Origin: Candidatus Undinarchaeota archaeon
Lineage (GTDB): Archaea; SpSt-1190; JASMDC01
Length of the DNA stretch: 64,000 nt
Assembly (NCBI GenBank): GCA_964519305.1
Contig: CAZFHY010000008.1
Coordinates: forward strand, 1-64,000
Direction of reading: 5' to 3'
Shown here: positions 1-64,000 of the stretch, piece after piece
How the letters are laid out: each line of letters opens with the position of its first letter
How positions within the stretch are numbered: position 1 is the stretch's first letter
The notes under the pieces: generated by a model
Told to the model about the DNA's origin: nothing
What the model saw: the letters and a program-made list of their open reading frames with translations, nothing else
Database searches by the model: none
Made by a program: the position numbers and the translations under genes

Positions 1-58
1 TTTGAATCTCGCTATAAATCGCTGACGGGAGCGCGTCTGAAGTCCTTATCCGTTAGGC
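1..58 (+). mobile_element. attC-like recombination site, 3' part (truncated by window start); R' core GTTAGGC at 52-58
   Basis: 1-54 aligns with the 3' halves of the elements at 656-799 and 2331-2479 and ends in a GTTRRRY core. Confidence 0.7.
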
Positions 59-142
59 GACAACGTTCCCGTAATGGAAAACCATAAATATACAAACGTA
101 TACTTATGTATACAGATGTAAATCTATCAAGAGGTAATCATT

Positions 143-382
143 ATGACTGCTACCACGATCAGAATACACGATGATACAAAGCATGATCTGGATCTATTAA
201 GGGAATATCGGAATGAAAGCTATGATGAAGTTATTAAGAAAATCCTCTTTATCATGAAGAATTACAAGACCGAACCTGAATTGAGTCAGGAGACAATTGA
301 TTCGATCGAAAGAGCGAGGGAAAGGATAAAGAAAGGAGCTTTCTTATCTGAAGACGAAGCGAGAAAGAGGCTTGGCCTTTAA
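143..382 (+). CDS. antitoxin (RHH-like N-terminus) of a RelBE-type TA pair
   Basis: TTIRI...L..LR...ESYDEVI N-terminus and C-terminal SEDEARKRLGL; stop overlaps the toxin start; AT-rich. Confidence 0.8.
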   Translation: MTATTIRIHDDTKHDLDLLREYRNESYDEVIKKILFIMKNYKTEPELSQETIDSIERARERIKKGAFLSEDEARKRLGL

Positions 383-642
383 TGTATGAACTTGTCTTTG
401 ATGAGGAAGTAATTGAATTTCTCAAGAAATTACCGGAAGCGACTCGAAAGAGGATTTTCGATAAGATCGTATCATCTAAAGTGAATCCCTTCTTTTTCTT
501 TGAGAGATTAAAAGGAAGACGAGATTTCAGAATGCGTATCGGGGATTACAGGGCAATCGCAGATATCGATTCAAAAAAGAAGGTGATTCAAGTTACTTTG
601 GTCGGGCATAGGAAGAATATCTACAAGAAACTCCGACGATGA
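382..642 (+). CDS. relE: RelE/ParE-family mRNA interferase toxin
   Basis: FRMRIGDYRAI and VGHRKNIY motifs; 86 aa, basic. Confidence 0.9.
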   Translation: MYELVFDEEVIEFLKKLPEATRKRIFDKIVSSKVNPFFFFERLKGRRDFRMRIGDYRAIADIDSKKKVIQVTLVGHRKNIYKKLRR

Positions 643-655
643 GGGAACGTCAATC

Positions 656-799
656 GCCTAACAACCGGCCTTCTAGCTCCGGGCCGCTGAGACGACCCTC
701 CGCCAACACGCCCCCGTGAGATCCTGGGGCCTAGCTGACCTGAGCTCTGCTTGAAAAACACTGGACGGGGACGCGATAGAAGGCCTTGATCCGTTATCC
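656..799 (+). mobile_element. attC-like site (144 bp)
   Basis: R'' GCCTAAC 656-662, 13 bp after the relE stop; inner inverted repeat GGCCTTCTA/TAGAAGGCC; R' GTTATCC 793-799; homologous to 2331-2479. Confidence 0.8.
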
Positions 800-890
800 G
801 CACATCGCCACCACCTGTCTTGTTCCTTCGCTAGTACGCCTGACCAAGCCATAACAGCGCAGCTGTATACCCTCATCCGATAAATCAATC
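793..890 (+). repeat. ~100-bp dispersed repeat, copy 1 (copy 2 at 4087-4183)
   Basis: gttatccgcacatcgccaccacctgtc...gctagtacgcctgacc...acagcgcagctgtataccctcatc is near-identical to 4087 onward. Confidence 0.9.
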
Positions 891-994
891 CATCACCCCC
901 CGGAGGGGTATATAGAACTTCTTATCCCGGCGCGACCACTTGTTTGTATGAGAGCTCATGGGCCCCTCTCGCGAACCAAAAAGTATTTATCCGC

Positions 995-1012
995 GGTAAG
1001 ATATATCTTACC
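995..1012. promoter_or_regulatory. perfect 18-bp palindrome GGTAAGATATATCTTACC, probable antitoxin operator
   Basis: lies between a TATA-like TATTTAT (~984-990) and the ATG at 1024 of an AbrB-type antitoxin. Confidence 0.65.
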
Positions 1013-1023
1013 TAGGTGCGTCA

Positions 1024-1290
1024 ATGGACATCGCGATCACGAAGCTGAGCTCCAAAGGACAGGTCGTCATCCCCTCCGAAATGAGGGAGGGCCTACAGGA
1101 GGGGGATAAATTGATAATCATCAAGAACGGACCCCAGTTCATCCTGAAGAAGGCCACTGAACTCGAGGAACAGTTCACGGAGGACCTCGAATTCGCCAGG
1201 AGGACCGAAGAGGCGCTCGCCCGCTATGAGAAGGGTGAGTTCAAGGAGATGACCAAGGAAGAATTCGAGAAAGAGCTGGAAGAATGGTAG
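1024..1290 (+). CDS. AbrB/MazE/SpoVT-family antitoxin
   Basis: KLSSKGQVVIPSEMRE..L.EGD motif; acidic C-terminus; overlaps the toxin. Confidence 0.88.
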   Translation: MDIAITKLSSKGQVVIPSEMREGLQEGDKLIIIKNGPQFILKKATELEEQFTEDLEFARRTEEALARYEKGEFKEMTKEEFEKELEEW

Positions 1291-1532
1291 CGGTAGCATA
1301 TGATACCCTCTTCAAGAAGAAGATCAAGGGGATCAAGGATGAATCACTGAAGACCAAGGTCAAGAAGAAGATACGGAAGATCGTGAATTCCCCTACCACT
1401 GGAAAGCCGATGAGGTTCTCAAGAAAGGGAACGAGGGAAATCCATATCGCTCCATATAGATTATCGTACATGTACATTGAAAGCGAGGACAAGGTCATCT
1501 TCCTTGACCTTTATCATAAGGATGCACAATAG
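1284..1532 (+). CDS. RelE/ParE-family toxin
   Basis: P..GKPMR...KGTREIHIAPYRLSY and C-terminal YHKD motifs. Confidence 0.85.
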   Translation: MVAVAYDTLFKKKIKGIKDESLKTKVKKKIRKIVNSPTTGKPMRFSRKGTREIHIAPYRLSYMYIESEDKVIFLDLYHKDAQ

Positions 1533-1547
1533 GAGCCCCGTTCTTTC

Positions 1548-1569
1548 GTCAGCATACCTGTTAGCTGAC
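1548..1569 (+). mobile_element. short or collapsed recombination-site-like junction with R' core GTTAGCT (1560-1566)
   Basis: GTCAGC-atacctgtta-GCTGAC; GTTAGCTGACATCG is the inverse complement of CGACGTCAGCTAAC (2324-2337) with 1 mismatch. Confidence 0.55.
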
Positions 1570-1684
1570 ATCGGTCATACGAGCTATTTGGTTCTTAGAA
1601 CCTGACGGGAATGTTCGGATGTGCTAGGGGCTACACGCGGGTCCTCGTCAATACCCTTATATCACTACACTCCCCGGAAGCACC

Positions 1685-2236
1685 ATGAACGACAGCACGC
1701 TGCTGCATCTGATCCTCATCGTCGCCGTGCTCTCGCTTGCATCCAACGCCCTTGTGCTGGACCAGGTGCGGACATCGTCACGCTCTTCGACGTCCGCCTC
1801 GAACGCCCCGGGGAGCGGACCCCCGTCGAATTATCAAATCTACCAGGACTCCATGATCTTTTGCAGGGGGGATGAGGGATGCATCGAGGATCATAGCAAG
1901 TGCTATGACGGGTGCTCAGACCTATACTGGCAAGAACAGAATACAATAACTAAGGGCGCTTTTCATAGTCAAGTATGCTATCTGTTCTGCAATGAGTGCA
2001 TCTCGGCATGCACGGGTGCGACGACGAGTCGATGCGAATGCAGGTACGACGACATCCTTGGGGGATTGAGAATGGACAGGTTCGTCATCGGAACCATCAG
2101 GGATGTCGTGCGTATCTGTGACCACGATCACACGTGCATCCAGAACTGCGTGGAAGCTATCAAGATCAACGGCGAGCTCCCCTCGGGGGAGGGATTGACA
2201 GCTTCCTGCTTAAGGCCCAATGAGACTGCAGGATGA
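1685..2236 (+). CDS. membrane-anchored/secreted Cys-rich protein, cassette paralog 1 (14 Cys)
   Basis: MND..LL hydrophobic anchor, GPPSN motif, CxxxC arrays; TATA-like CTTATATC ~25 bp upstream. Confidence 0.8.
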   Translation: MNDSTLLHLILIVAVLSLASNALVLDQVRTSSRSSTSASNAPGSGPPSNYQIYQDSMIFCRGDEGCIEDHSKCYDGCSDLYWQEQNTITKGAFHSQVCYLFCNECISACTGATTSRCECRYDDILGGLRMDRFVIGTIRDVVRICDHDHTCIQNCVEAIKINGELPSGEGLTASCLRPNETAG

Positions 2237-2330
2237 GTTCGCTGGGCATTTCGTATGCTCACAAGGAGGCGTAGTGCCCTTGCTGGGAATTGAACTAAAA
2301 GAATAGATGTCAATAATTCAGAACGACGTC

Positions 2331-2479
2331 AGCTAACAACCGGACTCACGGTTCCGGGCCGTCATTGTCATTCCGGCCCTCCATCCACACGGGCCCGTGA
2401 GATCCTCGAGCTTCGCTGGTTTGAACTTAGCCTAGAAAACGCGACATGGGCCCGCGTTTCATGCTCCGGACCGTTAGTT
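2331..2479 (+). mobile_element. attC-like site (149 bp)
   Basis: R'' AGCTAAC 2331-2337 ... R' GTTAGTT 2473-2479; shares ctaacaaccgg, tccgggccg and cccgtgagatcct blocks with 656-799. Confidence 0.8.
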
Positions 2480-2597
2480 GACATCGGTCGTACGGACTTA
2501 TTGACGCTGAGCCCCTGTCGGAAAGGTGCGGATGCGCTCGGGACTACGCGCCGATGCCCATCAACATGCTTATATCACTGTGTATCCCAAAATTGTC

Positions 2598-3167
2598 ATG
2601 GACGACCGGACGCTGCTCCACATCGTGCTGACGCTGGTCGTGTTCAACATAGCGCTCAACGCGTACACTCTGACCGAGATGCGACAGCTGGGTTCGCGGG
2701 CGGCGGCCGAGTCCATTGGTCCCCCTCCTGCCAATCCCTACTTCGACATCATGCAGGGCAGTATTACCTTTCTTAGTGAATGTCATAGAGACTGCATAGA
2801 TGCGCAGCTTGCGTGCTTGACTCCGTGCACTGAACACTTTAGCACTGAGTACTTGGACTTGAAGTCGTACTCTATGTGTGTTAATAATTGTAACCAAGAA
2901 TATCTTACGTGCAGGGACCCCTGTGATAAAAACTGTGGTCGTGAATCTCATGATGACACTTGCGGTGAATATGGAGGCTGGGAAAAGGACAATGATCCAT
3001 ATCCCCGCTTGATAACAATACAAAGAGAATGCAAATCTCGATGTAGAAAGGAGTGTGGAGAGAACATTACGGACTGGGACAGTAGCAATGATCCCTTCGG
3101 CCGCTTAGACGAATGCTTGGATCGATGTGGAAAGGAGTGTCCGAGTATTGTCTTTACTGTACCCTAG
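2598..3167 (+). CDS. membrane-anchored/secreted Cys-rich protein, cassette paralog 2 (16 Cys)
   Basis: start moved to ATG 2598 by homology with paralog 1 (MDDRTLLH...GPPPAN); same CTTATATC leader. Confidence 0.8.
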   Translation: MDDRTLLHIVLTLVVFNIALNAYTLTEMRQLGSRAAAESIGPPPANPYFDIMQGSITFLSECHRDCIDAQLACLTPCTEHFSTEYLDLKSYSMCVNNCNQEYLTCRDPCDKNCGRESHDDTCGEYGGWEKDNDPYPRLITIQRECKSRCRKECGENITDWDSSNDPFGRLDECLDRCGKECPSIVFTVP

Positions 3168-3276
3168 TTCCGGGTGAATAACCGCCACGGGAAAAGGCGC
3201 GATATTCATGCGTTTTACTAGTACGGGGCAACGCCCCCGTCCATAGGCTTTTATCCCTGCACGTCCTAGAAGCACC

Positions 3277-4047
3277 ATGAACGACCGATCCCTGCTCCGC
3301 GCTGTGCTCATCATCGTCGCGCTCTCGCTCGTCATCAACGTCTCAACCCTGAGCGAGCTCGGGAAGCAGGCGACCGGGGCACCGGCCGGCGGGCCGCCGG
3401 CGAACACTGGTGACTTTTCCCCGGCACCCGACAACCCCTGGATATGGTGCGGGGATACCACGTCCGGCTGCAAGGAGTGCTATCCCTGCGAGGACGATTG
3501 CGAGGAGGTCTCCCGGAAGCATGGTGAGCAGCAGATCGAGGAGGCGCTGAGGATGGCGGAGGAGCAGGGGATCCTGGATGAGATGGGCAAAGACCAGTTC
3601 CTCGAAGAGATCAGCTGGCACGTGCAGCAGCAGGTCGAGGCCAACCGGACCGCCTGCGAGAAGCAGGTGGAGCAGTGCATCGCCAGCAGCAAGGTCGACA
3701 TGAACGCCTGCTTCCGGGGGTGCAAGGAGGCGCGCAACACCTGCTTCGAGCCGTGCAGGCAGTTCGTCATCGAGTGGATCGAGGTCGAGAAGGCAGACGG
3801 CAATGAGCTATTCCTGGAAAGGGCGGAGTTCTTCCTTCCCGAGCACTTCTCAAGGGTCTTCAGCAAATGCCTCCACTGCTTCGATGAGCAGACCGCCTGC
3901 GTGGAGCAGTGCACGGTGACAACGGACACGTGCCCCGATCCGTGCTCCCTGACAAGAGAGAAGAAGGATATCTGCGTGGCTACCGTTTTACATCGCGACG
4001 CCCAAAATTGCTTGTGGACGATTTACGACCGTTGCCAGGGGACATGA
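3277..4047 (+). CDS. membrane-anchored/secreted Cys-rich protein, cassette paralog 3 (20 Cys)
   Basis: MNDRSLL...GGPPAN; gaagcaccATGaacgac start context identical to paralog 1. Confidence 0.8.
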   Translation: MNDRSLLRAVLIIVALSLVINVSTLSELGKQATGAPAGGPPANTGDFSPAPDNPWIWCGDTTSGCKECYPCEDDCEEVSRKHGEQQIEEALRMAEEQGILDEMGKDQFLEEISWHVQQQVEANRTACEKQVEQCIASSKVDMNACFRGCKEARNTCFEPCRQFVIEWIEVEKADGNELFLERAEFFLPEHFSRVFSKCLHCFDEQTACVEQCTVTTDTCPDPCSLTREKKDICVATVLHRDAQNCLWTIYDRCQGT

Positions 4048-4070
4048 ACAAATATCGATAATTCTTACCG

Positions 4071-4098
4071 ACGTCAGATAAAATGAGTTATCCGCACC
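4071..4098. mobile_element. 28-bp dif/attI-like simple site ACGTCAGATAA-AATGAG-TTATCCGCACC
   Basis: 11-6-11 geometry with GATAA/TTATC inverted core; sits where an attC is expected after paralog 3. Confidence 0.55.
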
Positions 4099-4183
4099 TC
4101 GCCACCACCTGTCCTGTTACTTCGCTAGTACGCCTGACCTAGCCTTACAGCGCAGCTGTTTACCCTCATCTGTTAATTAATTC
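4087..4183 (+). repeat. ~100-bp dispersed repeat, copy 2
   Basis: near-identical to 793-890 with a few substitutions and one 1-bp indel. Confidence 0.9.
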
Positions 4184-4329
4184 AATTTCTACTCCCGGTC
4201 GTCACGGATCCATTTATTCAACGGGATATCTATGATCTTTCAGTGCGGGCGCATGTCACCAATAATATCATAATCGTGACAATATATTATCATAACTATT
4301 ATATACTCGAAGCTGCATAAAGAGGTGAT

Positions 4330-4596
4330 ATGGTGGTAATCAGACCGATTTCCGATCTCCGCAACCGTTTCAACGAGATCTCAGAGCTCTGCCACAAGGA
4401 GGGGGGGCCCGTCTACATCACGAAGAACGGGAAAGGTGACCTCGTCGTCATGAGCATCGCACGGTACGAGGAGCAACAGGCCTTGCTCGAGCTCTACCAG
4501 AGCCTTGCCGTCGCTGAGCAGCAGAGCTCATCGAAAGGGGGCCGGAGGACGCATGGGGAGATGATGGCGCTATTGAGGAAGAGGCTCCATGGCTAG
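4330..4596 (+). CDS. Phd/YefM-family antitoxin
   Basis: IRPISDLRN.F.EIS...PVYITKNGKGDLVVMS motif; GAGGTG RBS. Confidence 0.92.
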   Translation: MVVIRPISDLRNRFNEISELCHKEGGPVYITKNGKGDLVVMSIARYEEQQALLELYQSLAVAEQQSSSKGGRRTHGEMMALLRKRLHG

Positions 4597-4894
4597 GAAG
4601 TACATCATCGAGTACCTGCCCGTCGCGCAGACGGACCTCTTCGAGATCTTCGATTACATCAGGAAGGACGACCCTGACTCGGCCGGGGACTTCGTCAAGA
4701 GGATGGACGAGGTCGTACGACAGCTGGCGACGTTCCCGGAGATGGGGGTTGTTCCAAGGGACGCCCGGCTCGGATCGATGGGCTACCGGATGCTCGTTAT
4801 CGATCCCTACCTCGTGTTCTACGTCGTCAGGGACGGGCTAGTGGAGGTCCGGAGGATTCTTCACGGATGCCGTAAGTTTTCGTTCCTCCTGTGA
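4589..4894 (+). CDS. ParE/RelE-family toxin
   Basis: A..DL.EI.DYI..D.P..A, FPEMG, YR.L...YLVFY and RILHG motifs. Confidence 0.9.
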   Translation: MARKYIIEYLPVAQTDLFEIFDYIRKDDPDSAGDFVKRMDEVVRQLATFPEMGVVPRDARLGSMGYRMLVIDPYLVFYVVRDGLVEVRRILHGCRKFSFLL

Positions 4895-4908
4895 TAAGTC
4901 CCGACCCG

Positions 4909-6267
4909 TCACTGCCATCGCACGGTGTACGTGAGCAAGGGCGCCCCGCCGATCGAACACCTCCGTGAGCTCTCGACGCGACCCGAACCCGGTGACCATT
5001 TCCCGTCAGGGCCGCACTGGACCGTATTGGCCGACGTGACGTTGACATCATCGGAGACCATCAGATAGGACCTGGCGTTACCGGGATTGTTGTCGGTAAC
5101 CTTCATCGTCCGGCCATCCTTGTAGAGCGTGATGGTCCGGGTGAACGTCTGGTAGGTGCCCCCCTCGCCCGAGTTTAGGGAATAGGAGAACCCGAGCTCG
5201 TACCTGTCGGCGTGCTCGGTCCTCTGGACAGCGTCCTTCCCCACCACGACCGAGGCCGTGGCCCTCCAGGAGCCCAGGTAGCGCAGGAGGTCAAGACGGT
5301 CCGTGTCCTTCTGCGTGAAGTCGTTGCCGAGCCTGTCCGCGGACTGGATGTTGAGGTTCATCTTATCGTCCAGGTCCTCGCTGGTCTTGAGACCGTAGCC
5401 GGGGTAGCCCACCGGCCGCAGACGCCAGCTCCCGTCGTACCAGAGCCAGACCGCACCGAAGTCGAACGGTACGTGCAGGTCGTGCCTCAGTACAGTGCCC
5501 GGTGTCGTGTTGTTCACCGGGTGCCTGAGCAGCAGGTAGCCCTTCCCGCCGTCGAAGAACACTACGGTCTCGTGATCGGTGTGGACGATGCGGTCGACCG
5601 CACGGTCAGCGGTCCGGGAACCTTTGTATGTCGCGTCCAGCCGGGTGTCGCCGATGGGCGCGAGAGTCCCGTCGGGCAGCGCGAGGTCCGCGAGCCATCT
5701 GTCCGCCGCTCTCTCGAACTCGAGAAGGTCAGCATCGTCGTACTGCCGGTTCGCGAGTCTGACCGCGGCCAGGGTGTAGACGAGGTAGCTGCTGCCCTCG
5801 TACCACGTGACGTAGCCGTCCGAGGTGAAACCGAACCCCGCTAGCTTGGCCTTCACGGGGGCCAGGTCGGGCGCGTAGGAGGCGTCCTTCTTTTGCATCA
5901 GCAGCATCCGGATGAGATCACTGCGTATGGCAAGGTTGTTCGAGCGCAACGGGTTCGCTGTATCAATCGCGCCGATCCCGGTGCTCGTCCCGGCGAGGAA
6001 GGAGTCGAGGAGTTCCAGCGCGCGGTCCGTGTCGAACTCACGCTCGTTCTCAAGGCACCAGAGCAGTTCGTCCTGAAGGTCGGCGAGCTTGCTCGTGTCC
6101 ATACCGATGCTATCACCGTACCGCATGTCGTCCAGGGAGCAGTCGACCGCGTCCGTACCGATAGTGGCCGGGCCTGACGACCATGAGCTCCCCGCGATGA
6201 GAGCTGAGATGACGATGACGACGAGCACGAGCGTGCGACCGCTGGGTCCGCAATCAAGGTCCGGCAT
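4909..6267 (-). CDS. secreted heparinase II/III-like (polysaccharide lyase-type) protein
   Basis: N-terminal TM segment; YEGSSY, LPDGTLAPIGDT and H..H..D...L.YDG motifs. Confidence 0.55.
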   Translation of the reverse strand: MPDLDCGPSGRTLVLVVIVISALIAGSSWSSGPATIGTDAVDCSLDDMRYGDSIGMDTSKLADLQDELLWCLENEREFDTDRALELLDSFLAGTSTGIGAIDTANPLRSNNLAIRSDLIRMLLMQKKDASYAPDLAPVKAKLAGFGFTSDGYVTWYEGSSYLVYTLAAVRLANRQYDDADLLEFERAADRWLADLALPDGTLAPIGDTRLDATYKGSRTADRAVDRIVHTDHETVVFFDGGKGYLLLRHPVNNTTPGTVLRHDLHVPFDFGAVWLWYDGSWRLRPVGYPGYGLKTSEDLDDKMNLNIQSADRLGNDFTQKDTDRLDLLRYLGSWRATASVVVGKDAVQRTEHADRYELGFSYSLNSGEGGTYQTFTRTITLYKDGRTMKVTDNNPGNARSYLMVSDDVNVTSANTVQCGPDGKWSPGSGRVESSRRCSIGGAPLLTYTVRWQ

Positions 6268-6323
6268 GTGATCATGAGGACAAACAAGAAGCGTTTTATA
6301 GATTATACCGCCCGGTTCCAGTC

Positions 6324-7169
6324 ATGAGGAGCCTGATGGCCGTCGGCGGCGTTGTGGCCCTCATCCTATTCTTCGTCCTTATCGGTCAGGGGGACGATGG
6401 TCCAGAGCTCGAGGTATTCGCAGGATCTGCGTCGAAGCCTGCGCTGGAGGCGTGCGCACGGCTATATGAGGCGGAGACGGGCATCCCGGTCGCGCTCCAC
6501 TTCTCCGGCTCGGGGACGATGCTATCCCAGATGAAGATGACCGAGCGCGGCGACCTCTACATACCCGGTTCGCCCGACTTCTTGGAGCTCGCCGTCAGGG
6601 ACGTTACCGTGGACTCTGCCACTATCAGCGTCCTGGCGTACAACGTACCCGTCATCGCTGTGCAGAAGGGTAACCCAAAGAACATCACGTCGCTGGAGGA
6701 CCTGCTCCGCGACGAAGTCAGGTTGGGCATCGGCAACCCGAAGGCCGTGTGCCTGGGCCTGTACGCTGTGGAGCTGTTCGAGCACAACGGCCTTGGCGAC
6801 CGGCTGCGGGACAAACAGAAGGTGTACCCGGAGTCATGCTCGAAGACCGCGGCCCTGCTGGCCCTCGGCTCCGTGGACGCGGTCATCGGCTGGCGTGTGT
6901 TCGGCTCCTGGAATCCGGAGGATATCGACATCATTTACATACAGGAGGACCGCATCCCCCGCATCTCGTACATCCCTGTGGGCGTCTCGACGTACTCGAG
7001 GGACAAGGGCCGTGCCCTGGACCTCCTTGAGTTCCTGGAGTCGGACGTGTGCAGGACTGCCTTCCGCGAGAACGGCTACCTGTCCTCTGAGGCCGAAGCA
7101 CGGCAGTTCGCACCGAAGGCACAGCTGGGCGGGCTGTACCCACTACCGGCGGGGTGGTCGGATGGGTAA
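6324..7169 (+). CDS. modA: molybdate/tungstate ABC transporter substrate-binding protein
   Basis: FAGSASKP, FSGSGTMLSQ and GNPKNI.SLEDL motifs; signal anchor. Confidence 0.9.
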   Translation: MRSLMAVGGVVALILFFVLIGQGDDGPELEVFAGSASKPALEACARLYEAETGIPVALHFSGSGTMLSQMKMTERGDLYIPGSPDFLELAVRDVTVDSATISVLAYNVPVIAVQKGNPKNITSLEDLLRDEVRLGIGNPKAVCLGLYAVELFEHNGLGDRLRDKQKVYPESCSKTAALLALGSVDAVIGWRVFGSWNPEDIDIIYIQEDRIPRISYIPVGVSTYSRDKGRALDLLEFLESDVCRTAFRENGYLSSEAEARQFAPKAQLGGLYPLPAGWSDG

Positions 7170-7965
7170 GGACGCGGGTATGGGGCAGGACCGGTTCGTG
7201 ATGTCCTCGTACCTCATCCTCGGGTTCCTGACCCTGTACATGGCCATGCTCGTCGGCTCGCTCCTGACCCACACCGACCTGCCGACCATCATGGGGACCC
7301 TCATGTCCGCCGAGGTGCTGTACGCACTGAAGCTGAGCCTTATGACAGCGACCGTATCCACTGCCCTGTGCATCGTCGTTGCGGTCCCTGCGGCATACAT
7401 CCTCTCAAGGTCGGACTTCCGGGGAAAGGCGTTCGTGGACTCCCTGCTGGACCTGCCCATCGTCGTCCCGCCGGTCGCCCTGGGTGCCATGCTACTCCTC
7501 TTCTTCAACACGTCTCTCGGTCGTGGTATCGAGGCAGGGACTCTCGCGCTCATGTTCGAGCGACCGGGCATCGTGCTCGCCCAGTTCACCGTCATCACGG
7601 GGCTTGCGCTCAGGCTCCTGAAGAACACGTTCGACCTCATCGATCCGGGGTTCGAGGACCTAGCACGGACACTGGGGTACACACGGTTCCAGGCGTTCGC
7701 CCATGTCACCCTGCCGCTGGCGCAGCGCGGGATCTTCGCCTCCATCGTCCTGGTCTGGGCACGTGCGTTCGGTGAGTACGGGGCGACCATCACCTTCGCC
7801 GGAGCGACCACCATGAAGACCGAGACGCTGCCGGTCGCCATCTACCTGAACCTGGCCACTGCGAACGTGGCCGCGACGATATCCATCGTGCTCATCCTCA
7901 TCGCCGTGGGCTTCGGCGTGCTCGCGTGCCTTAGACTTGTGGGAAAGGAGGTCCGGACGCTATGA
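7162..7965 (+). CDS. modB: molybdate/tungstate ABC transporter permease
   Basis: DLPIVVPP, ARTLG EAA loop and WARAFGEYGAT; start at ATG 7162 (7180 is the alternative). Confidence 0.9.
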   Translation: MGKDAGMGQDRFVMSSYLILGFLTLYMAMLVGSLLTHTDLPTIMGTLMSAEVLYALKLSLMTATVSTALCIVVAVPAAYILSRSDFRGKAFVDSLLDLPIVVPPVALGAMLLLFFNTSLGRGIEAGTLALMFERPGIVLAQFTVITGLALRLLKNTFDLIDPGFEDLARTLGYTRFQAFAHVTLPLAQRGIFASIVLVWARAFGEYGATITFAGATTMKTETLPVAIYLNLATANVAATISIVLILIAVGFGVLACLRLVGKEVRTL

Positions 7966-9071
7966 TCAAGGTCGAGAAGTTGAGCGCGCAGCGGGGCACA
8001 TTCTCGCTCGACGACATCTCGCTCACCGTAGCGAACGGCGAGTACCTGACCATCCTCGGGCCCACGGGCAGCGGTAAGACCATGCTGCTGCGGGCGATCG
8101 TTGGCCTCCAGTCGATCGACTCGGGTAGACTGATGGTGGACGGTACGGACGTGGCCGGCCTACCACCGGAGGACCGGGGGATGGGATACGTCCCCCAGGA
8201 GCACGTGCTCTTCCCGTTCCTCGACGTGTCAGGGAACATAGCTTTCGGTCTGCGCAACCACAGCGGGAGCATGACAGAGAAAGATGTCCGGACGAAGGTC
8301 AGGGAGGTCGCGGAACTTGTCGGGATATCCCAACTCCTCGACCGGGACGTCCGCTCGTTGAGCGGCGGTGAGAAGCAGCGCGTGTCACTGGCGCGCGCCA
8401 TCGTGACCGAACCGTCGATCCTCCTGCTGGACGAGCCCATGTCTTCGCTGGACCACCAGACCAAGGAGGTCCTGTGGCGGACGATCAGACGCATCCACCG
8501 CAAGCTCGATATCCCGATCATCCACGTGACCCATGACTTCGAGGAGGCCTACCTGCTCAGCGACCGTATCGGGATCTTGGACGGAGGTCGGATCATCCAT
8601 ATCGGCAGCAAGGACGAGACGTTCTACCGCCCCAAGGATTCGCGTGTCGCGTCCTTTGTGGGGATCAAGAACATCTATCCCTGCAAGGTCAGATCGGTCT
8701 CGAAGAAGGATGGTACGGTCTTTGAGTGGCGGGGCCGGGAGTTCGTGGCCGCGGAGTGCAAGGTCGATCCCGGAGAAGATGCATCATTCTGCATCCATCC
8801 TACACAGGTCATGATCATCCCCACCGACCGGGAGCCGGAACCGAGGGAGAACACGCTCAAGGGCAGGATAGTGGACGAGTTCTTCCGTGGGCCGACCGTG
8901 ACCCTCTTCTACCGGATCGAGGGCTCGGAGAACGAGCACGATCTTGAGATAGACATCTCGGACTTCACCTACCACAGGTTCAAGCTGGACAGTATGAAGG
9001 ACGTTGATATCTACCTCAGGAAGGCGGCGGTCCATATATTCCCTGACGGGAATGGTGGGAAAGGTACCTGA
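7962..9071 (+). CDS. modC: molybdate/tungstate ABC transporter ATPase with C-terminal TOBE region
   Basis: GPTGSGKT, LSGGEKQR, LLLDEP and HVTHD motifs. Confidence 0.9.
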   Translation: MIKVEKLSAQRGTFSLDDISLTVANGEYLTILGPTGSGKTMLLRAIVGLQSIDSGRLMVDGTDVAGLPPEDRGMGYVPQEHVLFPFLDVSGNIAFGLRNHSGSMTEKDVRTKVREVAELVGISQLLDRDVRSLSGGEKQRVSLARAIVTEPSILLLDEPMSSLDHQTKEVLWRTIRRIHRKLDIPIIHVTHDFEEAYLLSDRIGILDGGRIIHIGSKDETFYRPKDSRVASFVGIKNIYPCKVRSVSKKDGTVFEWRGREFVAAECKVDPGEDASFCIHPTQVMIIPTDREPEPRENTLKGRIVDEFFRGPTVTLFYRIEGSENEHDLEIDISDFTYHRFKLDSMKDVDIYLRKAAVHIFPDGNGGKGT

Positions 9072-9182
9072 TACTTAAGCCGTTAATTCGGTTATCCGGT
9101 CGCTCCGAACGGAGTGTCACTGCCCAGTAAAGACAACCTTTATATAGCCGCCTGCCCCCGGAACCGCCCCGGAGGACCTGAC

Positions 9183-10136
9183 TTGTACTGTGCATCGGAC
9201 ATCGACCTGGAATCCGACGGGTACGGTGGCTCGAATGCTGCTGAGAGCACGATAGCATCACAGGACCTCCAGTGCTCCAAGGTCACCCGGTACCTTCTCC
9301 AGGCGGCTACTCTGGTCGGTGCCTCTTACGGACTTGACGTGTTCTGCTCCTACATGGTCAGCCGCTCCGGTAACTGGATGCAGGATCCCGGAGAGTACCT
9401 CACTCCTGAAGCCCAGACCAGGGTCGCGGAGGCAGTGGACGCCGAGGACGTATGGGCGGAAGTAGGCAAGGACCTCTCGTCTTACTCTGCAACGGACCTC
9501 GTGGAACGTGTGCATGAGAAGGTGATGGGCCACCTTGATTTCGATTGGGACTATACGTGCACAGGTGTTGACAACGCCTTGGCAGAACAGGAGGGCATCT
9601 GCTTCGACTACGCAGGCATGACCTACGGAACGCTACTGAAGCTCGCTTCCGACCATCCCGAGCTTGCCGATCATCTCGAGGACGTGCGTTGGGCCTTCGG
9701 GGTGCGGGGTGAAGAAGCCACCCAGCATTCCTGGCTACAGGTGCGTGGCGATGATGGGGCATGGCATGATTACGAGACCGCTGTTGACGTGGTCACTCCC
9801 AACTGGGACCATGCGGAAGTGCTCCGTACCAATCCACCGCTGGATCGCGGCGGTTACAGCCTCATCGGTGCCCTTCAGATGGATGTCGACGGGGCGATCG
9901 AACGTGATGTCGAGTGGGGGAACGTCCTCCTGCCCAAGGCAGGTGCGGGCGAGGGCATGGTGAACCGCTATGAGCAGCTCTCGGGTCATGATATACCCAA
10001 CGACATCGAGGCCTACATCCCTGAAACGCTCGCCATAACAGCTGCTGGCCTCGGTATCGCACGCGGGGTAAAGCTCTCACTGAAGGCCGCCGGGAGCCTC
10101 GTTCGCGGACGTGACCGGGACAAGGAGAAGGAATAG
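9183..10136 (+). CDS. membrane-associated transglutaminase-like (Cys-His-Asp/Glu) protein
   Basis: GICFDYA, HSWLQV and WHDYET motifs; TTG start after GGAGG and TTTATATAG. Confidence 0.65.
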   Translation: MYCASDIDLESDGYGGSNAAESTIASQDLQCSKVTRYLLQAATLVGASYGLDVFCSYMVSRSGNWMQDPGEYLTPEAQTRVAEAVDAEDVWAEVGKDLSSYSATDLVERVHEKVMGHLDFDWDYTCTGVDNALAEQEGICFDYAGMTYGTLLKLASDHPELADHLEDVRWAFGVRGEEATQHSWLQVRGDDGAWHDYETAVDVVTPNWDHAEVLRTNPPLDRGGYSLIGALQMDVDGAIERDVEWGNVLLPKAGAGEGMVNRYEQLSGHDIPNDIEAYIPETLAITAAGLGIARGVKLSLKAAGSLVRGRDRDKEKE

Positions 10137-10254
10137 ACCTTCGTCTACCGGACAATATCGGTCCAATTATTCGCACTTTCAAGATATGGAGTTAGGCTGC
10201 CCGAAAGGAAAGGTTTATTAGGTGGGCCTCACAGTTAGGTGTCACTAAAGTCGA

Positions 10255-10653
10255 GTGGTGAAAGACATGTACGGTATGGACCTTGAAACGGACGGTGACG
10301 CTGTTGCGCTCGGGACCGAGGATTACTGCGCGGTCGATGACCTCGATAAGACCAACTATGCGGGTGCCATCATCGGTGGGATTTCCGGGGCGGTCGCAGG
10401 AGTGGCCATCGCACCGACCGTGAACTACGTCGCTAACGAGACCATGTGGGCGGTCACGAACCCCGGCTGGCATCCTCCTGACTGGCAGATGTGGAAGGAC
10501 ATCACCTATCTCGCTATGCTGCCCCAGGCCGCCCTCGCTTCGAGCGTCTCTGGCAGCGTCATCGGTGCCTACATGGGCGACAGGTTCCTTGGCGACCATG
10601 AGGGTGGCGAGCGTCCTGCCGAGGATGCGGACTTACCCGTGTATATCATGTAA
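10255..10653 (+). CDS. hypothetical Gly/Ala-rich membrane protein
   Basis: two hydrophobic glycine-zipper-like segments; upstream TTTATTA; downstream hairpin. Confidence 0.7.
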   Translation: MVKDMYGMDLETDGDAVALGTEDYCAVDDLDKTNYAGAIIGGISGAVAGVAIAPTVNYVANETMWAVTNPGWHPPDWQMWKDITYLAMLPQAALASSVSGSVIGAYMGDRFLGDHEGGERPAEDADLPVYIM

Positions 10654-10657
10654 ATGA

Positions 10658-10700
10658 GGGGCGAGGGGCCGTCAAGGCCCCCCGCGTTCTTCCTTCTCTC
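10658..10700. terminator. GC-rich hairpin between convergent genes
   Basis: ggggcc-gtcaa-ggcccc stem followed by a pyrimidine run. Confidence 0.4.
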
Positions 10701-10703
10701 ACG

Positions 10704-11486
10704 TCACGCTGACGTGAACGTCCCCTGCAGCTGGTCTATGGCGGCCTGCTTCGTAGCGAGCTGCTCCTCGAGGTTCGCCATCTGGTGCTTGACGTACAGG
10801 TCACCGAAGAACGGTACCTTCGCCCAAAAGCTGTCCTGTATCTCCTGGGTCTGTGTCTCCTGCTCGTTCTCCACCATCTGGTCGAGCTGTGCGTACAGGC
10901 CCGGATCGTCCAGGCCGAGGACAACTGCAGTGTTCCCCGTCGTGTCAGAGTAGCACGCCAGGTTATCCAGTAGGTCGTACACCACTGTGGTCGTGTCGAG
11001 CCCCGAGACGGTCTGCTGGATGCCGGAGACGTCATCCAACGCGTCCAGGTTCCCGACAAGGTTCCCGGGGAGGCACCCGTACGCCTGGATGTTCACCGAG
11101 AGCGTGTCGGTGTTCCGGGTTACGGTGTTCGGTCCGGCCGAGAGGGACTCCTTCGAGACGTTCTCCCGCTGGACGAACTTGTAGCCCGGTCCGAACCCGA
11201 TTAGGGTGAGGTATCCCTCCACCTGTGCGTGTATACCGAGCTCTTCGCACTGGTCCTCGACATCCGACAAGGTGTTCAGCAGGTCGTGTTCCGTCACGCC
11301 CGACTCGTGCATCGTTCCGCTCCCCCTCATGAGGGAGTAGGCGATGCTCGTCTCTGTTCCAGCGTACACATTCTGCAATCCATTATTGGAGGCAACTGCG
11401 CCGCCGATCGCATCCAGGAACTCGCAGGTGTCGTTGGACACCGCGTCCTCATAGGGCATGTGTACGCGTTCATTCTCAAGGTACAT
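10704..11486 (-). CDS. hypothetical acidic protein with C-terminal coiled coil
   Basis: 260-aa ORF, AGGTGA RBS, upstream TATAAAAG. Confidence 0.7.
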   Translation of the reverse strand: MYLENERVHMPYEDAVSNDTCEFLDAIGGAVASNNGLQNVYAGTETSIAYSLMRGSGTMHESGVTEHDLLNTLSDVEDQCEELGIHAQVEGYLTLIGFGPGYKFVQRENVSKESLSAGPNTVTRNTDTLSVNIQAYGCLPGNLVGNLDALDDVSGIQQTVSGLDTTTVVYDLLDNLACYSDTTGNTAVVLGLDDPGLYAQLDQMVENEQETQTQEIQDSFWAKVPFFGDLYVKHQMANLEEQLATKQAAIDQLQGTFTSA

Positions 11487-11702
11487 TTCATTTCACCTGC
11501 GGCCTCCGACCGGCGATAGTCTTTTATAGTTATCGTAGGTATGCTGCGCGGTATCTACGTTATTCGAGTAATATTACCTAAATGGGACATATATTCGCAA
11601 ACCCCACACAAATGGGACATGGCCAATCCGTCAATATTCACTACCACTGAGTAACAACAAATACCGGAACATATATATACTGGAAATGCCTACTATACTC
11701 TA

Positions 11703-12413
11703 ATGGCGTCCGGCAATAGGGAGGTCGACGATTTCATGGCCTCCTTGGGGATCAGCACTGAAGAGCTGGACCAGTTGCAGATCATGACGGACGATGGCTG
11801 GCAATCATCCTCGTCATACGATCCTAAAAGATGGGACGGAAAGAAGGAGACCCGGACAAAACCATCTTATGGTCTGACGCCCACCAAGGACAATTCATCT
11901 TCCACCTCGCTAAGTGACCTGGCGATGGACGAGCGGCTGGATATGTACGCTGGTATCAATGTGGGAGGGAACCACCTCATACACGTGACGACGGACGCTG
12001 GTGTAGAAGGTATCCTGAAGGACGGATACATGAAGGCCGGGAACGCCCAGAAGTACGCGAGCGAGAAGGGCGCCCGATATGGACGGCCCATCGGCAAGGG
12101 CATCTATACCCTTGATACTCACGACGATCCTTCTCTTGATCAGATACTAACGCCCAACTTCCTGGGTTTCGCTTTCGAGAAATTACACAACGAGGGGCTC
12201 CGGGTACTGAGGATCCCGAAGTACAACGCGACCTCGGGAAGTAGCCTAAGATATGACTTCCCGTCACGTCCGGACCCTGGAGAGCACGGATACGCCATCA
12301 TCCAGCAACAGCAGCTCCCCTACGACAAGGTGGAGACGCTTGCCTTCAATGGAGCAGGAAAGCTCGAATGGGCACCTATCTCGGAGATCGCGTCCGGAAG
12401 TTACTCGCTCTAG
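11703..12413 (+). CDS. putative ADP-ribosyltransferase-fold protein
   Basis: HVTT..GVEGILKDG and GKGIY motifs typical of His/Tyr-type ART folds; TATA 11671-11680. Confidence 0.5.
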   Translation: MASGNREVDDFMASLGISTEELDQLQIMTDDGWQSSSSYDPKRWDGKKETRTKPSYGLTPTKDNSSSTSLSDLAMDERLDMYAGINVGGNHLIHVTTDAGVEGILKDGYMKAGNAQKYASEKGARYGRPIGKGIYTLDTHDDPSLDQILTPNFLGFAFEKLHNEGLRVLRIPKYNATSGSSLRYDFPSRPDPGEHGYAIIQQQQLPYDKVETLAFNGAGKLEWAPISEIASGSYSL

Positions 12414-12588
12414 GTTCTTTCGGAAAACCCGTAAGAAAACGTTGTACTCGGTCCAAATACCGTACAAATCCGAGACGTTCTTAATAACAATTAATAAATT
12501 ATATTAAGGAGAAGCCCCATAATAATCAACAGGGCATTTGCCCTATCGTGACCAAACCGCCTTTGCCTTCCCCTCTCCTTTTCTCTTT

Positions 12589-13311
12589 CTACCCGCCAGG
12601 GAGAAGACCGTCGCTCTTCATGACAGAGACGGCAGAATCTACGACCGAACGGGGGCCGCGGACGTGCACTGACACTTCGCCCGACCGCGGGTAGATGCCG
12701 ATGTTAGCCCCTGTCTCACGAGCGATCGAGGCGATGGCCTCCGCCACGGTGGACTCGTCCTTCGTAACGAGAATGCCTTCCCACATGACCTCGTCCCGCA
12801 CCTCTACCGGTGGGAACAGCTCGCCCAGAAAACGGATCAGCTCCGCGGGCACACCCGGAAGAAGGTACACATCGAGCCCATCGGACTCCAAGCGGATGGC
12901 AGGGGCAACGCCAGCATGGTTCCTGATGGGAATACCGCCTTCGGGAACCCTGGCCATACGACGGCGCACGTCCGTGATGTCGCCCTTGCCCCTGCTCCGG
13001 TAGGCCTCAGAGACCCACTCCTCGACCCGGGGATCGATGGAAACGGGAAGGGAGAGCGCGCTCGCAACGGCATCGATAGTGATATCATCATGCGTGGGGC
13101 CCAGACCTCCTGACACGACCAGTATGTCCGAAACTTCCCGTGCATGATTGACCTCTGCAGAGATGTCATCGAGGTCATCACCGACCACCGACTGTCGGAC
13201 GATATGGATGCCGGCGCCAACGAGCGCACGGGCGATCTCGGTGGCGTTCGTGTTGACTATCTCACCACGAAGGACCTCATCACCGACGCATAGCACGGTC
13301 GCGCGGAACAT
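12589..13311 (-). CDS. cinA: CinA-like molybdopterin-binding (MocF) domain protein
   Basis: VGDEVLRGEIVNTN, SGGLGPTHDDIT and LPGVPAE motifs; start at MFRAT. Confidence 0.88.
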   Translation of the reverse strand: MFRATVLCVGDEVLRGEIVNTNATEIARALVGAGIHIVRQSVVGDDLDDISAEVNHAREVSDILVVSGGLGPTHDDITIDAVASALSLPVSIDPRVEEWVSEAYRSRGKGDITDVRRRMARVPEGGIPIRNHAGVAPAIRLESDGLDVYLLPGVPAELIRFLGELFPPVEVRDEVMWEGILVTKDESTVAEAIASIARETGANIGIYPRSGEVSVHVRGPRSVVDSAVSVMKSDGLLPGG

Positions 13312-13363
13312 GATGAGGACGATCCCAGCAACACATAAAACGGTGAGGGTAGAATGGGAGGTC

Positions 13364-14074
13364 GTGGCGGAGCATGACGACCTCGAGCGTCTGGAGATCT
13401 CGTGCAGGTTCAGCGAGAAGCACGAGGACTGGGATGAGGCGGCCGAGGGATGGGAGGTGTTCGCGGCTCTCCAAGGTGAGCAGAATGCCTGGGACAAGGC
13501 CGCAGAAGCGCTCGAACATGCAGCCGTCGACTGGCGCAAGGCAGGACTGGAAGATGAAGAGAACGGTGCCTGGCGCAAGGCCGCGAACGCATGGGAGCGA
13601 GCGGAGCAGATCGACAAGGCAGCGGTCGCCGCGGAGAACGCACGCGACTGGAACCGGGCCATAGGCCATTGGCGGACATTGGAGAACGAGGATGACCTGG
13701 CGAAGGCGTTGGAGAAGGCCCGTCTCTGGGAGGAGGCCGCCCCTCTATGGGAGAAGAAGGGTGACTGGAAAAGGGCAGCCCGGGATTGGGAGCACACTAA
13801 GGAGTGGGGGAAGGCAGCAGCTGCATGGGAAAAGGCCGAGTTCCCGGCTGCAGCGGCCGACCTGTATGAGCGTGTGGGCAACGCGGACGCAGTGAGCCGT
13901 CTGTTGGCCACGGTGGCAGAGAAGCGGGCAGAGGCACAACGGCTCGAGGTTAGGGAGAAGTTCGAAGAGGCATCGAAACTGTGGGAACACGTGGGCGAGA
14001 TCGAGCGTGCCAACCTCTGCGTACGCCAGCACAACCTGCGTCTGGAGAAGGAGCGCTCGCGTCAAGTTTTATAA
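13364..14074 (+). CDS. Trp-rich alpha-helical repeat (TPR/solenoid-like) protein
   Basis: repeated W.KAA..WE.A units; GTG start after GGAGGT. Confidence 0.7.
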   Translation: MAEHDDLERLEISCRFSEKHEDWDEAAEGWEVFAALQGEQNAWDKAAEALEHAAVDWRKAGLEDEENGAWRKAANAWERAEQIDKAAVAAENARDWNRAIGHWRTLENEDDLAKALEKARLWEEAAPLWEKKGDWKRAARDWEHTKEWGKAAAAWEKAEFPAAAADLYERVGNADAVSRLLATVAEKRAEAQRLEVREKFEEASKLWEHVGEIERANLCVRQHNLRLEKERSRQVL

Positions 14075-14230
14075 ACGATCTCGACACTTTCATGAAACAA
14101 GGAACCTGCTTCTAGGTACTACCTTAGTGCTCTAATTCTTAACATCGTGATATGTCTTATCAAAATACATATCCTTTAAAAACGATGAACGGAATCTCAT
14201 CTCTTACCCCAGTCTGATAGGTGAGAGGGA

Positions 14231-15301
14231 ATGGACTTCATTATAGAAAATGCCTTGAAGAACACGCGTGAAGAACCGGATTTCATGAACGCCGTAGGAG
14301 CACCCCGCATATTCGTTGTCGGGTGTGGCGGTGCCGGTAACAACAGCATACACCGGCTCCATAACATGGGCATAAGCGGCGCTGAGATCATCGCGATCAA
14401 CACGGATAAGCAGCACCTGGACAACAGGCATGCGGACACTAAGATCCTTATCGGGGCCGAGGTCACTCGCGGTCTCGGTGCCGGCGGATTCCCGGATGTC
14501 GGGAAGAAGGCGGCCGAGGAGTCCAAGCATGAGCTCCAGGAAGCATTAGGGAACGCTGACCTCGTGTTCATCACGGCTGGTATGGGCGGCGGTACCGGGA
14601 CCGGCTCGGCACCTGTCGTTGGTGAGATCGCCCGCAACAAGGGTGCCATCGTGATCGGTGTCGTGACGATGCCTTTCTCCCTGGAGAGGGCACGTCGCAT
14701 GAAGGCCGAGACAGGGCTGTACGAACTGCGCAAGCAGGCCGACACGGTCATCGTCATCGAGAACAACCGGCTCGTCGAGGTCGCAGGCAAGCTCCCGCTC
14801 GGGCAAGCGTTCGCCGTGGCTGACGAGCTTATCGCCATGATGATAAAGGGAATCGTGGAGACCATCGCTGTCCCCTCGCTCATGAACCTCGACTACGCTG
14901 ACGTCAAGGCCATCATGCGCGATGGTGGCGTGGCCATGATCGGCGTTGGCGAGGCCACGGGCGAGAAGAAGGCCCATGACGCTCTCCAGAAGGCGCTGAC
15001 CACACCGCTCATCGATGTGGACTACAAGGGCGCGTCCGGTGCTCTCGTTCATGTCACCGGTGGGCCCGACCTGACCCTTGCCGAGGCGAACGAGATCGGA
15101 GACCTGGTGAGCCACAATCTGGACGCTTCAGCTGGCGTCATCTGGGGCGCGCGGGTCGACGACGACATGGAGGGTCGCATCAGGGTGATCACGATCATCA
15201 CCGGTGTGAACTCGACCTGTATACTCGGAGCGAACCAGGTACAGGATGAGAAGACGGACGTTTCAGGCCACTTCAAGGACATCGGCCTGGACATGATCTA
15301 G
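14231..15301 (+). CDS. ftsZ: cell division protein FtsZ (probably archaeal FtsZ2 type)
   Basis: GCGGAGNN, GMGGGTGTG and NLDYADV motifs. Confidence 0.97.
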   Translation: MDFIIENALKNTREEPDFMNAVGAPRIFVVGCGGAGNNSIHRLHNMGISGAEIIAINTDKQHLDNRHADTKILIGAEVTRGLGAGGFPDVGKKAAEESKHELQEALGNADLVFITAGMGGGTGTGSAPVVGEIARNKGAIVIGVVTMPFSLERARRMKAETGLYELRKQADTVIVIENNRLVEVAGKLPLGQAFAVADELIAMMIKGIVETIAVPSLMNLDYADVKAIMRDGGVAMIGVGEATGEKKAHDALQKALTTPLIDVDYKGASGALVHVTGGPDLTLAEANEIGDLVSHNLDASAGVIWGARVDDDMEGRIRVITIITGVNSTCILGANQVQDEKTDVSGHFKDIGLDMI

Positions 15302-15312
15302 GTCTGGAATTC

Positions 15313-15336
15313 GGCCGGGTCCTTAGGGGCCCGGCC
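15313..15336 (+). terminator. hairpin downstream of ftsZ
   Basis: GGCCGGGTCC-ttag-GGGCCCGGCC stem-loop. Confidence 0.55.
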
Positions 15337-15407
15337 ACCCTCTCCCCTGGTGGGATTAGCTTCTCCGACGCCATCTATTTATAGAATAGGCATACCTCTT
15401 TTTCCCA

Positions 15408-15959
15408 ATGGGTCGACTAGGTTTCCTGCATGCCCGAAAACTCCGGAGATCGCGGGAGGACCGTGAGCTCGGGGTCACAAAAGATGCTTCCCAGGAGCGG
15501 CCGGAGACCGAGGACGAGGTACGGGCCCGAAAGAAGCTCGAAGAACCCATCATAGCTGCCTGGGAGGATAGGCCGTCAGTAGATAAGCTCGCCGACTCGC
15601 TCGAGCAGGCCGCCAGCGACCTCGAGTCGATAGGGCGAGCACGAGAAGATCTCGGAGATCTCAAGGACGGTGGGTTTGAAGGACAGGGCCAGATGATGAA
15701 CGCGCGGTCCGAGCGCGCAGGTGAAGTCGGTGGACCTTCCAGGGAGCGACCTGTACGCGAACGCGGCCCTGGTGACGTCCAGGCGCCGGACGCAGCATTG
15801 CTCGAGGACCTTTCAGAGCAGCGGCGGTCGATACTCGCGCACCTTGAGGATATGCGCCAGCGGATAATCGACGACCCGCTCCTCTCGCAGGAGGATCGAG
15901 ATACTCTCTTGGGAAAGATCCAGCGTAAGATAAACGATACCCGTACGCTCAAAGGTTGA
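15408..15959 (+). CDS. hypothetical charged coiled-coil protein
   Basis: 183-aa ORF with upstream TATTTATAG. Confidence 0.6.
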   Translation: MGRLGFLHARKLRRSREDRELGVTKDASQERPETEDEVRARKKLEEPIIAAWEDRPSVDKLADSLEQAASDLESIGRAREDLGDLKDGGFEGQGQMMNARSERAGEVGGPSRERPVRERGPGDVQAPDAALLEDLSEQRRSILAHLEDMRQRIIDDPLLSQEDRDTLLGKIQRKINDTRTLKG

Positions 15960-16743
15960 GGAGCCTTCGTGCGTTCCCGCCGAGTATGAGCTCTTTCTCA
16001 TCCTTCTCAAGGGGAAGGATGTCGATCTTCATGCGCTCAACGCTCGGATGGGAGAAGGGTGAGTCGGACCCGAAGAGGATGCGCTCCGGACCGTACGCGG
16101 CCGCCGCGACCAGGATATCGGCGTGGACCGATGTAGATGTCTCGAAGTAGACATTGGGGATGTTACGGAGCTTCTCTCTCGTGCGGTCCTCGTGTCGGCC
16201 AAGGTGGCCTACGATTAGCTTGAGCTTGGGGAACTGGCGGGCAAGAGGGATGAACTTGATCGGTGTAGTAAAGCTCACGTCACCCCGGAGCCGGTCCTCG
16301 CTCGGTATGTACTCGCTGTGGATGAGCACGGGCATCCGTTCCTCCTCGGCTATACGGAGAATGTTGAAGAGGCGGGGGTCGTCGAGACCGAACGCCTGCG
16401 TGCGCGGATGAAGCTTGATGCCGAGCGCGCCCTTCTTGATGCAGCGCTTGAGCTCGCCCACGCCCTTGTTCTTCGGATTCAACCGGCAGAACGCGATCAG
16501 CCGCGGATGCTCGTCGCACGTATCGAAGATGAGATCGTTCTCGTTGTGGAATGTACCGTCCTTGCTCCGGCCGAAGGGGAAGATCACGGAGCGTTCGATG
16601 TCCGCAGCGTCCATTTTTTCGATGATGTCCTTGCCGTACTGCTTGAAGAGGAGCTCGTCAGGATTGAACTCGGTCTGCGGATGCTTGACCGGTTCGTCCG
16701 TTCGTCCGCCCTTCCCGATGTGGTTGTGGAAATCGATTATCAT
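15949..16743 (-). CDS. amidohydrolase family (Amidohydro_2) metallo-hydrolase
   Basis: IIDFHNH, GIKLHP, IVGHLG and ILFGSDSPF motifs; ATG 16743 is ~25 bp from a TATA box. Confidence 0.9.
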   Translation of the reverse strand: MIIDFHNHIGKGGRTDEPVKHPQTEFNPDELLFKQYGKDIIEKMDAADIERSVIFPFGRSKDGTFHNENDLIFDTCDEHPRLIAFCRLNPKNKGVGELKRCIKKGALGIKLHPRTQAFGLDDPRLFNILRIAEEERMPVLIHSEYIPSEDRLRGDVSFTTPIKFIPLARQFPKLKLIVGHLGRHEDRTREKLRNIPNVYFETSTSVHADILVAAAAYGPERILFGSDSPFSHPSVERMKIDILPLEKDEKELILGGNARRLLNL

Positions 16744-16995
16744 CGGACCTGTTGAATTGCTCACGATCTATATATAAAGGGTCAGGCTGGCGCCGGGGCT
16801 CGCGACCTTCGAAGATATTTCTACGTTTATCGTAGCACGGCAGTTACACGGGCACGTAAAACGCAATCTATAAAAAGCGGAAGGGGGGCGAAAGGACCTC
16901 TCAGGGGTCCGGAAAACTGCCTCATCCTCGGAATGACGGAGTATATACAGAAAATACCCAAGGGATTAAAGGAAGTGACCGGACCGGGGTAAGCG

Positions 16996-17697
16996 ATGAT
17001 GATGGAAATCGACCTTGACTCTTATGGTCTTGATGACGGAGCGTCGGCCCATATGGCTGACATGTACTCATCGAGCGACGATCTGGACATGCGCGATCAT
17101 GCTACGGCTCTCGTAACGATCGGGGCGGGTATAGCTGCGATCACCCTGGGCGCCGCGGCCGTGAACTATGGTACGAGGTACGCCGAGCACAAGGATGCCT
17201 ACGACGAGCACCCTGATGGTATCGAGGCCACCAAGTGGGGGAAGATAGAGGAAGACCTGTCCGACGCCCAGCGCGATCTGAAGGACTATAACTACACGAC
17301 CACTACATACATACCAATGCGCTCGGGCGACGTAACCATCATGATGCCCATCACCCATCATCACCACCACGCACCCGATCCCGCTGGCGCTGCCGGCCAC
17401 ATCGCTGCAGCAGAAGGGTACCTGTCGCAGGTGAAGGACGGGTCCGATGCCGTGACCGGCGCGCTCGACATGGCCCGCGACGGGATATCCTCGGGCGAGT
17501 ACAACGGTGCTATGGACATCCTCGGCAGCATGGCCAGGAGCGCGGGCGTCCAGGAGGCATCGTACATCGAGCAGACCCAGCCGATCTATGACGAGATGCA
17601 GGGTGCTCTCACCGGGACGGTGCTCACTGGCATCGGTGCGGGTGCCGCAGGCATCACTGCCGGTATCGCTGCCAAGAAATGGCATGATGAGCAGTAA
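16996..17697 (+). CDS. hypothetical membrane protein with a His5 tract
   Basis: two TM-like segments flanking a soluble loop containing ITHHHHH. Confidence 0.7.
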   Translation: MMMEIDLDSYGLDDGASAHMADMYSSSDDLDMRDHATALVTIGAGIAAITLGAAAVNYGTRYAEHKDAYDEHPDGIEATKWGKIEEDLSDAQRDLKDYNYTTTTYIPMRSGDVTIMMPITHHHHHAPDPAGAAGHIAAAEGYLSQVKDGSDAVTGALDMARDGISSGEYNGAMDILGSMARSAGVQEASYIEQTQPIYDEMQGALTGTVLTGIGAGAAGITAGIAAKKWHDEQ

Positions 17698-17767
17698 TCC
17701 CCGTTGATGTCCCGGGCGCCGGATCGCAGGACTAAGCAATAAAAGGCTTGACATCCTTCCTGCGAAC

Positions 17768-18298
17768 GTGAGAGCCCAACGCCCCTCCGTCACGGTGCTT
17801 CGTCTGAACCACCGGCGGGGACGCGATGCACGGATAACCAGCCACTGCGGGCTTGTGGCCCGTGCACTGGGCGCCACTGAGATCGCCATCGCCGGCGAGA
17901 AGGACGAGAACGCCCTCGAAAGCATCAACGATGTCGTTGAACGATGGGGCGGTGAGTTCAGGGCACGGTACGAGCCTAGCCCCCTCAGGCTAATGAAGGA
18001 CTGGGCGGGCAAGGTGGTCCACATGACGATGTACGGGCTTCCCGTGCAGGACGTGGTCCCGGAACTGACGGGTACTGAAGAGCCTCTCCTCCTGGTGATT
18101 GGCGGTTCGAAGGTCCGAAGGGAGGTGTACGACCTTGCGGACCATAACGTAGCAGTGACCGGGCAGCCCCACTCCGAGGTGGCCGCTCTGGCGATATTCC
18201 TACAACTCCTCTACGGCGAGGGGGCCTTGTCACTGGAGTTCCCGGGCCCTATGAAGGTGGTGCCCAGTGCGCATGGGAAGGTGATCATAGATGACTGA
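17768..18298 (+). CDS. trm56: tRNA (cytidine(56)-2'-O)-methyltransferase aTrm56
   Basis: LRLNHR..RDARITSH.GLVARALGA, HMTMYG and QPHSEVAALA motifs. Confidence 0.95.
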   Translation: MRAQRPSVTVLRLNHRRGRDARITSHCGLVARALGATEIAIAGEKDENALESINDVVERWGGEFRARYEPSPLRLMKDWAGKVVHMTMYGLPVQDVVPELTGTEEPLLLVIGGSKVRREVYDLADHNVAVTGQPHSEVAALAIFLQLLYGEGALSLEFPGPMKVVPSAHGKVIIDD

Positions 18299-18935
18299 GG
18301 AAGGACAGGACCGGGACGATGATGCCCGGCAGGACAAGGCGGAGGCCCCGAAGCCAGAGGCGCAGGACGCGCCACAGGAGCGGATATTCCATCCACGGGA
18401 GGAGATAGAGCTGTTCTCCTACTTGATACGTCCTACCTCGAGGCTCGGTCTCATGGCCCGCCACTGGATACTGGCACCGGTGATGGGCGGCGGGTGCATA
18501 AACCTTCTATGCCGCGGACCGGCGGTCACCGAGGAGGTACGTGCGTTCGTCTACAACATGAGCGAGCGCATCCCTTTCGCCCACCTATCATTCTCCAATA
18601 CGATCTCCCGCTTCTCTCTCGAACGGGTGCTCGAGCAGAGGCACACGGCGATCATCGACAGGTTCGAGCACGCGTCCATCGGTAACGTGGACGACATAAT
18701 CCAGGCACGACGCTCGGGACCGGTGGAAGCGGGCGTTATCTGCATCACAGAAGTGGACGAGGCCTTCACCACTGAGGACATCTACGACGACAACCGGTTC
18801 AGCGAGATGGCCGTCTCCGGATTCCTGCTCTTCGTCATCGACGAGTCCCTCCTCACCGGATTGGAGGAGCCCATCATCACCGATGAGGGCGAAAAAGTGC
18901 TCCAGCATTTCCTGCGTAGGTTCGGTAACCGGTAG
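18291..18935 (+). CDS. hypothetical protein
   Basis: 214-aa ORF coupled to trm56. Confidence 0.65.
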   Translation: MTEEGQDRDDDARQDKAEAPKPEAQDAPQERIFHPREEIELFSYLIRPTSRLGLMARHWILAPVMGGGCINLLCRGPAVTEEVRAFVYNMSERIPFAHLSFSNTISRFSLERVLEQRHTAIIDRFEHASIGNVDDIIQARRSGPVEAGVICITEVDEAFTTEDIYDDNRFSEMAVSGFLLFVIDESLLTGLEEPIITDEGEKVLQHFLRRFGNR

Positions 18936-18943
18936 TATCCGAC

Positions 18944-20668
18944 ATGGTAGGTACCGTCGCATGGAGGCTGCCCAAGGGCGTCCGTAATAGGCTCGTGCTC
19001 TTCACCGCTGTCGCCATAATGTTCCTGGCCCCGCTGTTCCAGGACTTCCACCGATTGGGGATACATGACTGGGACCAGCACGAGTTCTATCATGCCGTAC
19101 CCCGAGAGACCGTCCTCAGCTACTGGCAGTTCCCTCTCTGGAACCCCTACCATTGCGGCGGGAACGTGATGCTAGCCAATCCACAGTCGACCTTCCTCTC
19201 TCCGTCCTTCCTGCTCGTGCTCCTGTTCGGGGTGATCCCCGGGCTGAAACTGAGTGTCCTTGTACATGTCATCATCGGGATGTACGGCATGTACCGGGTC
19301 GGGGCGACCCTCGGACTGCCGAGGACAGGCCGCATCGCTGCCGCGTTCGTCTTCATGCTAAACGGCGCGTTCGCCTCACATGCGGCGCTGGGGCACACGA
19401 CCTTCCTCCCGATCGCGTTCATCCCGTGGGTGTTCGATGGCTATCTGCGGGCGTTCGACGACCTGAGGTACGTCGTGCCCGCTGCCGTGTTCAGTGCGAT
19501 GATGGTGTTCGGTGGTGGCGTGTATCCTTTCGTATTCACCATGCTTTTCCTCGTGGTCCACGCCGTGCTGAAGGCCGTACAGCTGCGTTCGACGACACCG
19601 TTGCGGGCCACGCTCGGCGTCCTAGTTCTGACCTTCCTCGTTGCCTCGGTCAAGCTCGTCCCGCTCATCGAAGTCCAGCTCGAGCGCTCTATCGAGCGAC
19701 GGGTCGATCCTGGCTACACCCTGACCCTGCTCGCTATGTCATTTGTGGTGGACGAGCTGAACACGAGCGATCTATCCTACCGTATCTCGCCCAACCAGGT
19801 GTACTTCTGGCACGAGTACTACGCGTACATCGGTATTATCGGGCTGGCAGCGTCCATCTTGGGAGCGGTCTTGTCACTAGGTGACCGTTGGCCGCTCGTG
19901 GTCTCGTGCCTGGTCATCATAATGCTCTCGTTCGGTACGAACGCCTTCATTGACATCTGGCGACCTGCGCATGCGCTCCCGGTGATCCGGTCCCTCAGGG
20001 TCCCTAGCAGGCTCAACATGATGTTCCTGTTCTGTTTCGCTGTCTTTGCGGGCCGGGCGTTCTCGTCGCTCAGGCGGTGGGGCGTCCCGTCCCCGGTCGT
20101 CTCGGCCCTGGTGTTCGTCCTCCTCGCCGATATGATCTATGTCAACAGTGACCCCTTCTACGGTTCTTTCACGAGGACGCTGGCGCCTATCGGCCCCGCA
20201 CGGCCATTCTACCAGATCCGCGTACCCGGGGATGACCGTTTCAAGGTGCAGTACCCCGTCTTCCTCCTGAACCTTGGACTGGTCAACTGCTACGAGCAGG
20301 CAAAACTACCTATCCGTGCACTTGCCGTGAGCGACAAGGGGTACCGGGGCGAGGTGTATTATTTATCGTCGCCCGGGACTCCCGAGCTGCTCAGCTTCTC
20401 TCCGAACCGGCTCGTCATCGGTGTCGATGTTAGTTCGTCAGACACCCTTGTCGTTAACCAGAACCATGATCCCGGGTGGAAGGCGGCCGACCGGTCCGTA
20501 CGCGCTGAGTCCGGGCTTATCGCATTGGATGTCGAGCCCGGTGATACTGAAGTGGTCCTATATTACCGCCCGACATCGTTCCTGCTGGGTTCGTTGCTGA
20601 CTCTAACTGGTCTCGTCATTGGCTGGTTCCTCTTTGCACGTGAGCCGATGAGCGCTGGACCGAATTGA
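18944..20668 (+). CDS. YfhO-like GT-C membrane glycosyltransferase
   Basis: PLWNPY..GG...ANPQ, RVPSR and PGWKA motifs; many TM segments. Confidence 0.75.
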   Translation: MVGTVAWRLPKGVRNRLVLFTAVAIMFLAPLFQDFHRLGIHDWDQHEFYHAVPRETVLSYWQFPLWNPYHCGGNVMLANPQSTFLSPSFLLVLLFGVIPGLKLSVLVHVIIGMYGMYRVGATLGLPRTGRIAAAFVFMLNGAFASHAALGHTTFLPIAFIPWVFDGYLRAFDDLRYVVPAAVFSAMMVFGGGVYPFVFTMLFLVVHAVLKAVQLRSTTPLRATLGVLVLTFLVASVKLVPLIEVQLERSIERRVDPGYTLTLLAMSFVVDELNTSDLSYRISPNQVYFWHEYYAYIGIIGLAASILGAVLSLGDRWPLVVSCLVIIMLSFGTNAFIDIWRPAHALPVIRSLRVPSRLNMMFLFCFAVFAGRAFSSLRRWGVPSPVVSALVFVLLADMIYVNSDPFYGSFTRTLAPIGPARPFYQIRVPGDDRFKVQYPVFLLNLGLVNCYEQAKLPIRALAVSDKGYRGEVYYLSSPGTPELLSFSPNRLVIGVDVSSSDTLVVNQNHDPGWKAADRSVRAESGLIALDVEPGDTEVVLYYRPTSFLLGSLLTLTGLVIGWFLFAREPMSAGPN

Positions 20669-20728
20669 CGTTCGGCGGGGTAGATAATTTTTTAATACGC
20701 AGCCCTGATATGATGGGAGCGTGATAGT

Positions 20729-22195
20729 ATGAGAGAACACAACTTGATCACTCTGTCGGTCATCGTTCTGACATTGGCAGTCTTGTTGTCCCCCATGTCC
20801 ACGGCGGACGTTATGAGGGACATGACCATCGAGGGCGCCATGTCGATGATACCTGAAGAACACAAGGGACTCATTACCGCGGAAGATGTGGGCGAGCTCT
20901 ACGACCAGGGGCTCACTGACCCTGCCTCGCTCGGTGCCGCCATTCAGACGCTTATCTCACAGAAGCAGGCAGAAACCGCGCCCGCCAAGGAGACCCCGGA
21001 GGTCGAACCGGTGACCGATCCTGTTGTGGATGTGCCGTCCGTGGAATCCGTGGACTCGGGCGAGCCCATCGAGTACGCGGTCGAGGGCATTCCCAAGGCC
21101 ATACCTGCCGAGCTCATCGAGGCAGGTGCGGAAGCGGAGTTCATAGGCATCTTGTGCCAGTACGCACGTATCAACACAAAACCTTTCATCGACACCGCCG
21201 ATTTCGCCATTACGAAGTACGTGGAGGCCGCTAAGCTCTATCCGTTCATCAAGAGCCTCGACACTGCCCCTATCGCGCTCAAGCGCGGTAAGGTGCTGGA
21301 CAAGATCGATGTCGTGTGCTCGTCCGATGCTGCCAACTACTACGAGAACACCCAGAGCCTCGTTGGCGAACTGAGCGGAGCTGATGCGCTCGGTCCGCAG
21401 CTCGCGAAGGCCATCAACGACGTCACCAACGATATCATCGCGTACGTCATGGGTGGCGGGTCCGTGTCCGCTACCGAGCTGGAGGCGTACTTCAGGGAGT
21501 TCGAGTCCGAGATCCGTTCGGTCTCCACGACACCTGACGAGGATGGTATCAAGGAGCTCAACCGTCTGTATGGTGAGATCACGGTCAAGGTCCTTGCCTA
21601 CAGCGAGAAGAAGGTGAAGGCGAACAAGAACATCCTCATCGAGGAAGGGCTCGATACGACCGAGTTCGACTCAGGTCTAACATTCATCTCCACGAAGGCC
21701 TCCGAAGCCGCTGCTTTCTTCGCGACGAACCCCACAGAGGATGCGCGGCGCGAGTTCATCGCCACCATGCTCAAGGAGAAGGGGGCAGTACAGACCAGGA
21801 TCGCTTCGGACCTGGGCGCACAGGCCATCCGCCTCTCGCTCTCGCGGTCCAAGAGGCTGGGAGCTGCCGCCGACAAGAAGTTCGGTAAATCCGATCCCAA
21901 GGGACCTGCCGACAAGGACGTGGAAGCTCTCCGTACCGAGCACAATGCTCTAATCCAGCTCCGCAACTCCATCATCCAGGACATCGTGGACGCAGTGGCC
22001 GAGCATTACCCCGAGTACAAGGACCGTGTCCTTGAGGACGAGGCCGAGATCGAGACCGTGCTCACACTGTTCAAAGAGCTCGGTGCCGAGGGCAAGCTTG
22101 TTGTTAGGGGTTCAGCACCCGTCACCAAGCTTAAGCAGTTGCGTGCTAGCTGCAAATCACTGCGTGGGAATCTCAAGGCAAAGGGGGTGAAATGA
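20729..22195 (+). CDS. secreted alpha-helical hypothetical protein
   Basis: signal peptide; 488-aa ORF with genome-typical codon usage. Confidence 0.75.
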   Translation: MREHNLITLSVIVLTLAVLLSPMSTADVMRDMTIEGAMSMIPEEHKGLITAEDVGELYDQGLTDPASLGAAIQTLISQKQAETAPAKETPEVEPVTDPVVDVPSVESVDSGEPIEYAVEGIPKAIPAELIEAGAEAEFIGILCQYARINTKPFIDTADFAITKYVEAAKLYPFIKSLDTAPIALKRGKVLDKIDVVCSSDAANYYENTQSLVGELSGADALGPQLAKAINDVTNDIIAYVMGGGSVSATELEAYFREFESEIRSVSTTPDEDGIKELNRLYGEITVKVLAYSEKKVKANKNILIEEGLDTTEFDSGLTFISTKASEAAAFFATNPTEDARREFIATMLKEKGAVQTRIASDLGAQAIRLSLSRSKRLGAAADKKFGKSDPKGPADKDVEALRTEHNALIQLRNSIIQDIVDAVAEHYPEYKDRVLEDEAEIETVLTLFKELGAEGKLVVRGSAPVTKLKQLRASCKSLRGNLKAKGVK

Positions 22196-22485
22196 TGATG
22201 AAGCATGTTATAGCCTGCATCCTCATGCTGTGCCTTATGGCTGGTTGCTCGTCCGGTCCCGCTGACGGCGGTACGCCGGATGGGGGCGAAGCTACCGCGA
22301 CACCCACGATCGAAGCGGATACTGGTGAGACGGCTCCAACTGCTGCGCCCGATACGACGGAGAGCGAGTCGATCGACGACATCGAGCTCCCACCGGACTC
22401 GGACATCGTGGATGGAGCATCCGATCTGGGGATGGACTCTCTCGATATGGAGAACCCTTTCCCTGCAGAAGTGGATATCTCCTAG
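22192..22485 (+). CDS. small acidic lipoprotein
   Basis: lipobox LMAGC; low-complexity acidic body. Confidence 0.65.
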   Translation: MMMKHVIACILMLCLMAGCSSGPADGGTPDGGEATATPTIEADTGETAPTAAPDTTESESIDDIELPPDSDIVDGASDLGMDSLDMENPFPAEVDIS

Positions 22486-22518
22486 CGGTCAGAACCGGTA
22501 TAAGGTCCTTCCGGACCA

Positions 22519-22959
22519 TCAGAAGGAGAAGCAGCCGTCCTCGTACTGTTTGGCCTCTCCTGACAGCTCCATGACCCTTAGTAGCGTCTCCATATGGGTC
22601 ATGCCACGTCCGGCATAGGGATTGTCGTTCTGGACTTGGTTAAGGGAGACGTACCCGTCGTTGAACTGGTCAGGTAGGACACCCATGTCCACCATGGCAT
22701 CTATGTAGGTGCTCCGTGGGGACGCGCGAATCGGCCCTTGTGCATAACTGGTATCGGTAGAATATGATGGGTTGCCCTCATCGGCCTCGCTTGGAACATT
22801 ACTATAATCTAGAGCGTTCGCCAAGGCACTGTACGAGGTACCGGTCTCTTCTGGAGCGATTTCCTCTCTTTCCTCGGTACCGTGGTAATAGGAGCTGCAG
22901 TCGCCGATCTCATTGAACGCGGTGCCGGCCTGCTCGAATGTGGTGGCGAACTGTAACAT
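22519..22959 (-). CDS. hypothetical protein
   Basis: 146-aa ORF with its own TATA/palindrome promoter. Confidence 0.6.
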   Translation of the reverse strand: MLQFATTFEQAGTAFNEIGDCSSYYHGTEEREEIAPEETGTSYSALANALDYSNVPSEADEGNPSYSTDTSYAQGPIRASPRSTYIDAMVDMGVLPDQFNDGYVSLNQVQNDNPYAGRGMTHMETLLRVMELSGEAKQYEDGCFSF

Positions 22960-22996
22960 AGGTTATCACATTGTACGATTTTTACACGCTTATTCC

Positions 22997-23040
22997 GTTA
23001 CTACTATATAGTGGTGATAGTTTATATACTTTTCTATTGT
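22997..23040 (-). promoter_or_regulatory. promoter with palindromic operator ACTACTATATAGTGGT and TATA box
   Basis: homologous to 23974-24019. Confidence 0.6.
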
Positions 23041-23088
23041 TTATTCCATACTTTAGTCAAATTGGATCCAGGCAAACGGTTACAGTTC

Positions 23089-23973
23089 TTAGGCAGGGGT
23101 ACCGAAACCCTCAGTTGGATGGGTTTCATCTTCATCACTGAACAGGTCCTTGACGTAGGATGAGGTCTTTCTAATGAAGCCACCTTTCTTCTCCGCTTTT
23201 ACGCCGTTGTACACAGCATCGGCTGCGAAAACGAGGTTGAGCGGGAAAGGGCTTACGAACGCAAGTGAGGTTGAGATCCCGGTATGGGTGGCGTTGAGCG
23301 TACCGTCCTTGTCCCTCTTACCGAGCCACTCACGTGTCTTGTTCATACCCTTCCGCCAGTACTTCTCAAATCCTTTCTCCTCTGGTTCTTCAATATTACC
23401 GTGGACGTTGTAATGACGGGCGGTGAGGTTGACACCGAGCTGAGCGAGATAGATTGGGGTGTAGACCGGATGACAGGCCTTGACCCCCTTCATTAGCTCC
23501 ATCGAGGCCCAGAATCCCGGTGAGAGGTTGTCATAGACCTCAGTGGAATGCTTATTGAGCTTCTCCAGGTAGGTCTCATAGTCCTCTTTGCCATAGCGAT
23601 TGCCGAAATCCTCCAGAAGCGCAGAAAGTTCCTTGCCATCGTCTTCGTTCTTGACGGCATATCCACTGAAATGGTCACCGGACAGGAAACCGGAAACACC
23701 TTGCCGCTTTCCGTAGATCTCGTGGTCCTCGGAGGTATATAGCTTACCGCCGCGTGAAGGCTTGAAGGACCGCTTCTCGGTCGCCTTTAGATTATCAGCA
23801 AGAATGATAGCCTCGGCAGGATCGAGGTACATGAAGCTCTTGTCACCGGACGCGAGCTCGAGATAGTGACGGCCGTCCTCCTTGACCTCTCGACATTCGA
23901 GACTGTCGAAGTTCTGGCCGTAGGAAATCCTCCTGGGTCCGGGCTCCAAATTGTAGGAGTCAAGGATTTCCAT
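23089..23973 (-). CDS. hypothetical protein
   Basis: 294-aa ORF; start immediately follows the palindrome. Confidence 0.7.
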   Translation of the reverse strand: MEILDSYNLEPGPRRISYGQNFDSLECREVKEDGRHYLELASGDKSFMYLDPAEAIILADNLKATEKRSFKPSRGGKLYTSEDHEIYGKRQGVSGFLSGDHFSGYAVKNEDDGKELSALLEDFGNRYGKEDYETYLEKLNKHSTEVYDNLSPGFWASMELMKGVKACHPVYTPIYLAQLGVNLTARHYNVHGNIEEPEEKGFEKYWRKGMNKTREWLGKRDKDGTLNATHTGISTSLAFVSPFPLNLVFAADAVYNGVKAEKKGGFIRKTSSYVKDLFSDEDETHPTEGFGTPA

Positions 23974-24019
23974 GTTACTACTATATAGTAGTTATACTAT
24001 AAAAACCTTTCCCTATTGT
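23974..24019 (-). promoter_or_regulatory. promoter with perfect 16-bp palindrome ACTACTATATAGTAGT (23977-23992)
   Basis: palindrome lies between TTTTATAG (minus strand) and the ATG. Confidence 0.6.
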
Positions 24020-24114
24020 AGAGCCTGACCTCGAACCGATATTGATAATGAATGATGACATTTCCAAAAAGTTTTTAATCAGGCGGACCCGCGCAACGCC
24101 TCCTGGGGACAGAC

Positions 24115-24921
24115 ATGATGGAGGAACTTTCCCTCAGGGAAGAGATAGCTCAGCTTCGGGAACAAGGATACGATGTTTTCGACCTCCACAATCATTCAAG
24201 GTACTCCGATGGTGACCGGACTCCCGAGCAGATGGTCAGGTACGCACACGACCTGGGGCTATCTGGTATAGCGATAACTGACCATGATTGCATTAAAGGG
24301 TACGAAAGAGCACTAGCTGAGGCCGAGTCGTACGGCGATGGATTCATGGTCGTACCAGGAGAAGAGGTTTCGTCCGAGAAAGGGCACATTCTAGCGTACG
24401 GGGTATCAAAGAAGGTCCCCGGTGGGTTGTCACTAGAGGAGACGACCTCGCTCATACATGAGCAGGGTGGTGTCGCTGTGGCAGCACATCCTTATTCAAC
24501 TCTGGGAACGGGGGATCCATTCTCGATAGAAGAGGTGACTGAGGGACAGTTCCTTCTACTGGACGGTGTGGAAGCATACAACGGATCAGTGCTATGGCCC
24601 AAGGACGCGAACGAGAAAGCACAGCAGTTCGCACAAAAGTACGGTCTTGCACGTATAGGTGGCTCTGACGCGCACACAAGATGGGCGCAGGGTCTGGGGC
24701 TGACACTCACAGAAGGTGTGGAAGATGTCGACGACCTGCTTGAAGCAATACGCGAAGGAAGAACGGACTCTCTAAAAGCAGCGGTGAACGATCGTACATC
24801 GATAAAGGTACACAAGTACGCAGAATACTTCTTAGGCGGGATACCGAGAGGGATCAGGTACCTATGGACGCAGTTCAGGGAACGGTTCATGGATCCCGAA
24901 GAGGACGTAGAGCGACCCTAG
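24115..24921 (+). CDS. PHP-domain phosphoesterase
   Basis: DLHNHS.YSDG, ITDHD, GEEVS..GH, AHP and GGSDAH motifs. Confidence 0.92.
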   Translation: MMEELSLREEIAQLREQGYDVFDLHNHSRYSDGDRTPEQMVRYAHDLGLSGIAITDHDCIKGYERALAEAESYGDGFMVVPGEEVSSEKGHILAYGVSKKVPGGLSLEETTSLIHEQGGVAVAAHPYSTLGTGDPFSIEEVTEGQFLLLDGVEAYNGSVLWPKDANEKAQQFAQKYGLARIGGSDAHTRWAQGLGLTLTEGVEDVDDLLEAIREGRTDSLKAAVNDRTSIKVHKYAEYFLGGIPRGIRYLWTQFRERFMDPEEDVERP

Positions 24922-24988
24922 AGAAAGAAGCTCATTCTGGGGCTCCTTTAGGAAACTGAAATAAAGGGTTACCTCTAAGAAATCGACG

Positions 24989-25822
24989 ATGGCCGGAGTT
25001 CAGAAGCGAGATGCTGTTGCAGAATACGAGGCGGGCCTCGTAAGGTTAGGAGATCTGGCACGATATCTACTGATCGGATATGTGGGTGGTGCGGCCGGTG
25101 TTGTGCTCGCCAGTATATTCGATGAGACGTTCGGGATGGCGGTCTTCGGTGGAGTGCTCGGCCTCGCTATCGGGCTCCCGTCAGGTCACCGGGACATCGT
25201 CGCGCGGAACATCTTCGCAGGATTCATTGGAATGCCTCTCGGGCTGAGACTCGGCTGGTTCGTTGGTGGTAACTTCCCTGAACCGTTGGGTGCGCTCGCT
25301 GCGGTCGTCATGTGGGGCGGTATCGTAGGGCTTGCGTTCGGCCTGGCACCCCCATACTCACGAGGACGTGTAAGGTCGACACTGGCAGGAGCGGCCGGGA
25401 TGCCGTTCTCGCTAGTAGTGGTGATAGGATTGAGCATCCTGCTGGGCGGCGCACCGACAGCGGACCTTGCCTTCGCACGTGGATTCTCATACATCTTCGC
25501 GGCCTGGGGTGGGTTCGTTGGCCTGTTCCTCGCAGCCGCCTCGTTCCTCAATGACCGGGAGATAGAAGTCGCACGGCTCAAGTGGGATGCACGCAAGGAT
25601 GCGGAGAAGAAGGAATCAGAGATAAGGGAGAAGCTCACCATCAAGAAGGAGGAATCCATATCCCGCGAGGAAAGACCTGCCTCGGAGAAGAAGGTCGAGA
25701 AAGCCCGGGATCAGAAAAGTACCGCAAAGGACGAGGGAAAGAAGAAGAAGAAACCCAGTAGAAAGTCCGGGAAGAAACGTGCAAAGAAGGCCTCAAAAGG
25801 GAGTAGTAAAAGAACCAGCTGA
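24989..25822 (+). CDS. Gly-rich membrane protein with Lys-rich C-terminal tail
   Basis: about 6 TM segments followed by a K/E-rich tail. Confidence 0.7.
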   Translation: MAGVQKRDAVAEYEAGLVRLGDLARYLLIGYVGGAAGVVLASIFDETFGMAVFGGVLGLAIGLPSGHRDIVARNIFAGFIGMPLGLRLGWFVGGNFPEPLGALAAVVMWGGIVGLAFGLAPPYSRGRVRSTLAGAAGMPFSLVVVIGLSILLGGAPTADLAFARGFSYIFAAWGGFVGLFLAAASFLNDREIEVARLKWDARKDAEKKESEIREKLTIKKEESISREERPASEKKVEKARDQKSTAKDEGKKKKKPSRKSGKKRAKKASKGSSKRTS

Positions 25823-25852
25823 ACGCTGACAGATACAGCACTTGTCCCGGTA

Positions 25853-26020
25853 TTATTCATCCGAGTTCATTTTGAGCGGAGATTCCTCGTTCTCCAATTC
25901 CTCTTCGGTCGAATCCTTGTTCTTTACATCATGGATGTAATGCTCTATCTTCTTCTTCTCCTTCCAGATAGTCTTATGGGTCTCCGTCTCCGTGAACATC
26001 TCGGAGCCTTGTGAGTGCAT
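25853..26020 (-). CDS. small hypothetical protein
   Basis: ORF downstream of a TTATATA box; start uncertain. Confidence 0.4.
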   Translation of the reverse strand: MHSQGSEMFTETETHKTIWKEKKKIEHYIHDVKNKDSTEEELENEESPLKMNSDE

Positions 26021-26208
26021 TTCTTTCCCCAAAAATAACTGTATGTTCCATTGTATATAAGACTTTAGCACCACTTATAAGATATACGTCGTATAATGCA
26101 CGAATACTTACGATTATGGGCGTCGGGGGCACGTAAATTCACAAATATCGTAACGGGGCGAGGATTGTCCTTGATTCGTTGAACAGGGGAGAACACTCCG
26201 GAGTCTTA

Positions 26209-26919
26209 CTATGCTTCATCGAACTGGTCCAGAGTTCGCATACCCCTTGATAGTCGTTCACCTGCGATCCCAGGTCCTTCCAGACCGCGAATGACCTCCA
26301 TCATGTTCTTGACGAACACATCCTCGTCCCGACCCATCTCGATGATGAGACGGTTCTCCTTCGGGAGCGAGGTGAGCCTGCGCTGGATCTCTTCGGCCAG
26401 CTTCACATCGGCCGGACGGACACGCCATCCCCTCTCAAGGGAGGAGCGGTCCAGTGCAGCGGTGACATCTTCAACGATGATGATGGCGAGGTCAGGTGTG
26501 ACGGCGAATGGTACAACGGCCGTCTTCAACCATGATTTCAAGCGCCGGTATTCCTCGCTATCGACACCGTCCTCCTGTAAGCGGGGGACGAGCGTCGCAG
26601 CGATCGTGTCCATGTACCCGGGCTTGACCGCCCAGCGTCCCGCTTTGACGGCAGGGGCGATGGAGCGCTCGGTGAGGAACGCGGCATCGGCGGACATCAG
26701 TAGGACCTCGGCGACTGGGGATATGCGCAGGAACGGGTCCGCGGAATACCCGTTGGTGAGAGCGGTGCCCGCGAGGCCTGCGGAGAAACGGGGTACGCGG
26801 ACCAGGTCCACGCTCGCTTCCTCGAGGGCCATGGAAAGCTTGGCGGCGATGCGTGACGCCGTACCGACCACTGCCGATTCAACGGTGATGAACCGTCCCC
26901 AGATAACCTCGTCTTCCAT
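26209..26919 (-). CDS. thymidylate-kinase-like protein with degenerate P-loop
   Basis: GRFITVES start, E.LL.SAD, I.PA.KAG and PDL.II match the Tmk layout; GxxGxGKS/T is absent. Confidence 0.6.
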   Translation of the reverse strand: MEDEVIWGRFITVESAVVGTASRIAAKLSMALEEASVDLVRVPRFSAGLAGTALTNGYSADPFLRISPVAEVLLMSADAAFLTERSIAPAVKAGRWAVKPGYMDTIAATLVPRLQEDGVDSEEYRRLKSWLKTAVVPFAVTPDLAIIIVEDVTAALDRSSLERGWRVRPADVKLAEEIQRRLTSLPKENRLIIEMGRDEDVFVKNMMEVIRGLEGPGIAGERLSRGMRTLDQFDEA

Positions 26920-26925
26920 GGTATT

Positions 26926-27420
26926 TCACCCCTTCTTCTCATCGATCGGTGTTGGCGTGTCGCAGTACTGACATGCGCTCCTACCCGGTGGTATGGGTGC
27001 TCCGCATGAGGAGCACTTCGTCCGTCCGCTTCGCCGGAAGAACGCGATATCGGTACGTTCTTGTTCACGCACGTACCCGCCAAGGATGCCACCCAGGACG
27101 CCCAGGACGCCCATATAGGTGACTATTAGCGCAAGGATGATGAACCCGGCACTGCGAAGAAGATCGCCGATGACCGGGATGCCCGAAAGTACGCCAACGA
27201 TCATCTCGGAAAGAAGGTAGGCAGGGACGACCATGATGGCGGTCATGATAAGTGCCGTGACTATCCCGCCCCAAACGCCTTGTGCGGCCAGGTAACCCGC
27301 GGCGAAACCGCCGACAAGGGGCGCCAGCTCCTCAACGAACGGGACGAACAGGACGACGATGCATATCGCGACGCCGGCAAGAGCGCCTATCAACACATCC
27401 GAAACGCGCAAGCAATCCAC
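26926..27420 (-). CDS. DUF5518-like membrane protein with C-terminal zinc ribbon
   Basis: APLVGGFAAGYL TM motif; CSSCG...CQYC. Confidence 0.7.
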   Translation of the reverse strand: MDCLRVSDVLIGALAGVAICIVVLFVPFVEELAPLVGGFAAGYLAAQGVWGGIVTALIMTAIMVVPAYLLSEMIVGVLSGIPVIGDLLRSAGFIILALIVTYMGVLGVLGGILGGYVREQERTDIAFFRRSGRTKCSSCGAPIPPGRSACQYCDTPTPIDEKKG

Positions 27421-27421
27421 C

Positions 27422-28510
27422 TCAATCGAGGATGAAGCGACGACGCACGATCATCTGGACCACGGCCGTCCCTAGGATGACCACGAGGCCTACGGCAATA
27501 CTGGAGGCGACGCCCTGGACGCCTAGGTCCGGGTTCAGGATTGGCTCGGTGGCCTTCTGGGCCAAGAACGCGATCGTCACCGTATACACAACGAGCGTGA
27601 AGTACCGTAGCAGTCGTCCAGTGTCGGGTAGTGCGTCGATGGACTTGCCAAGGAGCGTGAAGATGACGGCTGCTGAGAACCACACGACCGCGCCGGCCAC
27701 GAACGAACCGGCGGCCTGCATTGGATCGGCCCCGCCACGCTCCATCTCGCTCAATCCCTGTGTGATAGAGAACAGGATCAGGACGATGGTGATCAGGTAG
27801 GTGATGAATGATATCCTTGCCTCGCGATAGGCGCTGAAGAACTCGGCGAAGAAGTCCTCCACGAAACGCTCCATGTGGAAACCCTTGAGGACGAGATAGG
27901 TACCAAGGACACCTGCGAGGATGCGTGAGCCCTCCCAGCCGTAGACGAAGAACACTAGCGCGGCCAGTCCCGGTACGCCTAGGAAGAGCGCGGACAGGTT
28001 TGGATCGAGCGTTGCCTTCTTGATGAACTCGGCCGTCATGTAGTAGAATCCCTCGAGGCGCTCGGACTGCTTGACGACCACGCGGTCGAGAGAGTCTATC
28101 TTCACCCTCGACTCCACCAGCGGAGTGACGTACTCATCCTCGGCACCGTCCGTCACGAGGATGACCGACTTGGCCTTGGTATGTGCGAGAACGTGATCGA
28201 GCTGGGCCGAGAGCTTCATGTCCGATGTCGTGCCCACTGAGACATCGCCAGTTATGGCCGCGATGAAGAACTTCGTTATGCCCTTCTTCCGCTGAGCGAG
28301 GTCCCTGTAGACGCGGACGCCCTCGAAGAGCGTGTTCGCATCGGTATCGCTGGGGTCAGCAAGGGCCAGTTTGACGGCGGCCTTGATCGTGTCCTCCTCA
28401 CCCATCACGGGCCCGTCGATCTCTGCCTTCCGGCCGAGGTCGTCGTCCCGGTCGATGACGAGTATAAGCCGAACGTCCTCCTCTGCCCCCTCCGTAGTAG
28501 AAGCGGCCAT
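27422..28510 (-). CDS. DUF373 family membrane protein
   Basis: IDRDDDLG.KA, LADP.D.DAN, DGAEDE and VVVKQS motifs. Confidence 0.9.
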   Translation of the reverse strand: MAASTTEGAEEDVRLILVIDRDDDLGRKAEIDGPVMGEEDTIKAAVKLALADPSDTDANTLFEGVRVYRDLAQRKKGITKFFIAAITGDVSVGTTSDMKLSAQLDHVLAHTKAKSVILVTDGAEDEYVTPLVESRVKIDSLDRVVVKQSERLEGFYYMTAEFIKKATLDPNLSALFLGVPGLAALVFFVYGWEGSRILAGVLGTYLVLKGFHMERFVEDFFAEFFSAYREARISFITYLITIVLILFSITQGLSEMERGGADPMQAAGSFVAGAVVWFSAAVIFTLLGKSIDALPDTGRLLRYFTLVVYTVTIAFLAQKATEPILNPDLGVQGVASSIAVGLVVILGTAVVQMIVRRRFILD

Positions 28511-28576
28511 CCGGGGCGCAATGTGCCGGGTGAAAGATATAAGTGTTGGCCTGCCCCGCTGCAGCCGGGATCCCTC

Positions 28577-29656
28577 ATGAGCACTGACATGGATACGCTC
28601 GTGGAAAGAATAGCCACAGAGTCCGACATGAGCGCCGACGAGGTGCGTGCAGCAATAGAGAAGAAGAAGAAGGAGCTTGCAGGCCTCGTGTCAGAGACCG
28701 GCGCCGCCCACATTGTCGCGAACGAGCTTGGGGTAAAGACCCTCGAGCGGGCGCGGCCTGCAGTGCGTTCGATCGGGGAACTGTCCGAGAACATGCGTGA
28801 GGCGGATATAATCGGACGGGTCGTCCGGGTCTTCCCGCCGCGCGAGTTCTCCCGCAAGGACGGATCCCTCGGACGTGTCGCCAACATAATCATCGGTGAT
28901 GAGACCGGGACCATCCGGGTCTCCTTCTGGGACAAGGGTGTCGAGGTCATCGACCACCACGGTCTGGAGGTCGGTACGCCCGTCAAGCTCGTCGGCGGAT
29001 TCATAAAGCGGGACAATCTGGACCGCATCGAGATGAGGTTCACCACGCGCTCACGAATCGTCGTGGATCCAAAGAACGTGGAGATCCCACCGCTAGAGAA
29101 GCTAGCTGGCGGGGGCTCTGGCGGCTCTGCTCCCGCACCTGCCCGACGCCTATTGCTCAGGGATGCTGTCCCGGGTGACGTCGTAAGGATCAGGGCGACA
29201 GTGGTGCAGCTCTTTGAGAACAATCCGCTGTACGAGGTGTGCCCGTCCTGCGGTAAACGCATCAGGGCCGACGTTAAGGGGAAGTTCGTATGCGCCGAGC
29301 ATGGAGAGCAGGAGCCTGCCTACAACATGGTGGTGTCCGCTACCGTGGACGACGGTACGAACTGTCTGCGTGCTGTGTTCTTCCGAGATAACGCCAGCGA
29401 CCTCCTGGGTCTTTCCGTGGACGACGTGCGTTCCGAAGGCGAGAAGGCGGGCGACATGGTCGCGGCCGTTTCGCATTCAGTCGGGACCCTCCTGGGACGC
29501 GAGCTCCTGCTCGAGGGACGTGTCCGTTTCAATGACATCAGCGACAGGAACGAGCTCATGGTCAATCGTATCTCGGACCCTAACGCCAAGGCCGAGGCCG
29601 AGGCACTCCTCACGGATCTTGAAGGGAGTACCGGCACGCCACCCTCTCCATCTTAA
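28577..29656 (+). CDS. rpa: replication protein A (OB folds and Zn finger)
   Basis: [28 protein letters not shown]...CAEH and DDGT motifs. Confidence 0.92.
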
Positions 29657-29682
29657 TAATACTTGGGCGGGTGTATTGTATC

Positions 29683-30624
29683 ATGGACCCCACGATAGAG
29701 GATCTTCCGGGCATCGGACCGAAGACCGCAGAGAAGCTCCGCGAGGTCGGATACATCGACGTGCTCGCCATTGCTGCCGCTTCTAGTGGCGAACTGATGG
29801 CCGCTGCAGAGATGGGCGAATCCCTTGCCATGAAGGTCATCAACGCTGCGCGACAGGTACTGGACATTGGTTTTGAGACCGGGCTTGATGTCCTCGCGAA
29901 GCGTAAGAAGGTGGTCAAGGTCACCACCATGTCCACGCAGGTGGACGAGCTCCTTGGGGGTGGGGTCCAGTCGCAGGCGATAACCGAGGTCCACGGCCCA
30001 TTCGGCTCGGGGAAGAGCCAGATCGCCTTCCAGCTCGCAGTCAGTGCGCAGCTCCCTCCGGAAAAGGGTGGCGTGAACGGCCATGTCGCCTTCATCGACA
30101 CCGAGAACACGTTCAGGCCCGAGCGCATAATGGGCATAGCGGAAGCACTGGGGCTCGATCCCGAAGAAGTGCTGGGTCACATCCATATAGCACGTGCATT
30201 CAACTCGGACCATCAGATGTTCATGGCCGACAAGGTCGAGGAGCTCATCACCAAGGACGAGATCCCCATCAAGGTTATCATCGTGGACTCCCTCACAGCG
30301 CATTTCCGTGCGGAATATGCTGGTCGAGGGAAGCTGGCAGAGCGCCAGCAGAAGCTCAACCGACTCCTCCACAACCTCCAGCGAATGGCCGATATACACA
30401 ATCTCGTCGTGTTCGTCACCAACCAGGTGATGTCCAAGCCCGATGTGTTCTTCGGACCGACCATGGAGGCCATCGGAGGTAACATAGTGGGCCATGCGGC
30501 CACGTACCGGCTCTTCCTGCGAAGAGGGAAGGGCGGGAAGCGTGTGGCACGGCTCATCGATTCACCGGACCTGCCTGAGGGCGAGGCTATCTACTCGCTC
30601 ACACCTGAGGGGGTCCGCGACTAG
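29683..30624 (+). CDS. radA: DNA repair and recombination protein RadA
   Basis: LPGIGP Hh[21 protein letters not shown] and AERQQKL motifs. Confidence 0.97.
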
Positions 30625-30634
30625 GGGTCGACAG

Positions 30635-31303
30635 GTGATCATTGGCCTCCTTGCGGACATTCACGGTAATATCCATGCACTGGAGGCCGTTCTGGCTGAC
30701 CTGAAATGCGACGAGATATTGTGTCTTGGCGACCTTGTAGGGTATGGTGCATCCCCCGGAGAGGTCGTGGACCTGGTCCGGGACGAGGGCATCAAGTGTA
30801 TCAAGGGGAACCATGACGATGCAGTGGTAAGGGGGGACTTCAAATGGTTCAATCCCAGTGCTGCAACCGCAGGACGGTGGACCCGGAACCTGATAGGTAC
30901 CGAACGACGTATCTATCTCGAACGGCTCCCTGAGACACTGGAACTCCATGGCGTGGCGCTCGTCCACGGATCGCCCATCAATCCGCTCCATGAGTACGTG
31001 GACCCCGGATGTAAGGAGTCCCGGCTCAGGAAGTTCCTTGAGATGACGTCCACCCGGGCGCTCTTTGTGGCCCATACACATCATCAGTTCATACGGAGGA
31101 TCGGAGGCGGGTACGTGGCCAATCCCGGATCAGTGGGGCAGCCCCGGGACGGGAATTGGCATGCTGCGTACGGGCTGCTCGACACCGAGTCATTGAAGTT
31201 ACGGATGAAGAGGGTCCGATATGATGTCAAGGCGGCAGCACGCGCGATCCGCGATGCAGGATTGCCGAACGCAATAGCACTAAGGCTATTCGAGAGTATG
31301 TGA
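30635..31303 (+). CDS. metallophosphoesterase (calcineurin-like)
   Basis: DIHGN, GDLVGYG, GNHD, HTH and NPGSVGQPRDG motifs. Confidence 0.92.
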   Translation: MIIGLLADIHGNIHALEAVLADLKCDEILCLGDLVGYGASPGEVVDLVRDEGIKCIKGNHDDAVVRGDFKWFNPSAATAGRWTRNLIGTERRIYLERLPETLELHGVALVHGSPINPLHEYVDPGCKESRLRKFLEMTSTRALFVAHTHHQFIRRIGGGYVANPGSVGQPRDGNWHAAYGLLDTESLKLRMKRVRYDVKAAARAIRDAGLPNAIALRLFESM

Positions 31304-31350
31304 AGAATGGAAATGGTCGGGGCCTTGCGACCCCGGACCGTGAACACTGA

Positions 31351-31551
31351 CTACCTGGTGGCCAGTTTGATGTCCTTGGACATCACGGTCTTACGACCGC
31401 TGTGTTGAGCTATCTGGAACGCACGCTTGGAGATGTCCGCACCGAACTCTTCGAGGTTCTCAATCATGAAGTCGACAGCGTCGACGCTCACGCGCTGGGC
31501 GCCGGCGTTCTTCATTACCCGAGCGATGGCAGCATGTGGCAGTTCTGTCAT
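31351..31551 (-). CDS. archaeal histone (HMf/HMt family)
   Basis: ELP.AAIAR.MKNAGA.RVS and HSGRKTV...DIKLA motifs. Confidence 0.95.
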   Translation of the reverse strand: MTELPHAAIARVMKNAGAQRVSVDAVDFMIENLEEFGADISKRAFQIAQHSGRKTVMSKDIKLATR

Positions 31552-31677
31552 ATGTCTCACCTTGTGCCTGAGGAGAGGGTAACTAATATAATGCTATTGC
31601 ATGGCCCTGGGCCAGCAATCGTCCGCGCCCGCACACCTTTTTAAATATCGACCTACACTCCGGTCGCGGGACTACTC

Positions 31678-32451
31678 ATGGGAAAAAAACTCCGACTCTC
31701 TCGCATCAGCGCCAACGGGCGATTCGTAACAGTACCTATGGACCACGGTGTGTCTATGGGCCCTATCGCGGGCATTGTCGATCCACTTTCGACCGTCTAC
31801 TCGGTCGCCGAGGCGGGAGCCACGGCCGTGTTCCTCCACAAGGGACTAGCTCGACTGATGACGACGGCACCTTGCGGCCTCATCGTCCATCTTTCTGCAT
31901 CCACTTCGATGGCCAGCGATCCACATGCGAAGGTCCTTGTGGGCGGGGTCGAAGATGCCATGCGCCTTGGTGCCGATGCGGTCTCCATACACGTCAACGT
32001 GGGAGCCAACACCGAGGACGAGATGCTCGCGGACCTGGGGATAGTATCATCGACCTGCGAGGAGTGGGGTATGCCCTTAGTGGCCATGATGTACCCGCGA
32101 GGACCTGGGATCGACGATCCGTTCGATCCGGAGCTCGTAGCCCATGCTGCCCGGCTCGGAGCCGAACTGGGTGCCGACGTGATCAAGACATCATACACAG
32201 GGGATGCCGACTCGTTCGCGAAGGTGATCGATGGGTGTCCCGTCCCGATCATCATAGCGGGGGGTCCGCGTTGCGATACTCCTCGCGACACTCTGGAGAT
32301 GGTCCGGGGGGCGCTCGATGCAGGTTCACAGGGTATAGCGTTCGGAAGGAACGTGTTCGGTTGTGACGATCCAGGCGCCATGGTCCGTGCATTGCGAGCC
32401 ATTATCGTCGATGACGTGAGCGTCGATGAAGGTCTGGAGGTCATGGGATGA
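31678..32451 (+). CDS. ADH synthase / class I aldolase (archaeal AroA')
   Basis: VPMDHG, HLSAST, MMYPRG, AELGADVIKT and AGGP motifs; coupled to DHQ synthase II. Confidence 0.88.
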   Translation: MGKKLRLSRISANGRFVTVPMDHGVSMGPIAGIVDPLSTVYSVAEAGATAVFLHKGLARLMTTAPCGLIVHLSASTSMASDPHAKVLVGGVEDAMRLGADAVSIHVNVGANTEDEMLADLGIVSSTCEEWGMPLVAMMYPRGPGIDDPFDPELVAHAARLGAELGADVIKTSYTGDADSFAKVIDGCPVPIIIAGGPRCDTPRDTLEMVRGALDAGSQGIAFGRNVFGCDDPGAMVRALRAIIVDDVSVDEGLEVMG

Positions 32452-33458
32452 AGGAGCTATGGGCCCTTCTCCAGCCGGATGAGGCCTGGATCAGAGCGGT
32501 CCGTGAACTAGGTGTGACCACTTTCCTCGCCCTTGGTGACGATGTGAAATGGGCGCTCGAGCACCGTGAAGCTCTCGGTATTACCGTTGCCGCACCGGAC
32601 CCCGATGCTGACCTGCTCGTGACCACGGACCCTGCCAAGTCCGCAGGTGGCGTACTCTATGTCAAGCTCTCAAGTTCCGATGACCTGAAGATACTGGAGA
32701 ACAGTGAGGCGTCCACGGTCATCGTCGAGGCGTCCGACTGGCGGGTCATCCCGCTCGAAAACCTGATCGCGTCCTCCCTCCGCGTGCTGGGCGTGGTCTC
32801 AGGCGTCGAGGAGGCCCGGCTGTTCGCCACCATCCTTGAGAAGGGGGTCGACGGACTCGTGGCCCGTGACGAGATCGAGGCCATACGTGATATGCTGAGC
32901 GACCAGGCCCGTCACATCGAGCTCGCGCCCGTTGAGATCTCCGAAGTGAGGGAGATCGGTGAGGGGGATCGTGTGTGCATCGACACATGCTCTATCCTTG
33001 AGCCGGGCGAGGGCGCTCTCGTGGGTAACCAGGGCGCCTGCCTTTTCCTCGTGCACGCCGAGAACGTCGAGAACCCATACATCGCAACGCGACCGTTCAG
33101 AGTGAACGCCGGACCGGTCCATGAGTACGTTCTCGTGGGCGACCGTACACGCTACCTCTCCGAGCTAGAGGCCGGTGAGCCGTTATTGGTCGTCAGGACC
33201 GACGGAGCTACCCGCATCGTCACCGTTGGCAGGTCAAAGATCGAGCGTCGCCCACTGGTGCTTGTCGTGGCGAAGATGGGTGATGTTCCTGCAAAGACGG
33301 TCCTCCAGAACGCCGAGACCGTAAGGCTCGTGCGGCCTGACGGGAGCCTTGTGCCCGTGACCGAGCTGAAGGCCGGTGACGAGGTGCTCACCTATCGCGA
33401 GGCACCTAAGGGGCGACATTTCGGTATGGCCGTTGAAGAGACCATCGTGGAGCGGTGA
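32448..33458 (+). CDS. 3-dehydroquinate synthase II (archaeal AroB')
   Basis: DW.VIPLEN, GDRVCIDTCS, RPFRVNAG, QNAETVRL and GRHFG motifs. Confidence 0.93.
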   Translation: MKELWALLQPDEAWIRAVRELGVTTFLALGDDVKWALEHREALGITVAAPDPDADLLVTTDPAKSAGGVLYVKLSSSDDLKILENSEASTVIVEASDWRVIPLENLIASSLRVLGVVSGVEEARLFATILEKGVDGLVARDEIEAIRDMLSDQARHIELAPVEISEVREIGEGDRVCIDTCSILEPGEGALVGNQGACLFLVHAENVENPYIATRPFRVNAGPVHEYVLVGDRTRYLSELEAGEPLLVVRTDGATRIVTVGRSKIERRPLVLVVAKMGDVPAKTVLQNAETVRLVRPDGSLVPVTELKAGDEVLTYREAPKGRHFGMAVEETIVER

Positions 33459-33459
33459 C

Positions 33460-34731
33460 ATGGACGCGGTCGTGCGACCGGGCGAGGTGACCGGGAGCAT
33501 CACGGCCCCTTCGTCGAAGAGCATCAGCCATCGTGCCCTCGTTCGTGCCCTCCTTGTCCGGGGTCAGTCGACCTTACGGAACCTGAGCCGGTGCGCGGAC
33601 GTCCTGGCCACACTGGAGGCCTGTCGTGCCTTTGGAGCGGAGATCGTGGACGACAATGATCTGATAACGCTGAGCGGGTGCGGGCGCGAACTGAACGTCC
33701 CTGAGGGGACGATCGACTGCGCGAACTCGGGGACGACCCTTCGCTTTTTCACTGTCGCCGGATGTCTGGCACCGGGAGCCGTACGGCTCACAGGGGACAG
33801 TTCTCTGGTACGGCGTCCGATGGAGCCGTTGCTCAAAGCGCTCAGGGAACTGGGTGCTGAAGCTAGCAGGGACGCGGACGGCACCGTCATAGTCCGGGGC
33901 CCATTAAGGCCGGGTTCGACCACATTGGACGCCACGGCGAGTTCCCAGTACCTCTCAGCACTGCTCCTCGTGCTCCCTGTGCTGGAAGGAGAATGGCGGA
34001 TAGACCTTGCAGGACCTTTAGCATCCCGCGGGTACGTCGACCTGACGCTCGAGGCCCTGGACGATCCTTCGTACGCAGGGCTTGATGATGGCGGGGCTTT
34101 TATCGAGGGCGGGGTCGACTATCGGCCCATCGAACGGACGATCGAGGGCGACTGGTCCGCTGCAGCTTTCCCTGTGGCGGCCGGTCTCCTGGGTGGCGAT
34201 GTCCGTGTCAAGGGCCTCGTGAAATCGTCCCGACAACCGGACAGGGCACTTCTGGAGCTCATCGACCTCTTGAACGGCGATGTCTCGTGGGATGGTGACA
34301 CCCTCATCGCCCGAAGGTCCGAGCTCAATGGTGCCGACCTGGACGTGTCCGACACACCTGACCTCTTCCCTGCGGTCCTCCTGCTCGCAGCACGCGCTCG
34401 GGGTACGACCACTATTACCGGCACTGCCCGTCTGCGGTACAAGGAGTCGGACCGCGTTTCCACATGCACTGACGTGCTCAGGGCCATGGGCGCCGATATC
34501 GCCGTCGGTGATGACCGTGTTGTCGTAAGAGGTGTGCCCTCCCTCCGGGGTGCCGACGTGACCTCGCATGGGGACCATCGCGTCGCCATGATGGCCGTCA
34601 TGGCGGGGCTCGGCGCTACCGGTACCACGACGGTCCAGAACATGGACTGTGTGGATGTGTCCTGGCCCGGGTTCCCCGAGGCCGTGAAGGAGCTTGGGGG
34701 ACAGGTGAGGATTACCGCTCCTCTTCCCTGA
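33460..34731 (+). CDS. aroA: EPSP synthase (3-phosphoshikimate 1-carboxyvinyltransferase)
   Basis: SKSISHRA, NSGTTLRF, SSQYLS, KESDR and DHRVAM motifs. Confidence 0.95.
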   Translation: MDAVVRPGEVTGSITAPSSKSISHRALVRALLVRGQSTLRNLSRCADVLATLEACRAFGAEIVDDNDLITLSGCGRELNVPEGTIDCANSGTTLRFFTVAGCLAPGAVRLTGDSSLVRRPMEPLLKALRELGAEASRDADGTVIVRGPLRPGSTTLDATASSQYLSALLLVLPVLEGEWRIDLAGPLASRGYVDLTLEALDDPSYAGLDDGGAFIEGGVDYRPIERTIEGDWSAAAFPVAAGLLGGDVRVKGLVKSSRQPDRALLELIDLLNGDVSWDGDTLIARRSELNGADLDVSDTPDLFPAVLLLAARARGTTTITGTARLRYKESDRVSTCTDVLRAMGADIAVGDDRVVVRGVPSLRGADVTSHGDHRVAMMAVMAGLGATGTTTVQNMDCVDVSWPGFPEAVKELGGQVRITAPLP

Positions 34732-35152
34732 ACCGCTGTCGCCGTGGAAGCTCGAGCTCCCTGTCGAGCTCGTTCGCGATCTCCTGCATGTTCTCGAACA
34801 TCCGCTGTACATCATGCTGGAGCTCGATGAGGGTACGTTGGAGGTTGTTCCTCCTGAGAAGATAACGGTTCTTCTTCCGCTCGACGATGCCGCTCTGGAG
34901 AAGGTGGTTGAGGTGGTGGACAATGCTCGTCCTTGAGAGACCGAACTCTTCCACGAGCTCTGAACTGGTCACTCCGGAGCCGTCCTGAGTGGTGATGATG
35001 ACCCGCTTGAACACCCGCATGCAGGTCTTGTCCCTGTCCTTGGGTCCGCAGAGACCGAGCGCTTCGCACATCCACTCGAGGTCCTCATCGATGCTTGGCT
35101 CGACCGGCAACCGCTTGCGATAGATGACGATGCGTTCTTCCAACATGGACAC
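34712..35152 (-). CDS. ArsR-like winged-helix transcriptional regulator
   Basis: SSEL...GLSR.SI.HHL..L..SGIV; divergent from hsp20. Confidence 0.85.
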   Translation of the reverse strand: MSMLEERIVIYRKRLPVEPSIDEDLEWMCEALGLCGPKDRDKTCMRVFKRVIITTQDGSGVTSSELVEEFGLSRTSIVHHLNHLLQSGIVERKKNRYLLRRNNLQRTLIELQHDVQRMFENMQEIANELDRELELPRRQRFREEER

Positions 35153-35306
35153 CTGCTTTCTTTCTCTTATGTTAAAATAGGTACAACTTATATAAAAGTT
35201 TTTTTATCAGCAATGATTATTAACATTTTTTAGTTAACCTATGTTTTGATAGGCAAAAACCCTTAGTAAAGTTTAAATATTGGAGTGAACTAAATATCCT
35301 ATGATA

Positions 35307-35327
35307 TGTAAACAATGTTTGTTTACA
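35307..35327. promoter_or_regulatory. inverted repeat TGTAAACA-N5-TGTTTACA upstream of hsp20
   Basis: lies between TTTAAATA (~35272) and the AGGTGA RBS in an AT-rich divergent intergenic region. Confidence 0.55.
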
Positions 35328-35338
35328 AGGTGATAGAA

Positions 35339-35794
35339 TTGGTGTTGTATTGGAGACCATTCAAGGACATGCGAAGGATGCAAGCGGACATGGACCGTAT
35401 CTTCGGGGGCACCCTGCTCCTTACCGAGGAATCGGGTAAGGATGGTGGGCTAGTCTCTGCAGGTGAGCGGTTCCGGAACCCTCATGCAACCCTTCGCGAG
35501 ACCGACGAGGGCTTTGAGGTAACGGCCGAGGTGCCGGGCGCTTCGAAGGAGGACATCGACCTTCAGGTCAATCCAGACTCCCTCGTCATAAAGACCGATA
35601 AGAATGAGGTGAAAGAGGAAACGAGCGATGAGGGGACATCACGGTACAGCTCGTACCGAGGTTTCTACAAGGCTATCGGCTTCCCTGTTTCGATCGATCC
35701 GGAGAAGGCCAAGGCTTCGTACGAGAACGGTGTCCTCAAGGTCACTGTACCTCGACTCGCCGAGTCCAAGGGGCGCAAGCTTCTTATCGAGTGA
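35339..35794 (+). CDS. small heat-shock protein Hsp20
   Basis: alpha-crystallin motifs AEVPG..KEDI and A.ASYENGVL.V; TTG start after AGGTGA (ATG 35315 is the alternative). Confidence 0.93.
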   Translation: MVLYWRPFKDMRRMQADMDRIFGGTLLLTEESGKDGGLVSAGERFRNPHATLRETDEGFEVTAEVPGASKEDIDLQVNPDSLVIKTDKNEVKEETSDEGTSRYSSYRGFYKAIGFPVSIDPEKAKASYENGVLKVTVPRLAESKGRKLLIE

Positions 35795-35857
35795 GAGGCG
35801 CGCTCCTATCTCCATTATCATGATAGACCATGACCAAAAACACTGCCTTCCCAACCT

Positions 35858-35925
35858 GGAGCGGGGCCGCTACCACTGTCACTCCTTTTCATGTGCCCCG
35901 CTCCTCCCCTTTTCTCCTGTTTTTA
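35858..35925 (+). terminator. 10-bp stem GGAGCGGGGC/GCCCCGCTCC plus pyrimidine tract
   Basis: inverted repeat 35858-35867 / 35895-35904 downstream of hsp20. Confidence 0.4.
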
Positions 35926-36001
35926 CGTGGCAGGGGGGGCGCCGCGCCAGGCAAACGCTTAAGTATTTGCCACGCCTCCCGGCACGTTCTCGGTGAACCC
36001 G

Positions 36002-36166
36002 ATGCCAATCAAGAAGGAACTATTGGAAATCCTCGTCTGTCCGCTCTGTAAGAACAAGGTGAAGATCGTCGGATCGGACAAGCTTATCTGTACGAACGAT
36101 GAGTGTGGAACGATCTATCCGATAGAGGATGGCATCCCTAACATGCTACCGCCTGACCTTCGGTAG
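36002..36166 (+). CDS. Trm112-family methyltransferase activator (54 aa, absent from the ORF track)
   Basis: translated by hand: MPIKKELLEILVCPLCKNKVKIVGSDKLICTNDECGTIYPIEDGIPNMLPPDLR. Confidence 0.9.
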   Translation: MPIKKELLEILVCPLCKNKVKIVGSDKLICTNDECGTIYPIEDGIPNMLPPDLR

Positions 36167-36178
36167 GAAGGGCATAGT

Positions 36179-36294
36179 GCCGGGGTGGCAGAGCGGCTAA
36201 ATGCGCGGGTCTTGAAAACCCGTGGACGCGAGTCCTCCTGGGTTCAAAGTGCAACGGGGAATCCCCCCGTCGTATGAAAGTCCCAGCCCCGGCG
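36179..36294 (+). tRNA. tRNA-Ser(TGA) with 32-nt T-loop intron (36249-36280)
   Basis: GCCGGGG/CCCCGGC acceptor, CGGGT-CTTGAAA-ACCCG anticodon arm, long variable arm, BHB with TTCA/TGAA helix and AAG/AGT bulges. Confidence 0.93.
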
Positions 36295-36337
36295 CCTCAC
36301 CCTTCTTCGGGTCATCGGGTGATATGGAGGCACTGAC

Positions 36338-37864
36338 ATGGACATCCACGAAACTATCCTCAAGGCCCGACCGGTCGACCTGGACCTAGGTCCGAACTCG
36401 GTCCTGCTCAACGCACAGGACGCTAAAGCAATGGGCGTACGGGCCCGTGGTCGTGTTCGCATCAGCGGGGGCGGGATCATCACGACAGTGACCGCCTTCA
36501 TCACCGGTACACTGGTGAAACCTGGTGAGGTAGGCATACTCCCCGATATCGGCCAGATGCTGAACGTGAAGGATCGAACGGAGATCGCCCTTGAACCTGT
36601 CGGGCTCCCAGAGTCGACCCGCCTCATCAGGAGGAAGGTCCTTGGGGAAAAGCTCGAGAAGAGCGAGATCGCGAGCATCGTAAACGATGTGGTCGAGCGG
36701 AAGCTCACTGATATCGAGCTCTCCGCTTTCGTGGCGGGCCTCTCTTCTCATGGCATGGACATGGAAGAGACCGCGAACTTCACCATGTCGATGGTGAATA
36801 CAGGAAAGCGCATCGAGCTCAATGTAGGACGTGTTTTCGACAAGCACTCAATCGGTGGTGTCCCCGGCGACAAGACGACCCTCCTCGTGGTCCCCATCGT
36901 CGCGTCCGCAAACCTCGTCATTCCAAAGACGTCATCACGCGCCATCACCAGTGCTGCGGGCACAGCGGATGTTATGGAAGTGCTTGCCCCCATCGAGTTC
37001 GGGGCGGATAAGATCGAGGATATTATCAAGAAGGCCGGGGGCTGTCTCGTGTGGGGCGGCACCATGGACCTCCTTCCCGCTGATTCGATGCTCATCGAGA
37101 TCGAGCGACCCTTGTCCCTGGACCCTGAGTGTCTCGTGCTCGCATCGGTCCTGGGGAAGAAGAAGGCCGCAGGGAGCAATTACGTGGTCATAGATATCCC
37201 CGTGGGGAACGGCTGCAAGGTGACGAGCGATGACGAGGCACGTAATCTCGGCATCAAGTTCATCGAGCTGGGACAGCGTCTGGGCATGCAGGTGGAATGC
37301 GCGATCACGTTCGGCGGGCAGCCCGTAGGGCGGGCCGTAGGCCCTGCCCTCGAAGCGCGAGAGGCACTTGAAGCGCTCAATGGTAATTATCACGGGAGCT
37401 TTACTGAGAAGGCGACCTCGCTCGCGGGCATCCTCCTAGAGCTCGGGGGCGCTGCTGCTCACGGTAAGGGGAAAGCGCGTGCCGAGGAGATCCTCGAATC
37501 GGGCCAGGCCCTGAAGAAGTTCAAGCAGATACTCAAGCTGCAGGGCGGCAATCCCGATATCAAGCCCGAGGACATCGAGCTCGGAAAGTTCAAGCAGACC
37601 GTGAACACTCCACAAGAGGGCTATGTAACCTCGCTAAATAATGCGGTCATCAACCGGACCACGCGACTTGCTGGTGCTCCCAAGGACAAGAAGGCGGGGA
37701 TGTATCTCCATGCCAAGAAGGGACATCGGGTCGAGATGGGTGCACCTCTGTTCACCATCTACTCGTCGAGCGAGAGCAACCTGGACCGGGCCGTGAAGTA
37801 CGCCACAGGGGCCCATCCGCTCAAGGTCGAGGGCATGGTCCTCAGGCGCGTCAAGACGGGATAG
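36338..37864 (+). CDS. AMP phosphorylase
   Basis: DKHSIGGVPG, PKTSSRAITSAAGTAD, GPALEA and AGAP.DK.AG motifs with the archaeal N-terminal domain. Confidence 0.95.
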   Translation: MDIHETILKARPVDLDLGPNSVLLNAQDAKAMGVRARGRVRISGGGIITTVTAFITGTLVKPGEVGILPDIGQMLNVKDRTEIALEPVGLPESTRLIRRKVLGEKLEKSEIASIVNDVVERKLTDIELSAFVAGLSSHGMDMEETANFTMSMVNTGKRIELNVGRVFDKHSIGGVPGDKTTLLVVPIVASANLVIPKTSSRAITSAAGTADVMEVLAPIEFGADKIEDIIKKAGGCLVWGGTMDLLPADSMLIEIERPLSLDPECLVLASVLGKKKAAGSNYVVIDIPVGNGCKVTSDDEARNLGIKFIELGQRLGMQVECAITFGGQPVGRAVGPALEAREALEALNGNYHGSFTEKATSLAGILLELGGAAAHGKGKARAEEILESGQALKKFKQILKLQGGNPDIKPEDIELGKFKQTVNTPQEGYVTSLNNAVINRTTRLAGAPKDKKAGMYLHAKKGHRVEMGAPLFTIYSSSESNLDRAVKYATGAHPLKVEGMVLRRVKTG

Positions 37865-38302
37865 CTCACCAGATGTGACGATCGACCGGTAGGATACCGG
37901 TCCGGGAGCGGCCTCTCATCACTACGTAGGCGTCCAATTGATGGTCAGGGTGACCTTCGACGCCCTACAATCCGCCTTTGGTACCGAGGGTTAGCACGAA
38001 CGGATGGATGTTGGTTGGGACTGGGTCGGGGCCGGAATCCGTATGGTACGTGGGTGTCCCATCTTTATGGTCGGTATCACGGGTACGGGCCTCAACGGAG
38101 ATGATCTCCTTGGGCATATCGTCCGTGAGATTGGACCCGAGTATCTCTGTAAGGTCCAATCTTCGATGTCTCGTCAGTATCATGATGTTCGGATGCCCCG
38201 GGGAGTATGTTTTTAAATCTTACCATAAGAATATTGAACTTAATACACCTTAATTAGTGCTATGAGCCGTTATGTTGGCCCATCGCGGCATTCTTCGGGA
38301 AA

Positions 38303-39100
38303 TTAGATCTCAGCGTCATCCAGGGCCTTGGCGCAGTCACAACCACCGCCACGCTCAGCAGGTAGGCGGTCGATCACCCGGGAGAACACTTTCTTGAGGG
38401 CCTCGATGTTCTTGTTCATGAGCTCCACGACCTCTGTCGTGCCGAGGGGACTGTCAGCCATGCCTGCGGCCCAGTTCGTGACCAAGGCAAGAGAAGAGTA
38501 GCACATGGCCTTCTCCCTGGCAAGGACGACCTCGGGGACGTTCGTCATCCCGACCACATCGGCTCCCAGAACACGGATCGCGTTGATCTCTGCGGGGGTC
38601 TCGTACCGTGGGCCCTCCATGCAGGCATATGTCACCTCGGGGAACACTTCACGGTTGGTCACGTTCTTTGCCTCTTCATAGAGGAGCTTGCACATCTCCG
38701 GGCAGTAAGGCGTGGTCATGTCCACATGGAACACATGACCGTCGTCACCCTCGTAGAAGGTCGTGACGCGGTTCTTTGTGAAGTCCATGAACTGGTCGAG
38801 GACGGCCAGTGTGCCGGGGGGCATCTGATTGTGACATGATCCTACTGCGGTGGTCGACATGATGCGTTCTACACCGAGCTTGTAGAGCGCGAATGTATTG
38901 GCACGGAAGTTGATACGGTGCGGTGGGATCGAATGGCCGCTCCCATGACGCGGGAGGAACACGACATCGACGCCACCTATTGTCCCGGTACGGACCTCTT
39001 TTACGCGACCGTAGGGTGTGTCCACCTCAACGATCTTAGTGTCCTCCAATAGCGAGTATACTCCTGATCCACCTATGATACCTATGTGAGGCATGAACAT
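38303..39100 (-). CDS. MTAP/MTIP-family purine nucleoside phosphorylase
   Basis: GIIGGSG, RHG..H..PPH, EGPRYETPAE and VVGMT motifs; VTNWAAG suggests 6-oxopurine preference. Confidence 0.92.
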   Translation of the reverse strand: MFMPHIGIIGGSGVYSLLEDTKIVEVDTPYGRVKEVRTGTIGGVDVVFLPRHGSGHSIPPHRINFRANTFALYKLGVERIMSTTAVGSCHNQMPPGTLAVLDQFMDFTKNRVTTFYEGDDGHVFHVDMTTPYCPEMCKLLYEEAKNVTNREVFPEVTYACMEGPRYETPAEINAIRVLGADVVGMTNVPEVVLAREKAMCYSSLALVTNWAAGMADSPLGTTEVVELMNKNIEALKKVFSRVIDRLPAERGGGCDCAKALDDAEI

Positions 39101-39161
39101 CACCTAATCCCCAAAAAGGGGTTCTTATCATTTAAATAAGCACGACAGGGGGGCCAGCCCT

Positions 39162-40001
39162 TTATCGAATAGCGCGTCGTGGTCCTTTCTCCAGTGCACC
39201 CTTCCCTGCGGGTATGAACCTTTGGATGTCGTCAACGGTCAATGCCTTGACCTTGTCACGGTCCTCATCCCCGATACTTGCATGGAACTTGGCGATGATA
39301 TCACGGGCCAACTGTGCGGACTTCTTGTGCCCGGGGACGATGACTACATGGCAGATGGTGTTCGCGATGACGGACTCTACGGGGCCGCCCATGATAGTAC
39401 CTTCATCCGTCATCCCGACAGCGAGCCTTAGGTCGGCGTTATGGAAGTAGTTCTTCTTCCCGTAGATCATGAAGCTTCCTTTAGTCAGGTATTCGCCCGC
39501 AGGTGCGCTCTTCGATACCTGGGAACCCAGGACCCAGAACACGTCCATCGTGGTGTATCCCATGCCCCATGCCTTCGAGTATGATGCGGTGGCCTCAGCT
39601 ACCTGATTGAGCACCTCGTCTGGCACCTCCTCGTCACCCTCCACTTTGACGGTCATGAATGGCGAACCCGCCAGGTCGGAGTGGAACACGATGTCCTTGT
39701 CGGAGGTGTGCTTCTTGATGATTATCTCGTTCGTGGTGGCGTCCCGACCGCCTATCACGAGCCTTCCGTCCATCGACTTGAACCATCTGAAGCTCTCGTA
39801 CCAGGCACGTTCTTTCTGGACCCTGAGGCGCACGGGTGCATCGACCTCGATCTCAGCAGTGCGTGCGTTCTCCAGCTTTGCACGGGTGTGGGAAATGGCG
39901 ACCTCGGCCCCCTTTATCTTCTCGCGCGACTTCTTGGCTCGTTTGTAATAATACTGTGCGTTCTCAACCGCGCTCTTGCTCAGGTCGACGGTCACGCGCA
40001 C
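39162..40001 (-). CDS. NFACT RNA-binding domain protein (short RqcH/DUF814 type)
   Basis: WYE.FRWF, GGRDATTNE and A..GEYL.KGSFMIYG motifs; GTG 40001 preferred over ATG 40055. Confidence 0.9.
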   Translation of the reverse strand: MRVTVDLSKSAVENAQYYYKRAKKSREKIKGAEVAISHTRAKLENARTAEIEVDAPVRLRVQKERAWYESFRWFKSMDGRLVIGGRDATTNEIIIKKHTSDKDIVFHSDLAGSPFMTVKVEGDEEVPDEVLNQVAEATASYSKAWGMGYTTMDVFWVLGSQVSKSAPAGEYLTKGSFMIYGKKNYFHNADLRLAVGMTDEGTIMGGPVESVIANTICHVVIVPGHKKSAQLARDIIAKFHASIGDEDRDKVKALTVDDIQRFIPAGKGALEKGPRRAIR

Positions 40002-40024
40002 GACCGTGCCGTCCCGGTCAAACG

Positions 40025-40030
40025 TTATAA
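40025..40030. promoter_or_regulatory. symmetric TTATAA box centred between divergent starts
   Basis: 23 nt separate it from each of the starts at 40001(-) and 40054(+). Confidence 0.55.
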
Positions 40031-40053
40031 GGGTTGCCGACCGTCCCGGGAGC

Positions 40054-41082
40054 ATGCTCGTCCGGTTCGTTCGCGTCCATCAACAGGACACTGAACCGGT
40101 ACGCAAAGAGCTCGATGCCAAGGGCCAGGTCCTCCGCGGCATAAGGTTCCTCCACGAGGACGATTATGTGCTAATCCCCGTGAACTGTGACATCCCTGGA
40201 ATGGAGATGCTCGAACGCGACATCGAGGTCGAGCATAATCCGCGAAGCCTCTCTGAAGCGCTCAAGGGTGTTCTTTCTGATGAGCAGATGGCCATGCTCA
40301 GGACCTCGTTCGACGTCGTGGGCGACATAGCCGTCGTGGAGGTCCCCGAAGAGCTTGAGGACATGGAGGGTACCATTGGTGAGGCCCTTCTCTCGGTCAT
40401 CAAGGGCGTGCGAGTAGTGTGCCGGAAGGTGGGGCCGACTGCTGGCGAGTTCCGTGTGCGGCCTGTACGTGTCATCGCCGGTGAGCAGCGTACCACGACA
40501 GTGTACCGTGAGCATGGATGTAACTACGAGCTCGATCTGGCCAGTGTATACTTTTCTCCGAGGCTCGCGACCGAACGTGCACGTGTCGCATCACTAGTCC
40601 AACCTGGTGAGACCGTCATGGGCATGTTCGCAGGCGTCGGTCCCTTCACCATCCTCACGGCCCACGTCCAACCTGCGGTGAAAAGGGTATGGTCAGTTGA
40701 GCTGAACCCGGATGCGGTCACCTACATGAAGCGCAATATCGAACGGAACCGGGTGAAGGGGACCGTGCTCGCGGTCCAGGGGGACGTACGTGAGGTCGTC
40801 CCTGCATTGGGCCCGGCCGACAGGGTGTTCATGCCGCTGCCCAAGGGGGCCCATAAGTTCCTGGACGTCGCGATGGCGGCAGCCGCAGATGGTGCTGTCA
40901 TCCATTTCTATCACTTCACTCCCGAGGATGTGCGGTTCGAGGAAGGTGCCGCTCTCATAAAGGCCGCTGCAGAAGAGGCAGGCAAGTGTGGAGAGGTAGT
41001 GTTCCAGCGACAGGTCCGTTCCTTCTCTCCGGGCGTCTGCCAAGTAGTCGTGGACTTCCAGGTGGCCGGCCGAGCGCCGTAG
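40054..41082 (+). CDS. Trm5/Tyw2 (Met-10+) family tRNA methyltransferase
   Basis: FDVVGDIA, VYFSPRLATER, MFAGVGPF and ELNPDA motifs. Confidence 0.92.
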   Translation: MLVRFVRVHQQDTEPVRKELDAKGQVLRGIRFLHEDDYVLIPVNCDIPGMEMLERDIEVEHNPRSLSEALKGVLSDEQMAMLRTSFDVVGDIAVVEVPEELEDMEGTIGEALLSVIKGVRVVCRKVGPTAGEFRVRPVRVIAGEQRTTTVYREHGCNYELDLASVYFSPRLATERARVASLVQPGETVMGMFAGVGPFTILTAHVQPAVKRVWSVELNPDAVTYMKRNIERNRVKGTVLAVQGDVREVVPALGPADRVFMPLPKGAHKFLDVAMAAAADGAVIHFYHFTPEDVRFEEGAALIKAAAEEAGKCGEVVFQRQVRSFSPGVCQVVVDFQVAGRAP

Positions 41083-41127
41083 ATATTTTTTTAAATGCTA
41101 GCACTCCTCCAGAGATAATAATAACGT

Positions 41128-41248
41128 GCGGGGGTGACAGAGCTGGCCAAATGTGATGGATTCAGGGTCCATTGGTTTAGTACCTGCGCGGGTTCGAAAA
41201 CGATACCGGTCAACTCCGGTACGTTCGGAAGTCCCGTCTCCCGCACCA
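41128..41248 (+). tRNA. tRNA-Leu(CAG) with 33-nt T-loop intron (41199-41231) and encoded CCA
   Basis: ATGGA-TTCAGGG-TCCAT anticodon arm; TTCG/CGGA helix with AAA/AGT bulges; splicing restores GCGGG-TTCGAAT-CCCGT. Confidence 0.9.
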
Positions 41249-41252
41249 ATAA

Positions 41253-41326
41253 GGGCCTGTGGTCTAGCTGGTTATGACGCCGCCTTCACACGGCGGAGAT
41301 CAGGCGTTCAAATCGCCTTGGGCCCA
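41253..41326 (+). tRNA. tRNA-Val(CAC), intron-less
   Basis: CCGCC-TTCACAC-GGCGG anticodon arm; AGGCG-TTCAAAT-CGCCT T arm. Confidence 0.93.
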
Positions 41327-41329
41327 TGA

Positions 41330-41352
41330 GGGAGGGGGTTGTTCCCCCTCCC
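41330..41352 (+). terminator. hairpin after the tRNA pair
   Basis: GGGAGGGGG-ttgtt-CCCCCTCCC. Confidence 0.5.
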
Positions 41353-41437
41353 TGATACCTATCTATCAAGCCCGTGGTCCGTCCACCCACTGGGAAAGGG
41401 ATAAAAATAATGCGCTCCCGCCGCTCATGGAGGCCTC

Positions 41438-42385
41438 ATGATCGACCTCAAGCGTAAGGTACCAAAAGGTAAGGTCTTCGTGTTCAGGACCAAGGACGGC
41501 CGTGAGGTTGGAAGGGCGAGCACCCTCGCAGAGTTCCGTGACTTCCTCCGGGGTATAGACGAGGATTGCCTTCTGAACCATGTGACCCCTGAAAGGAACG
41601 ACTTCGCAGCCTGGCTCGAGGGAGCGTTCAACGAGACCGAACTCGCTAAACGGATGCGGAAAATACCCTTGGACAGGGCCCCGAAGGTAATACGGGCCCA
41701 GCTTCTACTCCTCTTTTCAAGAAGTCACAGGACGGGACGATCCATCCCGCCAATCAAGCAAGAGGATAGGGTGAAGGTGTCACCTCCTCTTGAACGTGGA
41801 ACACGAATGCCCAAAATTGAGAAACAGGGTGCCAAGCAAGTAACTATCGAAGAGAAGATCCCCGCATCCAGAAAACCGACGCCTCCCCGGAAGATCACGA
41901 ATGAGGGCCCGGCAAAGCAGACCAAGGACGTAAAGCGGAACCCTGTCCGTGGTAAACCAAAGACACATCCCGCTCGGGACTCCAAACCGCGGACCGGAGG
42001 GAAAAAACCCATCCTTGCCATGGTCCCCACCCTTGAGGCCGCTATACGCGCGGCATCGGTCAGTTCGGGTACGGGTCTCCTGAACCCACGCCCCCCACCT
42101 GGAGGGAAGCTCGATGGACTGCTCTGGGGGCTCGAGACCTATGTCCATCCAGCGGACGTGCTGGCGGACAGGGCTGGATTCGTCGGTTTCGTCCAAGCTT
42201 GCAGTGAGTACCTCTCAAATGCTGCGAGCAAGTTGACTCCCGAGGCTAGGGTCGCATTGCGTCATCTCGTGGATAACTTCCCTGATGATGCGGCCGTTGT
42301 GCACCGTGCACAGGATTACGTTGAGACCGTCCGGGCCGTCCGGAGTCTAGTCGAGCGGAGTCCAGTCATCGCCACACCTACCTGA
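41438..42385 (+). CDS. DUF5752-like N-terminal domain protein with basic disordered linker
   Basis: F.F...G.....A.TL.EF...L..I......H.....NDFA.W motif; GGAGG RBS. Confidence 0.65.
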   Translation: MIDLKRKVPKGKVFVFRTKDGREVGRASTLAEFRDFLRGIDEDCLLNHVTPERNDFAAWLEGAFNETELAKRMRKIPLDRAPKVIRAQLLLLFSRSHRTGRSIPPIKQEDRVKVSPPLERGTRMPKIEKQGAKQVTIEEKIPASRKPTPPRKITNEGPAKQTKDVKRNPVRGKPKTHPARDSKPRTGGKKPILAMVPTLEAAIRAASVSSGTGLLNPRPPPGGKLDGLLWGLETYVHPADVLADRAGFVGFVQACSEYLSNAASKLTPEARVALRHLVDNFPDDAAVVHRAQDYVETVRAVRSLVERSPVIATPT

Positions 42386-42394
42386 TCATCTCGG

Positions 42395-44212
42395 TCAGGC
42401 GCGACTGAACGGGTAACCATGAACGTAGTGGTCCCGTTGATCGAGCCGCACCTTCAAGACGTCAACGGCGTTACATTCAAGACCCCCACCTGTCGACTCG
42501 GAACAGAGCGAGGCCTGACCTCCCCGGGCATGGAATATACCGGTCATCGGTTCGTTCCCGAAGGGAATGAATACCACCTCGCTCAGCATCCCTTCAGGCC
42601 CGTTGCCTGTATCGAGCAGCACCGTCGCGAAGCCGCGATCGTCCGTCCGGTAGTATCGTGGAGACGTCCCCAGTTTTCGGACCTGTATACGGGCACCAGG
42701 CAGAGGCTTCTCGTGTTCAGTTGAGAGGAGGATGACCTGGAGCGCGACGTGGCCGGGCATAGTGTTCTGGGCCAATCCTGCGAGATCAATCCGATAGAGG
42801 CTGCACTCAGTGCAGGAAATAAGGGGGACGCGCTCCGCGAGACCGCCATTCTGAAGGTACGGTAAAGGGTGATGGGAGATAACCCATTCAGCCCCGAACT
42901 CAAGGATCATCCGAAATGCCATTTCCGGTTTCTGCGGAAGGCATTCGGTCTCGATATCGGAGAATAATGCGATCTCGCGACACAAGGTTGGTGATAGGAC
43001 GACGTCCGAAGGATTCTCAAGACGCTCCAGTTCACGGACCACTGAAAGGTTCTTTTGCCAGACCTCGTTACCTTGCCCCACGTCGATCGGGAGAGACGCT
43101 ATCTGGGTGACCATAAGGAGGGCGAGCACTCCGAGACCGGCCTTCTGTCCGAATCCCATGTTGCGGGAAATATCCACTACAGCGATGACGGCGAGCGCGA
43201 CGAGCGGCATGAGAACGTTCACCACGAACTTCCACTCGAAGTAAATAGGTGAGAAGAGGAACACGAGTAATGGGACGAGCGCCCATGAGCCGAGTAGAAG
43301 TTTAGCGCTACGTCGTCCAGGGATGACGAGCAGTGCGGCCAAAGATGCCAATAGCACAGGGAATCCTATGAAGTCATGTGCCGTGAGGAACGGATTGACG
43401 GACGCCTCGGAGGGATCGCGCCATTTATCCTGGAAGTTTATGAGGTAGTGTGCGACCTCAATTGTCGTGTCCAGGCCGTTGTAGTAAAGGTATGCATTCC
43501 ATATGAGAAAGGAGAGCGCACCGCCCGCCATGATGATGCCGAGCAGCTTAAGACGGCGACGACCGTTCCCTGTCCTTGGTGCGTCAAGGACCAAGAACAC
43601 AAGGAGCACGAGGTAACATGGTGCGAAGTTGAGCTTTGTGAACATCCCCACAGCGGACAGTACGGTGCCGGCGACGAGATGTGACCTGGATCCCGCGCAC
43701 GCCCTCAGATAACAGTAGATCACTGAACTGTACAGGAAACAGAGGACCATCGGATGCAGGATCGCCAGTGAGTACGAATAATAGGAGCCATGCGTTCCAA
43801 GAAGGAGCATGGAGATGAGGCCTGCACGCTCCCCTGCAAGCTCTTTGACGAGAAGGCTGAATGCCAGGAGCGCACTTATTGACGCTATGATCACAGTTAG
43901 GTGCCCTGCCACGATCCAGTTCCCTATGATCGAGTGAACTGCGCCGATCAGCGCGAAGAACATTGGCGGATGGAGAATGAAGTTCTGGCCGAAGATGCGG
44001 GGACGACCGTCCTCCATGAGCGACCGGGCAACGAGCATGTCCCTGTACTCGTCATGGACTTTCGTCCCATCGAAGGATGTGATATCATTATCCACGATCG
44101 GAGCGAGCATGTCGAAGTCCCATGTCGAGTAGGAAAACAACCCGAAGAGAATGGCCAGGATCGTGGCAATGACCATCATAGAGGGCTTATCATCAGTGGC
44201 TCTGTTCGTCAT
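42395..44212 (-). CDS. GT39/ArnT-like (GT-C) membrane glycosyltransferase
   Basis: HDE near the N-terminus, HPP motif, FTK; many TM segments. Confidence 0.8.
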   Translation of the reverse strand: MTNRATDDKPSMMVIATILAILFGLFSYSTWDFDMLAPIVDNDITSFDGTKVHDEYRDMLVARSLMEDGRPRIFGQNFILHPPMFFALIGAVHSIIGNWIVAGHLTVIIASISALLAFSLLVKELAGERAGLISMLLLGTHGSYYSYSLAILHPMVLCFLYSSVIYCYLRACAGSRSHLVAGTVLSAVGMFTKLNFAPCYLVLLVFLVLDAPRTGNGRRRLKLLGIIMAGGALSFLIWNAYLYYNGLDTTIEVAHYLINFQDKWRDPSEASVNPFLTAHDFIGFPVLLASLAALLVIPGRRSAKLLLGSWALVPLLVFLFSPIYFEWKFVVNVLMPLVALAVIAVVDISRNMGFGQKAGLGVLALLMVTQIASLPIDVGQGNEVWQKNLSVVRELERLENPSDVVLSPTLCREIALFSDIETECLPQKPEMAFRMILEFGAEWVISHHPLPYLQNGGLAERVPLISCTECSLYRIDLAGLAQNTMPGHVALQVILLSTEHEKPLPGARIQVRKLGTSPRYYRTDDRGFATVLLDTGNGPEGMLSEVVFIPFGNEPMTGIFHARGGQASLCSESTGGGLECNAVDVLKVRLDQRDHYVHGYPFSRA

Positions 44213-44344
44213 GTACGCAACTCCTTGAGTTTATAATAATAATAGTGGTGTTTACGTTCCCGTACTGCGGTAGGATGGGTATATTTATTTAAAGCAACAT
44301 CGCCTTATTCTCACTGAATCATCAATACGTAGGAGGCTATAATT

Positions 44345-45520
44345 ATGGGTCTATTCGATAAATTACGTGGAAAGAGCGATGCACCACCGAAGCCTGGTGG
44401 TCCTCCGCCCGGTATGCCGCCTAAGCCCGGCATGGGTCCTCCAATGAAGCCCGGCATGGGCCCCCCTGGGAAGCCCGGTATGGGTCCCCCGATGAAGCCT
44501 GGCATGGGCCCCCCTGGGAAGCCCGGCATGGGTCCTCCGATGAAGCCTGGCATGGGCCCTCCTGGGAAGCCCGGCATGGGTCCTCCTGGAATGCCGCCCA
44601 AACCCGGCATGGGTCCCCCTGGAATGCCGCCCAAACCCGGCATGGGTCCCCCCGGAATGCCGCCCAAACCCGGCATGGGTCCCCCTGGAATGCCGCCCAA
44701 ACCCGGCATGGGTCCCCCCGGAATGCCGCCCAAACCCGGCATGGGTCCCCCTGGAGCTCCTCCTGGTGGGATGCCTCCGCCTCCTGGCGGGATGCCTCCG
44801 CCTCCTGGCGGGATGCCGCCTCCCGGCGGTCCTCCCCCTGGCGGGATGCCTCCTAAGCCCGGCATGATGCCCCCTGGCGGGGTCCCGGGTATGCCTCCGC
44901 CTCCCGGTGGTCCTCCCCCTGGTGGGATGCCGCCTCCTGGTGGTCCTCCCCCTGGTGGGATGCCGCCTCCCGGTGGTCCTCCCCCTGGCGGGATGCCGCC
45001 TCCCGGTATGGCTCCTCCGCCCGCGGCGCCTCCGCCGGCAGCACCTCCTCCGGCAGCACCTCCTCCGGCTGCACCACCTCCCGCGGCTCCTCCTCCTGCA
45101 GCGCCCGCTCCCAGAGCACCGGCTCCTGCGGCCAAACCCGCAGCAGCAGCAGGGCCAGCAGAGGGCGTACCGCTACCGAGCTCGGTCCCGCTGTTCATCC
45201 GCGTCGACCGATATGGTGAGGTGTCCAAGAGCATCTACTCGCTCATGGACCATGTGCAGAACCTGGATGATGTCCTTATGACCCTAAAGACGCTCAACCA
45301 GCTGGAGAACCAAGCGATCGCTATCTGGTACGGCAATGTCGAAGGGCTTCAGAAGGTCATCAAGGAGGTCCAGAAGAACTTCATGAGGCCCGAGAGCCTC
45401 GAGGAGAAGAGGACCGGAGCACGTGTCCCGAAACCATCGGAGCGGAAGAAGAGCGAAGCTATGAGCGAACTCGAGGGTTCGATCAAGAAGCTCCAAGAAG
45501 AACTCGGTAGGATGGGCTAG
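44345..45520 (+). CDS. Pro/Gly-rich repeat protein with amphipathic N-terminus and C-terminal coiled-coil domain
   Basis: MGLFDKLRG; tandem KPGMGPP(G)[10 protein letters not shown] and AAPPP repeats; PLFIRVDRY domain; GGAGG RBS. Confidence 0.85.
44381..45135 (+). repeat. coding tandem repeats (24-, 30-, 21-, 33- and 15-bp units)
   Basis: for example ggaatgccgcccaaacccggcatgggtccccc repeated; synonymous variation between units. Confidence 0.9.
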
Positions 45521-45551
45521 CCTTCGGGCTAGCTCTCCTTATACTCCCCTC

Positions 45552-45658
45552 GCGGGGGTGGCGGAGCGGCCAAACGCGACAGACTCAAGATCTGTTGGCT
45601 TAGCGCCTTCAAGGGTTCGAATGGGGTGAATTAGCCCCCGGATATCCCTTCCCCCGCA
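45552..45658 (+). tRNA. tRNA-Leu(CAA) with 23-nt T-loop intron (45622-45644)
   Basis: ACAGA-CTCAAGA-TCTGT anticodon arm; BHB GGG-TTCG-AAT-GGGG / CCCC-CGGA-TAT-CCC. Confidence 0.93.
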
Positions 45659-45695
45659 CTCAATAAGTACATTGAGCCCGACCGCTCTTAAAATC

Positions 45696-47039
45696 CTACT
45701 GTCCTTCAAGGGATAGTGCATGGTCGAGGTGCATCTTCGCCTGGTCGGTCCGACCCTGAGCCTCAGCGGCCTTGGCCGCGTTCCTCCAGAAGGTCGGGTT
45801 CTTTCCGTTCAGGACACATGCTTTATCAAAATGGTCAGAAGCCTTGTCGAACAGCCCTACGACCATGTAGACCTCACCGATGTTGTTCCATAGATCGGCA
45901 TCGCTCTCATCGAGAGCTAGAGCCTTAGAGAAGCATGAGAGCGCTTCATTGTGCCTGTTCTGTTGCAGGAACGTTATGCCGAGATCGTTCCAGGCGGACG
46001 GGTCCCGGTCATTGGTGAGCTTGAGGGCGTTCTGAAGGCAGGCCGTGGCCTGGTCGAGGTCGCCAATCTTGCCATAGACCGCACCAAGGCTCGTCCATGC
46101 CTCAGCAAGTGTCCGGTCCGCTTTGATCGCCCGTGTGAGGACCTCACGTGCTTGCTCGAGATGTCCATCCTCGAAGAACAAGGACCCGAGATTGTCAAGG
46201 GCCTCAGCGTACTGAGGGTTGATGTTAGTGGCGGCCACGAAGCAACCCCGCGCTTTCTCACGCATGTCCATGCGTTTATAGAGCAGGCCGAGGTTGTTCC
46301 ATGCGCACTCGTCCTTAGGGTCCATCCACACCGCCCAACGGAGGTAGTGTTCGGCCTCACTCAGCTCACCGAGCTTCTCGTACACCTCGCCGAGGTTGTT
46401 CCATGGTTCCTTGAGGGACGAATCGCAGGATATAGCCTTCTTGAAATGGGCGACCGCTTCGCTGACCGATGACTCGGTCCATGGTTCGGCATAGGAACGA
46501 GTGAGCTCTAGAGTGACCAGACCGAGGTTGTTCCATGCTTCCGCGTACCTCGTGTCCAGTTCGCATGCTTTTTGGAAGCACTCCTTTGCACGGGATAGCA
46601 CGTCCGAGTCGGTCGCCGTCACGAGACCGGCACGTTTCTTTACGAAGTCGAGCCTTCTAAGGGATACACCAAGGTCATTGAGCAGGAACTCGTCCTTGGG
46701 CTTCAGGTCGCATGATGACTCTAGCGCGCGGACCGCTTCCTCGAACGCAGTGACAGCTGCAGTAAGGTCTCCGGTCCTTTCGTGGGTGAGCCCGATGTTC
46801 AGCATTACCTCGCCATCCCCGGGAAGGATGTTCTTTGCAGCGGTGAGGCATCTGATTGCCTCGCTGAAGCGTCCCAGACGACGGTTGATAAGGCCCGCGA
46901 GCACCCATGCTTCACCGAGCTTCTCATCTGAACGGAGGGCCTGATTGACCGCATCGAGCGCCCCTTCGAGGTCGCGCTTGTCCAAGAGGTCCTCGGCCTT
47001 GCGCAAGGCTTCTATCCCCGGGGAGGACTCGGGACTCAT
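45696..47039 (-). CDS. tetratricopeptide repeat protein
   Basis: multiple AWNNLG...A...F..A TPR units. Confidence 0.92.
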   Translation of the reverse strand: MSPESSPGIEALRKAEDLLDKRDLEGALDAVNQALRSDEKLGEAWVLAGLINRRLGRFSEAIRCLTAAKNILPGDGEVMLNIGLTHERTGDLTAAVTAFEEAVRALESSCDLKPKDEFLLNDLGVSLRRLDFVKKRAGLVTATDSDVLSRAKECFQKACELDTRYAEAWNNLGLVTLELTRSYAEPWTESSVSEAVAHFKKAISCDSSLKEPWNNLGEVYEKLGELSEAEHYLRWAVWMDPKDECAWNNLGLLYKRMDMREKARGCFVAATNINPQYAEALDNLGSLFFEDGHLEQAREVLTRAIKADRTLAEAWTSLGAVYGKIGDLDQATACLQNALKLTNDRDPSAWNDLGITFLQQNRHNEALSCFSKALALDESDADLWNNIGEVYMVVGLFDKASDHFDKACVLNGKNPTFWRNAAKAAEAQGRTDQAKMHLDHALSLEGQ

Positions 47040-47062
47040 TGGGATTCGGCCACCCGATGAAA

Positions 47063-48718
47063 CTATTTAAATCCCATCGCGCGGGCGATACGACGGCCGA
47101 ACCGTCGCAATCGCATCCTGCGACGCCATTCGTCCGTGACCCCAGAAAGGTCCTGTCCACCGACCTCATCTATCAGAGCGTGGAGCAAATGGTCACGGTC
47201 CTCCTCAGGTCCCTCTGAGATGCGGTCGAGCTCAACAAGGAGAAGGGCCTCGTCCGCGGTCCGCTGGAGACGTTCCTCTGCTTCCCATTCGCTGAAGATA
47301 CCGGTGTTGCGATAGGCCAACGTCAGTCTTCGGTCAGAGGTGAGAGCGAGCTCAACGAGTTCCTCGGGATCAAAATGATCGGTCCGGTAACCGAACCACG
47401 CCTTCCAGCTGGGATCGAGGAACAGCGTCCTGTGGTCCTCCAGTGTGCGGGCGGTCAGAGTATAGCCATACGATGAAGGATCGAGGAACGCGGGTGAGCC
47501 GGGATCCACGGTGAGCTGGACCCCGAAGTCCGGCTTGATGAACACACGGTCACCATGGTTGAGGTTGATGAGCTGTTCCCACAACGACCAAGTGGCGGCA
47601 AGAGACGTGCGTGTCTGATGCCCCAGTCCGATGGTATAGTACACGGCCGTGTAGATATGGAGGCTCTCGCACGTCCGAAGACAGGCCTCGAGCGCAGCAT
47701 TACTGTAACGTCGCCCGTGAGCACGTCGGACGTTCTCATCAGCCGATTCGGGGGAGATCGTGAAGCCTACCTTTCGTAGTCGGGACCAAGGGAGGAGGAA
47801 CTCGTGGGATGCCGGAGAGAAGAGCTCCATGGTGACGCGGTCTAGCTCGGGATTCTCCTTTCGGATGAGCTCTACGAGACGCTTCCAGTACTTCTTCCCC
47901 CCCATGCGGACGTCATGGAACAGGAACACGCCGTTGATCTCAGTATCAGCAAGACGACAGAGGTCGTCGACGATCCGCTCCGGGCTCCGGAGGAGCGGTC
48001 GCTGGACGGAGAACTGCCGGCAGAACGGCTCGTAGGAACCCCCACAGGTCGAGCACCGGTAGACGCAGCCACGCATGGTCGGGATGCACCAGTACCTGAG
48101 ATCTATCTCAGGATCGAACTCCAGGAATCCACGGCCCTCTACAAGGTCCAGTGTCGCGTAATCAAGGTCATTGATGTCCTTTGGAGGCTTGGCTGGATCG
48201 TTCCTTACGAGCCTGCCGTCCTTTCGATAAGCGATACCGGGGACCTTAGCGAGCGGTCGTCCGCGGGCCAGTGGTATCATGGCGGCCTCGGCAGGCCCTA
48301 CGACGACCGCATCGACATAGGGGTGCTCGTCGAGGACGTTCTCCCAGAACTCGGACGCGCTGATCCCTCCCATTACGATCCGTGCATCGGGGTGGTGCTC
48401 CTTGAGGAGTCGTGCGGTCTCGAGGGCCCCGTGCGCGTGAACGATCCAGTGGAGGGAGACTCCGTAAACGTCCGCTTCGAGCTCATGGATGTAGCGCTCG
48501 ACATCCATGGTCGGATCTTCGATCATAAGTGATCCTAGGTTCACGACGCGAGCGCCGATGCCCTCGTTGTGGAGGAGATTGGCCAGTGATACCAGACCGA
48601 CGGGTAGCATGGTGAACTGGTGTGTGTAGGGTTGTGTACGACCGGCCGGGCCCGGGAAGAACGGGCGCGTCCGAAAATCGAACGTGGCGGGAGGATGGAT
48701 AAGGATAGCGTCGGACAT
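47063..48718 (-). CDS. B12-binding radical SAM protein
   Basis: LIHPP..FDFR N-terminus, LHW..H.HGA, RGCVYRCSTCGGS CxxxCxxC and ISPES motifs. Confidence 0.88.
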   Translation of the reverse strand: MSDAILIHPPATFDFRTRPFFPGPAGRTQPYTHQFTMLPVGLVSLANLLHNEGIGARVVNLGSLMIEDPTMDVERYIHELEADVYGVSLHWIVHAHGALETARLLKEHHPDARIVMGGISASEFWENVLDEHPYVDAVVVGPAEAAMIPLARGRPLAKVPGIAYRKDGRLVRNDPAKPPKDINDLDYATLDLVEGRGFLEFDPEIDLRYWCIPTMRGCVYRCSTCGGSYEPFCRQFSVQRPLLRSPERIVDDLCRLADTEINGVFLFHDVRMGGKKYWKRLVELIRKENPELDRVTMELFSPASHEFLLPWSRLRKVGFTISPESADENVRRAHGRRYSNAALEACLRTCESLHIYTAVYYTIGLGHQTRTSLAATWSLWEQLINLNHGDRVFIKPDFGVQLTVDPGSPAFLDPSSYGYTLTARTLEDHRTLFLDPSWKAWFGYRTDHFDPEELVELALTSDRRLTLAYRNTGIFSEWEAEERLQRTADEALLLVELDRISEGPEEDRDHLLHALIDEVGGQDLSGVTDEWRRRMRLRRFGRRIARAMGFK

Positions 48719-48748
48719 CGGGCCAGTACCTATCGGCCCATTAACGGC

Positions 48749-48997
48749 CTAGTCGCCAGCGATCTCTGTCCTGCTCAGTTCAGCGTCGATGGCACGCTCG
48801 ACGTAGCTCTTGGCCCAGAATAGCGAGAAGAGCACAAAGAACTTGGCCCATATCAATGCATAGCCGCTAGCGCCCCGAACCGCTCCCCGCATCGACCAGA
48901 ACAGTCCTTTCTGCCGGGATCGGCGCGCCTTCAAGTAACCGGGGGTCAGAGCATCTTCAAGATGACTGACCGCGTCCTGCGAACTATACTCCATCAT
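48749..48997 (-). CDS. small hypothetical membrane protein
   Basis: 82-aa ORF with one hydrophobic segment. Confidence 0.45.
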   Translation of the reverse strand: MMEYSSQDAVSHLEDALTPGYLKARRSRQKGLFWSMRGAVRGASGYALIWAKFFVLFSLFWAKSYVERAIDAELSRTEIAGD

Positions 48998-49087
48998 GGA
49001 CCACGCTGGGAATATAGTGTCACTCCGCAGTTATAAATCTTTCGCTCAGCTGTTTCTTTTTTAAGAATGCCCGTCCGTTTGAGTGGT

Positions 49088-50467
49088 ATGCCTCCGGCCT
49101 CGCGCTATGTGCTGCTCATAGCGCTCATGGTGATGATGGTCAGTGCCTGTGCTATGGTCGCCGGGGCAGACGAGGACGCATCTGCGATATCGGATGCTCC
49201 TAACGTGACCCACGCACCCACAACCGGGGAGCACGCTGGTGAGCAAGGTGGGATCGCGGAGAAGTTACGCCATGTGGCGAACGAGCCCCTTGTCGTGCTG
49301 GGGATCATCCTTCTCGCGGCCGAGATCGGTGGAGAGGTCTCACGCAAGTTCTTCGGAACACCGACGGTCATCGGCTACATGATGTCCGGGATCCTTATCG
49401 GCCCATCTTTCCTCGGGCTGGTCACACCTGTCGGAGAGGTCGCCACCTTCATCAAGTTCTTCCAGTTGCTGGCCGTGTTCCTACTACTTTTCGGGGTGGG
49501 GCTGCACGCTAACATCAATACGCTCCGCAGCCAGGGCAAGGCCGCCTTCCTCACTGCTTTTGTCAACGCAGCATTCTCGTTCCTCGTTGGATTCGCTCTC
49601 TACTGGTACGTCATGTCCCCCGATGGCCAGGATCCCCAGATAAAGCTACAGATCGCGCTCATCATGGGCGCAGCTTTCACTCCCACATCAGCTTCGATCC
49701 CGGCGAGCATCCTACAGGAGATGCGGAAGAGCACGACCTTGGAGGCAGCGACCATCCTGGGAGCGGCCGTCGTCGACGACGTTCTTGCGCTCGTGGTCCT
49801 AACGGTCGTTGCCAGTATCATCGTCTCCGGAGGGGCCGTATCGGCAGGGAGCATCGCTACCGCGTCCTTCTTGGCGATAGGGTTCGGAGTGGTGTACACC
49901 CTCGTTTGTCTGAAGCTCATACCCTACCTGACCAACCTCTCGATCCTAATAGGCGCCGAGGACCTGGGTGCCCGGTTCGCCCTCGGTCTAGGCTTCGTTG
50001 GTGCGATCGTGGGCGAAGTGATATTCGGGCTCTCTCCTGCCATAGTCGCCTTCCTCACCGGGCTTGCGACAACTGAGAGCAAGGGCATCACAAGGATCAA
50101 GGAATACCTCGAACCGTTGTTCAACATCCTTTCACCCATCTTCTTCGTCACGCTCGGTATGTCGGTCAATGTCAACGAGATGACATCCATTCCCCTTACG
50201 CTCTTCTTTGTCATCGTGCTGGCGGCGACCCTCAGTAAGGTGATAGGGACCTTGGTAGGTGCAGGTCTCGCCGGACTTCCGGTGCATGTATGCACCCGCA
50301 CGTCCATGGGGATGATCCCGCGCGGAGAGATCGCATCGATCGTCGCGACACTTGCAGTGGACTCCGGGCTCATTGGGCTCGACCTCTATGGTGCTATCAT
50401 CGGGATGGTCATTTTCACGAGCCTGGTGACCCCCAGCCTGATGATGAAATCATTCGAAGAGGACTGA
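49088..50467 (+). CDS. CPA2 cation:proton antiporter (NapA/Kef type)
   Basis: GILIGP, PTS, GAAVVDD, PIFFV and MIPRGE motifs; ATG 49067 is the alternative start. Confidence 0.92.
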   Translation: MPPASRYVLLIALMVMMVSACAMVAGADEDASAISDAPNVTHAPTTGEHAGEQGGIAEKLRHVANEPLVVLGIILLAAEIGGEVSRKFFGTPTVIGYMMSGILIGPSFLGLVTPVGEVATFIKFFQLLAVFLLLFGVGLHANINTLRSQGKAAFLTAFVNAAFSFLVGFALYWYVMSPDGQDPQIKLQIALIMGAAFTPTSASIPASILQEMRKSTTLEAATILGAAVVDDVLALVVLTVVASIIVSGGAVSAGSIATASFLAIGFGVVYTLVCLKLIPYLTNLSILIGAEDLGARFALGLGFVGAIVGEVIFGLSPAIVAFLTGLATTESKGITRIKEYLEPLFNILSPIFFVTLGMSVNVNEMTSIPLTLFFVIVLAATLSKVIGTLVGAGLAGLPVHVCTRTSMGMIPRGEIASIVATLAVDSGLIGLDLYGAIIGMVIFTSLVTPSLMMKSFEED

Positions 50468-50546
50468 CCTGAGCCGTTGTCCCCCCTCCGGAGTAACAAA
50501 GTATATAAGCAACCTTGCCTGCTAGTTTGGACCCTGGGACGGAGCT

Positions 50547-52121
50547 ATGGAACTACACCTCTCGCGTGACACGGTCGACGAGATCCAGTCCTATCTTCAG
50601 GACAACGATCTCGGTGGCTATTTTGTCTATACCGAGGAAGGCTCCGATCCCTATGCCGAGAAGGTCGCCGAAGTATCGAACTCGTGGCCTGCCGCGTTCT
50701 ATGTCCCTGCCCAGGGGGACGCGGTCGCGATCGTCAGCCACGCGGAAGCGGGCGCGGTTGAGCAGGCAGGTGTGTTCGACAAGGTCAAGGCCTGGAACTC
50801 CTACAGCGAGTTCAACGCCTACATCGGCAAGGCGCTCGATAGCGCCGCAGGACCCGTAGTCATTGATTCATCCTCCGGCGATGCACGCACCGATTACCTC
50901 TCACACGACTCTTACGAGGACATATCCCGTCTCACCAGCGCTGCTGATTTTCAGGGTGCAGACGGTCTGTGGGACTCAGTCGGGTACGTCAAGGCCAGGG
51001 AGAAGACAATAACGGCCAGCGATGCCACCCGGTCGACGCGACTTGACCAGCTGGCCGCCGGTGTGAAGAAGGCAGGAGCGGATGCTCTCGTCATGCTCTC
51101 CGGTATCGGCCAGGCGGCCGATGTCATCACGACATACACGCTAGGCCGCGCAGACGATGAGCGCTCCGCCGTCATCGTCAAACCCGATGGGGAAAAGGTA
51201 GCTCTCGTCTCGTCCACTGACGTGTCCAATATCGGGGCCGGAGCGTTCGACCGAGTGCTAACGTACGACAACTCGGCTCAGTTCGAGTCCGCTCTTGAGA
51301 GTGAGCTCGACGGGACCGGGAAGTTGCTCTACAATCCCGATATCACTCAGGGTAATTACGAACTGCTCGAGAAGGCCAGTTCAGGCGATCTCAGCTCCGC
51401 TAATAGGCTTTTCTTCGACGTCCGCAAGACCAAGACCTCCGAAGAGATCGCAGATATCCAGAAGGCGGTGGACATCACGAAGGACGTCGTAGAGAAGGTC
51501 ATCGATTCCATCGACGTGGGGACCACGGAGAAGGAGATCTACGATCGCATAATGGGTGAGTGGGACAAGCGCGGGCTAGATCCCTCGTTCACGCCTCTTG
51601 TGGCCATCGGAGAGAACGCCGCCAACATCCACCACCTCACGCCCACTGACAGGGACGCCCGGAAGGGCGACGTCATACTCATTGACCTCGGGGCACGACT
51701 CCAATCCGGTATGTGCTCCGACATCACCTACATGGTACACATGGGCGAGAACCCCTCGGACGAGGTCAAGGCCATGGACGAGGCCATGGACAAGGCCATC
51801 TACGCTGCCGTGGACCGCCTCCAGGTGGGGGCCAAGGGTTTCGAGGCTGACAGGGCCGCACGAGGCGTGCTCAGGAACGCCGGCTACCCCGAGTTCCGTC
51901 ACGGGACCGGTCACGCTCTCGGGTTCACCGTCCACGACCTCGGCAACGGTGTGAACGGTGGGGCATCGAAGCCCTACGAGGCCGGCGAGGTGGTCACCGT
52001 CGAACCCGGCATCTACATCGAGGGCTGGGGCGGGTTCCGCAAGGAGATAGACGTCGTCATCACCGAGGACGGACCTGTTATGCTCAACGAGCCCGCAAAG
52101 CTCGTGTGTAAGAAGGTGTAG
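50547..52121 (+). CDS. M24 Xaa-Pro aminopeptidase with duplicated N-terminal domain
   Basis: IDLG, SDIT, HGTGH.LG..VHD and TVEPGIY motifs; two similar N-terminal units ending in FD(K/R)V. Confidence 0.88.
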   Translation: MELHLSRDTVDEIQSYLQDNDLGGYFVYTEEGSDPYAEKVAEVSNSWPAAFYVPAQGDAVAIVSHAEAGAVEQAGVFDKVKAWNSYSEFNAYIGKALDSAAGPVVIDSSSGDARTDYLSHDSYEDISRLTSAADFQGADGLWDSVGYVKAREKTITASDATRSTRLDQLAAGVKKAGADALVMLSGIGQAADVITTYTLGRADDERSAVIVKPDGEKVALVSSTDVSNIGAGAFDRVLTYDNSAQFESALESELDGTGKLLYNPDITQGNYELLEKASSGDLSSANRLFFDVRKTKTSEEIADIQKAVDITKDVVEKVIDSIDVGTTEKEIYDRIMGEWDKRGLDPSFTPLVAIGENAANIHHLTPTDRDARKGDVILIDLGARLQSGMCSDITYMVHMGENPSDEVKAMDEAMDKAIYAAVDRLQVGAKGFEADRAARGVLRNAGYPEFRHGTGHALGFTVHDLGNGVNGGASKPYEAGEVVTVEPGIYIEGWGGFRKEIDVVITEDGPVMLNEPAKLVCKKV

Positions 52122-52130
52122 CGTACTCCG

Positions 52131-53315
52131 TTACTCTTCCTGCGCATCCCACATCTGCTGACGCATCTCCTCGCCTTCCTCGATCACGTCCGCTGATGGA
52201 CCGTACTTACCGCCGAGGCTATGGTCAGGGAAGATGAGCTCTTCAATCTCGTTCTGGAACTTATAGACCGCGCCGCCGATAGCGCCGACTATGAGGAGCA
52301 GGATGATGAAGAACGTCGTATATGAGACAGTTGTGCTACGGTTGAATATGGCCACCCGGTGGTTGCCCGTGTCCGCCACATAGACACGCGTTGCGGTAGC
52401 AGCGACGCCCGATGGCGCCTTGAGACGGGACTCCTCGGAAGCGGCTGAGCCTCCGATATGCTCGTCAAGGTCACCGCTCATGAAGAACACACCGATGCGG
52501 TTGTTTCGTGTGTCTGCCACGTATATGCGCTCGTCGTCAACGAACACGCCGCGCGGTGAGTGCAGAGCGATATCGCTCGTACCGGGTTCGTTCTTCCCTA
52601 TCTGGCCGACGTAATCCAGCCCTTCATCATAGTATGTGACACGATGGTTCTTCGTGTCGGCTATGTACAGGAAGTCGCCCGAGGCCATCCCTGAGGGCAT
52701 GTTGAGAGTGTTATCGCTGTCGGTAGCGGTGCCCGTGACCCCTATCTGCTTGATGTACTTGCCCTCCAGGTCGAATATGTTCAACCGATGGTTGTCGGTG
52801 TCCACTACGTAGATGGAGCTGGAGTCTGCGAAAACATCCGATGGTACGTTGAACTCGTTGGTCTCTATGCCCGCAGTCAGGTTCCCTATCTGGAACTTGA
52901 AGTTCTGGTCCAGGTCGTACACCATGACCCTGTTGTTACCCGTGTCCGCGACGTATATGGCCTCAGTAGTGGCGTACACTCCGCGCGGATTGGTGAAGTG
53001 TTCATTGTCCGTTCCTGAACCACTCTCGAACGCATCCTCTTCTCCGTTCCCGTTGATATCCTTGTAGCCACCCTTACCGCCGAGCTGTCCGACATATTTC
53101 CCGTCCAGGTCGTAGAGGACGATACGGTGGTTGCCGGAATCCGCTACATATAGGTCGGTACCGGAGACATGTACACCGATAGGGCTTTGGAGGAGGTCCC
53201 GGCCTTTCCCGGATCGTCCCGTTTCTCCTATCTGTGATCCGTATGAGGCAGCATGCACAAGTACCAACGCGAGCCATATCGTGACAGCGAGAGAAGCTCG
53301 CGTGATTCTGGGCAT
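52131..53315 (-). CDS. surface NHL-repeat beta-propeller protein
   Basis: signal peptide, repeated P.GV....YVADT.NHR units, C-terminal TM segment. Confidence 0.9.
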   Translation of the reverse strand: MPRITRASLAVTIWLALVLVHAASYGSQIGETGRSGKGRDLLQSPIGVHVSGTDLYVADSGNHRIVLYDLDGKYVGQLGGKGGYKDINGNGEEDAFESGSGTDNEHFTNPRGVYATTEAIYVADTGNNRVMVYDLDQNFKFQIGNLTAGIETNEFNVPSDVFADSSSIYVVDTDNHRLNIFDLEGKYIKQIGVTGTATDSDNTLNMPSGMASGDFLYIADTKNHRVTYYDEGLDYVGQIGKNEPGTSDIALHSPRGVFVDDERIYVADTRNNRIGVFFMSGDLDEHIGGSAASEESRLKAPSGVAATATRVYVADTGNHRVAIFNRSTTVSYTTFFIILLLIVGAIGGAVYKFQNEIEELIFPDHSLGGKYGPSADVIEEGEEMRQQMWDAQEE

Positions 53316-53481
53316 GACTGCTCCTCTGCGCCAAACCTATATAAGCTTCACGGGGGCGGCGCACAGCTCGACTCGGACGGTCCTTTCTTCAGGGGACCGA
53401 AACAGGATTGTGATGCCTCAGATGCCCGCCACTCCGCTCTAAGGTAGGTTGTTATAAAGGAATAGGGAGCCTCTCGTCCCG

Positions 53482-54024
53482 ATGCCCCTGCCTCTCGATG
53501 ATCCTCTCCTCGAAATCGGGCTCTTCTTTGCTGCAGGACATCTGATGAAGGTCGCGGACCGCTATCCTGCGCGGAGCGAGGCTTCATGGGGGATGGTGGC
53601 CGGGGCCGGGAGCGGACTGATCCTTGCCGCGCTCATGTCCGTTAGTTCTTCCTTTTCCGCAGTAGTACTGGCAATCCTTGCAGGTAGCATGGTGACCGGG
53701 AAGGTCGACTGCCCGGCGCATTGGGCCGGTCTCGGAACGCTAGTTGCCGGTGCGCTCCTCTGGGGGATCGCGACACCTGAGCTCGTGATCCTGTTGGTGC
53801 TCGCTGTAGCGGCCGCGATGGATGAAGTTGGCGACGAGGCCGCTGAATCATCCGGACGCGGTATGAAGCGGGGCTGGGTGCTCATGCTCCGCCCTTTTCT
53901 GAAGCTCACCGCGATCGGAGCGGCGATATGGGCCCTGCTCCCATGGCAGGGGGCCTGGGCAGTGCTCGCTTTCGATTCGGGCTACACCGTGGCCGATGTT
54001 GAACCGGCAGGCCGGACCTTATAG
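53482..54024 (+). CDS. hypothetical membrane protein
   Basis: K.AD, GKVD...H and DE motifs in a multi-TM protein. Confidence 0.7.
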   Translation: MPLPLDDPLLEIGLFFAAGHLMKVADRYPARSEASWGMVAGAGSGLILAALMSVSSSFSAVVLAILAGSMVTGKVDCPAHWAGLGTLVAGALLWGIATPELVILLVLAVAAAMDEVGDEAAESSGRGMKRGWVLMLRPFLKLTAIGAAIWALLPWQGAWAVLAFDSGYTVADVEPAGRTL

Positions 54025-56060
54025 AGCGTTATGCGGGCCCGGGACGTGGGCTCTTGGTACAAGCGGCTGTCAAGTACCGGCACGAGTCGGAAGTTATCAT
54101 GGTACCTGCGGCATGTAGCGGGGAGCGTCCTTCCGGTGGTAGGGAGATTCGACAGCTCCCGACAGAACACGTTCTCGTACAGGTACACGCAATCACCTCT
54201 TGTCACCATACCTTTAGCAGCATGCTCGTACTGGAGCGCCATCGCCCGCTTTCCCCATGCGTTGTTCACGAAGAAGGGCGAGGCGGTAAGGACGTAGCAG
54301 TTGTCCGGGACGGCTGCGGCGGCCACCTGTGCGAAGCTCGCCTCTTGTATCGGGCCATAAGGGCATCCGGGTGTCGAGAACACCTCGGGCAGTAATGGGA
54401 GAGAAAAGAACACGAGAACGACCAGTAGCAGTTGTGGTCGCGCCTTCGCGCGCTCGGAGGCCCACCATACGCCAGCGCCCGCGAGGATGAGCATCGGTGG
54501 ATAGGCGAGTAGCATATGACGGTCCTGATTACAGTCAGTTAGCGGGATCCGATGGAGAGTGAAGGCCGTGGCGGCCACCATGAACCAGGCCAGGAACGCG
54601 AGCGTTGTGGACCGGTCCCGTTTTGCGAGGGTTACGGCACCACAAATGGCAAGGAGGGTCACTAACGGTGAATGGTGGGCGGTCCCATACCAGAACCACA
54701 TGGCCTTGGGCACGTCCTCTCCCCCCGTTGAGAACATCTCTCCCAGAGATGAACCCGACCATGAGAGCTCGTGGGACAGGTAGGACGGGAGAATGGCGGT
54801 CCCAAGGACAAGCAAGGCGAGCATGAGGTCGCGGAGGCGTGGGCGGGCTGCGATGGCGATGGCCGGGAGCGCCATGGCGGCGGCAGGGGACACCGTCAGT
54901 GCGAGCGCCGAGGCGAAGCTGGCTGATACCAGTGCCATGGGACGTCGCCATCGGCCATGGACTAGCGCACCGCACATGGCGATGGTAAGGAGCAGTATCG
55001 ATATCGGCTCATATGAGGCCGTCGTGGCGTAGCGGACGTGTAGTGGTAGGATGGCCAGTAGCGTGGGCGGTACAAGCGCATGTACTGGTGGGAGGCCTGC
55101 CAGAAGTCCCGCGAGGAACAGGAACGGCAGGGATGCAAGGGCTGCCGCAAAGGACAGCGATGGACCTGATCCTGCTCCCATCAGGGAATCGGAGAGCGCG
55201 ATGAGCATGGGCCATCCGACAGGGAGCGGGGACGGGGCCGTTCTGTAGCACTCGCCCAGCCTGCCCATGGTGCACAGGTCGTGCTTACCTTCGACCAGGA
55301 TGAAACGGGCTCCCTCACTGTATCCCCACTCGTCCATGAACACTCGGGGCGTGAACGGTTCGACCCACGGTGCGACACGTAGCAAAAGAGCGAGAGCGCA
55401 CACAGCCCACAACGCCATGATGACCGGCCTCCCTGCGAGGGCGAACGTGTTTGCCATCGGACGTCGTAGCCGGACGAGAGAGAGCACGAGACCAGTGATC
55501 AGAAGTATCGTGAGCGACTCCTGTCTGAGACCTGCAAGTGTGCGGGCCGTCTCGTCCGGTGGTGGTGCAGGAGTGGGCGTGAACTGCCAGTCGTCCGAGA
55601 ACAGTGTGTCAGATGGTCCGGACGCGCCGGCGAACTCGTAGGCGACAGCCCCAACAGCGATGGTTGAGGGGTTGCCTATGGCCTCGAGGGATATGCTCAC
55701 CTCGAGAACATCAGGTCCATTAAGATGTGCTTCAGTCCCGATAGCGTCGAGCTCTTTGAGGATGGGCTCCTCGTCGAATAGACGGATGGTGCCATCGGGG
55801 GCGATATTCAGGGAGTACTCGCGTCCATCATCCCCGTCGGTATTTAGTACGAGCTCGATGACGTTCGCCTGATGGTACGGTCCGGTGGCCTCCACCCGGA
55901 CCATGAGGCGCCCACCTTCCATACGTGTAAGAAGTCTTGCGAGGTCCGGCCCCCCGGGGGAGGCATCGCCGGTCGGATCATCGGCGACAGTACCGGCGTC
56001 ATCCCACCCAGTCTGCCCGACCGCAAGAGCAATGATCAGAACGAGAACGGCCCACCTCAC
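53982..56060 (-). CDS. GT-C membrane glycosyltransferase with N-terminal extracellular domain
   Basis: signal peptide plus D..GD....DL beta-rich domain, then FMDEW, P.H..Y....YE; many TM segments. Confidence 0.7.
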   Translation of the reverse strand: MRWAVLVLIIALAVGQTGWDDAGTVADDPTGDASPGGPDLARLLTRMEGGRLMVRVEATGPYHQANVIELVLNTDGDDGREYSLNIAPDGTIRLFDEEPILKELDAIGTEAHLNGPDVLEVSISLEAIGNPSTIAVGAVAYEFAGASGPSDTLFSDDWQFTPTPAPPPDETARTLAGLRQESLTILLITGLVLSLVRLRRPMANTFALAGRPVIMALWAVCALALLLRVAPWVEPFTPRVFMDEWGYSEGARFILVEGKHDLCTMGRLGECYRTAPSPLPVGWPMLIALSDSLMGAGSGPSLSFAAALASLPFLFLAGLLAGLPPVHALVPPTLLAILPLHVRYATTASYEPISILLLTIAMCGALVHGRWRRPMALVSASFASALALTVSPAAAMALPAIAIAARPRLRDLMLALLVLGTAILPSYLSHELSWSGSSLGEMFSTGGEDVPKAMWFWYGTAHHSPLVTLLAICGAVTLAKRDRSTTLAFLAWFMVAATAFTLHRIPLTDCNQDRHMLLAYPPMLILAGAGVWWASERAKARPQLLLVVLVFFSLPLLPEVFSTPGCPYGPIQEASFAQVAAAAVPDNCYVLTASPFFVNNAWGKRAMALQYEHAAKGMVTRGDCVYLYENVFCRELSNLPTTGRTLPATCRRYHDNFRLVPVLDSRLYQEPTSRARITLYKVRPAGSTSATV

Positions 56061-57754
56061 GGTGCGACCCCCTCGATGCGCGCCACATACATGGAGTAGT
56101 GCATGTTGGAAACGGCATCCTTGGGCATGTCCAGTGTATGCTTAGGTCCGAGCCGGAACCGCTCGGTGACCCATGGGACTCGGGACTTGGACATCTCGAC
56201 GTAGACTACACATGCACCCGAACCGACCAGTCCCTCCAGGAGCTCAGGATCCTCCACCGACACAACCGCACGGTCCATTCGTCTTCCCGCGTAGAATGGT
56301 ACGAAGGATGCCACTGTGCAATCCTCCCCGACCACGGTCCTCGCCATGATAAAGAAATCCTGCTCGAACGTGTACCGGTCGGGCGAGACGGAAGTGGTTG
56401 CTGCGGCATCGGCCGTGTACAGTACACCTCCAGTAACGAGGAGGACAAGAGACGAGATGACCAGGATACGACGCCACGGACCTGAGTGCCCGGCAGCGGA
56501 AAGTGCGATGATGACCGGGAGACCGACTGCGGCCCAGAGCCGACCTACGAGGACCTCCGCGGGTCGCAGTTGCGAGGCCAGGGCGACCGTTGGTAGGGAT
56601 CCGAGAGCGATAAGGAGGACCGCTGACACCATGGGCAGCGCCCCCTGGCTCGCGAGAGCGCCCCCGCCAGCACCGGCGAGCGTGCAGAGCGCCAGTGAGA
56701 ACGCCAGCACGGACCGGGGCTGGAAGAGCGGATCGCCGTGAACTATAAAGATGCCCAGTCGCAGGAAGAACCATCCCAGCAGTATGAACAAGAGGCGACG
56801 GTCCTGGCGTGCGAGGGCCGCGATACCGAGCAGGACGAGGAGCGCGGTCCCGGCTGGGATGTACACACCGGAGAAGAGCATGCGGATATAGGGGGTTCTT
56901 GACATGAGGAACGCGGGTGAAAGGTCGAGCGTGCCTGCCGGCTCCTCGCCCTCCTGTGACCACGTGTAGCGGGTGTAGTCCGAGAACTGTGACCAAGCCG
57001 GGATCGCGAGCAGTAATGGGAGAATGAGGGCAAGCCTCCGGAAACGTCCGCTCTTTGTCAGGAGTACCAGTACTGCGAGGAGAGGGAGGGCAAGGACGTT
57101 GTCCAGCCTGACCTGTAAGAAGAGCGCGATGGCCGCACCAGCGAACAGAGAGCTCGAGCGGGTACGGGCCTTCCATGCATGAACAAGAGCGAGGGCCGCT
57201 ATAGACTCGAACAATACCGATAATGCCTCGGAGTGGATTGCTGTCGAGTACACGATATGCATCGGAAGGAAGGCGAGCGCTAGTGCAGCGATGAGACCGG
57301 CCTCCGGACCTATGAGCATGGACACCAGCAGGAACAACACCGGGACCGTCAGGGTTCCTGCGGCCACGGATAACCATACCGGTAGCTGTTCGTCAACACC
57401 CAGAAGGCCATGTGAGACGGACACCACGAGCGGATAGACAGGGAGGTAATAGCGGCGGAGCACTTCGCAATCACCCAGACTCCCGAGTATACAATAGGCA
57501 TCGAGGCGCTCGAGGAGAACTCCGCGGCCCAGTTCCACGAACATGAGCTCACTATCGAAAGCCTCGACATGCTTGTACGGTACCGTTGCACGGAGCAGGA
57601 GGGCTACGATCGTGACGGCAATAAGGGCCGCACGTATCCCGGGCCTTCCACGATGCAGTGGGGCGAGCAGCTGCTTCCGATGGCGCACTGCTAACAGGAT
57701 AACTAGAGCCAGATTAAGTGCTGCGCACGCCAGTGGCAGCCCATCCAGCCCCAT
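56057..57754 (-). CDS. GT39-like (GT-C) membrane glycosyltransferase
   Basis: FDSE, C..G.L..C loop shared with the neighbouring gene, LP.H..YS...SE. Confidence 0.75.
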   Translation of the reverse strand: MGLDGLPLACAALNLALVILLAVRHRKQLLAPLHRGRPGIRAALIAVTIVALLLRATVPYKHVEAFDSELMFVELGRGVLLERLDAYCILGSLGDCEVLRRYYLPVYPLVVSVSHGLLGVDEQLPVWLSVAAGTLTVPVLFLLVSMLIGPEAGLIAALALAFLPMHIVYSTAIHSEALSVLFESIAALALVHAWKARTRSSSLFAGAAIALFLQVRLDNVLALPLLAVLVLLTKSGRFRRLALILPLLLAIPAWSQFSDYTRYTWSQEGEEPAGTLDLSPAFLMSRTPYIRMLFSGVYIPAGTALLVLLGIAALARQDRRLLFILLGWFFLRLGIFIVHGDPLFQPRSVLAFSLALCTLAGAGGGALASQGALPMVSAVLLIALGSLPTVALASQLRPAEVLVGRLWAAVGLPVIIALSAAGHSGPWRRILVISSLVLLVTGGVLYTADAAATTSVSPDRYTFEQDFFIMARTVVGEDCTVASFVPFYAGRRMDRAVVSVEDPELLEGLVGSGACVVYVEMSKSRVPWVTERFRLGPKHTLDMPKDAVSNMHYSMYVARIEGVAP

Positions 57755-57806
57755 GCGACGGCATGGGCAAGTAGGTTTATATAAGTAAACGGCACAAGCT
57801 CCTACG

Positions 57807-58214
57807 ATGGTGCTCCGCTACGCCTATCTAGCGTTCGTGGCCGGATATGTGTTCTTTACGCCCGGGTACCTATTCTCCCGACGTATATATGGTCGAATGG
57901 ACCATGTGGAGGCGCTAGCGATGGGTCTGGGCATGAGCCTTGTAATGGTACCTGTGTTCTCATTCACCGTTGCGCTCCTGCTCGACACGTACGTGAGCGA
58001 TGGCATCGTCCTGGCCACCGCGACCGCGATCAGTCTGTTATGTGGAATCACGCGAGAGCACATGGTCCAGCTCGGAGTGGCGTCACCTGACGTGATCGAG
58101 ATCGAGGTCATCGAGGAAGACGAGGCCGAAGAGGAAGAGGCCGAGAAGGAAGAGGCTGAAGAGGAAGCGGAAGAGGCCGAAGACGAGGACGACGACGACG
58201 AGAAGGAAGAGTGA
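57807..58214 (+). CDS. DUF1616-like membrane protein with poly-acidic tail
   Basis: FF.PGY and E.LA...G.S motifs; E/D-rich C-terminus. Confidence 0.65.
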   Translation: MVLRYAYLAFVAGYVFFTPGYLFSRRIYGRMDHVEALAMGLGMSLVMVPVFSFTVALLLDTYVSDGIVLATATAISLLCGITREHMVQLGVASPDVIEIEVIEEDEAEEEEAEKEEAEEEAEEAEDEDDDDEKEE

Positions 58215-58217
58215 GGA

Positions 58218-59225
58218 TCAAGACCTCGCAGTGATCTCCCCGGCATAGTCCGTGTGCATCATTGACCTGACCTTTTCAGGATCGGTCGTATGGCCGAGTA
58301 CCCACATTAGCTTCACGAGCGCGGCCTCGGAGTTCATATCGTAGGCCGGGATGGCCCCCGACTTGAGCGCGAGAAGTCCAGTCCTATACACGTCCGACCA
58401 CGCAGCGCCGAACACGCACTGCGTGGTGAGCACAACGTGACATCCGGACCCTACCACTTTTTCGATGGTCGGGACCAGGCTCAGTTCATCGGTTGGGACG
58501 TTCCCCGCACCGAACCCTTCGATCACGATACCGTGGTGACTCTCAGCGATCGATGGGAGCAGGGACGGCTGGAATCCGGGGAAGAGCTTGACTAGGCATA
58601 CATCGGTCGCCAGGCGTGTGTCGAGCACAGGTGTGCCCGCGATACGCGGACGAGCATGCGAGGAAAGGACGATGTCGGCCTCGACTGTTCCCACCATTGG
58701 CATTCCCACGCTCTCGAAAGCATCGTAGGCCATGGCGCGTAACTTCTTCGACCGTGATCCCCGGATGATCTTGCTATTGAAGACCAGGACGACCTCTCCA
58801 AGGTCCGCACCGGTGGCCACGCGGAACGCATCAAGGAGGTTCCTCCGCCCGTCCGATCCGACCTCGGAGAACGGCGTCTGTGAACCCGTGAGAACGACAG
58901 GCCCGGGTAGGTGGCGCACCATGAGCGAGATGGCCGCTGCGGTATAGGCCATAGTATCGGTACCATGCGTGATCACTACACCGTCCACATCGTCCTCCGT
59001 GAAGGCTCGATGTACTGCCTCGGCGATCTGCACCCAGTGGTGTGGCTGGAGATTGGACGAATCATGGTTGAAGAGCACCTTGGGGATGATATCGGCGATG
59101 CTCGCCAGTTCGGGTACCTTGTCAACGAGGTCGGGACTGTCCTGTCCCGGTATCAGGCTCTCGGTCCCATCCTCTTTAACAGCTCCAAGGGTCCCTCCCG
59201 CAGAGAGAACGGCTATGCGCTTCAT
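58218..59225 (-). CDS. ansA: L-asparaginase (type I)
   Basis: GGT, DSSN, HGTDTMAY, LTGSQ, G.GAGN and EAA.VKLMW motifs. Confidence 0.93.
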   Translation of the reverse strand: MKRIAVLSAGGTLGAVKEDGTESLIPGQDSPDLVDKVPELASIADIIPKVLFNHDSSNLQPHHWVQIAEAVHRAFTEDDVDGVVITHGTDTMAYTAAAISLMVRHLPGPVVLTGSQTPFSEVGSDGRRNLLDAFRVATGADLGEVVLVFNSKIIRGSRSKKLRAMAYDAFESVGMPMVGTVEADIVLSSHARPRIAGTPVLDTRLATDVCLVKLFPGFQPSLLPSIAESHHGIVIEGFGAGNVPTDELSLVPTIEKVVGSGCHVVLTTQCVFGAAWSDVYRTGLLALKSGAIPAYDMNSEAALVKLMWVLGHTTDPEKVRSMMHTDYAGEITARS

Positions 59226-59316
59226 GGCCTGCGGAGAGAGGTTCGCTATTTAAAAGGCTTGGCTCCGGGACGCCAGCAGCGAGCCTTTATATTTGTTATC
59301 GCGCCCTTGTCATGTC

Positions 59317-60732
59317 ATGGCCGATAGCAAACCGGTAGGCGACTTTCTTGTTCCTCTTCTTAGTTTCTTGGTGGTGCTCACGGCAAGCATTCTCCTTTTC
59401 GCCAAGCTCGGAACCATGGACCTCCCTAGCAAGGGAGACCTCATGACGCTAGTGCTCCCTACTAACCTCGGTGGTGGGGATGACGATGGCGAGGGCGGTG
59501 GCGGTTTCATAGGCCTTGTCAGGGGGAACCTGGCACTTGTCCTCATCCTGTGCGTGTATGCTGCACTGGTCATTTCTCTCATCGCGGTGTCCGCGGTGCT
59601 CAGTCCGATACCGCTTGCTGGCGGGATAATGGTGTCAATGGGCATTATAGGGGCGATGATGCTTAGGCTGGGCTCATCGTCCGGTACGCAGACTGTCTCT
59701 GTGGCCATTCTCCTTGCTTGCCTCTATTCCGCTTACGCCTCATGGAAGAAGTTCTCTGCGCTCATCCAGTTCTCTGGTGGTGAAGTATCGTCAGCAGGAA
59801 CGGCAGGGTTCATGTTCATCGTCGCTCTGGCCCTTGCTCTGGTAGCGTACAATGTCGTCGTGCGCGACCAGACGGACATGCGTGACCAGATCCTGGGGAA
59901 CTTGTTCTCCAATGTGGGTTTTGAGGGCGAGTTCAAATGCACGCACGATGACACTGAAAGGTGCATCAATGACATCCTTGAGGGCGCGACCCAGCAGATG
60001 GCCAAGAAGCAGGTGGCAGGGAGCGTAGAAGGCCAATTGGGGTGTAGCGGATCAGATCAGCTGCGTCCCTGCATTCGCCAGATGGTCAGTCGTCAGCTCC
60101 CCGCGGGTGTCACCGAAGATCAGGTGGAGGACCAGACCGACAACATGATGGGCCAGGTCCTGAACAGCTATGGTGTGGACACCACGCTGGGCTGGGACAC
60201 GCGTACCGTCGATGACCTCGTGGAAGAGGTAGTAAAGACCTCTCCCCAGGTGCGGGCACAGATGGAGGATGGTATGAAACAGCTCAAGAACACCATGGGC
60301 ATGGTAGTCAAATTGCTCGATTATCTCCCCTACATCACCGCGTTCATAGTCTTCACCACGACGATGTTCACCCAGAGCCTCGTCCGACCCCTGACGTCGT
60401 TCCTCTCTACCGCTATCTTCTCGGCACTCCTTGCATCGGGCATCGTGTCCAAGGTCCAGCATACCGTGACCGTGGAGCGGTACGTGGTCACCGTCGGCAA
60501 GAGCGCTCCGGTGCAGAAAAAGCCAAAGAAACGCGAGCGGAAGCATCACAGGCCCCCTCCCAAGGAGGAACCTGCCGAGGACAAGCCCGAGCCCCGACCT
60601 GAACCGAGGGAGGAACCTGAGCTCCATCAAGGCCCGCCGCCGCAACCAGAATCCGCCCCTACACCCACTGCAGAGCCAGAATCGTTCTCCGATATATCGG
60701 CCGGTGGCGGTGCAGGGTTCGACGACCTCTAG
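59317..60732 (+). CDS. hypothetical multi-TM protein with Cys-containing extracellular loop and Pro-rich tail
   Basis: several TM segments; upstream TTTATAT. Confidence 0.7.
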   Translation: MADSKPVGDFLVPLLSFLVVLTASILLFAKLGTMDLPSKGDLMTLVLPTNLGGGDDDGEGGGGFIGLVRGNLALVLILCVYAALVISLIAVSAVLSPIPLAGGIMVSMGIIGAMMLRLGSSSGTQTVSVAILLACLYSAYASWKKFSALIQFSGGEVSSAGTAGFMFIVALALALVAYNVVVRDQTDMRDQILGNLFSNVGFEGEFKCTHDDTERCINDILEGATQQMAKKQVAGSVEGQLGCSGSDQLRPCIRQMVSRQLPAGVTEDQVEDQTDNMMGQVLNSYGVDTTLGWDTRTVDDLVEEVVKTSPQVRAQMEDGMKQLKNTMGMVVKLLDYLPYITAFIVFTTTMFTQSLVRPLTSFLSTAIFSALLASGIVSKVQHTVTVERYVVTVGKSAPVQKKPKKRERKHHRPPPKEEPAEDKPEPRPEPREEPELHQGPPPQPESAPTPTAEPESFSDISAGGGAGFDDL

Positions 60733-60854
60733 AGCTTGTGCAATACGCCACGGGACGACAATTGTCCTAATTAGCGGTCTCGATAATCGATGGACTTAGC
60801 GTTTGCGATTTCTCCGACTAAAGAAGAAAACGGTCAGGTATCGGTTCGATCAGT

Positions 60855-60971
60855 CTAGAAGAGTCTCTGAGCCTGCTCGCCAGCCTCTACACAGGAGTAG
60901 GCCACACAGACGTCGTCCTTCCAGAACTCGCACTCTGCGCACTTGCGCTTCTGTTGTTCGGGTATGCTCAC
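60855..60971 (-). CDS. small 4-Cys protein (38 aa, absent from the ORF track)
   Basis: translated by hand: MSIPEQQKRKCAECEFWKDDVCVAYSCVEAGEQAQRLF; AGGTGA RBS and TATAAAG upstream. Confidence 0.5.
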   Translation of the reverse strand: MSIPEQQKRKCAECEFWKDDVCVAYSCVEAGEQAQRLF

Positions 60972-61145
60972 ACGAATCACCTGTTAGGATTTATGGGGGC
61001 TCAGGTTCTTTATATGTGTATGCTTTATACATTCATATAACATATTATACCTTATTAGCTCCGTGACGCGTTCTTGACGCTCGAAAAACTATCTTTTTGA
61101 TAGATTTCTGACCTCTGCGAGCGTAAGTGCCCGCTATACAGGGCT

Positions 61146-61493
61146 CTATTTAATTCCCGAGTTGGGTATGAGGCAGAGGAACTCGAAGTCCTCAGGACCG
61201 GCGTTGAGGAACTGGTGCCACTTGCCGCCTGGCATGAAGAGCACGCTCCGCGGGCCCAGCTTGTTGTCACCCTCCTCGGTACGCACGATACCCTCGCCCT
61301 GGAGCACGAATACCTCATGCTCCCAGTCATGCTGGTGATAGGGAGTGCAGCCATCCTTCTCAACACGGAAGAGGCGCATGGCAAAGTTCTCGGCACCCAC
61401 CTTTTGATCGATGAGCCATCGGATGGAGATATCCCGGGCACCCTCCATCTTCACGGGACTTTCGTCAACATCCTCGGCCTTGGCGATGAACAT
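61146..61493 (-). CDS. cupin domain protein
   Basis: TP.H.HDWEHE.FVL.G.G and HQF.N motifs. Confidence 0.9.
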   Translation of the reverse strand: MFIAKAEDVDESPVKMEGARDISIRWLIDQKVGAENFAMRLFRVEKDGCTPYHQHDWEHEVFVLQGEGIVRTEEGDNKLGPRSVLFMPGGKWHQFLNAGPEDFEFLCLIPNSGIK

Positions 61494-61587
61494 GAGAAGC
61501 ATGGGTATCTCCGTGCTTAAAAGTCTGTGTTTGGGTCGGGGACCGGTCACGGTGAACATAAAAAGGTTCACCGCGCCACCATCCCCT

Positions 61588-62049
61588 ATGTCGACTCCCG
61601 GCCGCCGTATCCTTGTGCTCTACCATTCGAGCTCCGGGAACACGCGACGGGCCGCCGAGCTGGTTGCCCAGGGTGCGTTCGGTGTTGAAGGAGTGAGCGT
61701 CGAGACCATCCCTGCCGATACGTACGATCCGGACATCCTTGAACGAATGGACGGGATCGCTGTGGGAAGCCCTGATTTCTTCTCGTACGTTGCTGGAGAA
61801 GTGAAGTGCTTCTTCGACCGGGCATATCGCGACACTCGCGTCGACGGCAAGCCTTTCGTGGCGTTCGGTACCCATGGCGGTGGTGGTAAGGTCGTAGAGG
61901 TTCTGGAGAAACTGAGCACGTCTGTCGGGCTCGTGAGGGTCTGTCCCGGAGTGATCGTCAAAGGACGGCCCGGGCCGGAGGATGAAGAACGGCTCCGGGA
62001 ACTTGGACGTGCTCTGGGAATGCGATTGTTGAAGGGTTCGGAGGAATGA
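61588..62049 (+). CDS. flavodoxin / WrbA-like protein
   Basis: YHSSSGNT, GSP and F...G..GGG motifs. Confidence 0.88.
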   Translation: MSTPGRRILVLYHSSSGNTRRAAELVAQGAFGVEGVSVETIPADTYDPDILERMDGIAVGSPDFFSYVAGEVKCFFDRAYRDTRVDGKPFVAFGTHGGGGKVVEVLEKLSTSVGLVRVCPGVIVKGRPGPEDEERLRELGRALGMRLLKGSEE

Positions 62050-62050
62050 G

Positions 62051-63661
62051 GTGGGCTCTATCGTGGTATGGACCGTCGCAAGCTTGTTCCGGATCCTCCT
62101 ATTGCTACCAGTGCTAGCGCTCCCCGGAGCATCGCTGCTCCGAGCTGCCCGCTGGCGTGGGACGGTCCTCGAATGGTGCGCTCTTTCACTCACCATGGGG
62201 ATATTGGTGGTGCCCCTCGTCACCTATCTCCTATTCCTTGTGGGGTACCTCCCGGTTAGCCTTATGCTCCTGATGGTGGTCGCTCTGACCATCACGGTGG
62301 CCTGTGCTATTCTCCCGGGTGGCAGTCTTCGGGTCTCGGATAGCGACCGTTTCGACGCGCTTGCAGTAGCGGCCGCCGGTGTCATCATCATATGGAACCT
62401 CCTAGCTGTACCTGTGGAGCTCGAGACCGCTGGGGATACCCTGCCACTCGTGACGGGGGCGGGAGCGTTCCGCTTCGGTATGCGCCCGCTCGGGGCTACG
62501 CTTTACAAGCATACAATGCTCACATTGCTTGGACCCGCGAACGAGCCCCTCGTTATGGGGACCGTGCTCGGGCTCATCCTCCTTCTCACGTACTCTGCTG
62601 GACGTGCACTGACAAGCAGTCCAGTTCCCTCCCTTGTGGCCGCACTGGTCCTCTCGCTCAACGGGACGGTGCTCAACTTCGCTTCGTTCATCACCGCCTT
62701 TCTCGCGCTGTTCGGAGGATGTGCTCTACTCCATCTCCTAGTGAAGGCTCGTTCGCCACGTCAATGGCTCCTTGTTGGACTGGCGCTCGGCAGCTGCTAC
62801 TTCTACCGGAAGGAAGCGGTCCTCCTGACCGTTCCCGTTCTTGTCCAACTGGTGAGGGGAGCAGGTCTACGAGGCCCCCGTCTCATCGCATTCTGCACGG
62901 GCGCGGCCCTTGTAGTGGCGCCTGTGTTGCTCGGCCACCAGCTCAACTTCGGCAGGATACTCGTACATGAAGCACACACCAGCCCTCTACCAACGGAAGA
63001 ATGCCCGCCCCACTACAACCATGTCCTCGGTCCTTTCTCGTTCTGCATGTACGGTATGCTGAACGCTCCCTTCTACGCAGTCGTGGTCCGGACACCGGGC
63101 TATGCTTTTCCATCGTTCCTTTACATGCCTCTACTGGTGGTCCGTACATTCGGACTTGTCCTAGCGGCCTTGGCGGCCGCTGGTCTCGTATTGCGTGGGA
63201 AGGACGGGGCAGGACCGGTCCTATTGACATGGACCCTGCTCATGCTCACGTTCCTCGGTCTTAACGAGAACTGGGGCCCGCCCAAGACATCGCTCATGTT
63301 CATCGCGCTCCCTCCACTTGGGCTCGCTGTCGGCCGCGGACTGGCTCTACTGCTCCGAATGGATCGACGCGAGGCGGTGCGTGCTTATCTTGCGGCCTTC
63401 GCCGCTGTAGTCGTGTTCGTGGCCGCAGCAGGCTACGTGGACGCACCTCCTGATGCGCGGTACGCTCTTCACATCCCCTTCATGTCGGAGGATGTGCTCG
63501 CGGTCCGACAGGCCCGCGTTGAACTTCTCTCGCCTTCACTGCTGCCGGTGGCCCCGCACTTGGATGCAGATTGGTCGGTCGAATACATGACGGACCAGTA
63601 CGTTCAGTGCACAGGGGACGCACGTATGTGCTATCCAGCGGTGGTCGCCCGGCCGTTCTAG
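62051..63661 (+). CDS. GT-C-like polytopic membrane protein
   Basis: many TM segments, LPG N-terminal motif, R.E motif. Confidence 0.55.
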   Translation: MGSIVVWTVASLFRILLLLPVLALPGASLLRAARWRGTVLEWCALSLTMGILVVPLVTYLLFLVGYLPVSLMLLMVVALTITVACAILPGGSLRVSDSDRFDALAVAAAGVIIIWNLLAVPVELETAGDTLPLVTGAGAFRFGMRPLGATLYKHTMLTLLGPANEPLVMGTVLGLILLLTYSAGRALTSSPVPSLVAALVLSLNGTVLNFASFITAFLALFGGCALLHLLVKARSPRQWLLVGLALGSCYFYRKEAVLLTVPVLVQLVRGAGLRGPRLIAFCTGAALVVAPVLLGHQLNFGRILVHEAHTSPLPTEECPPHYNHVLGPFSFCMYGMLNAPFYAVVVRTPGYAFPSFLYMPLLVVRTFGLVLAALAAAGLVLRGKDGAGPVLLTWTLLMLTFLGLNENWGPPKTSLMFIALPPLGLAVGRGLALLLRMDRREAVRAYLAAFAAVVVFVAAAGYVDAPPDARYALHIPFMSEDVLAVRQARVELLSPSLLPVAPHLDADWSVEYMTDQYVQCTGDARMCYPAVVARPF

Positions 63662-64000
63662 CGGTCCGATGCCAGTGCGGGGACCCAGTTAGCACGTACA
63701 GAATCACATGTCGACCTGAGAGCAGCATCACTTATCAGGTCGCATCGCGCCACGTCGCTCAGGGACATAGGTCCGTTCGTATAGCAGATGTCGCGGTGGT
63801 ATATGTCATTGATACTGGCACAGGCCTCGTCCGGGATGCCATGCAACGCCAGACGCTCCACGCAGATATCCCGCCAGGATTCTGAGGGTACAGTCCTGCA
63901 AGCGGTCACTTCACCGGAACGTACGATGAGAGCGGTCTGACAGAACGTACCGAGCTGTGGTTCTTCTGTACCGCCACATGCCACGACGTCGCCTTGTATC
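63658..64000 (-). CDS. Cys-repeat protein, 3' part (start outside the window)
   Basis: repeated C..I......RD.C units. Confidence 0.6.
   Translation of the reverse strand, partial: IQGDVVACGGTEEPQLGTFCQTALIVRSGEVTACRTVPSESWRDICVERLALHGIPDEACASINDIYHRDICYTNGPMSLSDVARCDLISDAALRSTCDSVRANWVPALASDR

Follow-up and report, generated by a model that had tools for sequence, protein, structure and literature searches.

The first 4894 nt of the window, the 64,000-nt stretch of DNA that was analysed, hold repeated intergenic elements between small genes. An initial annotation read them as the distal end of an integron or of a CALIN. The question is whether this locus is an integron array and, if so, which enzyme serves it. 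The host is a marine archaeon. Contig C8, which begins at window position 1, is archaeal, with matches to RadA and AMP phosphorylase above cut-off.

Cassette architecture of the window

Three homologous elements were present as proposed: a partial one at 1-58 and two more at 656-799 and 2331-2479. They span the stretch between a YTAAC core and a GTT core, with 71% identity between elements over 86 nt (E 7e-4). All lie on the + strand, as do the units and genes described below. The first is the 3' end of an attC-like site that is cut by the contig start, with the putative G|TT crossover at 52|53. The other two are full sites of 144 and 149 nt.

Cassette 1 (53-793) is complete. It carries a putative DUF7557-like antitoxin (143-382) and a RelE/ParE-family toxin (382-642), and its ends are complementary over about 19 bases. 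Unit 2 (794-1560) carries an AbrB/MazE-family antitoxin (1024-1290) and a RelE/StbE-family toxin (1284-1532). Its closing site is lost, its homologue on contig C53 of the same-genus genome G001 has a full site, and its first 100 nt are repeated at 4087-4186. At its end (1547-1566), R''-like bases stand 2 nt ahead of GTT and the hairpin between them is missing, and we take this seam to be a collapsed site. Cassette 3 (1561-2473) is complete and shares fixed 5' and 3' frames with the cassettes of contig C17. Its Cys-rich protein (1685-2236) has the conserved hydrophobic leader of the host and a TATA-like box 28-29 nt upstream. Unit 4 (2474-4087) contains two genes for Cys-rich proteins of the same leader family (2598-3167 and 3277-4047), the second with 64-68% identity to a single-gene C17 cassette. 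An attI fragment stands in place of its closing attC, and the unit is likely two fused cassettes. This truncated-attI-like seam (4074-4093) was absent from the initial annotation. The array ends with a Phd/YefM antitoxin (4330-4596), which is the first cassette behind attI in G001:C53, and a ParE toxin (4589-4894) with no closing site. A conserved chromosomal flank follows at 4909-6267 on the - strand, and its G001 orthologue likewise adjoins an array. A full site therefore closes only two of the five window units; there is none upstream of GTT 1560, in the gap 3167-3277 that separates two genes, or after 4894.

The toxin-antitoxin cargo was confirmed by Pfam for all three pairs, the antitoxin at 143-382 weakly and below cut-off. 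The Cys-rich proteins form a host family with five cassette-borne members and chromosomal paralogues. The one at 1685-2236 had no match in Pfam, NCBIfam or PADLOC, and the Cys-rich cargo had none in Atlas. In canonical integrons, a shared promoter (Pc) serves cassettes that have no promoter of their own. TATA-like boxes lie 23-59 nt upstream of 6/6 first genes here, a count that has no control set. In G001, one cassette encodes a TATA-binding protein.

Cassette ends

The complementarity of cassette ends is longer than the initial annotation had claimed, pairing 52-70 with 643-662 and 1559-1576 with 2321-2338. Its circle junctions stood as to complementary ends but were off by one base, as a G|TT crossover would join 793 to 53 and 2473 to 1561. 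The ends were then compared over 19 cassettes (20 rows minus one duplicate, with two rows from metagenome contig L033 left out). The cassette start matched its own R'' at 7/7 bases in 11 and at 6/7 or better in 16 of them, and the complementarity extended about 12 bases beyond the cores. In 20000 re-pairings the score was never matched, either for the variable core bases or for the outer stem.

These results bear on whether the elements could be terminators, or dispersed repeats of the REP or MITE type, that lie next to a toxin-antitoxin island. Their length of 130-150 nt, internal palindromes and several loci per genome would suit such repeats. However, the start of each unit matches its own end, which makes dispersed repeats unlikely. 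Rather than being scattered, the matches in this genome all fall in three clusters at unit seams, with one orientation per cluster. The sites had no match in Rfam and no excess of terminator-like sites was found. We consider dispersed repeats or terminators highly improbable, and are nearly certain that the array is real.

A lineage-specific family of attC-like sites

A model of the site family matched seven times in this genome, 27 times in G001 and not at all in 15 further genomes from this phylum. This agrees with the earlier suggestion of a long, lineage-specific site family. For alignment, 22 of 31 profile matches were used; partial, duplicate and contig-cut ones were excluded, and the sites on G001:C82 were found later. 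The cores R'' (RYYYAAC) and R' (GTTRRRY) are present in the sites. The consensus fold has 25 pairs, 15 of them compensatory. Paired cells reached 90.7% in register compared to 35-43% when the arms were slid, a level attained by 0/500 shuffles. Two G.T wobbles, found in 18/22 and 21/22 sites, are possible on the bottom strand only, and the bottom strand was the more stable in 19/22 sites.

The proposed bottom-strand folding is borne out in part: R'' and R' pair in the family consensus, but folding sites one by one gave no gain over shuffled sequences. For the two full sites of the window, the z values of the bottom strand were -1.3 and -1.25. The R box was often open in the minimum-energy fold. 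The site structure is accepted because the family alignment supports it, not single-site folding. From sequence, the sites are predicted to fold with a preference for the bottom strand.

The geometry of these sites is unusual. In the canonical register, spacers are 5/5-6 nt long and L'' has its bulge at position 4. Of the 22 sites, one conformed at 6/7 to this spacing and extrahelical base, namely the one at 2331, which fits them better than the family register. Where canonical sites have the extrahelical base, the family sites show a G.T wobble and a long outer stem, together with a spacer of 4/6-7 nt. This family register, picked from the same 22 sites on which it is scored, holds at 6/7 or better in only 14/22; the site at 656-799 follows it with 8/8 pairs in the inner stem. 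The sites of G017 and G067 differ, with a 1/5 spacer and an 11-bp stem.

Cassette order and content

Cassette order was expected to vary between related genomes, and it does: five cassettes are common to G001 and have other neighbours there. The counterpart of cassette 1 on G001:C26 is 86% identical and flanked differently. Cassette 1 also had a different 5' neighbour in 4/4 sequencing runs, three of which may represent the source sample. In two runs (X1 and X3), contigs run on from window position 55 into 1255 other letters. No circle junctions were found in the contigs of the four runs, and contigs drop rare forms. On G001:C82, an attC-like arm is fused to GTT inside parE, at the equivalent of 4816 in the gene at 4589-4894. 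A metagenome scan gave one contig, L033, which repeats G001 cassettes and leaves the gap to contig C14, discussed below, unbridged.

A short relative of integron integrases on contig C14

The initial annotation proposed a search for a recombinase with the IntI-specific insertion. None was found in this genome or in G001 (completeness 99.8% and 98%). The sole IntI relative in this genome is a gene on contig C14, and there is none on C8. The C14 integrase has no I2 insertion and is 40-41 residues shorter than IntI, with 70 residues between two catalytic motifs compared to 110-111 in three canonical IntIs. It also has an extra N-terminal domain of about 70 residues. Its best PDB match is VchIntIA (2a3v). 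It scored 237 bits against TIGR02249 (cut-off 265), the match being split around positions 170-232 and likewise in G001, and it passed the archaeal XerA cut-off (232 versus 220). The frame is open, with catalytic R205, K230, H295, R298, H321 and Y330; R205, H295, R298, H321 and Y330 are invariant in 98 homologues.

In a tree built without the broken integrases, the C6 and C17 recombinases of this genome and L051 (no long frame), the C14 type forms a clade that includes IS91-associated integrases (support 98/85). It branches apart from five DPANN-type XerA-like proteins, and the tree does not fix how IntI, XerA and the short clade branched relative to one another. A broader related-locus search gave mostly XerC/D, which served as outgroup only. 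The C14 query had no match in 14 of the 15 other phylum genomes, and the match in the 15th was XerA-like. G001 has four integrase copies, two of them broken.

Structure models were poor from single sequence (pLDDT 40) and good from an alignment (88). For the N-terminal domain, no PDB match was found by sequence, and Atlas gave only unnamed clusters, under 0.9. HARP likeness was seen in 44/98 homologues (E up to 0.05), the C14 protein itself not being among them. Reports of short relatives of integron integrases may exist for bacteria. The literature searched, which subscription journals lay mostly outside, yielded no account of an integron whose integrase is this short.

The attI-like site and its probable link to the window

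On C14, a conserved leader ends at GTTA, 1.45 kb behind the integrase gene, where the contig stops. The same attI-like motif lies behind integrases of this clade in G001, G017 and G067, and cassettes begin at it; the co-occurrence of clade and array covers two related genomes. On G001:C53, a short-integrase gene is followed by the attI-like site, and cassettes of the present family start directly there. Five XerA-like matches without the N-terminal domain had no attI-like motif or cassettes in the adjacent stretches examined. These comparisons suggest that the C14 leader is an attI with a G|TT crossover. The C14 attI lacks one spacer base relative to 5/6 other heads and may therefore be impaired. 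The C14 integrase is very probably the cognate enzyme of the array.

Across the whole genome, the final 17 nt of C14 found a single near match, at window position 4074 (4074-4090, 15/17 nt). Of 84 contig ends, the two that stop at GTTA are the C14 end and the first 55-mer of C8. No sequence joining C14 to C8 was found; the orthologous G001 contigs are unjoined, and synteny neither joins nor separates them. We lean towards the C14 end and the C8 start being two edges of one array; a physical link to the window, like recombination itself, is inferred.

The array could also be an orphan CALIN, in which ordinary attC sites remain after the canonical IntI was lost, or was not assembled, and to which the short recombinase is unrelated. 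CALINs are the commonest archaeal form (PMC9668308), the contig breaks before position 1, and the site at 2331 fits the canonical register at 6/7. The CALIN spacing (at least two sites under 4 kb apart) is seen and C8 has no integrase, on a contig cut at position 1 and with non-canonical sites. However, canonical IntI is absent from both nearly complete genomes, 21/22 sites miss the canonical register, family cassettes begin behind a short integrase on G001:C53, and the window contains a fragment of the C14 attI. We regard an orphan CALIN as unlikely. Of the earlier reading, cassette architecture and the far end of an array find support, but a canonical attC/IntI system does not.

Proposed mechanism

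The window array together with a cognate short integrase is, overall, the explanation that we consider probable. Because cassette order differs in the relative and the C14 recombinase lacks the I2 segment, which is regarded as indispensable in integron integrases, the system probably represents a second type of integron that departs from the standard one. Window 1-4894 would be the far end of a chromosomal array that is built and shuffled by the C14 integrase. The bottom strand of each site would fold while single-stranded, and the integrase would cut at G|TT, release circular cassettes and insert them at the attI-like site. I2 may be dispensable, since the 4/6-7 nt spacer, G.T wobble and long outer stem replace the extrahelical base. 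Speculatively, the extra HARP-like N-terminal domain would read the folded site. Older units would have shed their sites and become fixed, and the three toxin-antitoxin pairs may guard the array against loss.

The same enzyme and array might instead use double-strand recombination at short cores, with the fold as an accessory binding or regulatory element. The C14 enzyme is Xer-sized and has no I2, IntI1 itself retains a double-strand route according to PMC4792948, and the seam at 4074 resembles exchange at an attI left box. However, covariation between distant arms and G.T pairs possible on the bottom strand only are hard to square with a duplex site, and cassette ends pair only once the cassette is circular. 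We therefore find the double-strand route improbable and think that a single-strand mechanism, as judged from these sequence patterns, is reasonably likely.

A more far-reaching reading is tentative and less likely than not: a second archaeal integron class without I2, in which a HARP-like domain reads a differently folded site and the host refills a fixed cassette frame with exported-protein payloads. The frame would consist of 5' end, promoter, export leader and 3' end, and a chromosomal exported-protein family would be the payload source.

I2 is described as the domain with which integrases accommodate extrahelical bases in folded attC (PMC4792948 and PMC3053210), and archaeal IntIs were recognised by I2 (PMC9668308). 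A working cassette system without I2, if true, would widen the integron definition. Some "integrase-less" arrays may then have an overlooked partner, and the system could be a stage between Xer and IntI. Cassette genesis is without a reliable model according to PMC4792948. The five host-family cassettes, their paralogues and the TATA-binding-protein cassette of G001 make it approachable, and if the reading holds, a DNA-level route of cassette genesis is caught within one genome.

Comparison with known systems

IS91-associated tyrosine recombinases (y4qK-like) belong to the same clade (98/85), but they precede an IS91 transposase, and none lies behind the C14 gene. Archaeal XerA (4a8e, 5hxy; NF040815), a single-copy housekeeping recombinase, has a catalytic domain of similar length, and its HMM cut-off is passed; in contrast, the C14 type has a separate branch, four G001 copies, and attI-like heads with cassettes behind. 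Class 1 and 2 integrons include truncated-attI cassettes (PMC12901181), in which about 11 nt of attI take the place of the closing attC, as at 4074-4086. Here there is one instance, 9/11 nt identical, in a different system.

The archaeal integrons and CALINs of Ghaly et al. 2022 (PMC9668308) are likewise found in archaea, with sites in clusters, an attI downstream of the gene for the integrase, and toxin-antitoxin and signal-peptide cargo. They differ in having IntIs that contain the additional domain and attCs with the canonical fold, both of which are absent here. Sedentary chromosomal integrons (VchIntIA, 2a3v) are alike in the YAAC...GTT cores, G|TT crossover, predicted bottom-strand fold, self-complementary cassettes, toxin-antitoxin cargo, and a fixed place with variable content. 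In contrast to them, the present integrase has no I2, is 40-41 residues shorter, has an extra 70-residue N-terminal domain and is co-oriented with its array, with toxin-antitoxin genes between integrase and attI; the sites have a non-canonical spacer and an outer stem about 12 bp longer, and the cassettes carry TATA-like boxes.

Site family and predicted bottom-strand fold

The source genome (G000, 3.63 Mb, 42 contigs, completeness 99.8%) contains the window as the opening 64 kb of contig C8, which was archaeal, and the sequencing runs containing this stretch were of marine origin. Genome sizes were 3.6 Mb for G000 and 3.8 Mb for G001, the single same-genus genome compared, whereas the 15 further genomes of the class measured 0.6-1.2 Mb. 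The initial annotation had placed three repeat elements in the window (1-58, partial; 656-799; 2331-2479), and these were found there and were mutually homologous. A six-site profile gave 8 matches in G000 at E <0.01, six of them seeds; these fell into three clusters, at the start of the window, at C8 129-132 kb and at the C17 end. With a covariance model, G000 had 7 matches and G001 had 27 across nine contigs, those of training sites arising by construction, and the 15 further genomes of the phylum had none (completeness 72-94%; up to 150 candidates scored per genome). The second C8 cluster (128275-131980) begins about 1 kb past a tRNA-like sequence and contains decayed sites. C17 ends in a 55-nt element bounded by terminal inverted repeats, which is also found at the start of C28.

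Bottom-strand folding of the sites had also been proposed as a check. The family alignment gave a paired consensus; single sites folded no better than shuffles. RNAalifold on 22 aligned bottom strands gave a core of TAAC/GTTA and one G.T pair, stretches of 5 and 3 unpaired bases and, inside these, an inner stem plus a three-way junction. Compensatory change was found in 15 of 25 consensus pairs. Paired cells reached 90.7% in true partners versus 35-43% in slid partners; the shuffle control for pairing is inflated by the relatedness of the sites. The bottom strand was the more stable in 19/22 sites. In a 4/6-7 nt register, picked from the same data, at least 6/7 of the inner stem was paired in 14/22 sites, and in the canonical register one of the 22, window site 2331, reached that level.

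Cassette ends and order

We compared 19 distinct cassettes from G000 and G001. The first seven bases of a cassette were complementary to its own closing core at 7/7 positions in 11 cassettes and at six or more in 16, with complementarity extending up to 12 bases further. After re-pairing, 0/20000 trials reached either score. With these matched ends, dispersed repeats are a highly improbable explanation.

Cassettes 1 (53..793) and 3 (1561..2473) are complete in the window. No site closes unit 2 (794..1560) or the last toxin-antitoxin pair (4330..4894), and unit 4 (2474..4087) comprises two genes with an attI-like seam at its end. Window 793-893 and 4087-4186 share a 100-nt cassette start (90% over 91 nt), although the toxin-antitoxin pairs that follow differ; no other copy was present in G000 and none in G001, and no conserved frame was seen.

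Variation in cassette order, anticipated for related genomes, was observed in G001, where shared cassettes were relocated or reordered (C26, C53, C82). The DUF7557/RelE cassette has its counterpart on C26. The Phd/ParE and AbrB/RelE cassettes lie on C53 in reversed order, both closed by sites, the first partly decayed. Two cassettes from the C8 129-132 kb cluster recur on C53 and C82. The G001 counterpart of gene 4909-6267 also adjoins an array, in which a site arm is fused to the GTT at 4816 within a parE remnant. Since this flank is kept and the array content differs, the place is taken to be inherited, with mobile content.

A short integrase and attI-like heads

Among four tyrosine recombinases in G000, only that at C14:108930-109994 resembled IntI. 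Its top PDB match was 2a3v, its TIGR02249 match was below cut-off with the middle absent, and its catalytic residues were intact. Two catalytic motifs were 70 residues apart versus 110-111 in three canonical IntIs. Its N-terminal domain (70 residues) was modelled with confidence as a beta-alpha unit of its own, with a weak HARP match in 44/98 homologues. In the tree, the short enzymes formed one clade (98/85), IS91-associated integrases included, separate from IntI (100/99) and from XerA-like proteins; the tree gave no firm order for the deeper branches. At least 3213 homologues at E <=1e-60 were present among 8000 scored candidates, and the closest named relative (65%) was labelled Candidatus Undinarchaeales archaeon. 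No XerA-like gene of the kind in comparison genome G012 was present among the four PF00589 matches of G000, two of which were placed in the tree. G001 has four short integrase copies, of which two are broken, and a canonical IntI was not found there. An orphan canonical array, to which site 2331 would conform, is thus rather improbable. We consider single-strand recombination by the short integrase probable, in keeping with the paired family consensus. Double-strand recombination by the same enzyme is unlikely.

Other short integrases were also noted. G001:C31 (23-2514 of locus L016) carries a tandem pair with 51% and 65% identity to the C14 enzyme, and G001:C53 (13556-14062 of L018) one with a large in-frame deletion flanked by two short identical stretches, either real or an assembly collapse. 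A Chryseobacterium plasmid (NZ_CP041688; L148:4980-10800) has one with an N-terminal extension, followed by three YAAC...GTT sites whose arms are identical and whose spacer is 3/3. Window 9114-10136 and C14:107764-108798 are paralogous uncharacterised genes, the latter directly before the integrase and the former 4 kb past the far end of the array.

The C14 integrase gene is followed by two toxin-antitoxin-like pairs and a leader whose terminal GTTA is also the end of the contig. On G001:C53, this same leader precedes five cassettes. Seven attI-like heads (C14, C17, three in G001, one each in G017 and G067) share ATAT, 5-6 bases, then G (GTTA in 6/7). G017 and G067 belong to another archaeal phylum, and sites there combine an 11-bp stem with a 1/5 spacer. 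No such head was present at five XerA-like genes, in stretches read by eye. The C17 head (88030-90273) lacks an integrase and precedes two Cys-rich cassettes. Leaders without integrase also occur at the end of G001:C72 (L141:1260-1368) and on G001:C23 (L035:3490-3620); the C72 place is orthologous to that of the C14 integrase but has no copy of it.

No sequence joining C14 to C8 was found. The final 17 nt of C14 recur solely at window 4074-4090, with two differences (last 9 nt exact, <=3 mismatches). GTTA stood at 2/84 contig ends, the C14 end and the first 55 bases of C8. Since simple arithmetic predicts about 0.5, the weight rests on both ends being crossover points; breaks of this kind would arise if variable cassettes cause the assembly graph to branch. 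The recurrence and the contig ends hint at a connection between C14 and the window.

Cargo

The window encodes three toxin-antitoxin pairs as well as three Cys-rich proteins that matched no family. The hydrophobic leader of the latter is common to two C17 cassette genes and at least 12 genes outside arrays; one query found no such family in G001. The 5' and 3' frames of Cys-rich cassettes were present at cassette copies only, and payloads vary. Capture from chromosome to array and escape from the array would both fit. In G001:C53 (L018:9702-10286), a cassette with matching ends holds, in reverse, a gene for TATA-binding protein (PF00352, E 1.6e-53), so that its cargo is of an archaeal core type. 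In G017:C32 (L019:1880-4440), the first cassette behind the short integrase, read by eye, seems to encode a methyltransferase and a restriction enzyme.

Signs of activity in sequencing runs

We examined four runs from two studies; the source sample may be that of three of them. By record coordinates, window 1-55 was followed in X1 and X3 contigs by 1255 letters other than cassette 1, including another site start, and in 4/4 runs the cassette 1 contig had 24 unaligned letters ahead of position 50. The X1/X3 seam shares six bases, an overlap too short to mislead an assembler. Those runs therefore likely contain at least one cassette that is missing from the window form, the break lying at G|TT. 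No circle junctions were seen in contigs of the four runs. At window 655-716 and 2334-2403, loose ends (X1, X3, X5, X7) led to more contigs with family sites; their flanks, unlike those of the G000 clusters read, make them candidates for the unassembled middle of the array.

Comparison with known integrons

We compared these results with the parts consulted of bioRxiv 10.1101/2022.02.06.479319, PMC9668308, PMC8946536, PMC3053210, PMC4792948 and PMC11616780, and with Messier and Roy 2001 as cited in PMC9668308. No description of an integron class with such short integrases was found in the literature searched. The window array departs from the canonical family in two defining features, the integrase I2 insertion and the canonical spacer/extrahelical-base register, and is integron-like in build and, apparently, in behaviour. 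The attI-like recurrence at 4074-4090 resembles the truncated-attI cassettes known in class 1 and 2 integrons, as described in the sections of PMC12901181 consulted.
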